A DNA stretch of 64,000 nt from Setoptus koraiensis (GCA_048013815.1 CM106586.1:15996001-16060000), one strand, 5' to 3'; positions 1 to 64,000 are shown, counted from the first letter of the stretch. Notes: generated from the sequence alone by a model not told the origin. Made by a program: numbers and translations.

Positions 1-626
1 TGCAAAAGCAAACTGCAAAACAGAGCGACAGACACTAAAACGGAACAAGCTGTCGTTTGGCCCTCCGCTGACACTGAATGAAGCGCTCGAGCGAAACCGC
101 TCTCCGCCGCCGTCGAGACTGACTGCCGATATCGAGTGGCGATATCGAGTGGCGAGACTGGCGAGACTGACAGCCAGCGCGACAACAATGACAAAATTGT
201 CGCTGTTGCCGGTGTGCCAGAGTATCGATTTGTTGGCAGCGGCAGCCGTGAGCCATTATCAGACATGTCGGGCTGGCTTACGTAATGACAGTGTCCGAAT
301 ATTATATTCACACACACACACACACTCAGCGAGCGCCAGACGAGGGGCAAACAACAACAAAATGGAAGCGATCGAAAAAAATGCGCAAACACAACAATGC
401 CTTTTTGTGAGACACTGGCAAGACACTTTTGGCCAACTCAAGACACAGCCAGCGGGGAAAGTATAAACAACAGGACAGGTGAATCGGGCTGGTCGTGCAC
501 ACAATGCCAATCGATGACACTTTTTCAGGCGAGTGCCCTATCGGCGCTTGCCCAAACACACCCTGCCCTCGCCGCTCGTCCCGTTCAGTTGGCCCGATAT
601 GACACCAATTACGCCGATCGGTTATA

Positions 627-663
627 TCGGCGTTGTGTCGGCGTTGTGTCGGCGTTGTATCGG
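627..663. repeat. 11-nt tandem repeat (TCGGCGTTGTG) x3
   Basis: Read directly. Confidence 0.85.
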
Positions 664-1090
664 TGATATATCGGGACCGACGCGAGAGTCTGTCCGTTGT
701 CCGACTCGACAGTCCGTCGGTTGTGCGACGAGCTGTCGAAACGGACAGACGGACGCACTAAACAAATCAATTTTTCCCTTCTGTCGCTACATTGTGGCCG
801 TCGATCTGATCGGATTATTAGAATTACTTAGACTTATCAGAATTACGCAACATGCGATTGCATGCGCCGCGAATGGCAGCGGCGAGCTCGAGCTGGGCGA
901 GTTCGAGCCGAGCGAGTTCGAGCCGAGTGAGTGCGCTTCGACCAAGCCGACGAGTGGCGCTGGCAACGTTGGCCGGCCAGTCGTTGGTCGACACGATCGA
1001 TTGAATTCAATTTGCAAACAATTTGCCAAAAAGCACTAACAGCCATAGGAGATTATCCAGTCCAGATTAGAGCTGCCCAGTTGCGCTCCT

Positions 1091-1190
1091 CTCTGCGAAT
1101 CTCTGCGAATCGCTGCGAATCGCTGCGAATCTCTGAATCTGTGAATATCTCTACAAATGTATCTACAAATATTTCTGCAAATATCTCTGT
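1091..1190. repeat. 10-12-nt tandem repeat (CTCTGCGAAT) decaying towards ATCTCTACAAAT
   Basis: Four near-identical 10-mers at 1091-1130, then progressively diverged copies. Confidence 0.8.
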
Positions 1191-1323
1191 AAGCGTTGCG
1201 CAACACACTATTATCTATTTATTATTATTCAACGTTGGCATTGTTTGGCCCGGCAGGCATTTTCGCTGGGCTGCAAGTGCGCCGAGTGAGCCATCAACAA
1301 ATGAATTGACGGCGCAATCAGCT

Positions 1324-1375
1324 CGAAACAGTTTTAGCGAAACAGTTTTAGCGAAACAGTTTTAGCGAAACAGTT
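1324..1375. repeat. 14-nt tandem repeat (CGAAACAGTTTTAG) x3.7
   Basis: Perfect copies read directly. Confidence 0.9.
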
Positions 1376-2449
1376 AATTTCGGGCCAATGGGCACAACAC
1401 TGCCAACTGCTGACCAACTGCGGGCCAATGTTGCGGCCGACGGATTGCTGCCGACTGGCGACGATTGTCCGCGGTCTGCGGTCAGCGGAAGGCATCGCAA
1501 CATCGACGGGCCAGCCGACGGGGCCGACGCCGTTCGAGGATAAAAATCGAGGATAAAAATTGGGGATAAAAGTTTGAGCATGAAAATAAGGCGAAATCGT
1601 CGGCCAGCCGTTTATATTTAGATGCTTGCTTATAAATTAATGCTCCGTTTTGGGCCGTGTGGCGCCTGGGACAACAATGAGCGTCGTCGGCCATCCATCA
1701 TTCGTGTCGGCGAGTGTCGGACAGAGCAACGGCGACAAGACAGCGGACAGCGGATAGCGGATAGCGGACAAGACGAGGCAAGCGTCAAACGACAGTGTCC
1801 TCGGCTGCGCTCACCTGTCCGAATCGCCGTTGCCAGCTGACGGCGAGCGGCGCTCCGACTGACGATTTCGACTGGCTCGACTGGCTCGGCTGCCACTGGC
1901 GAATGCGACCGGCAAGCCGCTCGCCAACTGGCTTGCGAGTCAATTATTGAGCTGGCAAGCCAGCAAACAATTGGCCATAACGCACCGACACGGCGCGTCG
2001 TCGCAAACAACAATCGCCAGTGTTTGCTTGTGCATGAGTTATGAGTTATTGGCAGCGACAGGCAACGATCGATCGCTGTCATTGATTGCGTCGTTGTTGC
2101 AACAACGACAAGCGGCCGCAAGCAACAGCGACAGCCATCGAAAAGCAGCAACGGCAACAACAGCAACAACGGCAACAACAGCAACAACAAACAACAAGTA
2201 GCAGCCAACAAGTAACAAGTGCATGCAACAATTATCCGCTGCGCGCAAACACTTTATCGGCAATCGGTGCCTGGCACTGGATAACGCTGGCCAAGACACT
2301 GCCTGCCTACCTGTGCGCCTGTCTATTTATGCCAAGTGAGACTGCTTAATTTGATTAATTATTGCACAAACTGTTGCGAACGTTACGTTGCGAACGTTGC
2401 GCTGCGAACGGCGCGCCGAGTGGGCTAGTCGAGGCCAACCTTGAATATG

Positions 2450-2504
2450 ATATCTGGCAAATATCTGGCGAATATCTGGCGAATATCTGGCAAATATCTG
2501 CAAA
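2450..2504. repeat. 11-nt tandem repeat (ATATCTGGCRA) x5
   Basis: Read directly. Confidence 0.9.
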
Positions 2505-3415
2505 ACATTATCGCTCGCGCCAGCAGATACGCCAACAGCGACAACAGCAACAACGACAACAACAACAACGACACAGCAACAACGACAACGACAACAACGA
2601 CAACGACACAACAACGCATCGTGCTCATGAGCAACTTGTTGATTTAATCAGCTTTCTGTGTTTGCTGTCGTTGGTGTTGCTGCTGTCGGTGTTGTTGTCG
2701 TTGCTGTTGCTGCTGTCGCGGTTGCTGTTGCGGCCGCATTGTTCTTTGTTTGCAATTGTGCAGCCGGAGCCGCTTTGGCTGGTTCGTGCTCGAACTCTCG
2801 CCCGAGAATCAAAGTATCAAAACAAGAATAATAAACATTTTTCTCATTAACTGCAACGCTGCCGATAACTCGCAATTGTGAGCCAATGTGCGCCGTTGCG
2901 CCGCTTGCCACAACCCCGACGACAGTTTGTTGTTGTTGTTTTGATTTAGTAAAGTCAGCTCGGCGTGCCAACCTGAATAGCCTCTCACTGTTAATGATTT
3001 GTTGTTGTGTACGACGACGACGACGTTTTTTCTCCCAATCAGCGCCAATCGCTGACTGTGTGTTTTTGCTCATGATTATCGCAACAACAACAACAGCAGC
3101 AACAACAGCAGCAACAACAGCGGCGGCAGCACCACAAATCACTATTGTTACGCCAACAATAAACCCATTGGCTGCCGATGCTATTAGCGCATTTTTGTTG
3201 CGCCAACAATTCCAAAACTCCACTCAACAAGTGGCACAATGGCGACTGGCTATTGCCTGCGTAATAGTTTGCGATACATCCGCTCAATTCATTGGCAATT
3301 CGGTGTCAAAGTGGCGCAATATCCGCGATATTGATTGCGCCCGCACCGGCGCACGGTCCACTCAAAGTTGAATGTTGCGCCCGTCGGCGCCGCTCGGGCC
3401 GCCGGGCCCGCTCGC

Positions 3416-3533
3416 GGCCCAAAACGGCGGCCGGCCCAAAACGGCGGCGGCCCAAAACGGCGGCGGCCCAAAACGGCGGCGGCCCAAAGCGGCGGCGGCC
3501 CAAAACGGTGGGCGGCCCAAAGCGGCGGGGCCC
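3416..3533. repeat. 16-nt minisatellite (GGCCCAAAACGGCGGC) x~7
   Basis: Read directly; explains the spurious repetitive ORFs at 3289-3659. Confidence 0.9.
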
Positions 3534-3746
3534 GCAGCGGACTCAAACGGGCGAGTCAAGAGAATGGGACGAAATGGAAATGTGAGACTCACCCATGTGA
3601 AGAAGGCGCAGAGGCCCACGAGGTGTCTGACGATCACTTTTAGGCAGCCCATTTCTTGAGTATGTTTGCGTTGTTGTTAAGGGTGCGATTGGGATATTTT
3701 CGCTGGCTTGGATGATTCACTGTCGAATATTCACTCGCGAATAGCT

Positions 3747-3798
3747 GGCTGTCGATTGAGGCTGTCGATTGAGGCTGTCGATTGAGGCTGTCGATTGG
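3747..3798. repeat. 13-nt tandem repeat (GGCTGTCGATTGA) x4
   Basis: Read directly. Confidence 0.9.
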
Positions 3799-6469
3799 GG
3801 TGGCTTGCGGCTTGTTCGCTCGGCTTAATTTATCTCACGGGCGAGGCGGAAATTGAGGCGTGCAATATTGGCTTGTTTGATGGATTATCATTGATTTGAG
3901 GACGATTTATTGGTGATTGTTGTGTGGCTGGCAATGAACTGTAATAATGAAATGGAAATAACGATAATAATAATGATAATATAGTTGAATTCACTTGGAT
4001 GGCGGTGTTTGGCGTTATGGGCGCAACGTGAGCAGATGACGACGATTAGAGGTCAATGTTGTCATCTAATTACTGCCTCTCTGCCTCTCAGCCTGCTGTT
4101 CACAAGCGATGGATAAATGCCTAAACGCGCCGACGGATAAATGGATGAGCGCTGGCCGATGAGGGCTGGCTGAACGGATAAATCTCTAAGTGGCTGTTGG
4201 GCTGAATGGCTGGCTCGGCGTTTCGCTGATTATCATTATCAATTATGATCTAACTCGCTGATATTCTCGTCTGTCCGCATGCACAATGCGATTGTTTGTG
4301 TGTGTCGTGCTGACTTTGTTTGGTGAAAGTTTGCTTGCACAAAACGGGGAAAAAGTGTGCGCTCGAGTTAGTGCTGCAACAGTTGTTTGTGGTTGTTTGT
4401 GGTTGTTTGTGATTGGCAATCGGGCAAGCTTTCAGTGAAAAATCCCGCATGAGTCAGCGCTGACTCCGCCTGTACCATTGTATCACACAGTCTGTGTATT
4501 GTAAGTAAGTAAGCCGACTAGCTCGCCAACTGACTCGCCCACTAGCTCGCCAAACGGCTCGGCGGGGCTTTCTCGCGGCATTGGCGTCGCACTTGGGCTT
4601 GCCGTTGCGCGGTTATTGTTTGCCCGGCAACGCATCCAACGATATTCACACATAAATACATACACAATGTATATGCACATTGTGGCAGGCGAGTTGCCAT
4701 GCCAACAGTGTCTCAATCAGCGTCAGCTGACTCAATTGTTGCCCGTTCGGACAGCTCACTCTGGCAACAAAAGTTTCACAACGAGCAACGGCAACAGCAA
4801 CAGCAACAACAACAACAACAGCAACAACAACAGCGGTTTTACATAATTGATTGACTCACCTCCAGCGGCAACTTACCGGTCGGCCGGATATTGCGCAACG
4901 GTTGCAAATGGCGGCGTCAGCGGCTGCTTATTCGCAGCAACCACGCGTACAGTCCAACGATGATGGCCAACATGAGCACGACGAGCGCCATTGATGCAAA
5001 TCAATCGCGCCCCTATCGCCCGATTGCTGTTACTATCTCCTATTTGGTGTCACTGTCGCCCGATCGTTGTCACTATCGCTTTTGTTTGCTGTCACTGTCG
5101 GTGTGAGATACAATTTCGGTTCATAATTAGTTGGTATTTTCGGTCAGTGTCACAATGTGAAGCGGTCATTATGAGTCACAACTTATGATTAATTGTGTGA
5201 GTTTGGTGAGTACAGTGAGTCAAAATGTCGCCAAATTATTTGTCGGCAGAATAGTATTTTGAAAATACCCCGCGCACAGTATTCATTCAATATTCATGCG
5301 TGAATCACATGCGAGTCGCATGCGACCACTGTCCAGTCACTGTCCAGTCACTGTCCAGTGGCGATGACTGATAATAACAAATGATCATTTCTAAAAAACA
5401 GTGATTAGCTCTCGCTGACCAGACCAAACGATTTCTCCCGCAACTCTCGTCATCTCTGGCACATGTATGGCTATTTATGGCCGAAATGGATATAAAGATA
5501 AGCGTGCCACCATTGACCACTTGTGGCTGTCAGTGTGGCCAGCGAGTTAGATTGGCGGCGATAATTTTATTAATTTTAGGTTAATTGCTCTAACGCTGGC
5601 CATGTGGGCAGCGCCGTCGTCGACATTGATATATCACGGTTGGCGAGACACACTGTAAATGGCGCGCTGATTCAAACCGACAAGTCTCGTCATTGGCGTT
5701 GTTCAATTTGGATGGGATTCATTTGCGGTTCAGTTGCGATTCAGTTGCGATTCAGTAACTGAATTTCGGTTGCAATGTGAGCCAAATAAGCGGACAAAAA
5801 TCAATATTGAGCCGGACAAGAGCGCTCAATTGTCTAGGTCAGCAGCACACTCGGTTACATAACGAGGAGCAAAGCAACGAGGAGAAATGGAAACGGCAAC
5901 AAGTCGCCTAATGGTGGCGATATTATACATTAAAATTAAAAAGTGTATTACATCAGAGCCAATGTCAATGCGCAAACTGGGCTAACTGGCACCGATCGCA
6001 TACCGTTAATCAACTTTAACCTGATTACACTCACCTGGCCACTGTGCGCCGTCAGTGGGAGTCGCCGTTGCGTCCTTTGGGCGCCCATTTGGCTTTGCCG
6101 AGGCACAACTACTCAGATCCTGTTGCGGTAGGCGAGCATGAACTTGAGAACATCGAGTTGAGAATATCAAGTTGAGAATATCAAATGGAAAAGAATCAAG
6201 TTGGCATGCCCAAGTCGAGATGCTCGAGATACCTGAGATAGGCAGTTAGTGTGGCCGTCGAGTGGCCTGTTGCCCGTTGCTCATCCCCGTGTCGCTGCAT
6301 CTATTAATTTATTAATTTAATTTAATTTATAAATCTAAATTATAAATTTATAAATTTATAAATTTGTATGTGAATGCCGCTTTGCAGCCAGTGGACACGG
6401 CCGGTCTGGCCAACCTGGCTGGTCTGCGTCGAGGCACAACGATGCACTGCGTTGACGGCATAACGGTGC

Positions 6470-6560
6470 ACGGCATTCACGGCAAAACGGTGCAAGGCAT
6501 CAACGGCAAAACGGTGCAAGGCATCTATGACGCAACAGTCTGCGGCATCTATTACGCAAC
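6470..6560. repeat. ~24-nt degenerate tandem repeat (ACGGTGCAAGGCATCAACGGCAAA) x~4
   Basis: Copies diverge progressively to the right. Confidence 0.75.
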
Positions 6561-9500
6561 AGCGCCACACACACAGGTGAGTCACATGATGTGACGATGT
6601 GTGTCGGGCGAGCGATGACGGCTCGCTGGCGACCGACGTGACTAACGGGATCACATTCGCGGCACACAAGTCGGCCCAAACGAAGCGTTCGATTTCTCGA
6701 GGCAAACAACGTTTCTCGGGGCAAACAACGGAAAGTTCGAGGACAAGGATACACTTGGCAAGCGTGTCAGCGCGCCGGCCCCACTCCGGCCGTTGTCGCT
6801 AGTATCACTGTTACACTGTTGGGCATGGCTTGCAACTGCAACAGTTGCGCAACTGGACCCAGCATTGCGCAACTGGACACAGCATTGCGCAACAAGATTA
6901 ATGGTCGACAGCGGGCAACTTTCGTCCCTCTGACAGCTCACCTGTGCGCATCACACACTCATACTAATAGTATGATAGTGTGTTATGTTGCCACATAACA
7001 CACACATACAAAGTGTAACACAGTTACGTAACTCTGTTGCGTACGTAGCCATGTCATGTAACACGGCGATATTGCGCAATCTTCTTCATAGTCATGTGGT
7101 CAGTGTGTGTGATGTCACTGTCCACTGACTCGACCATGACGCCCCTAGCGCCGACTGCGGCATTTAAAACAAGTTAACGACATGCGAGTCAACCTGTTAC
7201 GCTGCATGCGCCATGCGAATACCGTCAACAGTTAACGGTCAACAACGGTTGTGCAAATAGCCCGGGCATCTCCGTTTTTTACAATGTTAGCTAATAACGG
7301 TCGTGCGCTGGCATCAGTCACACACCAACTCTCACTGGCCCCATCTCGAACTGATCTCTGGCCACTTGTTGTTTCGCTCGCCGCTGAGCTGGCCGTTCAT
7401 CTCGCCACTCGCCTCGCCGTTCGCATCACCTTTTATCTCGCTGTTTATCTCGAGTCGCTTCGCTGACAGTCGCTTCGAGTTGCTTCGAGTCGCTTCGAGT
7501 CGCTGTCAGTCGCTGCCAGTCTCAACTGACAACTGAACCGGATAGTTTCACTCGCTGCGACCGCAATCGCAACGTCTCAGCTAATCTGACAAAAATCAAT
7601 TATCATTATTTATTATTCGTCGCGCTGGCCTAACTGCGCTGCGCTCGCCAACAAATTTTCACAATTACAACTGTTAATTGGGCCACTGGCTCGCGGCCCC
7701 ACAGCCACCTGTCGGTGGCTGCATCAACTGGCCGCCGGTGGCTGCATCAACTGGCCGCCGGCTTCTTTAATCACCTACCTGAGAATCCTTGCTGCTGGGT
7801 GCAGCCGGTCGCCGGCCACAGGCGGATTTCGGGTAGCTATCGGGCCGATGTCGGGTGGCTCTTGGGCGGATTTCGGGCAGCTCTCGGGCGACGGGCTGTC
7901 GGGCTCGATTGTGGCAACAATGGTGGCCGCAATGAATGCTGCTGCGGTTGCGCTGATCCAGTTGACGACTGTTTTATGTTCTGATTGGCTTCTTCTTCGC
8001 GCCGGCTCCCCCAAACCGCTCGCTAATCCGACAATCTCTCTCTCTCTCTAATCTGATTATACTCACATTCGTACACCGATTCATACACGGATTCGCACAC
8101 GGATTCATACGCCGATTCATGCACCGATTCATGCGCCGATGTGATTTGCCGTAAATGGCAGCGCAACGATCAAACCGTATCAATGGCGTCTAGTTATGCT
8201 GAGATTTATCAATGGTGTGTGCGCCGACGAAAAGCGTTGCACGACCGCGCCGACGATGATTTGTCAGTGACAGTCTGGTCATTGACTCTTTTTTGATGCT
8301 CATTCGATGATGTAACTCTTGATGCTGCGACTCTCGATGATGCAACTCCCGATGATGCAACTCCCGATGATGCAACTTTTGATGATGTAACACCAGCGTG
8401 GAGCGGCCAATCGACTTATGTTATGTGACTTATGATTGCGCAACGATAAATAAAGTTATTATTATCATTACTATTATGTAACAACGTTTGTGCCCGGCAG
8501 CGTCCACGCCAGCGCGGCTTCATGGCTGGCGTCATGACGCAATGCCGGCCATGGCTAGCATTACGTAATGCCGGCCATGGCTGGCATTATGGCGCCAGGC
8601 GAAACCTATCATTATGAATTGATTGCTCTCTCTCTCTCTCTCTCTCTCGCTGGCTCGGTGTCTCGCAACCAGAAGCAATATGATCCCTGTTTATGTGATG
8701 CTCATTAAATCTCCATTGTCTCTATTGTGCTCGCCGGCTGTCGCTCGCCGGAGCGGCCGGCGACTCTCAACTCGGTCGCTGCTCGCCAGCTCGCCAGCCA
8801 GCCAGCCAGCCGAAGAGTCGCTTATCGAAGCCAGCCGGACGACAGCGGGACGACAGTGATACTTGCCGGCCGCGACCCGGCTACCCAAGTGCCCTGTTCA
8901 GCCGGCCGCCGATCGGTCTGGACGATCCTTCGGGCTGGCCGCCGGCCGCTCCGAGTTGCGGCGTGGATGCGCGCCGTTGCCGCTCGCCTCCCGACAATCT
9001 GACAATCGGACAATCGGGCGATCCGACGAGCGGACGAGCGGACGATCCGCCGATCCAACGTCCGACGAGCGGACGTCCGAAGAGCGGACGAGCGGACGTC
9101 CGAAGAGCGACCGTCACGACCGCACGATGAGTTCATCCGCGTCCGCGCATCAAACAATCGGTTCGGCCGGCTGTCATTGGCGACTTGTGCAGCCAAATCG
9201 AAACTTTTAGTTTGCATCTGAATAATTCAGCGAGACGGCGAGACGGCGAGACGAAAACAAACGCAACGCTCCATTCAATGGAGTCCATTGGCGTCAGTGT
9301 GAGTGCCACAAGTGTCCGGATTGAGCGCCGCCAGTCGGCTGTGCGAGAGTGAAAAAGTGACGCGGCACACGAGCCACCGACCGGAAACGGATAAAGTGAA
9401 ATGGGCATAAATGCAAATGGAGACACAGTGAAAATGTGTCAGCCAATTGGCGCCTGTCGAGTGTGTTGCACACTGCAAATAGACATAGGCATAAACTGAT

Positions 9501-9715
9501 CAACTGTCGTGTGCCAATTGAAACATCGTCGTCGTGAAACATGGTGCAGCGTCAGTTAATTAATTACTGGCCATTTGCAGCGCTGACGCAACTGTGGCCG
9601 AGCAACAACAAGTGGCGCCCATAACGCTCGCAATGTCGCACCGCCTTTCCACGGAAAACAACAAATGATATCATTTGTTGTTTGCGGGACGCGAGCGCGT
9701 CATCGCCAGTCTATC

Positions 9716-9807
9716 CGACTGTCAAACGGCGACTGTCAAACGGCGACTGTCAAACGGCGACTGTCAAACGGCGACTGTCAAACGGCGACTGTCAAACGGC
9801 GACTGTC
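9716..9807. repeat. 14-nt minisatellite (CGACTGTCAAACGG) x6.5, perfect
   Basis: Six identical copies plus a partial. Confidence 0.95.
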
Positions 9808-12800
9808 GCACCCGATTGTCGCATTGTCGCATCCCGAATGTCGCATCCCGAATGTCGCACAGCAAGGCAGCGACAATTGCGCCCGGGACAGACGATAATT
9901 ATCCGTCGGCCGGCCCCAAACTGGGCCGCTGTGTCGCCGTGGCCGAGCCACTGCCGATTTGTGCCCAATCTGGCACCACAAAGCGCGCCAATGCACAATG
10001 CGAATTGGTTCGTTAAAGCCGTCTGGCCGATCAGCGCGGCGCGATTATCCACTTAATCACGACATAATCGCACTTTCAGCGCAATCATCGCTGCATCGCA
10101 ACTCTTTGGCTGCGATTTCGCTCGCCGTCTGGCTGCGATCGTTGGCTGCATCGCTCGCCCGCCGTCGAGCTGCCATCGTTCGCCACAATCACCGTCGGCA
10201 GCCATACGCAATTGCACAGATTTATGCTCTCTTACATGCATTTGAGGCCATTAGAGCCGAAACATGAAATTAAACTCGATCCATTTAATCGGCCAGTTGT
10301 CAGTTGTCGCTTGTCGAGCCAGTTGCTGTTGCGCCGGCAACTCGCCAGTCAACAATGTTAAACAGCCAACCAAAAAAGTTTGTTGTTTCGCCAGTGTGTG
10401 TCGCTCACGAACACACATTGCCTCACCAGCAACAGTCGGCGGCGAGCTTGTCGGCGGCGAGCTTGTCGGCGAGCTTGTGAGTTGGTGCCGGCGAGTGGCG
10501 TCATTTGCATATTCCGACCATTGCGATTTGAATTATTTACTAACATCATTTACCAACTATTTGTACAGTAATATTTGCAAGTGTCGCCCCCGCTGCAGAG
10601 ACAGAGACTCCGCTGCAGAGGCTCTGCTGCAGAGGCTCCGGCGAGACTCACAAGCGCCCTCTGTGTGGTGACAATCAAGTTACTATCTAGGCCGCTATCC
10701 AAACACCGACGGGCAAAGTCAACAAGTTCTGTTGACCCGCGCAACCCGTGCCAAGCAAGCAAAGTGGTAGCAAAGTGCCCTGCAACTGGCCTTGAACTAT
10801 CGAAACCAGACAGTATCACGACCCACCGTTACGTAACAACATAACACAGTTACACAATAACATAACCTTACGTAACAACAATGCAAATTGCAGCTCTAGC
10901 AACTGGACACATCAATTTGCTAATAAATCAATGGATTTGAGGCTAATTGAGGCAACTCGCAGTGTGTGAGCCACAGACGATCTTGGCAATTGCATTGGTC
11001 AGGTGAGCGTGGTGCCAACGCACCGACAGCAGCACCAACAAATATTGACCGGCGCCGCAATAATTGATCAATCATTGATTATTGAGGTGCCAATGCAATT
11101 GATAGGAATATTGCGCAATATGATAATCGTATCGTATGATAAGCCGTAGTATCACAATATTATCACGAGGCATAATTTGCGATCGTTCGCAAATTATCGC
11201 TCGTTCGCTTCAATTGGCGCTGCACGTGACGTGATATGGGCCCCCAAATACGATACGATTGTTTTATGCGCAATTGTTTGCGTATGAATAGTGGCAGTAG
11301 GTCGCTGGGTGCACCTCACATGCACCTCTTTTCGTGCACTATGCAACTTGCCTATGATAAAGGGCCGATTCAACAGATATTTGATGTTGCCCAGTGGACG
11401 CAGCCGACTCGACACGACCGACCTGACGGGCCGGCCAACGGAAACGAGTCGGTCAACCCGAACCACCGAGCGGAAGTCGCCGATTTCGATGTGTATGTTC
11501 GACGCGCGGGTCTAGCCGCACAAGCCCGAAATTTTTTGCATTGAGTCACTCAATTTGAGTGGCAGCTCGACTGGTTGCGGTTATTATTATTATACTGGCA
11601 TCATCTGCGGTGCATGCGAGGTATATCCGTGGTATATCCGCGATATGTTTGCGGTATGCTCGAGGTATGTTTGCGAAATGCTCGAGGTATGTTTGCGGTA
11701 GGTCCGGGGTACGTTTGCGGCTCGTGCGCGGCATGTGTGCGGGAATGCCGTGGCAGCGGGAACCTTGTGGCAGCGGGATATCGGCGGCAAGAGGGCGCTT
11801 GTGTGCGGCTCGTCGACATGCTCCGCTGGCGCCGCTGACATGAGTGGCCGGGCAAACAATTGGGCCGAGCTTAACACTGTCAAAGCGTGTTGTGGCACTT
11901 TAATTAGTCCGACTTCATTAATCAGTGGCAAGGCAGACACAACAAACATTGCGCAATAACAATAATGATAACAATAATGCCGAAATATAGCGAGACGAGT
12001 TACGTAGGCTGACAGCGATATGCGCCGGCCGACTTACGTGAGGCGTCTACGCGAGCCGAGTTACGTAAGCTTTTTGCAGCGATCTTGTGCTGGCTGTCGC
12101 CTGTCGCAGCTCGAAGCCGCCGACTGCTCGCTCCGAGACGGGCCGTGATAAACTCGACAGCGACAGTGACGGCGACAACAACCGCAATCTCGGCTAATCT
12201 AAAACCAACAACGTTGTTGCGACTCCTTCGCGAGCGAGCGACCGAGCGATCGCAAGCTCAATCAATTCCGGCTCGCCGTGCACTGGCTGTGTCATTGCGC
12301 CCGTTCGTCCGCCAGCGACGGCCCCAAATCAGACCGACTGGCAAGACAACAATAACAGTTGTTGTTGTTGCTGTTGTTGCTGTTGTTGTTGTGCGAGCGA
12401 GAAAAAGAATTCCTCGGCGCCATTGTTGAATCGAATGGCGCTTTGTTGTTTTTTGCAACTCAATTATATCATTTTTTACACTGAGTAATGCCACATTAAA
12501 TTGATTGAGCCCACTGCGCCCCGGCAACAACAACACTCTTACGCAACTCGCTATTCGCACAATCTCGCCCGTTTTATATCGCCCGCTTTGCATCGCCCGC
12601 TTTGTATCGCCCGCTTTGTATCGCCCGCTTTATATCGCCAATCCATCCAGCGATTGTTTGCCTAAAACAATTTGCTGCCGCCGCTACTGCTGCTGTTATA
12701 TCATATCCTAATATCATAAAACCTATATGCACATGCCACCACACAAAGAGAGATACATAAAACTCATAGACATTTATCATATGAGCCGTATCGAGCCGCT

Positions 12801-14924
12801 GGCTCTGATGTGTGTGTGTATAAAATAGTGACAATTTATCATTATGTGCCGCATAATATCTCCCGACTAAATCCATCCAACTACGTACGTATAGCGGCAG
12901 CGGCAGCAGCAGGATATTCATCGTGGTGATAGTCACCATTTTAAAGCTTTTGATAGCCGTCATAATATGTGTCATTTTCGTCACCGTCATTGTCGCTATT
13001 GTCACAATGGCCGTCATAATCGTCATGTTCATCGTCAGCGAACTCTATCCGACCGGGCTCGCCAACATCTATCTAAATTTCCTATGCCAAACAATGCATT
13101 ATAATAATACTTTATTTTAACAAGTAAAATGTATATACATATAAAATGTATAACGTGCGGCCGCACGGACCCCCGGTTAGTGTGTGCGGGCCCCCGACAT
13201 CGATCAATATCATCATCAGATCAGTTCATTGCGAGCCGGCAATGAATCATCGCGCGTGGGGCGCCAGATACACACACACACACACACACACACACAAGTA
13301 TATACAAGCGGGCCCCAAATAAAAGCGAAGTGCGCAAGATAAAGAGAGAGAGAGAGAAATCCCGCTGGCATCTTTTTAATAGGGGCCAAGCGCGGCCCCA
13401 TTGCGCTGCAAGGTACAGCTGTCACTGGGCTAACTGGCCCGGCGAACGGGTGCAAATATATATAATGTTAATTTATCCTTATTATTATGTAATATAGGGC
13501 GCAATAATAAAGATATAAAGTTACCCTTTGCGGAGGGCGCCCTTGGCCGGTGGCGGGCGGCGCGTTGAGCAAACACGCGCCGCTACGTGCCCGCTCGCTA
13601 AGCCGACCGGCAGAAGTCGGCACGTGAAGTGCGCCGGCCAGGTCCGCACGGGCCGGCCAGACGCGCACGGGCCGGCCGGCCAGGCGAGGGGCCAGGTCGG
13701 ACTGGCCCGGCGGCGCAAGGTGCGCCGGCTCGGCGGCCAATCGGCGCGGCGACCGGATTCTGGCGGCGGGTTCTGGCGAGCGGGCTGGCTTTGATTCATG
13801 GGACGGGCGCGGGCAGCGGGCGAGAGTCGGGCGAGCAGCGGGCGAGAGTCGGGCGAGCAGCGGGCGAGCGGCGGGCGAGCGGCGGAGAGAATTGATTGGG
13901 CGCGGGCGCCGATTGCGGCGCGACGGGCCCCAACAGTGTAACGATACATAAATATAATCTAGTGGCGCATATAATGATTTATATACACAAATGCGCCGAC
14001 TGCATCCATTCACTGGATTCGAGCGGCGGGCTCGCGCGCTTGCGGGCCGCCTCGCGAGCGGCGCACGGGCTTGAGCGCGCGGCAATGCTGTTTGTTTGTC
14101 TCGCGCCTCACTAACCCTCTCACGTGCCCGTTCGGGCTGCATGTTCGGCGGCGCGGCGCGGCGCCGCTGGAATTATTATCGCGGGTCTTGGCGTCGCCTA
14201 CAAGACTTGTTAGAGCTCGGCGCGGCCCGCCCGACGACTGCGCTGCACAACTGGAGCGCAGTGTGCGGCGCGACCGGGCCTTCGTGAGCGTTCGCGGCGG
14301 CTCGCAACGTCTCGCGGCGGCCCGAGAAATCCGGCCAGGCGCGGCAGGGCACCGACGGGCCGAGACTCTCGGCCTGACAGTGCGGAGGGCGCCCAGCGAC
14401 GCAGAGCGCCCGGCGACGCACACCCGCCACGGCGCGCACACACAATCTTGCGCAGCCTGCGCAGTGCAGGCTGTATAAACAGAGAGTAGCGAGATTATGT
14501 AATAATAATAATAATGGTAATAGTAATAATAATAGTAATAGTAATAATATGATGTAATAATAGACTGCGCGCCGCCAGCCTCTTTGGCGTGCTCGCGCAA
14601 TCTGTGCGCTGCTGAGACCATGCGCCGCGCGGGAACTTGTTGGCGGGCGGAGAGCGGGGGGAGGGGCGCACAGAACCGTTGCCGAGCTGCCGCTTGGCCC
14701 GACCGGCACCGACCAGCCCGACGGGCCCGCAGCAGAGAGGCCAACGAAACGGGCAGACAATGCGCTCTGCCGGACGAGACAAGGGGCGCCAGACGAGACA
14801 CGGGGCCCCAGACAAGGAGCGGCGCGCCAGACAAGAAATGGGGCGCCCGACGAGCAGCGCGCAAAGATGCGAGACAGCGGCGAGCGGCGACGAGCGGGCA
14901 CAAACGGCGTGCCCAGCGAGTTAT

Positions 14925-15006
14925 AACTACATACCCCGGTCATAACTATATGCCCCGGTTATAACTGTATGCCCCGGTTATAACTGTATGCCCCGGTTAT
15001 AACTGC
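14925..15006. repeat. 19-nt tandem repeat (GCCCCGGTTATAACTGTAT) x~4
   Basis: Period 19 (G at 14952, 14971, 14990); each unit holds the palindrome GTTATAAC. Confidence 0.9.
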
Positions 15007-18000
15007 ACACTCGGGCAGCCAGAGTCGGGCTACATTATCGGCGGCACACATAGCACGCGCCTAATAACACGTCAGCTCGCATCTTACGTAACAATTATAA
15101 TCTAGCCAGCGCATAACGGATCGTCGCTCGCAGCGAGCTCAAGCGATAAACGCAACAAAAGCAACAGCGCCCGTCTTGGCGACCATCAAATCGGCGCGCA
15201 CACACACACGCACGCACACCCAGGTCGCACAAATACGCGGCCATATTGTTACATAATATCACGTTTATGGGCCCCATTGTATCATGATTTGTATTATTAT
15301 TGGCGCGAGTCGAACAGCCTGCGAGCGGGCTGTGCGAACCCTCTTCGCCGAATTAGAGGCTCGAACTGGCTGCGATTAGCCGACTGCGAGAACCCGCGAG
15401 ACTGTGAAACTGCGGCTGCCGGTGGGGGCCGCCACAGCGCGACCCGCCAACAAAGAGCTCAATCAAACTGCGACTGAGGCCGCCACCGGGCGCCCGAAAA
15501 AAACGCGCGGCCCCAAAAAAGCCAAATAGGAAGCCAACCAGCGCCCGTCTCATGATTGACGTCTATTTACTTTTTGAGGTGACTAGTTAACTGACTTGAG
15601 GCGCCCGATGCACGGGCCGCGCCGGCCGCCACTGCTCGCCACGGGTTGACGGTTAACTGGCGAAACTGGCCAATTTCGCGCGACACACAAACTGGCGACC
15701 AACGGGCGACCAACGGGCGACCAACTGGCGACCAACGGGCACCACATTCCAAGATCCTCTGTGTGGCCCCCTTCGGGCTCCTTCGGGCTGCACGCGGCCG
15801 CGTGTGGCCCCATTCGGGTCGCGCTGTCGCCCGACGCCCGTGGGTCGGGCCCAATATAGCCGAGACTCTGGCGGAGGCGCGCGGTTGCCTGGAGATTGGG
15901 CCCAATTCTCGACGCGGCGCCCAATTCTGGCGCCCAGATCGACGGCCGTCTGGGTCAATTGTCGGATTCGGCCGAATCCGGTGTCAAGCCGACGTAGTCG
16001 ACAATTTGCGAGCCGTCTGAGGGCCCAGTAGCCATAGCAGCCGTAGCAGCCGTAACAATGGGCCGGCGCCATAGTAATGCGAGTGCCATTAAAGTGGCAA
16101 GTATCAGACAACTGCCATTGTTTAATTGGCTGAAAAATAAGAGAGCGGGCCCCATTGTCGCTCAATGGGCCCATTTTTCATTTTTATCCCGCCGCTTGCT
16201 CCGCTCAGTCAATCAGTCGCTCAGTGTGAGCGCGACTGACTGACAAACTCGCTCGCGGAGAGCGCCGGATTCAGTTGCTCAAGCGGCGGATTCGGTTGCT
16301 TAGGCAACCGAATCCGTCGCTCCCCAAATGTGAGCTCTGTTGTGTCAGTCAGTGTGGCTAACAACTGCTCACTTTGGGCAACCCGAAGTCGGGGCCCCAA
16401 AGCGAGCTCCGGGGGCCGGCAGCCAGCGGGCAACGGTGACACGAGTTGTCACAGACAGACGCAAGGGATCGCAAGCGAGGCCGCAAACAACAACGACAAC
16501 CGTTCGACTGTTACGCCAAGTACCTGACTCGGGGCCCGGTGGCGCCAGCAAGTCAGCGAGATCCCCCCCCCTTGCGCCGTTGCAGCGCGGGCGCTTGAGT
16601 GAAAGTGACGCAAATCCGGCAGCGAGGGCCCCAGCAAATTCCCGTCTAGTCAATGCCAGTCGGTTTGTCTCACTGTCTGTTGCATAACGAGCGACAGGCG
16701 CGCAGCTTACACACTCAAACTCTTCAAACGACTGTCGCCCCACTAATGCTAATACGCCTAATATTACCCAATATTACGTAATATAACTGTTCAGTACTGC
16801 GTAGTATTATTACGTAATATTACGTAATATGAGAGCGGATATATGAGTTATAAGACTGTCGCTGGCGCCTTGTTCCGCGGCCGCCGAGTGTCTAATGACA
16901 ACTGTCAAGGCCACAACGGGCCCCGCCGCCGCCGCCGCCGACAACAACAACGACAAGGCGCGCTCGCACACCGAGTGAGAATCGGCGACAAATTCAGAGC
17001 CGGGCGCCGCAAGCGGCGACACCAAATAGCGGGCCGGTGAGTGGACGCCGGCCGACAATCATTAATTGATGCCAGCGAGCTCGACAGAATCGATCGACTT
17101 GCGGCCATGTCGCGAGTGACTCGCCAAATTAGGCGATGTCGGCTCAGCGTCATGATTGAACCTGGCAACGATCACTTCCGGTTTCGCGATTCTCAGCGAC
17201 TCGATCGCTCGTGGCGACCGCACCGCCACTTAATGGCACGCGTAATGGCAAACCGGTAGCCAACGGTAACCAGCTACAACTGAATCAACACGAGTCGCGG
17301 CCTACAAAATGCGCACATTGCGCGCCCGGAACCCGCCCTGTCTCTCTGAAATATCCCGCAAACATCCTGAAATATCCCCGAAACATTAGCCCCGACATGT
17401 GAATATCCTCGTTGGGTAGCTCGAAATCCATCAAAATCTGGCTCGGCGGTACTTTTCGTAAATATATATTTTCCATGTAAATAGTGTTTGCCGTTCTTGC
17501 GCCACCACGTCGGTCCTATTGACGGTGTCCGTGAGAGGGCGCCAAGTCAGATTAGATGCCATCTAACAGATGGGCAACATCAATTATTGGCCGCTTCTGA
17601 AATTTAAAGCAACGTCTGCAGCGCCCCTTTGCGAAAATATTGAAAAATAAAATTTTCTCCGGCGCACAACCACGGCGTCGGAGCGCTGTCGTCAAGTCGC
17701 ACGGATTTGGGGCCCACGGATTGGGGGCAAAAAGCAAAACGCTGGCCGTGTCAAGCCGTTCGACTCGATCGGATATCGCGATTAACCTAACCTGGGGTTA
17801 GTGGCCCGTTGTGGCGTCGCTTGGGCAATCTGTGTGTTTGCATGAGTTGATGGATTCGGGTGTCACCGGTACCCGGGCAGAGCTTCATTATCATAAATTA
17901 TGCCCCATTGTGAGCCGGATGCGCGGATAATTCCCGCGATGGTGATCCCCAAAACTGGCTAGGCTGGATTGACTCTGTGCCACCGAGTCAGTGGCCGGTT

Positions 18001-19718
18001 GGCGGTGGATGCGGTCGGCGCCGAGCCTTCGATTAAAACGACGAAAGCAAAACAACGAAAGCAAAATGACGCCACCGAGCGGGATGTTTGGGGTCAAGGG
18101 AGCAAACAATGGCCCTCGAACGGCGCGCGAAAATGTAAATTGATAATTATTGCAAAAAATTTGCATTTATAATCGGCGGGTGTCATGGCACAGGCCGATT
18201 ATAAATGCCACAGTTGGCGAACTATGCGTAATAAATGGCCCGATTTGCATCATCCGCTTACGAGCGCAATCCCGAGCCCAATTGGGATGCGGGCGGGCCG
18301 GACGAGCGGCGAATGGCCGGCAATCGGGTCAAGAGTCCATATGCACACTGGCCCAGTGTCAGTGGGGCCGCTGGGCGACGCGCGACAAAAAGCGGCCAGG
18401 GCCCAAATTGAGAGGAAAACAAAAAGTGGGGCCCCTCGTAAGCCAGTGACTGTGCTAGTTAGCGGCACCGCTGGCGGCGGCGGGCCCGTCACACAATTCA
18501 ATTATCGTCTCATCTCTAGACAGCTAGGCGTCGCTGGCGGACGGACAGTTCATTGTGAGCGGGTGAATTGTCGCCCGAACCGCTTGTCGTGCTGTCAATT
18601 TCGCGTAAGCTGTTGTTTGCTTGCCGTTGTTGTGTCGGGTAGTCGGATTGTCGGATTGTCGGCCCGCCGCCGACAACTATGCGCGCCTATCTCGTCTCAT
18701 CTGGGCCGAGCTGTCCGGCGGGCTCGGCTGGCGCGGCGCCCCATTTGATTATCTCTGACTGGCCCAGTCAGAGCGGGTGTAATGCGAGCAAAAAAGGGGC
18801 CCGCTCAAATGGGGCCGCCGCCTCGGATAGCCCGGCAATTGTTGTCTCGACATGTCGCCTGATATCATCAGGCCCGTGATATCAGCGCGCGATATCGCTT
18901 GCATAGCAGGCGCGCACAGCGCCGGACACGGCCAAATATCCGATCGGGGGCGCGCACAGTTGCGCAACTCTCTGGCCGCCCGACTCTGGGCGCCCGACTC
19001 TGGCCGCCAGAGTCTGTTTTGCGGCTCGCACCACATCACGCGGCTCGCATGACGCAATTCGTCAAGCCAGCCCGAGCGGCGGCCGCGGTCGCGCCGGGCC
19101 CCATTGCAGCTCGCGCTGCATATTTATTCAGTCAGGCTCGCGAGAGAGGGGGAGCGGGGAGAGGGGAGAGTGGCGTGCGAGAGATAGAGTGTGCGGAGTT
19201 ACTCAACGCACACACACACACACTATCCATATCAGACTGCTGTGCGTCAAACAATAACGGGGGCACATAGCGACCGCGGCAGTGCGCGAACGAGCCCAAG
19301 GAGCGCTGCGGGCCGGCGCGGCAAGTGCGAAAGCCAACCGACCCGACAGGCCTGACAGGGCCGACAGAGCCGACAAGGCTGACAGAGTGGAATTGGATCG
19401 AGCAATTCGAGAGCAGCGCACAACTCGCGAACAGAGCCAACTGCGACGGGCACCTAGCGACTCGCGACGACAGACCTAGCGACTCGCGACTGGCGCCGAC
19501 TCGTCGATTGGGCAATGGTGAGCGAACGGCGCACTTCACACACACCCTTGCACAGTGTGAGAGAGGCAGCGGCTAGCGAACAAACGACGACGACGACGAC
19601 GAGTTTAAGATTTTAATTTATGCAAATTGTCATCATCATCGGCAGCCAAGCGGCCAGCGACAGCCAGCCGGCAGCAACTAGTCGGCGCACAACAGTGAGA
19701 GCGAATGAAGCGCAAGCC

Positions 19719-19878
19719 GAGAAGAACGAGCGACGAGAAGAACGAGCGACGAGAAGAACGAGCGACGAGAAGGCGCCAACGAAGCCCAGAAGCAGAGAAG
19801 AAGCCCTGAGAAGAACAGAGAAGAACAGAGAAGAACAGAGAAGAACAGAGAAGAACAGAGAAGAACAGAGAAGAACAG
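19719..19878. repeat. Purine-rich arrays: 16-nt (GAGAAGAACGAGCGAC) x3 and 10-nt (AGAAGAACAG) x7
   Basis: Read directly. Confidence 0.9.
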
Positions 19879-21220
19879 AGAAGAAGCACAGAAAAGAAGC
19901 GGACAATTGTGAGAGAAGAAGCCGAGAAGAAGCTGACAATTGTGAGGCCGGCGAATTCTCGCAAACACACGAATACAGTATCCGTGTCCCGTAATTGACA
20001 GCGCGCCGCAATTGGCCCGGCCGCAACGTGCACGAGTTGCGCAACAACGAGACGCGGAACGCGGCGCGAATAAGAAGTTGCCACAGCGAGTCAGAACGAC
20101 AATTGGAACATTCGAATTCTTATTCTCGTTCGAGTTGGTCGAGTTAAGTTCTCATTCCGTCGACTGTCGCACCGCTGCTCGCAACGCAAGAGCAACTAGC
20201 AGCTATCTGATGCAAGCGCTTCAAGTGGCCGTATTAATAAGTAACCGTTAGTTGTCAACTAGTAGCTTGCCAGACGCCACACGCCAGACGTAGAGGGCGC
20301 CCCCAACGAACGAAACAATTAACATTGAACGCCGTTAGTGGCATTAGCCTAATCGCAATCATAGCCAAACGCACACCAAGACAAAAGTGCAAAAGCGATT
20401 GGCAAGCGAGCAAACAAACAGTCAGCCTGGGGCCAGACAGCTGACAATTGCACGCTCACACACACACACACAATTTATGGGGCCCTTTGTCCGCCGCCAA
20501 TTATCATAAACATATTTATATATTGTATTATATAACTATCATCGCAGGCTATTAGCTGACAATATAATAAGCGCTGCCAATATCAGTCTCGTGGCCGCTG
20601 TCAAGCTTGTCTCTTGTTTGCCGACATTTCGCCAGATTTCGCCCGATTTTTGCCAGATTTCGCCAGATTTCGCGAGATTGCACTGACGGCAGCGACCTGA
20701 CACCCATCGAGCAACCACCGCAGAGAACTAGCAATTACGATTGCACGACAAGATGAATTAATTAATCAAATTAAACGCCAGCAAGCAAGCAAACAAACAA
20801 ACAAACGAACGGGCGAGAGGTCAATCCACAAAAATACACCAAATTACACACCACAATAACTTGTACAACACAACAAACACCAACTTACACTTGTTGTTGC
20901 GACCATACAATTTATACAACAGCTACAACAGGATATATATACATACATATATTTATATGAGGCGCAATTGCATCGTTAAATAAATTGCGCCGCAGACACT
21001 CGCCGAGCCGATCGACTTGGCCCCCGCTCGCTCGCTCGCTCGCCATTATTTATGCGGCATATAAATACAACACAAACAATACAATTGTGAGCCAAACAAT
21101 AAGTGTGTGTCGACAAAGTAGCCGCTGTGAATAACCAACGAGCAACCTATTACGCAACTACAATTACACGCACCCATTACAAATGATACACGTCGAGTGC
21201 GCAAAGTCGCTAGGTGCCCC

Positions 21221-21427
21221 ACAACAACCGCAACAACCACAACAGCAACAACAACAACAACCACAACAGCAACGACCACCGCAACAACCACCGCAACAAC
21301 AAACACACCAGCAACAGCCACTGCAACAACCACTACAACAACAACCACAACAACAACTACAACAACAACAACCACTGCAACAACAGCGACAACAACAACA
21401 GCGACAGCAGCAACGACAACAACAACT
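21221..21427. repeat. Imperfect (CAA/CCA/CAG)n microsatellite
   Basis: Read directly; non-coding context upstream of TASK. Confidence 0.9.
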
Positions 21428-22991
21428 TGAGCATTCTAAACTGACATCTGTCGCCGCTCACACACCTGCCGCACTGCCGGTCAGCTCCGCATATCCGGCT
21501 CTAGATTCATATATCCGGCCCATATTAAACGACGGCATGCATTACGTAACGTATTAGCGGCTTAGTTATTGGCGCAGTGCGACACAAAAATATTGGAAAT
21601 ACTAGAAAATAGTGCGTGTGTGCATCTGAGTTTGTCGGCTGACCAGCGGCACTTGCCCTGTCCCGATAATAATCACAAAAGTCGACAAAAGTTGCTCGCC
21701 GACATCGACAACTCAAATCGACAGCCGACATCGACAACCCAATCGACAACCCAAATCGACAGCCCAAATCGACAATCCGAATCGACGAGCCAAATCGACG
21801 AGCCGAGGCCGCTAGAGGCGCCGTAGCGACACGGCGAGCATAGCGACATTCGCGACTCACACAGCGAGCATAGCGAGTATAGCGACATTCGCGACTCACA
21901 CAGCGAGCTGATCGCGGCAAGTGGCCTATGAAAGATCTTATGCAACCACCAGTATTGACTGGCAGTATCTGGCCGATCGTCGCCGTTGCGCATTGCAAAC
22001 AATTTCCCGCGAACCGCACAACAAGCGGCCCGCATTAGATTAGCGGCGGCGGCGGTGGGTCGGTCAAGAGGCGAATTTGATCGGTTTGCAAGGGTCGGTT
22101 GGCGGGTGTTACCCGACGCTTACGCATCGGATCAATCAGAGAGCGGCCGAGCCAAGGGTGCGGCAGGTGCCTGATTGGGCATAAATAAAAAGAGGACAAG
22201 GCAAGAATTTGTGCGCCCCTGGCGTCGCCCAAGCAAACAAACAAACAACAAACACAATTACTGTGTGTGCGTGTGTGTGTTGCGCCGAAACAAACAGCCG
22301 AAACTGGTGGCTACATAACGTGGCTACATAGCGTGGCTACATAGCGTGGGCGATAAGTGGGCGAAACAGCTTTGGCCAGCTCGGCCGACAGAGAAGAGAA
22401 AAGGGCGAAAAAGAATAAGAGAAGAATGATACAATTCTTGAACAAGTGAACGCACACACACACAGTGAGAGAGCGACACACTGAACGGGCCCCAGAAGCG
22501 AGTGAGGCGCCCAGAAGCGAGTGAGGCGCCCAGAAGAAAGGCGAGAGGATAATAGCCATAAATCAATGCGCGTCGGCGGTCCACTCAATTGCCACTCTAT
22601 TCAATAATTCAAGCAAACAGAGCGAATCACATTTCAGCGAGCATTTTGCGAGCGATCGGCAAACAGCTTTCGACGCTGGCCCCGAAGAATATCTCCAGAA
22701 ACAAGAGAAACAAAGTTGCGTTTTATAACAATTGGGGCGAGCTTTATTTATAGTGCGCAAACACAAGTTTGAAAATAAATCACAGATTTTGAGCCGGATT
22801 TTGCGTTGCAGGCGCGCCTCAGCACACAGCCAGCATCTGTGGCCGGATCGGGCGCACGTCGGGCCCAATCAATTTCAGCCGGCAAATTAATTTTAAATTA
22901 ATAAATTTAAATTGGCCCAACCAACAGAGTGAAATCAGTGTATCGCTGGTAACAACAATCAAATTCGTACAAATGAAAAAAGTCAGCCTTA

Positions 22992-23274
22992 ATGAAGAGA
23001 CAGAACATACGTACCCTATCACTAATTGTTGGTACATTTACATATTTATTAGTCGGCGCGGCCATATTTGATTTTCTTGAATCGGATCATGAACTGCGCC
23101 AGAGAGAAGGCCTAGAGCTCATAGAATTGATGGTTAAAAGAAAATACAACATTAGTGATGAAGATTTTATAGTTCTCACAACCACCGTTATAAAGTCTGT
23201 TCCGCACAAAGCCGGCATACAATGGAAATTTTCAGGTGCCTTCTATTTCGCCACAACCGTACTGACCACGATAG
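22992..23274 (+). CDS. KCNK9: TASK-subfamily two-pore K+ channel (KCNK3/KCNK9, Task6/Task7, sup-9-like), coding exon 1 of 3
   Basis: Translates [31 protein letters not shown]...KYNIS...[25 protein letters not shown], the TASK N-terminus, M1, cap and P1. Ends at ATAG|GTGAGT (phase 1, inside the GYG codon). The symbol marks the family; one-to-one orthology is not established. Confidence 0.97.
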
Positions 23275-23340
23275 GTGAGTTTGTTGTTTCTCCCCCATTC
23301 CAAAACGCATACCATTTGCGCGACATATCTCATATGAGTC

Positions 23341-23445
23341 ATATCATATTATACAATATTATATTAGATTATATCATATTATATTAGATTATATCATGTT
23401 ATATTAGATTATATCATGTTATATTAGATTATATTATGTTGTATT
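23341..23445. repeat. AT-rich 20-nt minisatellite (ATATTAGATTATATCATGTT) x~5
   Basis: Four clear copies at 23361-23440 plus a degenerate one, starting 66 nt into intron 1. Confidence 0.9.
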
Positions 23446-23819
23446 AAAAAAAAAATGGGCCTATGCATGCACCCGAGCGGCCCCTTCCGGCATTTTGTAC
23501 TCCTTTGTGCACTCCGGGGCGCAGAGCGCTGGCACTGCTAGGGGGGGACCCTCACAGAGATAAATCACCTGTCTGTGATGCGCCAAGTGGCGTTATTTGA
23601 GCTTGATTTATAGCCGTGGCGTGGCGCTGGCGCAGTCTACGTATAGTACGTAGTGCGTATCTCGACTGATTTGCCCACCAGTGGAGCAGCCGCTGCAAAA
23701 TAACGGACGGGCGGATAAAATGACAGGGCCCCATTTAGCCGGGCATTGTTTCGATCATAACGGAAGCCCATTGTTGTTGCTGTCTGTCGCTGATCATGAT
23801 AAATTTGCTCGCTCGCGCC

Positions 23820-23955
23820 AACAACAACAACGACAACAACAACAACAACTACGGCGAAACGACAACAACGACAGCGACAACAACGACAGCGACAACAACG
23901 ACAGCGACAACAACGACAGCGACAACAACGACAGCGACAGCGACAACAACAACTG
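23820..23955. repeat. (CAA)n plus 15-nt (GACAACAACGACAGC)n array
   Basis: About five perfect 15-mers read directly. Confidence 0.9.
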
Positions 23956-26258
23956 CAGCGAGACGACACTGACAGTTGTCATACCTACAACTGTTGTTGT
24001 GACAATGTCGGCTTAAAAAAGCGCCACACACACTCGAAATAATGCCGCATGATGAACAGCGCCACATGTGCGTCGCCCCTCGCCCCCTGCCCTGCCCAGA
24101 CAGCCGGCCAAGATGATCCGCCGGGCCGGCCAATCTATCAATCTGGCGAGTCAATTTATTTCGAGCGGCCCGCCGACCGGGGCCCGCTCGGCACCGCTAG
24201 GCAACGACGCGGCCCAAGTCGCTCGGGCCGTCATATTGTGACGGTCATAACGACCATTCAAAATCAGTCACCTGACTGCCGCGCGCCCCATTCACAATTG
24301 TCGGCGGCGCCACATCATGACAGTGTGACAGTTTTATAGTGGCCATCAATTTAAAGATGATTTGCCCTATCTTGGGCGCCCCTTGTCGGCGCTGGCCGCT
24401 CACTCTCGGCGCTGGCGCCCCCCTTGCCGGCGTAGCTGTGCCCACGCTACGACCAGCGCTCAGCTGTTCGGCGGCGATTGCCTAATTGGGGAACCTGTCG
24501 ACTGAGCGACTTGCGCGGGTTTTCACTTGATTAATTACGGGCCTCACTAATTAGTGCCACTGCCGCTTATGTGTGTGTGTGTGCGTGCCCGTATGAAGTG
24601 CGTCCATCAAGCTTTCGCTAATCTTAAGCCGAGCTCATGTATAAGCGCTCATGTGGGGCCCCCGCCAGATGCCTCTGCTCACTGACCCGTTGCCGGCTCC
24701 AGTAGCGAGTGGGGCCAATGGCGAGTGGCCCAATGGCGAGTGGGGCCCCAGCAGCAAGTCGAAGCCATTAAGCCATTATTGTATGTGAGTGTTGTTGTCG
24801 CCACAACTGGCGCCATTGCGAGCTGATTGCTCGCTCGACTACTCGACGCACACAGCAGAGCTGGGAGCTGGGGCCAACAAACGGGGCCCGGCCGTGAGGA
24901 GCGCGAGTGGCATTAGAAACACTTAGTGCATTGAGGCACAAAAGAACAAGCAAACCGTCTGTTTATCCGCCGGCGAGCGGCCAGCGTTCGTAGATAAACA
25001 CAGCTGACACACAGCAACAACAGATCACAAGAGCGATAAATGGGGCCCCGGCAGCTTCGGCCAGGTTGGCCACCTTATGCACAGAGTGCGTGATTGATCT
25101 CGAGCGATCACCTCATCGTCTTGCCATTGGCCGAGCTTGGTCGGTCCACAATTGGCAAGTTGCCAGCCTCGACAATGAGCGAGCGAGCCCAAGACAACGA
25201 GCGGGCCCCATTTGTCGCCAGTCTGTTTGGGCGACTCTGGCGCCCAATTGGCAAACTCTGGCGGCGCCAATCGAGCTGCCCGATGAGCGCACTTGGGGCC
25301 GCACTCGAGACGATCGCTCGAGTTTGATCGGCATCGACAGTGGCCAGCATCCAGTGATTGGCCCGCCCGTGCAACTTGCGCGATGGGGCCCCACTCACTT
25401 ATTGTGTGCTTATCCGTGCCAAAGTGTGTGCAGACTGGGGAGCAGGCACCAACCGCTACCTAACGACACTGTTGGGCACAACTGGCCCGCCAGTCGCGGC
25501 CAGCGCGCACTCTGTGACCGTCAGAGTCCGACGGCCCCAATCAATGCAAAGTCCGACGTGCAGAGCGGCCAAACTCGGCGACAATCGACAGCGCGATCGC
25601 GTATTCATCGGCATTCATCGGGGCCCGCATTCCTCGGCTCGCTGGCCGCCGCTCGGCTCGTTGGCCGCCGCTCGGCTCGTTGGCCGCCGCTCGACTCGGT
25701 CGCTGCCGCGCCGGCAGCAACGGCCAGTGGATGCGAGTCGGAACCGGAAATCGGAATGCGCAAAGAATGCGTCGCCGCGAAAGCCCGTGATGAGCGCAAG
25801 CCGGCTGCCTGTACCTACTGGATGTGAACTGCGCCCACTTCCGGCTATCGTTGAGCCGCCGAATTAGCGGGGTCCGTGCGGCTGCCCGACGGCGGTGGTC
25901 GGAAATTTTCAGACTGTCGGGCTGTCAGACTCTCGGACTGAAAGTATCATGTGGATGCGGCCACGGCAACCGTCCGGTGAATTACGCAAAAATGTCGCAA
26001 ACGCCGGCCAACAATCTGTCAGGCGGGGCCGCTTGTTAGTGGTTCGTTGCACGGGGCGCCCTGCGAACAACAATGCGACGATCAATCTCGTCGCGGCGGC
26101 CAATCTCGCCAATTTAATCAAATTCCTCGGATCGCTCGGGGCCAGAGCGTGCGACGCTGCGTAGCCCGCCAGGGCTACACATACCACGACACGCTGATGA
26201 TGATAATGGAGGCAATAATTTTGTTTCGGTGTTTGGGCGCCCGACTGGCGCCCGCCTA

Positions 26259-26346
26259 AATTGGCCGCATTGGCCGAATTGGCCGCATTGGCCGAATTGG
26301 CCGCATTGGCCGAATTGGCCGCATTGGCCGAATTGCCCGAATTGCG
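26259..26346. repeat. 18-nt tandem repeat (AATTGGCCGCATTGGCCG) x4
   Basis: Dimer of a 9-nt subunit; read directly. Confidence 0.9.
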
Positions 26347-29300
26347 AGCCGGCCGCATTGGCCCGATCGAGCCGAATGTTGGCCCAAATGGCCAACGAGC
26401 GGTCGCATAGCACCGGCCGACCATTGGGCGCAGAGGGGCCCCGCGAAACAATTACCACTCGCACAGCCAGTTCCGGTCGGCGCTGGCGTGTGCAGCGGGC
26501 TTGTCGGACAAAATTGTTTATTTATTTACATGTGTAGGCACTAAAGTCGCCGGGCTTATTGAATCAAACGGCTAGCGCGAGTGTTTGCATGTTTGTGCGT
26601 CCGGGGTCCCAAGAAAGATTGTGATACAACGACTCGTGCCAGATGGCACGAGCAACGGCGCTCTCGTCCAGTTATTGGGGCGCCAGTCGAGCGGGCGACT
26701 CGAGCGAGCGGCGGGCGACTCGAGCGAGCGGCGGGCGACTTGAGAGGGCGAGCGAGCGAGCGATAGAGCGCATTTCAATTTGGCCGAAGTCTATGCAAAT
26801 ACACTTTTATTTGTGCGCGCTCTGCCCGGCGAGGCTCTGATTTTATGCAAAGCCCCGCGACGGGCGACCGGCAGATATATGCGCAGACGGGCCCCCCAAT
26901 AATAGTAATAATAATAATAATGATGATGATCGCTGGCGGGGCCGGCCAGATTAGCCGGCGCCGCTTCTGCCTACGCGACGCATCATGCGAAATAAATCAA
27001 GCGACCAGATTAGCCGCGCCGACTTTGGCCGCTGATTTTAGCGCTGATGTGGGGCCCCAAAATTAATTCCAGTCTTGCGATGCTATGATTGGCGGCGCCG
27101 TGTGCCCGGTCGGCCGGCCGGCCGGCCGCCGCGACTAAGTGGTGCCCGCTGTACACAAACTGTAACTTTTTATTCCTTTGGCCTCATCAACCATTTAATG
27201 CCGGGCCGGGCCGGCCCGGCTGTTCGGCGTATGTTGTCTGGTCAGCGCCGGCCCGTTGCAATCGGTCCGGCTGACTTGGCGGCCAGTGGCTCGCTGGCTT
27301 GCTGGCTCGCTGGCGGCCCCATAATATGGGGCGCGTATCAATTGGCATACTATGACTCTACTATGACAATCGCGGGCTCCGCGATGAGTCACAGCGTAGG
27401 CATGGGGCCCGGCGCACGAATTGTGCGGCACAATGAGCCGGCCAATTAATTATATGAGATGGGCCCAACGATGCGACGAGCGGCGGCGCAATTATACTTT
27501 TGCGGCCGCTAGATGACCGGCACACACACGCCGGGCCGGGCGCCCGATGGCGCCCGCTAATTTGAGTGCGCCTAGCGACTCAAATCAGCATGCGAGTCGC
27601 GACCAACGACCGCCGCAGTTCGCGGGCCCGCTCGTCGCTCGCTCGTCGCCCGCTCGTTGCCCGCGCCGTCGGGTCCCGCCGACCGAATCAACAATCGCCG
27701 AACAGGCTTTTTTGCAGTCATGGCCGAATTGGCCCGCTTGCGAACCGCTCCAGACCGAGCGGACATGGCCGGCTCCGCTCCGGGCCCGTCCGCTAGGTAG
27801 CCGGCGCACTATTGCCGGCCGCGCAACAGCCAGCAATAGCGGGCAATAATGTTTTATGGCCCGCTCCTATTCATGGCGCCCTCGTGCATTAACAAGCAGG
27901 TTGCCGGCTTGTGGCAAATTGGCCATTCCACGGGCCGTCGTAGTTATCTGTGGGCGCCAGTTTTGGCCAGACCGGCTCGGCCGGCCCGGAGTCGATAAAC
28001 TTTGTTTAATGTCGCACTTTATGTCGCATGCGGTCCCGCTTTCACATTTGCGGCGACCGCCGCCAGCCGGGCTCCAGCTGAGCGGCCGCCATAGGGAACT
28101 GGACTCGTTCGCCCGAGTCTCGTTACCGGGGCCCTCGCACTGGCGACCTTGTTTGCGCTTGCACTGGCCCCATTCCGCCGGCCGCATCTAATATCGAGCC
28201 CGCGAATCGCGCAGCCTCGAATTAGAATTCGAATTTGGCATTTGAATTTGGCATTCGCATTCTCTGCTGGCGATTCGTGGTTGCGCAACTTGCGATCGCC
28301 GGCAGCCGGAGCCGCCAACTGGCCACTGGCCGCTCGCAATTCGAGCCAACGCAACACAGCAATTGTGGCCAGCGCACAAACACGGGCCGGCCCGATCGGC
28401 ATCGAGCCGACCGCTCGCGCGGCCAGCTCGGGCCCAATCGCGAGCTGGCTGGACGCGATCAAGTGCGCGGCGCAGCTGCAGTGGCGACCGCGGACTCGCG
28501 GGCCAAGCGGGCCGCTCGGCGGCACCGCATCGGGCGCCCTGTTTGGCCGCTTGCCAGGTCGATTCGGCGCGCGACTAATTTGTTTGCCGGCGCATTGTGG
28601 GGCCGGCGCCGCAGTTGACAGTGGCAACAGTTCGCTCGCCCGCCACGACTCTCCCGACCGAAGAGACTGTCTCGACCGGCCGCCGGGGCCCGTCGGCCCG
28701 GCTCCGGCGCTCGCGACTTGCGAATCGGAAGGTCAATTATGTTTCTGGCGCGCCCGTAATTCGCTGTCGAGGTGCCAGCGATGAGGCCCCGGCGACTGGG
28801 CAACTTGCGCGACTTGTGCGACTTGCGCGACTCGGGTGAGGCCCGAGCCAGGCGCGAACCAGTCGGCGCGCAACCCGAGAATTGGGGCTCCCGCGGGGCC
28901 CCAATTCTCGGCAGCGCGCACAAGGCGACAGCACAGACTCTGCTGAACAGACTGTGAACGAGGTGTGTCGATTTGGCGCCGTTATTGATTGTTGTTGCCG
29001 CTGTGTGTATATTTATTCATTCCATTTACATTTGCGTAATCATCTGTCTGACAGCGCCAGCGCCAACTGGGGCGACGATTCGACAATCGGACAGGTGCGC
29101 CCAGTGGAGCGCACGGGCACACATCGCCTCAGTAGTTTCGGGGCTGGCGGCGCCGCAGGATCCGCGTTGTCTGTTCAAATTAAATGCTCGTGCCGCTCGG
29201 GAGCGCAGCCAGACGGGCCCGCTTCTGGGCGACCCGGCCAGGCAGCGGGCCGGGTCGTCTCAGACTGTGAGGCTCAGAGCGCCCAGTTTCGAGAAGTCGC

Positions 29301-30950
29301 CTCGCAGGGCTCTGGCGGATGGGCCGCCAACTGGGGCCCCGCTCGCCCGAGTATAAACGACCAAACGACGAGTATAAATACGCGCGCGCGCGCGCGCTAT
29401 AAATACTGTGCTCGCCAACGACGAGTGACTATTTTTTTTTCGTTAGTTGTGTGTCGCTCGCTAGCGAATTTGTTATAAAATCAGGCGAGTGAGCCCAATA
29501 CCGAGCCCAGTGAATTGTCGGCTGATATTAGAGAGTTGGCGCGATGACGGGGCCCCAAAATTATTAAAACTCGCTAACTGAGCGCAAGTCAGCCGGCGAC
29601 GCTCAGCGGCCCGTTCGCGCCCCACCGGCTCGCTGTGCCGGAATGCGCCGGGCCCCCTCCGATCTGATTTGACGGCCGGCATGCTGGGCGTCGCTCAATC
29701 TGGGCGCCCTCTCGCGCTCAGCCGGCGGGTCGGTGTGTCGCGCCAATTTGTTGCGACGCGTCAAGCCACTTGACGCTGGCAACTTGCCGCAGCGCCGCCA
29801 TGTGCCAGTGCCGCCGACATTGCGCTCTTGGGCCACGCTTGGGTATCGCGCTCCCGACGGACCCGCTGTTGGGTGCGCAAACCCGCAGGGACGGCCGGCC
29901 CGAGCCGGGTCACGCTAGGCGCGTGTCGGAACTCGCTTACACGCGCACACCCGAACAAATTGACAAAGTGACAAGTTGCTGCGATTGTCAACTGAGCGAA
30001 ATAATACAATTAAAGTATTGTGAATCGAAATCGCGCCGCCAGAGCGACGCCGCCATCATCAGCATAAACGATACTGGTGACGATCCCGGGCCGACCGCGA
30101 CACCGGCCCGCCAGACACTGATAAAAAGCGGCCCGCCACACATTAATAAAAATCGGCCCGCCGCCGGAGACAGCCCGGCGCGATGTGACGTGCCTGCGCC
30201 CAGCGGGCCCGGGTGGGTGTGGCCGGGCGCTGTCGGAGGAGCGGCGCTGGCAGTGGAGTTGACAGAGTCGAAGTTGCTGCGACTTTGTCAAGCCGCACCT
30301 ACTGATAGGGCGGCCGCAAGTCGCACAAACCGATTGCTGACAACGGCCCGCCGGCCCGCTCGTTGGGCGGCTGCCGTCGGGCGCGCTGGCAAGCGGGTAA
30401 TTGGTGCGCCAGTCGGCGCTCGGGCGAGCTGGCTTGCGACAAATTGCATGTTGTTTACATTGGCATGATCCGTTTGCCGGTTGCCGTGGTTGCGTCTGGA
30501 AATTTCCATAATTGCCGGCCCGAGTTACGCATCGGTCTTATGGCGCGTTGTCTCGCCGCCCGGCAGCCAATCCAATTCAATTGCCGACCGATCGCAAAGC
30601 GATTCAATGCGGCCGCCGAGTCAACAACCGCCGACAGCCGACTGCTGCTAGCGACCGCCGACAGCAGCCAACAACCGGCGACGACCGACAACAACCGACA
30701 GCGACCGACAACAACCGGACCGATAGGCGCCTAACTGGGCCAAATCGAAGCGCGACGCTCAATTGGATGATGCGGCATCCGAGTGGCGCCCGACGCGCCG
30801 CTCCGGCCAGCGGGCGAGCCAAAGGCGAGCGCGGGCATGACCGCTTGTGACGTAACGGCGCCATTCATTAAATTTGCGGCGGCGTTTCCTTTGTTGCTGT
30901 TGTCGCCATCATTCAATTTATTTATTCGCCATCATATTCAGCAGCGCCAA

Positions 30951-31075
30951 CAGCAGCAACAGCAGCAACAACAACAACAAGAGCAACAGAGGCAACAGCA
31001 ACAACAACAACAGCAACAGCAACAACAACAACAACAACAACAGAGGCAACAACAACGACAAGAGCAACAGCGGCG
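30951..31075. repeat. Intronic (CAA/CAG)n microsatellite
   Basis: Read directly. Confidence 0.9.
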
Positions 31076-34000
31076 TTGCGTCAGCGAGCCAGCGCCGATG
31101 ACGACAACATTAACATCAACTTTTGTGCCCCTTCCACGCGCCGGCCGCCATATATCACCGGCGCCATATAGCACGCGTTATGCGCGTTATAATAGATAGA
31201 TTCGAGCTCTCAATACGGCGCTCGTGCAGCCTAGATATGCTATGTATATTTACGCATGACTAGCACACAATTAACTACTGCACAACAATACGCGAATTGT
31301 CTGATGATGACAATTCGCCAACAGCGGCAATTCGCCAACGACGACAACAGCGACAATTCGCCAGACGGCGACAACAGCGACAACTCGCCCCAACAGCGAC
31401 AACAGCGACAAATCGCCAGACAACAGCGACGACCATAAGTCGTGCTTCGTTTTGTCGCGCGACAAAGCGGCCGCAAAAGGGCGCGAACGCGAGTCGCGAA
31501 CGCAGCTAGGTGCCTTCATTGGCCGTTATTGGCTGTTGCGCGCGGCGCGTCACAATGGCGCCCGCGACTGCCGTCACCACACATATAATACTTGCCAGCA
31601 CTGGTCGATATCGTCGACGATTGCGACGATATTATATATGTATGCGCGATATCGTTGTCGATATATACATATATATATATATGCGCGCCGCCGCGTATAA
31701 TCAGTTAACCGTTAAACACGTCGCAGTTGTGTTAACACGAGCCGTCGATGAAACAAATGATCTCGTGTCCCAGATAATCTGTTGCGTAACTATCGCCAAG
31801 CGGGCCAAGTGAGCGAGTGCCAATCAAAAAGCGATGCCACTTGAGCGTCGTCGTCGTCGTCGTCGTCAATTGATCGCCAAATATCACCAATATGCATCCG
31901 ATGCTGGCAAGCGCATTCTTCGTCGAGCACCCTCTTCGTCTTGGCTGGCCTCATTCGCGACTCGCGATTCGCGACTCGCGACCAAGCCATTTCGGCCGAG
32001 CAGCCAGCCAGTTTGCGAAATATAGCGCACTGTATTTCGCAAACAGTCCAATGGCAAGCACCCAATGGGGCCCCAAAATAAACAAAACACCCATTCATGG
32101 CCGTTTATGGATGGTTAATTTGCATAAAGCTGCTGCTACCATTAGTGATATGGCGCGCGCCAGCCAGCCAGCTCGCAGTGGCCGACAATCTTTTCGCGAC
32201 TCGCGACTCGCGAGCCCGACACAAAATTAATCTTTGATGTCTCGCTTGCTCGCTCTTTTTTCTCAATGCTCAGCCTCGAGCTTTGAGGCTCAAAGTTGGC
32301 GCTCAACAGTCGAGAATGGCCCAAACCCCAAATGGCAGAGAGAAATGGAAATTTAAAACGGATAAAGTTCAAAATAAAACTTGTCCAGTGCACAGCCCAA
32401 TTATATGCCATTGCGCGCGTCACAGAGCCCATCGTTAACTTGGCCCTTCATCATGGAGGCTCTATGGCCTCCGCAGTCAGCGATGCAGTCGGCGAAGCCG
32501 GCCCGCAGCCCGGCCAACCAACCGGCGAAACCGCTGCGTCCCAGTTCCTTCGGGCCCGAGTCTTTTCGACGCTCGAACCGGCCGGCCGTTCCGAATCGCT
32601 GCAGTGCAATCTTCTTCGGGCTCCCAACTTCTTGAAAAATTTTCTCTTTTCGCGCTCACATAGCTCGAAGCAGTGAAGCCAGCTGATCGCTCCATCCGAA
32701 CGTTCGGCTTGCCTTCATGGCGGCAAAGAGTCAGCGGCCCCCGTGTCCCCCCAAAAAAGCGCCCTCTCCGGAGTAGACTTTGAAACCGAGCCGAAAACAC
32801 TGATATCAGTAATACTGAATCAGTATTGCTGAACCGTCGTTCGGGTGCCAACGTGCACTGGTTTCAATTCGCTTTCGGCTGGGCCCCCGAAACGGGTCGC
32901 CGCTCATTTTGGGGTTTTTTCCACTGACAGGCCAACAAAATAACCGCCAGAATCGCATATTGTGCCGCATGCAAGATTGTTGCTTGGTCAGTGTTTGCCT
33001 GTGATCCTGTGATGGCATCCATTTTGTCGCTTTGCCAACTTGTGGGCCCCATTGTGCCGGCCAGGCTCGATGAGGCCAACACGTGCAAAGCTGCCCACTG
33101 TCCAGTGTCCGTCATTGGCGAAGGCATCATCATGGCGGCCATTTGTGGATGCCATTCAACTGTGCGCTGACCATTACGTAACGTAATTTACGTATTGCAT
33201 TGCGTAATGCTATGATGGTGACATTATCGACACATGAGCGGCATTGGGCATTGAGCAATCGCATTTTTCGACCCGATTGGCGATTGGCGACTCGTTGCAT
33301 GGCGCAACTCAGCGCGCCCTCTAACGTATATAATTAATATATGTTTATTGCAATGTTAATTGGATTGGACTGGACTGGACGAGCGCAAATAAGCGCGTTG
33401 CATATTTAAGGGCAGTGACAGTGACAAAAATTGACCAGTGACATTGACCAGCGGCCCCACAATAACGTTAATTGTTACGGTGACTCACTGTCGGTCACTT
33501 ACTGTCAGTGGCAGTAAATTCACTGTTGTCCCCCCACTGTTTGTGTTGTCCGTTGCTGATAGTTTGGGGCGCAAACTTTGGGCCAGCTAATAGCCGTTAC
33601 TTGTGTGTATTCCGTTGCGACGTAATCAGTTGCGATATATTCCGTTGCGATATATTCCGTTGCGATGCGACGCGCTTCGGACATGCGGTGTAACAGTTTT
33701 ATTCGCTTGTCAGCATGGCCCAATAAACTGGGCTAATACGTACGACATTACATAATTACGTTATTGCCATGACATACGTTGCACGAGCATATATAAACTC
33801 TGGTCACTTGCTCGCTGCCGGCCATACGAGCCATATATTGAGTTTGTTGGTCAGCAATATAATAATATAATAATATAATGATGCAATATATATATATATA
33901 AATATATAAAACAAACAGCATGACACAAACAATATCTTAATACATAAATACACACAAAATTGTTTGCTTTTTGGCCCGTTTCCTGTCCTGTTGTCCATTC

Positions 34001-35645
34001 AATTGGACCGGCCATTCAATTGTTGATTGTCCGTTTGGGTGGCCAGGCGGCCCCTGTTACATGGCTGTTACGTAACTGGCCGCATTAGCGTACGAGTTGC
34101 CATATGCAGTTGGCCGGCTGATTGAGTTCATGTGTCGCTTCGAAATGGCTCAATTATCATCATTTGGCCTTTTTTTTTGTTGGCCCCATGGCCGACACAA
34201 TGGTCGAGAGAAAATAATCTCCAGCTTCAGCAACAGCAACAACAACAGCAACTGCCACTATTAGCGCCACTGGGGCCACGCGCAAAAAGTGCGCATCATT
34301 TCCATAAAAGGCACATAACATAAATAATATCTGAATAACTGTGACGTAACAGGGGCATTAGTTGACTGGCCCCGAGTGCCGGGCCAGTTTAAACGGGGCC
34401 TGGCCCCTTTTTTCCCCGTTGTCGGCTGTTGTCGGCCGTTGTCGGCTGTGTCATTTGGGGTATTTGCGAGCCGTTAGCCGGGCTAATAGAATGCTATTGT
34501 CACGGGGGGAGCCCCAAAGTGTGCCCAACGGCACATGTAATGGCTAATGGTGTTTGTCACAATTGCGCTCTAAATAAGCGAACAAGTGTCACAAACACGC
34601 ACAAATATGCCGTTAAATATGCTAACTAACTAACTGGGGCCCCTTGCTAACTGGTGCCGCTTGCTGTTGTGTGACTTTTGTCAGCTAAATATTGAGCTAA
34701 ATACATGCATGTACTAGCACGCAATACAGTTATATAACTAACTGCTGTTGTTGTTGTTGTTGTTGTTGGGTCATCATCAACACATGATGACACAACACGA
34801 CAACAACTGCATTAATGAATTGATTAATTGATGACAATGGCCGACAATTGTCATTGTCGCTTGTCGCTCGTTGACAGCTCGTGTTGCGCGACGCGCCAAC
34901 AACTGACCGCTATCAATTGCACTCTTGCCAGTGTCAGTGTGTGACGTGCTTGCACTAATGATTTACAGCAACAGCAACAGCAGCAGCAGTTATGTAACAA
35001 TTGCACTTAACAACTTGTTTGCCTCAAATCGACTGAACGTGACCCCTTGCTAATGGCGCGCGCTCTAAGCGGCCTCCCATTGCGTAATGGCCGCCCCAAA
35101 TTGACCAGAGGCTCAGCTGACACCAGTGGCGAGTTGCGGCCGCTGGTGTCAACTTGTCACAAGTCACAACTTGCGCCTCACAAGTAACAACTTGCGCCTC
35201 ACAAGTCACAACTCGCGACTCACAAGTCACAACTCGCGACTCACAAGTCGGGCCCAACGAGGGCCCCAATTGCCGGACAGCGAGTTTGCAACGGAACAGA
35301 CGCTTTACACTTTATTATTTGTCTTGCAATTTTGTTAATTTCCGGCATTCATCGGCGGGCCGTTTCTGCGCTCATTTGCGCGCCATTCTGTGCTGATGAT
35401 CGCCCATCACTGATCGGGCGCGGCCGGTCATCGCCCGGCGAGCACAATGGCGAAAACAAGTGCCGCCTCTCAGCTGTCGCAACTCGACATTTCGGCGTGT
35501 CGACATTTCGTCATATCGCCGAGTCGATATTTCGACGTTTCGACATTTCGTCATTCCGAAGAGTCGACGTTTCGTCATTTCGACGAGTCGACGAGCCGAT
35601 ACTGCGTCACTTCGGCGAGTCGAAATATCGACGGGTCAATATTAC

Positions 35646-35712
35646 GCCAGTCGGATATTTGGCGCCAGTCGGATATTTGGCGCCAGTCGGATATTTGGCG
35701 CCAAATATCCGA
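35646..35712. repeat. 18-nt tandem repeat (CCAGTCGGATATTTGGCG) x3 ending in an inverted copy
   Basis: Read directly; contains a perfect 26-bp palindrome at 35687-35712. Confidence 0.92.
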
Positions 35713-37636
35713 AGCAAGCGAGGGGTCGCTAATTGATCGGTGACGGCTGCACAGCGCTGATGTTACATAATGTGTATTACATAATATGCGCTTGCCGGCC
35801 GCTGTCCGGGCAGCGCTCGCGAGCCGAACAGCCATTAGCAGGCGCAGCACAGTGGCGCGCGCACAACAAGCCCGCTCGAAAATAATCATTGAGCTCGGCT
35901 GCAAACTTTCATTTTCAGCCTCATTCATATGTAAAGACGCGCTCAATTGGTTGATTACGCAACAACAATGGCCACTTGCTGAGTTGCGTTGGCCGTTGGC
36001 TCGTGTTGTGCCGTCACCACGTGTTTCATATAAGCACTACATACAGAGTATAGTCGAGACACTGCGCGACTCGCCGGAGTCAATTGTGTGCACGACTGTC
36101 ACTGTGTTGTCGTCGTCGTTGTTGTCGTTGCTGTCGTGCCAACAACGACGACAACCACGACAACCACACAACAACATTAATATAGTTAAGTTGAACATAG
36201 TTAATGATTATTTACCACATGACGATTATTTTTGTCCCGTGCTGGTTGTTGATTGTTTATAGCGTCCACAATGCACATTATTGTGTGTTTGTTGTGCCAA
36301 TTGGCGCGCGCGCGCGCGCGTGCAGCTCGTGCGCAGCTCGCCGAGGGCCGCGGTGTGCCCCGGTGCCAATAATAGACGCTCGACAGACTCAATAATAGAC
36401 GCTCAACAGACCCAATAATAGACTGTGCACTGGGCTGAGTCTATTGAGAAAGGATTTATTTATTTTCAGCCGGGGGCCCCTAATGAGCCGACAATAAGCC
36501 GCACAGCGACAGCGCAAGCAAACAGACAGATCATCGGTCATTATCATTGGCGCAGCCAAACACAAACACGAGCTCGCCAAATGAATTGCGCGGCCTTGGC
36601 TGGCAAGGCGCGAATTTGCGCTCGGAGCGCGAGTTGCGCCGTCTAGCGGGGCCGGCCCAGTCGCACTAGTCGGCCCAGTCGCACAAGTCGGCCTAGCCGC
36701 ACTAGTCACACTGGTCTAGTTAGGCCGGCCTAGTTGCGCTGGTGCGCTGTTTATTCAACTTGTCGTTGTCGTCGTCGTCGTCGCTGGGCCCACTATTACG
36801 CAACTATTGGAGCCATTACGCAACAGCGGCACTATTACGCGCACACACAGTGACGCACACTATTACACGTCACTATTGCGTAATAGTAATGGCTGCCGGC
36901 GGACAAGAGCGAGGCCGCAAAAAGCAGAAAGCAAAATCGTTAGAATCGTCGAAAAGTCAGCCTCAACTTGAGGCCCTCAAGACGGACCTTTGGCTGTTAC
37001 GCGGGCACAGTGCACAGACAGGCTGTGCAGTGTGCCACTGCGACCCTATGTCATAACTTGTTGTTTGCGCGCAATGAGACGTAAAATTTTTCGTCAGCGT
37101 GCGCCCACTTGTTTGTTGCGCACGCTGTTGCCGCTCGTGCCACGAGGAGCCTCTTCCGACACTTGTTCCGAACTGCTGACCCGTGCGCGCCCGTGCCCAC
37201 GTTACGTAACACGATGTTGGCACGAAATTGTAACAGTTGCAGCGCCATTGGCGCCCCCACCGTAACGCCGCCGCGATACAAACAACAACGGCAAGCAACG
37301 GCAAGATGTAAACAATATATAAACACAATGTATATGTATATGCACGTGCAATTACATCGACTACAAATGCCGAATTGCAACGGGCTGGCCGGCTCGTTGC
37401 GTAATAGGCGCCCCCGACAAACTGAGTGGGAGTGCTACAGTCGGAGCTTGGTGCAACTGTTACTGCCGGAGGTTGGTGCAACTGGCCGCCAGTGGTGCAG
37501 CTGCAGCCAGTTGGGGGGCCCGGCGGAATGTGCGCTGTCGCAACTGGTCGCGCACTGTGCACTTTGGGGGCTGCAGCGTGCAGATTGCGCAAGGCGCGCC
37601 AAAACAAACAACGACAAATGGCTAGGTGTGCTCGAC

Positions 37637-37801
37637 ACAACGGTGCACGACACGACGCTGCACGACACAACGCTGCTCGACACAACGGTGCACGACACGA
37701 CGCTGCACGACACAACGCTGCTCGACATAACGGTGCACGACACAAGGGTGCACGACACAACGCTGCTCGACATAACGGTGCACGACACAAGGGTGCACGA
37801 C
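37637..37801. repeat. 15-nt minisatellite x11 with 45-nt higher-order period
   Basis: Unit order A-B-C-A-B-C-A'-B'-C-A'-B' read directly. Confidence 0.9.
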
Positions 37802-40800
37802 AAAGTAACGGCGCGCGGCATGACGGTGCGGCCAGTTGATGCCGGACCCGCGCTAATATATATATATTTGATTATATTATTATATTGCGTTGCGTAATGT
37901 ATTGTGTGATGCAATTGTGTGTGCGCTGTTGTACACAATGAAGCGTGTTATAATGCATAACGGTATTTACGCGGCACGCGGCAAGCTAGCAGTGCGGCCA
38001 TTGCGCAACTGGCCTCTTTTGACCGCCCGTGAGTGTGTGTGTGTGTTTGTGTTTGCGTAAACACAAATATTACGCAATATTGCTAGTTGTCGTCGTCGTC
38101 GTCGTCGTCGGCGGCGGCGGCGCTGGCGAGCTGCACACGACAGCGGCCACGAGAGGCTCTGCCGAGCCGAGTGCTCGTGTGATTGACACAACGCAACACG
38201 ACGCAACGCAACACGACGCAACGCAACACGACGCAACACGACGCAACACGACGCAACGCAACACGGTGCACGTAGCGCGTGCAGCCCAACACGTACTCGC
38301 GTAATCATGACTTGCCAATCTTTGCGATATTTCTCGCTCATTTACTGCACGCTCTTGTGTGCACAGGCGGATCCGTGCATCTGTCCGCGGGCCGACACAC
38401 GGGCCAAGAGATACACGGATACACCTACACATCTCTTACATATATTACCGTCGGCCAGCCGCCGCGTCGGGCCGGCCTCGCACAGCCACTGGCCGCGGGC
38501 AGTAGCACAGCGCACACAGTGCGGGCCCAATGGGCTTGTGGGCGCAACCGGAACACGAGAATCTCCGTACCGGGGCCGGGGCGCGGGTGTTGGCCGGCCC
38601 GGCCCCGTTCGTGCAAATTAGCCCGACTCGCCGCACCGGCAGCGCTCTTTTAAGCCGACACTAGGCGGCTACTGGGTCCCGAATGCAGACGCTACATGTG
38701 TCGCTCGGTGAGTTATGAGAAAGTGCCACTCATGCAAAAACTGGCGCTCCGCTCGTCGGCTAGAGGCGCGCAGGGGGACACTTTTTGAGCACAAACACAC
38801 ATACGACAGGGGGCGCCCGTACCCGATTATTGTACCGTGGCACGGCGGTTGCAGCGGTGCAATGATAACCGCAACATAACGGTGCGTCCGCACCGTTGGC
38901 ACCGCGTGCAACGTGTAACCATTACGCAAAACATGAGCCGTGTGCGCGCCCGGTTTTTCCGCTTTGCGCACCGCTCACAACTCGTCAGAGAAACTGCTCG
39001 TTGGCGAGCCGGTTCGGGCTGGCTCACCCTGCCGTTTGCTGTGCCCAGGGGCCGGCGGCGGACCGCGGATCAGCCGCTCGAATCGGGCGCCCGCCGGCCC
39101 GACCTTCCCGTTGGCCCCACGTTCCCGTTGGCGCAATTGATCCCGCGCGGCCCGCGCACACGTCGAGCGGTCGCAGGCCAGGGGCACCCTCGGCGCGCCA
39201 TTGTCTGTCGGAGGCGTCGCGGGCCGGCGAGCGGGCGCAAGTACCCGGTCAGCCGGTTACAACTCTATCACTGTATCTATTGTTGCGCGCATTGTTTGCC
39301 CGCGAGCAAGCAAACAAAAGAGGGCGCACATTGGCACAGTGCGCACCATCGTGGTCAGTGGCCACTCACCTTGTGCCCCCAGGTAGTACCTACACTGCAC
39401 GGTAGGGGCTAGGTGTGTGCGCTATTGTCTATTAATGGCACAAATGCAAATAGTGCGCATAAATCGCCCTCAACCGGCAAAATATGCGCACTATTTGCGC
39501 ACGTGGCGCACAACTCGTGACGATATTATGCAGCGATCGCCCGGGTCTAGCTGGCCAGCCATCGAATCAATCATGCTGTTTATGCGCGATTGGCCAGCGA
39601 CAATCACAATCAATCTACTTCACTCAATCACCCGAAATGGGCGCGTCAGTGGCGATAATTGATCCCCTTTGCTTATTGATTGTTCATTTTGGGCCGGCCC
39701 GGCTGCCTCGCGGCACGCGTAACGCGCCCGATTCGGGACCGATGACCCGTTTGAAATGCCCGCGCCATGCAGCGGGTGACCCAGTCGGTCGGACAAACTC
39801 TTTCGCCCGTGACCCGCACACTTTAGCGGTCAGCCTGCGCCGGCCACACTCTGACCGGTGTCGGCGCGACCCGCGGGCCCGCAGCTCGCCGGCAAGCTCG
39901 CGGCGGGCCTAGCGCGCCCGACCAGCGCGATGCAAGTTTTCTCGCTCGCTTTGGTCGCTTGGCGGCCCGCTTCGGTCGCTCTTTGGCTCGAATCGGTGGC
40001 CCTCTGGCTCGAATCGGTCGATTTCCGGCCCGCCATGCTCGGGCCGAGCGCACGCTGGGCGCGCCCGGTGGGCGCGCCGGAGGCCCGTGCGGACAATCCA
40101 ACAACAAGTTGCTGGTGGGCGTGCGCTGCGACAAGTTACGTGTCGCGCTGTCCTGCCCTGCAACAGCGCTGGCCGGGTCGAGTCAACGACCGCCGCTCGG
40201 GTAACCCGAGTCGGGTTATTGACTCGGCACCGTCCGCCCGAATCAATAGTTATAACGACTCCGCGTGCCGTGCGTGCGTTGATTGGGCACCTTGAGAGGG
40301 CACCTTGAGAGGGCGAATTGGGCACCTTGAGAGGGCGAACTGGGCTCCTTGAGGGAGCAAATTGGGCAATTGCCCGATTCGCTCATGCGACCAGTGACAG
40401 GCCGATGTCGCGAGTCAAGCGCGACCGAGGGGCTCGTTTTCGTTCGTTGGGATGACGCAACGACAACAGTGTGTCAATGTTTGTCAAGTTTGCTGTCAGC
40501 TCGCAATAACTCACATATAACTCGCTCAACAAATAAATAAACAACAAAATCCCTGTTTGTTTGTGAATTCAATTTGCGCAATAGTTGCTGTCATTGGGCC
40601 AATGTCAAACGCTTGTCACACGTCAAGTGTTTTTAGTGGGCATTTTGCAGCACGAATTTGACAGCCCGTGGCGCGTCAAACAATCAGCTGGTCGCCGATG
40701 CGGGCTGGCAAGCGCGTGGTGCAAATTTGCATACATCACCGATGACGTAACTAATGCCGATGTACTGTGCAATCATTGTGTAATATAAATCATCGGTTTG

Positions 40801-41250
40801 TTCACCATACAATCAATGCAATTGCTCGTGTGACAATTGCAAACGGTTCGTAGCTTGCTGTTTTTGACGCTACTAACCCTGTAGTAAGTAATAACACTGT
40901 ATTGAACGCTGTTGTGTTGTTAGTCTTGTCGAGCATGCGACAATCATCGCAGCGATTGCATAACTTTATTAGCCAACTAATCAATTTAAACAATTGTCGA
41001 CAAAACAATTGCTGACATGCTAATTGGAGGCTATTCGGTGCGCTGCAAATGCACCAAAAAACAACAACTGACCCTGATTTCCTAATTGAATCGGGCGAGC
41101 GGGCCCAAATCAGGCAGCTCAAATCAATTAGCCTGCTCATGGAATCATAACTACTTATCAAGTCAATCAGCCGTTATCGCTAATTATGAGCCAGAATCTG
41201 TCGCCAACTGAAACTGGCTCTCTGGTGCTGACAAAACCGCTCGCAAACCG

Positions 41251-41317
41251 CCCATTCGCGCCCATTCGCGCCCATTCGCGCCCATTCGCGCCCATTCGCG
41301 CCCATTCGCGCCCATTC
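41251..41317. repeat. 10-nt tandem repeat (CCCATTCGCG) x6.7
   Basis: Six perfect copies plus a partial. Confidence 0.95.
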
Positions 41318-42348
41318 AGAGCCCGTCTGAACGTCCCGTGCGACACCCTTCCGAACGCGTGCAAAACCGTCTGAATTCGAGCAGATCCGAGCCTGTCTTG
41401 GGGGCTCTCTGTCCGCGAAAACAGGGCCACGACCGAAGCAAAATCGGGCATGTTCAACGGGATCTCCCATACCGAGTATGTGTCGACTCTCTGGTTGAGC
41501 ACCCAACGTGAGCACCCAACGTGAGCACCCAATGCGAGCACCCGAACAAGAACGCTGCAAGTTGCAGGCCAGAACTGCCCTGAAATGATCCGAATGAGCG
41601 AGCCAACGGAAATGGCAGCAGGGGCGCATTGGGCAAACGCGAACAAAAAGGGGATTTTGTTCACTTCGATTCTGCGGCTGCTGCCCGCTGATTGCTCGTC
41701 CAGCTCGAACTTGGGCAAGTCTACAATTGATATCCGGATAATTGAGCTGGCTCGTGACAAGCGGCCAGCCAGAGGACGGTCGCCGAGTGCCGAGTTGAAC
41801 TACACACTGTGTACGGATGGATTTGGCAGCCAGATTTTGGGCCAGCCAAAATTTGCCAAAATTGCCCAAAATTGGCCACCGACTGAAAGGGGCCCCAATG
41901 TAGACAACGATCTAGATTTTGGCTGTGCGATGGCAATTGGCAACGGTGAGCAGCGGTTCATGGGGCGAGTTAGTTAACGAGTGGACGGTTCAACAAAACA
42001 GCGCCCAGGTCAAACAGCAACCGCTGGACAATGCAGCAACTGTCGCCATACAAGTTGTATGACGACAGGCACGATATTACATAACTGATTGTAGCTAAAT
42101 GTTGTGAGCGCAATGCCGGTGGCAAGCTCACCTGAATTGGTCATGTCTGGCACGTTTTGTGGGGCGCACACCATGATATAACACACGACCAATTCAGTGG
42201 CTACTGTTATGGCTGAGATAAGGGGCGACACACACACACACAGGCCCAAACAGAGACAAAACAAACTTGATTTATCTGACATTCGCAACCAACAACAATG
42301 ACGTAATCATTTCGCTAGTGATCTCGGCGGCTCGCTGCTGCTCGTTGT

Positions 42349-42465
42349 TGCTTGGTTGCGCATTGTTGTTGTCGCTGTCGTTGTTGCTGTCGTCGCTGTT
42401 GTTGTCGCTGTTGTTGTCGCTGTTGTTGTCGCTGTTGTTGTTGTCGTTGTCGCTGTTGTTGCCGC

Positions 42466-42525
<60 letters not shown>

Positions 42526-42545
42526 CGCTGTTGTTGTTGTTGTTG
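42349..42545. repeat. (GTT/GTC/GCT)n microsatellite
   Basis: Read directly; opposite orientation to the CAA tracts. Confidence 0.92.
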
Positions 42546-43018
42546 GGATGCCGAGAGCAGCGCGTGCCTACGTGCACGCGAAAGCAAAAGTGGGAGCAAA
42601 AGTGAAAGTGAAAGCGAAAGTACGAGCAAAAGTATAAGTGCAAGTGTCGTTGGCTGAATTGAGTTCAGCCGAGTCGAGTTGCGACTCGCGGGTTCATTCA
42701 AGCAAGATGACGCGCGGGCCGCTTCCTCCCGGCGCCGTCCGCCGACCACTGCCCAGTAGACAGTGTCCACTGACCGCTGTCCGTCGGCCGGACTTTGTCT
42801 GGGCCCCATCTATCTACTTGCGAGTGTGTGTGTGTGCTTGTAAAATTCAATTAAACTGGGCCGGAAAATTCTTGGCTCGTGCGCTGTGTGCTACAGCGCC
42901 CGCTGTCAGCGCGGGTATTAACAACTCTCGATTAGTATCGTCACCGGAGGGCCGCGAACGGGCGAGACGAACGGGCGCGGGCGGGCGGGCGCGGACGGGC
43001 CGGCGCAGACGGGCGGGT

Positions 43019-43082
43019 GAGACAGCAAGAGACAGCAAGAGACAGCAAGAGACGGCAAGAGACGGCAAGAGACGGCAAGAGA
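43019..43082. repeat. 10-nt tandem repeat GAGACAGCAA x3 then GAGACGGCAA x3
   Basis: Variant copies are clustered; read directly. Confidence 0.9.
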
Positions 43083-46079
43083 CGTTGCGGGCATGTATAA
43101 ATATCTTGTGGAGAGATATATATATAAACATCTCTGGCCATGTCGGGGCCAGAATAATCGGCCCGCACACGCCATCGGCACGAGCGCGGGCCCCGAAACG
43201 ATGCGACAGCCATGGATACTGATGAATTGGGGTCACTCGTGTTACGCAATGGGCGCCAGCGGACAGACAAGACAATGGCAGTTGTTGTTTTGCGAGCAAC
43301 AACAATGCGATTGTGCGCTTGTGTTTGTGCATTGTTGATGTCGATCTAGATTCATTTGTTATTATTTTTATAATAGAGATTCGCTGCAGATTCGCGCTGC
43401 CGCTGACAGTGCTCGCCGGCGGTAGTGGGAGTAGCGGTGGTTGCGGTTGTGGTTGCGGTTGCGACTCGGAATAAACGGGCTCGAAACTCGGAATAAACGC
43501 GCTCGCAACTCGGAATAAACGCGCTCGCAACTCGGAATAAACATGGCGTAATAACGGCACAACCACCAAAACAATATTAATGCCGCTACGTGCCGCTCGC
43601 CAACGCGCGCCAGCGATGACACGAGATGCGCCATATCGCACCACGTATTTGGCCCATCAAACAATTTGTGTCCGCGTGCCCGCGTGTCCGTGCGCTCAAT
43701 CCGACCCGCGCGGACAGGTGATTTGATATCACGATCGCATGCCGCGTTGGGGCCCGTTGTCGCGATCGGCTGGCGCACAGTTGCCGGCCCACGTCAATGG
43801 CCGGCCGACACGCCGTCAGCCGGCTCGCCGGGTAACCGCGGGCTGGCGTTAGCGTAAACTCGCTCGAAACCGCAACTCAAAATTGCCAAAATTGCCAGCT
43901 CTGACAACTCTGCCCACTTGGCCCAACCCGAGCGACCGTTCGGCGGCGGACCCGGCGCCGGCAAGCCCGCCGCAGCCAGTCGACGAGTCCATCAGCTGGC
44001 ATGTCGGGCCAAAACAAGTCGCACGCATCGGCGGGTATCTGCGTGCGGCGGTATCTGCGTAGACACCATTGCATGCATGTAATATTTGCGGGCCAAACCG
44101 GCAAATATTATCAACGTGTCGCCGCGTCCGCTCACCTGTGCACCGCCCGCCCAATGGTCGCCTCGCCGGTCACCGGCCCGTCACCGGCGTCCGCGTCACC
44201 GGCCCGTCGCTGGCGTGCGCGTCACAAGCTCAGAGCGAACTAGCTCTAATTGTAAGTTGGATGCTCGAGCCAAGTGCCTCTAACAAACGTAAGCGCCGGA
44301 TCTAGCCGCCGCGGGCCCAACTGGCGCTGACTGTCGGTGTAAATTAGAACCCAAAGATGATTAAGTCGGCCATCGACGCGGCCTCAAAACGACGCCCCGA
44401 GTTAATCCGGCGCCCACGAACGAAATGATTAAAAGTCGGCGCGGGCGGAGAAAGAATTCGTGGCTCCAATCACCGATTGATTGCATCCCGATCTTGATTG
44501 GCACTTTGCAATGGGACGCATGGCAAGCGCACTAAATGGGAAATTGTCGCAATTGTTGTTGCAAATAACAAGCGCACGCCCAATGGTAAACGGGCGGCGG
44601 GCACGCACGAATTTCTGCAATTATACGATCTTCGCAAAGACGCTGCTCGCGTTCTGCGCACCACCGCTTCTAGGTTCTCCTTGGCCGCGACGATCGAGCC
44701 TTGTCAGCTCGATCGATCTGAGGTACACGTTTCAGAACCTTTTGCTTGTGTGCTGTCATTGTTGGCGCCAAAGGGGCCCCAAAAATGACTTACAAGACTG
44801 TGTTTGGGGGGGGGGCGCACACTTAGAATTGCCTGGAATTGCCAATTGTCGCCCGCCGAGCAGTTATCAAATGGCAATTGATCAAATCAATTGTTGTCAA
44901 ATCAATGGCTCGCCAGCCAGGCAACAGCCAAAGAAAGAATCCATTTTTGTTTGTTGGTGGGGCACCCGGTGGCCGCTAATGACAAACACACACACTGCAA
45001 CTGACAAGGTTGGCTTGCCTCACTTGAGGGGCCCCCGCCAGATCGCGCAGCCTCGCTTTGCCTGGGCGCTGGCGCATCAATTTCAGCGAGATAAAAGCGC
45101 TCAATTTGCCAGATTTGAATAAAGCTGCTGGTGGGGCCGCCATCTTGGCTGGCTTGTCGGCGTGATCGATGCCAGCATTCCAGCAACTGTTCCAAATGGG
45201 GCCCCATTGTCAGCGCACGGGCATTCAAGCGACGCGAGGCGCCCGCATGCGAGCAATTTGAATTTTTTCGTCAAATTAATCATGCGCCCGACAGACGATG
45301 CAATTGTCACTTATTAAATTCTTTCACTGGTCTCGTTTGCCGAATTGTGCCGGCGATTGCAATGGGCCGCTGGCTGGCACTGCGGGCCGCAGTTGCAGTG
45401 CCAGCCACTGGCCCATTGACAGCTATTGGCTTTGTGCCGCTGCCTACATTTATTTATATTCATTTTGGGGCCCGATGATTGGGCCTTGGTGCGGGCGCGC
45501 GCTGGCCGGCGAGCGGGCCCCAAAGTGGCGCGTTTATCCGTTTGTGCGCCCATTGTGGCGCTTGCTTGCAGCCCTGCAAACACTATTGACTCAATGGGCA
45601 ATCATTGGTTACCGGGGCGCCTGTTGAAAAGGGGCCCAGAAAATGATCTAGGCTAGATTACTTTCTGAAATTGCCAATTGGGGCCGGCTCGCTGTCGGCG
45701 AATGCAGCGCTGCACTGCGGTCAGCCACTCGATGACTTGCTTCTTTTTGCAAACAAACCTGTTTGCACAAGCCGTGGAAGCAGTGCATTGATTGCACTGT
45801 TGGATAGAGTGGGGGCACCTGAGCTGCCCAGGCTCGTGCAAGCCCGCAATTACGCAACGTGCGGGACCATCGCGCACGCGGACGGGCTCAAGTGAGTGAC
45901 AAGATGTTGTCGTCGCTCATTTATCGGCTCGCAGCGGCCCCATCGGGTCACCACTCACATCTTGCCGGTCCGACACACTGTGTCGGGCCGGTGGGCGCCC
46001 ACTGATGCGCGCCCGCCCGGCTCACTTGTGACGGGCCCCATAATGCGATATTGTTGGGCATCGCCTCAATGTCGGCCGG

Positions 46080-46168
46080 GCCCGCGAATGGGCCGGCCAA
46101 TGAATTGGCCCGCGAATGGGCCGGCCAATGAATTGGCCCGTGAATGGGCCGGCCAATGAATTGGCCGC
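46080..46168. repeat. ~28-nt tandem repeat (GGCCCGCGAATGGGCCGGCCAATGAATT) x3
   Basis: Each junction forms the near-palindrome GGCCAAT-GA-ATTGGCC. Confidence 0.88.
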
Positions 46169-47212
46169 CCGAGCAACCTGGCCGAATGCCAACCGACCTG
46201 CTCGTGAACCAGTGACGCAATTATATCAATGTGCGCCCGTCTATTTGTCGCGCGCGGCCCGCGAATCGGATAAATGTTTGTGATTAGGTGCAATTATGGT
46301 GCGGCACACAACTGACCGAGAACGGCTTGTGGTCGCTTGTCGACTCGCTGCAAACTCACCTCTCTATCTTTTTATCTAATGAGCCGACCAAATTGAGTTT
46401 GATGGGCCCAATCACGATGGCCGGCGAGCGGCCGCAATTGGTCAGCTGTTGGCGCGCTGTATAATATATGCTGACAACAACGACACTGCCCGGCACAATT
46501 TGCCGGCAGTTCGAGCTCGATGATGGGGGGCACAGACGAACGAAGGAAGCTCGTTAGACAGCAACGGTATTGTGCGCGCTCTTACGTCATTATTTCGTCT
46601 TGGCTGGTCAGCGGCGGCCTCGTTGCTCATGCTTCAGCTGGTTTGTTGTTGCGCGTCACTTGGCACCGCTGTGCGCACTTGGCACACAAATGTGACCGAC
46701 TGCATTACCCGCGCGGGCCCCGTTACCTGGATGCGGCCCCCGTCGCAGGTAGTTGCCGGTTGTGGCGGGTAGTTGCCGGTTGTGGCGGGTTGTCGCCGGT
46801 CGATGTTGCGCGACACAATAAGCACACAGGTATGGGCAATTTGTGGCCGGCTGTTGATTGTGGGCCACAATTTGTGGCCCGTCGGTTGTTTGTTGCACGG
46901 GTCAGTCCGGCCAACTGTGAGAGCGGGCCACGACTCGGCCGGCCCGAGACTCTGCTCGAACGGTTCGAGTCAAACCTCGCTCGCTACCCATGTCCGGTCG
47001 GTGATTACAGCGACCGACACAGAATGAAGAATGGAATACAGATAGCGAGAGATATCGCCGCCGATAACATTATTATATTGTGAGGCCGGCACGCGGTACC
47101 GCGGGGGCCGCATTAGCGTGCCGGTCGAATGGGCCGACACCGCGGCTACCGTCGCTGTCGAGCGGCCGGCCGACCGACCGAGCCAGATTTCTGTGAAATC
47201 GAGCACGCTTGC

Positions 47213-47300
47213 CAACGGATCGCCAACGGATTGCCGACGGATCGCCAACGGATTGCCAACGGACCGCCAACGGATCGCCGACGGATCGCCGACGGAATTC
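47213..47300. repeat. 11-nt tandem repeat (GCCAACGGATC-like) x~8
   Basis: Read directly. Confidence 0.85.
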
Positions 47301-49100
47301 GCCAGATCAGAGTTGGTGCGGCAATTGTAAATTCGAAATTGCGCGCATTAGCAGCACATTTGCACTGTCGGTCGCGGCGCTCGAAATGGGGCCAGCGAGC
47401 TTGTCTATTTATTTGTTGAGCAATTTACTGGTGCGGGGTCACGGGCAAAACCGAAGAGCGGAAAAACTGCAAACTTTGCAGCGCCAAGAGTCAGACGGAG
47501 TGACACCCAAACAATTGGCCAAGCCCGCCATCTAGACACACCATGAACAGTGTTGCATGAGTGGGGGCCCCATTTAGCTGTAACGATTATCATGCAATGT
47601 AACAGTTGTAATCTTAGTCGATGGTCGTTGCCGATAACGATGCCAGTCGATGGTGCAAGTTAAATGGATGATGCGCTCGAGCGGCCGGTTAAACGATGAT
47701 ATATTATCATGTATTCTCGCCGGCCGAAGCCGGCCAAAAGCGTTGCCGTTTGAGCCGAACACCATTTCCATATTGAGCCGGCTCAAATAAGCCGGCCAGG
47801 ATATGGATGTAACCGGACAGATATCATCAGGCCGTTCTGCTACACTGACCCGCCGATGCGCGGCCCAGTCCCGCCGATGCGCGCCCAGTCCGGTCCGGTC
47901 CGGTCCGGTGGCAAACAAGCCGACCAACACTGGCCGTGTGCGGCCCAAATGACCCGCACGCGGCAAGAAACAACAACGCCCGACGCGGGCCGCCACATCG
48001 GGCTGCCCGATCTCAGCCCAAGAGGGGCCCGCGGAAAGGCGGCAAAATAAATAATAATAACAAGCCACGAACAAGTCGATAAGTGTTGTCGACGCATCGC
48101 TCGCTCGTCGCAACTTTTGCTCAGATTACAATCTTGGCCCGACGCGCCCAACGCAAACATTGGCGCCGAGCGGCCCCAACGGATTGATCGCGAGCGGATC
48201 GGGCCGCGCTATCAGTGTTGCATCGCTAATATATTCCGACGCGATTCTCACTCGTCATGAGGCCTGACGGACACGCCGACGAGACAACCTGCGTTACGCA
48301 AGTTGTACAGGCAGCGCACCCAAGTGTTGCCGAAATGGGGGCCGAGCATGGGGCCCGCCGTCGGCCGCAAACACCACGCAATCGGCAATTGGCTAGGTGA
48401 GCGCGGTCGACAGTCTGGCCGCTAGTTGACGGTCTGGCCGACAGTTGATACTTTGGTGCCTCAAACATGGGCCGGCGGCAATGTGGGCCGCTCATCGAAA
48501 CAAAAGAATAACTCAATAAAACTTGATTGCATCATTGCATTATCAATTTAGTCGCAAATTGCATTGTGTCGGCGGGGCACGACTTATATCACTGTGTGAA
48601 TCGCGTTTGAATCGGTGTCGTGACGTCTTGCGGACGAAGCTGCAGGCACACTGTATTCACAAGTGGATATACCCGGTATATCATATACGATTGCACGATG
48701 CGCGACGCACATGTGCATCGAAGGGGGCGCGATGCCCGGCCCCGGGCCCGGCAAGTGAACAGAGTGGCTAGATTGCAATCGTATCACATCTAATCTCATC
48801 GGATGGAATTGAATTGCGCTCCATGGTCGCGGCTGCATAATGCCTTTTTTCTCCCTTTTTGCCCCACTCTCTGTCTGGTTATCGGGTCCGCCTGGGTCCG
48901 CCCGGGTCGTCGGGCTATCGGGCCGCCTGGGCCCGCGACACGTCCGAGCCAGCGGGCCGTCGGGCGGTCGGCAGCAACGGGCCGGGCGCGGGTGTTGCGG
49001 GCACTTGTGGGCTCGCCGTAATTGCAGCGGCCGCAATGATGTTTGCCATGTTTATATTGCAGTCAGCATTGTTTTTAATCGCGCCTCGCGGGGCCCCGCA

Positions 49101-49160
49101 AATATACTGGCGAATATACTGGCGAATATACTGGCGAATATACTGGCGAATATACTGGCG
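49101..49160. repeat. 12-nt tandem repeat (AATATACTGGCG) x5, perfect
   Basis: Read directly. Confidence 0.95.
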
Positions 49161-50916
49161 AGTGAGTGCAACTTACTCACGAGCATATTTGCGGCCAGAT
49201 TGGATCTGCGGCCGCGCGACCGTCTCGGATCGGAGTGTTTTGCTCGCGAGTCGCAACAAGCAAACAGAGCGTGATCATTTCATTGTCGCTCGCTTGATCC
49301 CCTCGCCGGGCACAGTTTGCCAGGGGCCCCTCCGTTAATCTGTTGCCCTGTTGCGGGCGCAGAAATTAGATTGCATCTGCTCAGCGAAAGCTGCTTGGGC
49401 CCGGTGGCGGGCGCAATGCCGGCCGCCGGCCACTGGCGCTGGTCCGGCGGCCGGCATTGGGACGGGCAGCGGGCCGATATTGTCAAGTTTGCGCGCCGGG
49501 CCGCTTTGCGATGACCGATCAATCATGCTGACAGGATGATGGCCGCTCCTCAATTGAATAATGACGAGCCCGCTGATCATGTGCGCGTGTCAGCGCCACC
49601 ACAACGCGGGCGCCAACGGCAGCAGCAACAACGACGGCAGCAACAACGACAACCACGACGACAACGGCTGCCACTAACTAACTCGCGAGCAGTGCGCAGC
49701 AGTCGAGCATTGTCTCGTGGCCGCCACCGCGGCCGATCCGCCAAGAGCGCGGGTAGCGGCGCCGCCGAGACCGCGGTGCGTCCATGGCGCGGGCCTCTGG
49801 CGGCGGACTGAACGGGCGAGCAGCGGCGCTGGCGGCGGACGGAACGGGCAGTTGCTAACGAGCCAGCGAGTGCACCTCTAAACGGTCCGCTCCGGTCGGC
49901 GGGCGCCAGTCGCGAGCGGCCAGCGGCCAGTCGCCAGACAGCGAGCCCCCGGATCAGCGGCCGTCCGGGGCCCGGCTGGCAGATGTGTGCAACCAGATAT
50001 GGGCCCGCGGCCGGCGCTGCTGCTTATATACTTGATTGATCACCTCTCCTTTTTTATCAACTTGCTCGCGATTCGGGCCGCTCGCTGGCTTGCTGGTCTC
50101 TGGCAAGCGGGCCTCAAGTGTCGCCTCGGCCGTGTCTTGTGCCTCGTCTTGGCGGCATTGTGCCAGTGGCCGTCTATCTGGCAATCGTATCTGTCGCATC
50201 TGTCGCGTCTGTCGTATCTGTCGTATCTGTCGTATCGCTCGCCGAAACCGTTTGCCCATGCCAGCACACAAACCGCCAGCGCAATAAACTGGCCGGCCGG
50301 CCGGCCGGATAAACTGCAAACGGCCTAATCTAGTCACTGGGCGCCCGAATCTGTTTTTTAATCTGTTCTGAGAGCCATTTGATTGGCATCGGGCATCGAT
50401 TAACACGCGCAACGTATCGCCGGCGAGCGGCCAGCGGCTAATGGTCTCGCCATGGTTCGCTCGCGGCCCCATGAATGCCGGCCCGATGCTAATGAGCTGC
50501 CGGCCTGCTCAATCTCTATTAATTTCGCACTAAGTTTCACTCAAGTCTTGCCTCGCCTATTAATCACAGCCCCGTTGTTGAATCGCTCTTGTCATCCCGT
50601 CTTGAATTTGTTCTCGCTCTAAATCCCGGACCCGGAACACACCGACCCGACAACGACACCGCCCAACCGGACATTGACCACCACGGTGACGTGTGCTCGC
50701 CGTGGCAACCATCGACCCTGTCGGACGCCAACGGAACGCGCTCGGACGCCACCAAAACGCGCACGAACGCGCTCAAATGCGGACATTCGCGGAAAAACTC
50801 GCGCCGACCCGCACCGACCCGCGCCGACCCGCGCTATCCCGGGCCATCCCAACGACGACGCAAACCCAACGACGACGCAAACCCACAAATGACGCAACAA
50901 ACAACTTAATGCACAG

Positions 50917-51092
50917 GTTACGGACATTCCACTCCGGCCACCCTGGGCGGCAGGTCGTTTTGCATGATATACGCGCTCATCGGCATACCCCTGGGTCTGA
51001 TAATGTTCCAATCGATAGGTGAGCGGCTGAACACGTTTGTCGCCTGGGTGCTCAAGCACGCCAAGCGCTGCTTCAAGGCGAAGAACCCCGAG
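50917..51092 (+). CDS. KCNK9: TASK channel coding exon 2 (GYG filter, M2)
   Basis: Not called in the ORF track. Reads (G)[58 protein letters not shown]; 176 nt, bounded by CAG| and |GTAAGT. Confidence 0.96.
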
Positions 51093-55457
<4,365 letters not shown>

Positions 55458-55501
55458 AAATAATAATAATTATTATGTAATGTTACCTTTACCTTGTTCC
55501 A

Positions 55502-55507
55502 ATTAAA
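55502..55507 (+). promoter_or_regulatory. Candidate polyadenylation signal (ATTAAA) of the TASK gene
   Basis: ATTAAA 45 nt after the stop, followed by T-rich sequence; no AATAAA seen nearby. Confidence 0.35.
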
Positions 55508-56011
55508 CTGCAATTTTCTGCTTTCTCGGTTATCTAATTAGCAGCCCACGCGATTCATTGGTAATTAGTTTCAAGTGGGTGCACCGAAAAGTTTCGCAAC
55601 AATTAGTGTCCATGTGTCGACACTAATTGTTGATTTGACTATTGTTGTCGTCTTTTCCCATCTTGTCTTATTCGCTTTATTTATATTTTCTGTTTTCGTT
55701 TTTCGTCGGCCACATAACCCGGATATAATCATTGGCATCACATGTAATATGATTTCTTTCGTGATACACGAGATATCCACCGCAACCCGACTATCCACAA
55801 CCAACTATTTATCGCTTGGCGGTAGCGCCGCGACGGGGGCGTTGAAGACACACCCCTGCGGCTGCTCTGACGGCTTGTGAGCGGGACGTACGGGTGCATG
55901 AAAAGCATGTGTTTCAGTTGTTGTCCTGATGAAAAATTGTCTTGAAAAATCTCAAGTTTACTCAAGTCGTCTACGTTGATCAGGATAATAGATCAACAAC
56001 AGATCGCTGCA

Positions 56012-56800
56012 ATGGGCCTAAGAGATAGAGATCATTGGGAGGACCATTATACGCAGGAGTTGAGGAACTTCAGCGAGGACGGAGACGAGGGCGAGATTTG
56101 GTTTGGTAGGAATCTTAACAAAAACATAGCCAATTGGTTGTATGAGCGCATAAAATCAAATTTGTCAGACACAACAACACAATCACCAAAACAGATTCGA
56201 GTCGTTGATATTGGTTGTGGCAATTGTCAGCTCTTGATCACTCTAAACAATATCATCACTAAAGCGCCATATTCTACATCAAAACAACAATTGCAACTCA
56301 ATTTGCTAGGCATAGATTTCGCGCCGTCAGCGGTTGAATTGTCAAGGCAAATTCTGCTGGCCTCTCCAAATGAACAAGACCGTAATGTAAGAGTACAACA
56401 GTGTGATTTCTTAGAATTTAATCAGATAAAGGAGGTTGCAACACCAAAAGGGGAGACATATGATTATGTCTTGGACAAGGGCACCTTCGACGCAATATGT
56501 CTGATAGCTGAAGGCCAAAACTCTGGTGAGCTCCCGATTGCGATAGAGAGATATAAAAGGTCACTGGGCTTGTTGCTTCATCTCAGCAGTATCTTCATTC
56601 TGGCCTCATGCAACAATACCGAGGAAGAGTTGGTCAAACTTTTCTGTGGGCCAATGCCACGTGATGCGAATAGTATGACAGGTCACTCATTAAAAACTAT
56701 AGGCAAAATTCAAACACCGACCTTCAGTTTTGGAGGAAAAACTGGATCTCAGGTGGCATGTTTAATATTTGAGATGGTGCTGGAAGACAGCAACACATGA
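56012..56800 (+). CDS. EEF1AKMT2: EEF1A lysine methyltransferase 2 (METTL10/Efm4 family)
   Basis: HWEDHYTQELRNFSEDGDEGEIWFG, SAM motif VVDIGCGNC, LGIDFAPSAV, VLDKGTFDAI, FILASCNNTEEEL, PTFSFGGKTG. First in-frame ATG is 56012 (the track starts at a TTG at 55976); a short upstream exon cannot be excluded. Confidence 0.93.
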   Translation: MGLRDRDHWEDHYTQELRNFSEDGDEGEIWFGRNLNKNIANWLYERIKSNLSDTTTQSPKQIRVVDIGCGNCQLLITLNNIITKAPYSTSKQQLQLNLLGIDFAPSAVELSRQILLASPNEQDRNVRVQQCDFLEFNQIKEVATPKGETYDYVLDKGTFDAICLIAEGQNSGELPIAIERYKRSLGLLLHLSSIFILASCNNTEEELVKLFCGPMPRDANSMTGHSLKTIGKIQTPTFSFGGKTGSQVACLIFEMVLEDSNT

Positions 56801-56975
56801 TTTGATAAGTTTATGGTTAGCTCATTCGAGCAGCCACTCTATTCCATCCTTTGATCAAGATCCGTCCGAATCGATCAATTCAATCAGACGATCATTATGA
56901 CAGAACTCTCATAGTTCTACTGTCGGGCTTTGGGTGTAGAAAGTCCTTTCCAAATGAAATTTTCCATGGATACAC

Positions 56976-57001
56976 TCAGACTGTATTTGATCTGCAAAAT
57001 T
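56976..57001 (-). CDS. NELFCD: NELF-C/D (TH1-like) terminal coding exon 3
   Basis: Minus-strand donor ATTG|GTAAGT at 57101 and acceptor TTCCGACTTTACAG ending at 57002 (100-nt intron) give ...TTFI-EFCRSNTV*, resembling the FIAHCKSN end of NELF-D. Confidence 0.8.
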
Positions 57002-57101
57002 CTGTAAAGTCGGAAGAAGACCTGGAGTTAGAACAATCTGTCTCTCACATAAGGTGTTTATACGCGTGCAATTCGTCACGTGTAAACCTATAGCAACTTA
57101 C

Positions 57102-58791
57102 CAATAAAAGTAGTAACAAGTTGATGCTGCTCTTTGTTTTCATTCTTGAGGTTGCCTGTTATCTCATTGGCCTCTATTAAAGGTAGTAGCATATGAATAA
57201 ATTCTTGAGTGTACGGAGGCTCGATAATTTCCAACACTTCCGTTACGAAATATCGTATGAGCGAGACATCAGTATCTTGTTTTTGCCAACATTTTCTAAT
57301 ATAATTTAACACGGGCACTACATAATGTAAACTAACTAGATGAACCATTCTATCTAGTATGACCCTCTTGACTTGAAGCTGCTGCAAAACTTCCATATCC
57401 TCTGGTTCTGCCTCCATGAGTTCAATCAGTAGTTCTAAAACTTTCTCATGCAATGTATTGTGATTAGTACTTATCTCATCTAGAAAGGCCAGATGGATAG
57501 GTGTGTGATCTGTTGATAATTGAAAGTAGCTAGGTTCAGATACAGTGTGTCTGACCCAGTGCAGGATACCCATAGCTACAACTGGCATTTTAATTGATTG
57601 GTACAATTGTTGTACCTCACATAATAACTCATTAGATCCCTTCTTTTCCTGACAAATAGTAGCTACTTTATCCAAAGTTTGCTCTGTCTGTTCTAACTGT
57701 TCCTTGTTGGCGCTTCGTCTATTACCTTTCTTTGTGTGTTCCACAACACTTGCAGCATAAGCCAGAAGGTATATGTATTTGGGTCGATGTTCTGGATTTA
57801 TCTTAAATCCTGGTTTAAAAAGTGAATTCAGAATTAGATCAAGAAATAATGGAATTCGTATTAAGGCAACAGGAGGTGGATCCGACGATTGATATTCTTT
57901 GTACAATGTTGTTATATCTGCTGGGTTGAGATAATTTCTTGACAACATGGCTGACAAAGCCATGTGTACTCTCGGGTATGTTGTTGTTCCCATTAGGGAC
58001 ATTGAGATCGGAGTTGCATCGTGTCTATTCTGTTGAGCGTACTTGGCTACCTCTTGGGCTATTCTTTTAATATTTGCAGAGCCTTTACTTTCTTTACCTA
58101 AAACATGGAGTATGGCCTGACTGTATAAATATGTATGCTCGCCATGACAAACCATTTTACAAAACTCCAATAGATGTTTCTCTGCGTCGGATTCATTACC
58201 CTCCAGGATACTCATAATAGATGTCTTGAGTATGCGAGCAAACACTTCTAGTTGTTGTGACGCGGTAGATATGCTTGTTATCTCGGCTTGGAAACCGGCA
58301 TCTGATATCAATTTTATGGTGAAAATCAACATAAGACAGTCGGGATACATTTCCGCCAGTTTATAGATCAATGACCGCCAGGGTGGATGCGTTATCATCT
58401 CTGTCAGCCAAATAGGTGCCACTTCGTCGTCGGCGAATATTGAATCAGCTTTCTTAGGGTCGAAATGTTTGATTATCATCTGCTTTAGATGGTCCTCAAC
58501 AAGGGCCTGCACATCCTTCACTTCCATTCCCGTCATTATGAGCCACTCAGCGAGAAGATTTACCATCTGAGCTGTTGCAGTATAATTTTCTGCCAGTAAT
58601 TCAATCGCCGAGTCTGGTGTTCCTCCTGCTTTGAAGAATCGCTTTAGTTGGCCAATGATGCCTGGCTCCATAATATAATCATTTCTAGATAATATTTCCT
58701 TGCAATCTTGTTGGACGGCTTCGGGAGACAGGTCCTCATCTTCTTCGTCCTCATGATCTTCATTTCCAGATTCATTTGAATGTTCTGGAGA
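57102..58791 (-). CDS. NELFCD: NELF-C/D (TH1-like) coding exon 2
   Basis: DYIMEPGIIGQLKRFFKAGG...LLAENYTATAQMVNLLAEWLI...IIKHFDPKKADSIF...HPPWRSLIYKLAE...IRYFVTEVLEII. The frame is open 40 codons upstream of the track's ATG, back to acceptor CTCTAAACAG at 58792. Confidence 0.95.
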
Positions 58792-58930
58792 CTGTTTAGA
58801 GTTACGAAATAAGATTTCGTTTAAGTATAAATAAGAGAGAAGAATTAGAGAGAATAATAATAGAAAAAAAAATCTCTAGCAAAGACAGTCGTTTATTAGC
58901 CGAACGCTAGCTGGTAGATCGTCAACTCAC

Positions 58931-58963
58931 ATCAGCGTAATCTGTGTCCTCGTCCGTATCCAT
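58931..58963 (-). CDS. NELFCD: NELF-C/D coding exon 1 (MDTDEDTDYAD)
   Basis: ATG at 58963 then 11 codons and a phase-0 GTGAGT donor at 58930; 139-nt intron with a pyrimidine tract. Total CDS 1749 nt = 582 aa, the expected size for NELF-C/D. Confidence 0.85.
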
Positions 58964-60501
58964 TTGTATCTTGGTAAATATATGATATAAACACGTCTTT
59001 ATGAGAACAGACGAGTATTATTGTGTAAATAATTTATTTCAGCACCAACTTGGAGGTTTTGTTTTAGAAAGATGCTCCAAGAAAGCTGTGAGATGCTGTG
59101 AGAGAAAATGCATTATCGAGAATCAGCTGATTCGATATCGCGCTGGATCCGTCGATGCTTGTTGCGATGATGGGGTTTCCACGACCAAATCCGACAACAG
59201 AGTTCTAAAGAAAACATTCCTGACCACTCATTCTTGTAGCTTTTCTAGCTATTTACGCCTGACATGCGATTATCTATTAGAAATTTCATCCGACAGTTCT
59301 CCTGACGGCCCAACATTATCAACTGAACTGAGCAACAAATGATTGATGGTAAATTTCGCTCTCTAGTGGGGTCGGATTTTGGGCCTCGTTCTATTAGCGA
59401 TAGTTGACTTATTGAGTCTCAAACTCCAACAGGCAGTGCTACAGTTAGAGACGTTTTGATTTAAATGTAGTTGTAGGTCGAGTGTTAGTGGCGAACAATG
59501 TGATTGAAGTTGGCCTAGCAATGAGGAAGGTTACATAATAATAATAATGCTCTCATCACTCATTTGCCCATGACTACTTATACTACCGCTTCGTCTCCTT
59601 TATTTATCTCTCCCTACCTCTCGCTCACTCTCACTCTCTATCAATCTGTCTTCCTCAATTTGGCCTGTTACTTCTTTATTTTATATAGTGCTTGTACGCA
59701 AATATGGAACTGATATACACATAAGTAGACAACAACTTACAGTTATACCATGTGTCTTCATTCAGCAGTAATCTAGCTAGATAATACAGAAGAATTGCTC
59801 TCGCACTGTGTCGTCTCATTATGTTGTAGATGGATTATAATTGTTTGTTTTGTGCACAAACCCTACCTCTTTCTTATCTTAGCTCTAACCTCGCTCGTTT
59901 GTATACTTTGGATATGATATTCGCGAGCATCACATAGGGGCGCTACACAATAGTACCCACAATTGAACAATAATTACTAGCTTTGCGAAACACATTCATT
60001 CAACAATTGAATGTTCTCCTGGCGGACAATTAAATAGAATTAGAAATCAATAATAACTATAGTAACTCGTTGGATAAGAAACATTTAGCAATTCTATCGC
60101 CTATCTCGGACATTAGTTACTGCGGTGCAGTAGGCCCATTGTTAGATATTTGATTATTTTTACTATTTCAACTATATTGAGATGAGGCGGAGAGATAGAG
60201 AACCGAGTTCAGGATGATAACATAGATTATCTAGTGCATTCTCACACAATCAACAATTTAATTTTTGAAAATTACAAGGAGAAATCAAATCAGTAGGTCA
60301 GTATCTCAGCTTAAAGTGAGCTTGTTCATTGAGGATTTAAAATTTCCATACTTATTCTCTGGCATTTCTGATAACAAATTTTCGTCTCATTGCACGCAAA
60401 ATTGTCTTCTTCAGGTTGACAATCTACAGTATCATATTCTTGAGAGAGCCTCGTACACTCAAACCCGCACCAATCAGCGCTCTATTATTGCGACATTAAT
60501 C

Positions 60502-63500
60502 ATGATGCCCAGCGAGGCTCCCAATGGTGATTTAAACACCTATCACCCAGGCGAACATCGTGGGTCATCCTTCATTCATAATAATTCAACAATACGTCGC
60601 CAATCAATGATACATGTGATACCTTCATCTGATGAACACCAGAACATAAATCATTATCATCATCATCGTTCCTATCAGATGGGTGGAGAGTTCTCAGATG
60701 GAGTATTTGACACTCAAACAGGTAACATCGCCCCATCAGTTGCTAATTCAAAACAGCAACAGCCTACTAGATCATCTATTAGTGGTAGATCGTTTGATAG
60801 CATCGCATCCGGTTCAAGTAGCCGACCCAATCAGAGCCAAATGAGACGGGATCCGTTGTCCACTAGTAATGCCAGCAATAAATCAGCATCTTCGTTTCAC
60901 AGTAAATCCAAATCAAAGAAGGCCAACTCTAGAAATCAAGCAGGAAATGTTAATCACAAAAATAGCAAATATAGATCTACGTCATCGAAACACAAAGACA
61001 AATTTAAATCGTCGAGCAAAAGTAGTAGTTTTATTGGAGACAGAATGAGAAAAGTACGAATATCATTATTGAACTCTGGTTTGGTATCATTGAAAATTTT
61101 CGATAAAGACATTCAAACGTTTTTACCTAAAGAAAGGATGTCATCTATAGAGTTTGAGAGGCACGTCAAACTCATGAGAAAGTATGAGATAATAGCTACT
61201 AGCGAATATAGATACGCTTCCAAATACGAAACCTACGCTTGCCGGCACGCCACTAAAGAATCAAATCAAATTAAGAACAATTACAAAAAATGCATCCCAT
61301 ACGACTACAATAGAGTAGTCCTGAAGACTCTGCCAAATGTTCCTGATTCTGATTATGTAAATGCATCGCACATTGATAGTTATCTAAAACCAAACGCCTA
61401 TATCGCTGCTCAAGGACCAAACGAGTTCACAATAGATGATTTTTGGCGAATGATTTGGGAACAAAAGACATTCGTTGTGGTTATGTTGACTAAAGTTTTT
61501 GATTTTATTAGAGTTATGTGCAATCAATATTGGCCCGTTGAATTGAACAAACCAGAAAAATATGGCCAACTAGAGGTGACTTTATTATATGAGGAACCAC
61601 TGGCCGATTTTGTTATACGAACAATCCGTTTGTGCAAAGTGCAAACTGTTCAAAGTAATAGCAATACAAATATTACCAATGATAAATATAATAGAAGACA
61701 ATCAACAGATGCTGCTCGCCAAGTGTCTCCAGAGCAAGATGAGCCCAACCAAGGGGACGGAAGCGATGATGACTACGAGGATGACGATGAAAATAACGAT
61801 GAAGACAACGAGCGTATCGACGACGCCAACGATGGTAATGGTAACATGGCCAATGGTGATATAACCGTGAAAGTGCCCCATTACCAGCTCAATCAACAGC
61901 ACCAGAAGGGCGTGCCGCTATTTAGACAGCCAAAATATCTTGAGATTGATGTGAAGAGAACGAGCAAAGGTGGCGATAGGAGAGTGAGTTCATTGGAGCG
62001 ACGCTCATCGACAGCCAACGAAACATCATCTAACAATAATTTTACACAACGTTCGAATAACGTTACACCCGAATTATCTGTTAGCGAGGACTTTGTTTTG
62101 GCCTCTGGCCACAATTTAGCCACAGGTAATGACGACGCCGTTGGCCAAGCTTCTAAACCGTTGAGGGGTCCATTATTGGATCGACTTGTCATACCTGGAC
62201 AGCAGCAGGTGCTACAACATCACTTATTGCATGCAAACAGCATGAATAATCTCATGTACAACACAACAGAATCCATCAGTCAACCCTCTACGCCCGGAAT
62301 ATTTCTCACACCTGTAACACCACTGACGCCGTTATCTCAATTGTCACCGATGACGCCCGACAGCGCCATGACCTATGCTAGCACAGGAAGTGGCCTAGAG
62401 CGGGCATCTGCCACCAGGAAACCGGTGAAAAAGAAGAAACGTGAAAGGAAGCGTAACATTAGGCCAGTTAGAACACAATTTCAAGCGCCCGATGAAGCTG
62501 CCCTAAATGATGACGATGATTTTGATGATGGCACCGCTGCCAATGACGGCGGCGTTCATAGATCATCAGCAACAGGGGCCGACAACGGCGATAAACAACA
62601 ACGTCAGATATCCGGCGTAAATGAACGTATTATATATCAGTTTCACTATCACAGTTGGGCAAGTCACACCTGTCCATCTATAGATTCTTTGTTGCATTTT
62701 AGACGCAGAGTACGTATTTGTATGGAGGAAATGTCTAAATCCGGCAAGACAGGACCAACAATAGTGCATTGTAATGACGGTTGCGGTAGAACAGGAACCT
62801 ATTTGTGTATAGACGCAAATTTGGAATTGGCCGAGGAGGATGGCGTATATGATGTATTTAATTATACAATGAAAATGAGACAGTCTAGGAAATTCTTAAT
62901 TGACAATATTAAACAATATAAATTTGTTTATGACACCATAGAGGAATCAATGCTTTGCGGTAAGACATGGTTTCCGGTAAGCGAATTGTCGCAGAGGTTG
63001 AAACATAAATCATTGCGCAATCCAATAACAAAAAAGAACGAATATCAGCGGGAATACGAGAAGATAACAAGCAGAATGACCAGCAAATTTAGCATTGGCG
63101 ATTGCGCTGGCGGTCATCGGGTCGACAACAGAGAGAAAAATCGTGACGTTTCCACTGTGCCGCCGGACAATTTCAGGCCATATCTTACATCATTCCAATC
63201 TAATGACAACACAGATTATATAAATGCCGTCTTTGTTGATGGTTATACACGTAGCAAGGAATATATTGTAACAGAGTGGCCAATGCAGAGAACAATATCC
63301 GACTTTTGGTCGCTAATATATGACCACGATTGTAATAGTGTCATTCTATTGGCTAATCCAATTGATTCGTCAACTTATCCATCATTCTTATTGGGCGAAA
63401 AGGAGCGCCAGAGAAAATTTGGGTCCGTATTTACGGCGGACAAGGTTCAATCAAACGAATATCAGAACATAAGATCATGGATCTACACTATCAACAAGAA

Positions 63501-63897
63501 AATAATGGCTCTGTCAGAGGTAATGGCAGGCATGAAACCCGAACCTAAAACTACGCAAATTTTTCAGATCACGTGCTGGCCTCAGGGACATAGAGTTCCA
63601 ACATCAACAAATACCCTGGTGGAATTGATGAATATGGTGGAGAGGTGGCGCCAAAGAACTACCTACGGACCAGTTTGTGTAGTGTCGTTGGACGGCAAAT
63701 CTCGAGCTGGTGTGTATTGTGCCGCAAATGTTGCCATCGAACAGGTTGTACAACATGGAGAGGTAGACGTCTTCCAGGCAGTTAAGACAGTCAGAAGACA
63801 TAGGCCCCAATTGATAGAGAACATGACAGAGTACAAGTACTGCTATGACCTCATTCTTCATTATGTGTTACATTACTTAAATCAAAATACTACTTGA
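60502..63897 (+). CDS. Ptp36E: Cytosolic tandem-domain protein tyrosine phosphatase, Ptp36E-like
   Basis: D1: CIPYDYNRVVL, DYVNASHIDSYLKPNAYIAAQGP, MLTKVFDFIRVMC, VHCNDGCGRTG. D2: SIGDCAGGHRVDNREKNRDV, PPDNFRPYLTSFQ, EYKYCYDLILHYVLHYL. No signal peptide or TM segment. First ATG is 60502; the true start may be upstream (see findings). Confidence 0.88.
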   Translation: MMPSEAPNGDLNTYHPGEHRGSSFIHNNSTIRRQSMIHVIPSSDEHQNINHYHHHRSYQMGGEFSDGVFDTQTGNIAPSVANSKQQQPTRSSISGRSFDSIASGSSSRPNQSQMRRDPLSTSNASNKSASSFHSKSKSKKANSRNQAGNVNHKNSKYRSTSSKHKDKFKSSSKSSSFIGDRMRKVRISLLNSGLVSLKIFDKDIQTFLPKERMSSIEFERHVKLMRKYEIIATSEYRYASKYETYACRHATKESNQIKNNYKKCIPYDYNRVVLKTLPNVPDSDYVNASHIDSYLKPNAYIAAQGPNEFTIDDFWRMIWEQKTFVVVMLTKVFDFIRVMCNQYWPVELNKPEKYGQLEVTLLYEEPLADFVIRTIRLCKVQTVQSNSNTNITNDKYNRRQSTDAARQVSPEQDEPNQGDGSDDDYEDDDENNDEDNERIDDANDGNGNMANGDITVKVPHYQLNQQHQKGVPLFRQPKYLEIDVKRTSKGGDRRVSSLERRSSTANETSSNNNFTQRSNNVTPELSVSEDFVLASGHNLATGNDDAVGQASKPLRGPLLDRLVIPGQQQVLQHHLLHANSMNNLMYNTTESISQPSTPGIFLTPVTPLTPLSQLSPMTPDSAMTYASTGSGLERASATRKPVKKKKRERKRNIRPVRTQFQAPDEAALNDDDDFDDGTAANDGGVHRSSATGADNGDKQQRQISGVNERIIYQFHYHSWASHTCPSIDSLLHFRRRVRICMEEMSKSGKTGPTIVHCNDGCGRTGTYLCIDANLELAEEDGVYDVFNYTMKMRQSRKFLIDNIKQYKFVYDTIEESMLCGKTWFPVSELSQRLKHKSLRNPITKKNEYQREYEKITSRMTSKFSIGDCAGGHRVDNREKNRDVSTVPPDNFRPYLTSFQSNDNTDYINAVFVDGYTRSKEYIVTEWPMQRTISDFWSLIYDHDCNSVILLANPIDSSTYPSFLLGEKERQRKFGSVFTADKVQSNEYQNIRSWIYTINKKIMALSEVMAGMKPEPKTTQIFQITCWPQGHRVPTSTNTLVELMNMVERWRQRTTYGPVCVVSLDGKSRAGVYCAANVAIEQVVQHGEVDVFQAVKTVRRHRPQLIENMTEYKYCYDLILHYVLHYLNQNTT

Positions 63898-64000
63898 GAT
63901 TTGATACTTATAGAACTGAATCATCATCTAAAAGCAACTTATAGTCGAAAGTATATATAGGTAGTCGTTCAGTTCTCTCCGGTAGCTAGTTGATGATCAA

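Follow-up and report, generated by a model that had tools for sequence, protein, structure and literature searches.

A probable AG-exclusion zone of a distant-branch-point 3' splice site before the pore exon of a mite potassium channel gene

Immediately before the acceptor AG of a giant intron in the mite Setoptus koraiensis lie several hundred nucleotides without a single AG dinucleotide. The question raised by this locus is whether the spliceosome would reach the following exon from a branch point at the far edge of that stretch, or whether the stretch is AG-free for reasons unrelated to splicing. Vertebrate distant-branch-point exons with AG-exclusion zones include alpha-tropomyosin exon 3, GABBR1 exon 23, PTB exon 11 and HTR4 (Gooding et al. 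2006, PMC1431707), and the same paper states the rule that an AG too close to the branch is bypassed. We analyzed the whole of a 64,000-nt stretch of DNA (GCA_048013815.1, CM106586.1:15996001-16060000), referred to here as the window, together with the orthologous gene of related mites.

The plus strand of the window carries a TASK-type (KCNK3/9-like) K2P potassium channel gene. Its assignment is made on the encoded protein, which has two pore domains with the filters GYG and GFG (TIGYG, split by intron 1, and TIGFG, in exon 3) and is closest to KCNK3 and KCNK9, the best solved-structure matches (E about 1e-37). PF07885 is present on the proteins of the relatives. The parts of the gene are as follows.

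22992 to 23274, plus strand: coding part of exon 1, from the ATG to the first base of the first glycine codon of GYG, placed by open reading frame and donor
23275 to 50916, plus strand: intron 1, 27,642 nt, phase 1, GTGAGT...CAG
50915 to 50916, plus strand: acceptor AG of exon 2, CAG/GTTACGG, same junction in six relatives
50917 to 51092, plus strand: exon 2, encoding (G)YGHSTP...KAKNPE, from the pore-1 filter to M2
51093 to 51392, plus strand: intron 2, 300 nt, GTAAGT...CAG, with an AG-free zone of 77 nt and TTAAC at -40
51393 to 55457, plus strand: exon 3, encoding M3-P2-M4 and a long Q-rich tail to the stop codon

For comparison, we used the conserved beginning of exon 3 as a word query, which gave six related proteins in assemblies from Logan, JGI and ENA, and the corresponding contigs were compared. 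These eriophyoid-type relatives (L001, L004, L005, L006, L007 and L008) are about equally distant, being 87 to 92% identical in the channel core and without similarity in the tail. A metagenome scan for closer relatives returned only contigs already in the comparison and distant K2P genes.

The acceptor of exon 2 could be placed precisely. Exon 1 ends in ...TTVLTTIG with the donor G/GTGAGT, and the contig of L008, which includes exon 1, has the same exon end and the same donor. Exon 2 opens with the last two bases of the first glycine codon of GYG, and no earlier start is possible for it, since its reading frame meets a TAA three codons upstream of the acceptor. In all six relatives exon 2 begins at the same junction, AG/G(N)TAYGG, and the position of intron 1 is conserved in seven genomes. 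This junction, shared by seven genomes, rebuilds the TIGYG filter, which strongly supports 50915-50916 as the acceptor used for exon 2. The gene model could nevertheless be wrong, with exon 2 joined otherwise or the AG-free zone belonging to another transcript or to a regulatory element such as an internal promoter or a CpG-rich element. The zone is indeed rich in CpG (49 observed, 29 expected), but the exact restoration of the filter, the stop three codons upstream, the AG/G junction of the seven genomes and the shared exon 1 donor all speak against this, as does the lack of any open reading frame or repeat family in the zone, and we regard a mistaken model as highly improbable.

Two further possibilities for the giant intron were searched for and rejected or left without a candidate. 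AGGTRAGT is absent from the sense strand of intron 1, which holds no strong recursive site, and recursive splicing was rejected on this ground. A nested gene or hidden coding exon was sought in intron 1 and in 1-22000, and no credible open reading frame appeared in either. Together, 1-22000 and 23275-50916 amount to about 50 kb without a recognizable coding frame, GC-rich (about 56%) and with many short tandem arrays, an unusually gene-poor block around a neuronal channel gene for a streamlined genome. Downstream of the channel gene, 55976-58671 of the window holds a methyltransferase-like open reading frame and a minus-strand frame of 527 amino acids, unlike the neighbor in L001, L004, L005 and L008, where a PRP1_N (PRPF6-like) gene lies on the strand opposite to the channel gene. 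A search for sequencing runs with this locus turned up none of RNA; the three that match are represented by DNA contigs, since intron 2 is present in a contig. Two of them, X2 and X3, cover 51921-55016 at low depth, with the region of the AG-free zone (50552-51103) outside this coverage, and show roughly a dozen single-nucleotide differences along with small indels in repeats, pointing to another strain or population, either of this mite or of one very close to it.

We then characterized the AG-free sequence itself, which consists of the following elements.

50570 to 50914, plus strand: AG-free zone, 345 nt between the AG at 50568-50569 and the AG at 50915-50916
50721 to 50770, 50800 to 50850 and 50848 to 50897 (span 50721 to 50897), plus strand: tandem arrays of AG-free units with periods of 21, 10 and 17 nt, respectively

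The two flanking AGs confirm the zone at the extent first proposed for it, and neither strand of the window has a longer AG-free run. Its composition (A 90, C 135, G 75, T 45) predicts 19.5 AGs, and none of 20,000 shuffles went below 7. Every G in the zone is preceded by C, T or G (49, 14 and 12 cases), whereas GA occurs 25 times and CT 13 times; with G never following A while both of these dinucleotides are present, the depletion is specific to strand and to base order. Upstream of the zone AG density is normal for the intron, with six AGs in 50426-50568.

The initial annotation had put the expected number at about 20, which agrees with base composition but is generous. AG is depleted throughout intron 1 (observed/expected 0.69, and likewise in the 2-kb flanks of the zone), 148 of the 345 nt belong to the three tandem arrays, and the 197 unique nucleotides, which are also AG-free, predict only about 6.5 AGs. 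For its first 50 nt the zone reads as ordinary intron with T present; the sequence beyond about 50621 is T-poor, A/C/CpG-rich and of low complexity. These features raise the main alternative, in which the zone is a by-product of A/C/CpG-rich low-complexity DNA, its AG-free state has no function, and a degenerate branch sits in the usual place, for example in the ATGAC at about -24. An AG-free repeat accounts for part of the zone only, however: the 151 nt of unique sequence at its 5' end are AG-free as well, where base composition alone predicts 6.6 AGs, and GA and CT are undepleted. Between adjacent tandem copies there are 16 mismatches, none of which creates an AG where 2.5 would be expected to do so, a weak indication of selection; of all possible substitutions, 16% would create an AG. 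The zone was also searched for as a copy of a dispersed repeat, and this was rejected, there being no other match in the window or in the loci of the relatives.

To judge chance, we used the AG gaps of the window itself, on both strands (about 6,000 gaps), as an empirical null. The longest AG-free runs are 345, 277, 253, 237 and 235 nt. Runs of at least 300 nt are thus not common at random intronic positions in the window, while runs of 235 to 277 nt do occur and are borne by repeats, so that length alone is about what the tail of some 6,000 gaps would lead one to expect. The other long runs that we examined (175 to 277 nt) lie on tandem repeats away from any exon, which speaks for the low-complexity explanation, and zones with zero counts of CG, CC or GG and of similar surprise also exist in the window. 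What that explanation leaves to coincidence is position: the longest AG-free run in the window ends at one of only two identifiable acceptors, which is unlikely by chance, at roughly 1 to 3 in 10,000.

YTAAY, the motif used below in the search for branch sites, stands at the 5' edge of 5 of the 15 longest AG-free runs on the plus strand and of 1 of the 15 longest on the minus strand. Four plus-strand runs of 146 to 175 nt (48770-48947, 34728-34876, 15599-15752 and 55605-55771) have the motif at the 5' edge with no known exon after it, and such runs may be unannotated acceptors or may have arisen by chance.

If the zone is an exclusion zone, a branch site would be expected at or near its 5' edge. 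YTAAY was sought in the zone and in the 15 nt that precede it, with the final 12 nt left out. The sites of interest around the zone and the acceptor are listed here.

50325 to 50564, plus strand: cluster of seven YTAAY motifs, one per 38 nt, compared with one per 346 nt across the intron
50558 to 50564, plus strand: best candidate branch site, TATTAAT (TTAAT at 50560-50564), with putative branch A50563, 353 nt before G50916
50568 to 50569, plus strand: last AG before the zone, 5 to 6 nt after A50563, presumed bypassed
50583 to 50620, plus strand: moderately pyrimidine-rich stretch, 29 of 38 nt
50619 to 50623, plus strand: second candidate branch site, CTAAA, with A50622 at -294 and a C/A-rich spacer after it, as in relatives
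50906 to 50910, plus strand: near TTAAT, with A50909 7 nt before acceptor G50916, an unlikely near branch site

The search returned a single YTAAY at the end of intron 1, the TTAAT at 50560-50564. TATTAAT stands 6 nt upstream of where the zone begins, and its offset from the edge (-8) is similar to those at exon 2 of L007 (-11) and in intron 2 of L005 (-10). The layout proposed at the outset is therefore present: a branch-like motif at the zone edge, an AG 5 to 6 nt after its adenosine, a long AG-free stretch and then the AG at the exon. TTAAT is the weakest YTAAY variant, and its placement at the edge is less surprising than it would otherwise be because it is the last of seven clustered motifs. 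Within the cluster every YTAAY except the last is followed by an AG within 3 to 54 nt. Just 5' of the zone, in this cluster, YTAAY/TAAT motifs reach about nine times their density in the intron; they could be spare or decoy branch sites, each with its own AG, or homeodomain-type TAAT sites of an intronic enhancer. CTAAA at 50619-50623 is a candidate branch site by resemblance. The pyrimidine-rich stretch after A50563 had been singled out as a tract; its count of 29 in 38 holds, but it is not a distinct element, being no richer in pyrimidine than the 60 nt upstream and interrupted by a purine every 3 to 7 nt.

To place these motifs in context, we examined the 3' splice sites of the same gene in the seven eriophyoid-type genomes, with expectations drawn from the background of each locus. 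Across the 13 comparison acceptors we counted 24 copies of YTAAY, mostly CTAAC, against an expectation of 3.6 (Poisson P about 1e-12), and at least one copy is found at 12 of the 13. At most of these acceptors the most upstream YTAAY is separated from the zone's 5' edge by about 12 nt at most; in L001 the last AG is followed directly by CTAAC. By comparison, no YTAAY occurs between -12 and -352 of the exon 2 acceptor in the window, where only the degenerate ATGAC at about -24 is found. This regularity weighs against a conventional branch beside low-complexity DNA, although intron 2 of L006, one of the 13, likewise has no usable YTAAY.

In intron 2 of L005 (2566-2702), AGAG stands at +6/+8 after a perfect CTAAC at -40; protein homology shows that this AGAG is not the acceptor, so that close AGs are skipped in this lineage. 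The AG at 50568-50569, similarly close to A50563, is presumed to be bypassed by analogy with this intron and with the vertebrate rule (PMC1431707). The use of the first AG and the skipping of those too close to the branch, taken over by the initial annotation from vertebrates, are seen among the 13 comparison acceptors themselves.

The intron 1 acceptor has no pyrimidine tract (42% pyrimidine from -27 to -4), as had been remarked, but this is a property of the lineage and not of intron 1. When we pooled 14 acceptors (50916 and 51392 in the window and those of exons 2 and 3 in L001 and L004 to L008), positions -27 to -4 contained 40% A, 30% C, 10% G and 20% T, and none of the 14 has a polypyrimidine tract; CAG/G is present at 12 of them. 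The pattern across these 14 acceptors fits a branch-anchored selection of the first AG. A full-text search of the accessible literature gave no description of branch points, pyrimidine tracts or exclusion zones in mites, and the Aculops genome paper does not mention these features.

The TTAAT 7 nt before the acceptor is present as had been pointed out (A50909 relative to G50916), and a branch there would have a short, yeast-like spacing and would make the AG-free run irrelevant. We know of no animal precedent for so short a branch-to-AG spacing. The motifs at the orthologous exon 2 acceptor of the relatives lie between -17 and -148, none of them nearer, and the skipping of AGs 6 to 8 nt after CTAAC in this lineage argues that a spacing of this size is too short; the AG-free run would again be left to coincidence. 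Spacings of 2 to 8 nt do occur in some intron-poor yeasts (PMC2483917), and intron 2 of L006 (915-1057) ends in TTAACAG with no other YTAAY, so that it has either a non-consensus branch or an extremely short branch-to-AG spacing. On balance a branch at A50909 appears improbable.

We next considered whether the length of the zone is conserved. The AG-free zones before the orthologous exon 2 of the six relatives measure 155, 92, 85, 60, 45 and 37 nt, and those before exon 3 in the relatives 30 to 155 nt, compared with 77 nt in the window. The length of 345 nt is thus not conserved among these six relatives, all of them distant. The initial annotation had linked the zone to giant introns. In L008 the orthologous intron 1, of 9,223 nt, has a zone of 60 nt and the 367-nt intron 2 one of 155 nt, so zone length is not linked to intron size and that part of the proposal falls away. 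Nor does "exceptionally long" hold in absolute terms, since vertebrate distant branch points have been verified by mutation at 288 nt and zones of 590 to 1126 nt predicted (PMC1431707). Long spacers recur among the relatives: L005 has CTAAC at -148, and in intron 2 of L008 (9583-9949) CACTAAC at -105 is accompanied by a 155-nt C-rich, CpG-bearing AG-free spacer, an architecture like that of the zone in the window.

The short zones of the orthologues are also the signature of a human example in which an AG-free zone of 369 nt is only a repeat, with the branch at -17 and a mouse orthologue of 31 nt (PMC1431707). The mite zone resembles this example in that much of it is repeat and its orthologues are far shorter. 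It differs in lacking a good branch motif in the conventional position, in the AG-free state of its unique 5' part and in the AGs upstream, which are not widely spaced. With the evidence of the preceding sections taken together, we consider it rather unlikely that the zone is a by-product of low-complexity DNA.

The reading that we favor, and that is probably correct, is that the 345 nt form a true AG-exclusion zone of a distant-branch-point 3' splice site. The branch site paired with U2 would be of the YTAAY type and would lie where the zone begins, at A50563 or alternatively at the CTAAA near 50622. We infer A50563 to be the likeliest branch adenosine; the AG 5 to 6 nt after it would be too close and would be skipped. 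After the first catalytic step the spliceosome would take the first usable AG, at 50915-50916, 294 to 353 nt away. A new AG arising within the zone would create a premature acceptor in the exon for the channel pore and would be removed by selection, so that the zone could be lengthened by AG-free insertions only, and would have grown by AG-free tandem duplications. Growth by AG-free insertions alone would explain why the zone consists largely of AG-free tandem arrays. Low complexity and selection would then be complementary explanations, and the length of the zone would reflect drift under a filter and not an adaptation to a giant intron.

A distant-branch-point splice site in this mite would share several features with the vertebrate exons. 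A long AG-free region adjoins the exon while AG density upstream is normal; a branch-like motif marks the 5' end of the zone and falls inside the 15 nt allowed ahead of the last AG; and the close AG appears to be bypassed and the first downstream AG used, which for the mite is read from the sequence. There are also differences. Pyrimidines after the candidate branch form a weak tract, and where the vertebrate exons have a pyrimidine-rich region that binds regulators the mite has an A/C/CpG-rich tandem repeat. Mite exon 2 carries no sign of alternative splicing and, because it encodes the pore filter, must be constitutive. GABBR1 and PTB keep the length of their zones in orthologues, unlike the mite gene. 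The distant-branch-point kind being known from vertebrates, the mite locus is a probable further case; as an example it is moderately strong, since it is a single locus whose zone length is unconserved.

Intron-poor eukaryotes have a strong branch consensus (Irimia and Roy 2008, PMC2483917). The mite lineage resembles them in being intron-poor, in its strong CTAAC-like motif, in the lack of a pyrimidine tract at the acceptor and in the use of the first AG after the branch; it differs in that the host is an animal and in its highly variable distances (about 33 to 148 nt in the relatives, possibly 353 nt here). Long branch-to-AG spacings in yeast are aided by RNA structure (PMC3239191). The mite zone differs in this respect, with no stabilizing structure predicted: the fold of 50550-50925 was no more stable than shuffles (z = 0.18), and an RNA structure joining branch and acceptor was rejected as support for the distant branch.

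More tentatively, eriophyoid mites may, after losing most of their introns, have come to a lineage-wide, yeast-like intron ending. A strong CTAAC-type branch would be the main 3' signal, with no pyrimidine tract at the acceptor and the first AG used, and the distance between branch and AG would drift from about 30 to several hundred nucleotides; AG-free zones linked to acceptors would then be found genome-wide, with intron 1 (about 350 nt) as an extreme. Gene finders trained on ordinary acceptors will mis-score such sites, and long AG-free runs could be used for locating hidden acceptors in these genomes. If the branch of intron 1 does lie about 350 nt from the acceptor, few distances proposed for a constitutive, essential exon would be longer, and this one would be in an animal stripped of most of its introns. 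Combined with the pattern of the lineage, it would offer in the eriophyoid mites a natural system in which to study how far the second-step search for an AG can reach and what replaces U2AF-type recognition of the pyrimidine tract.
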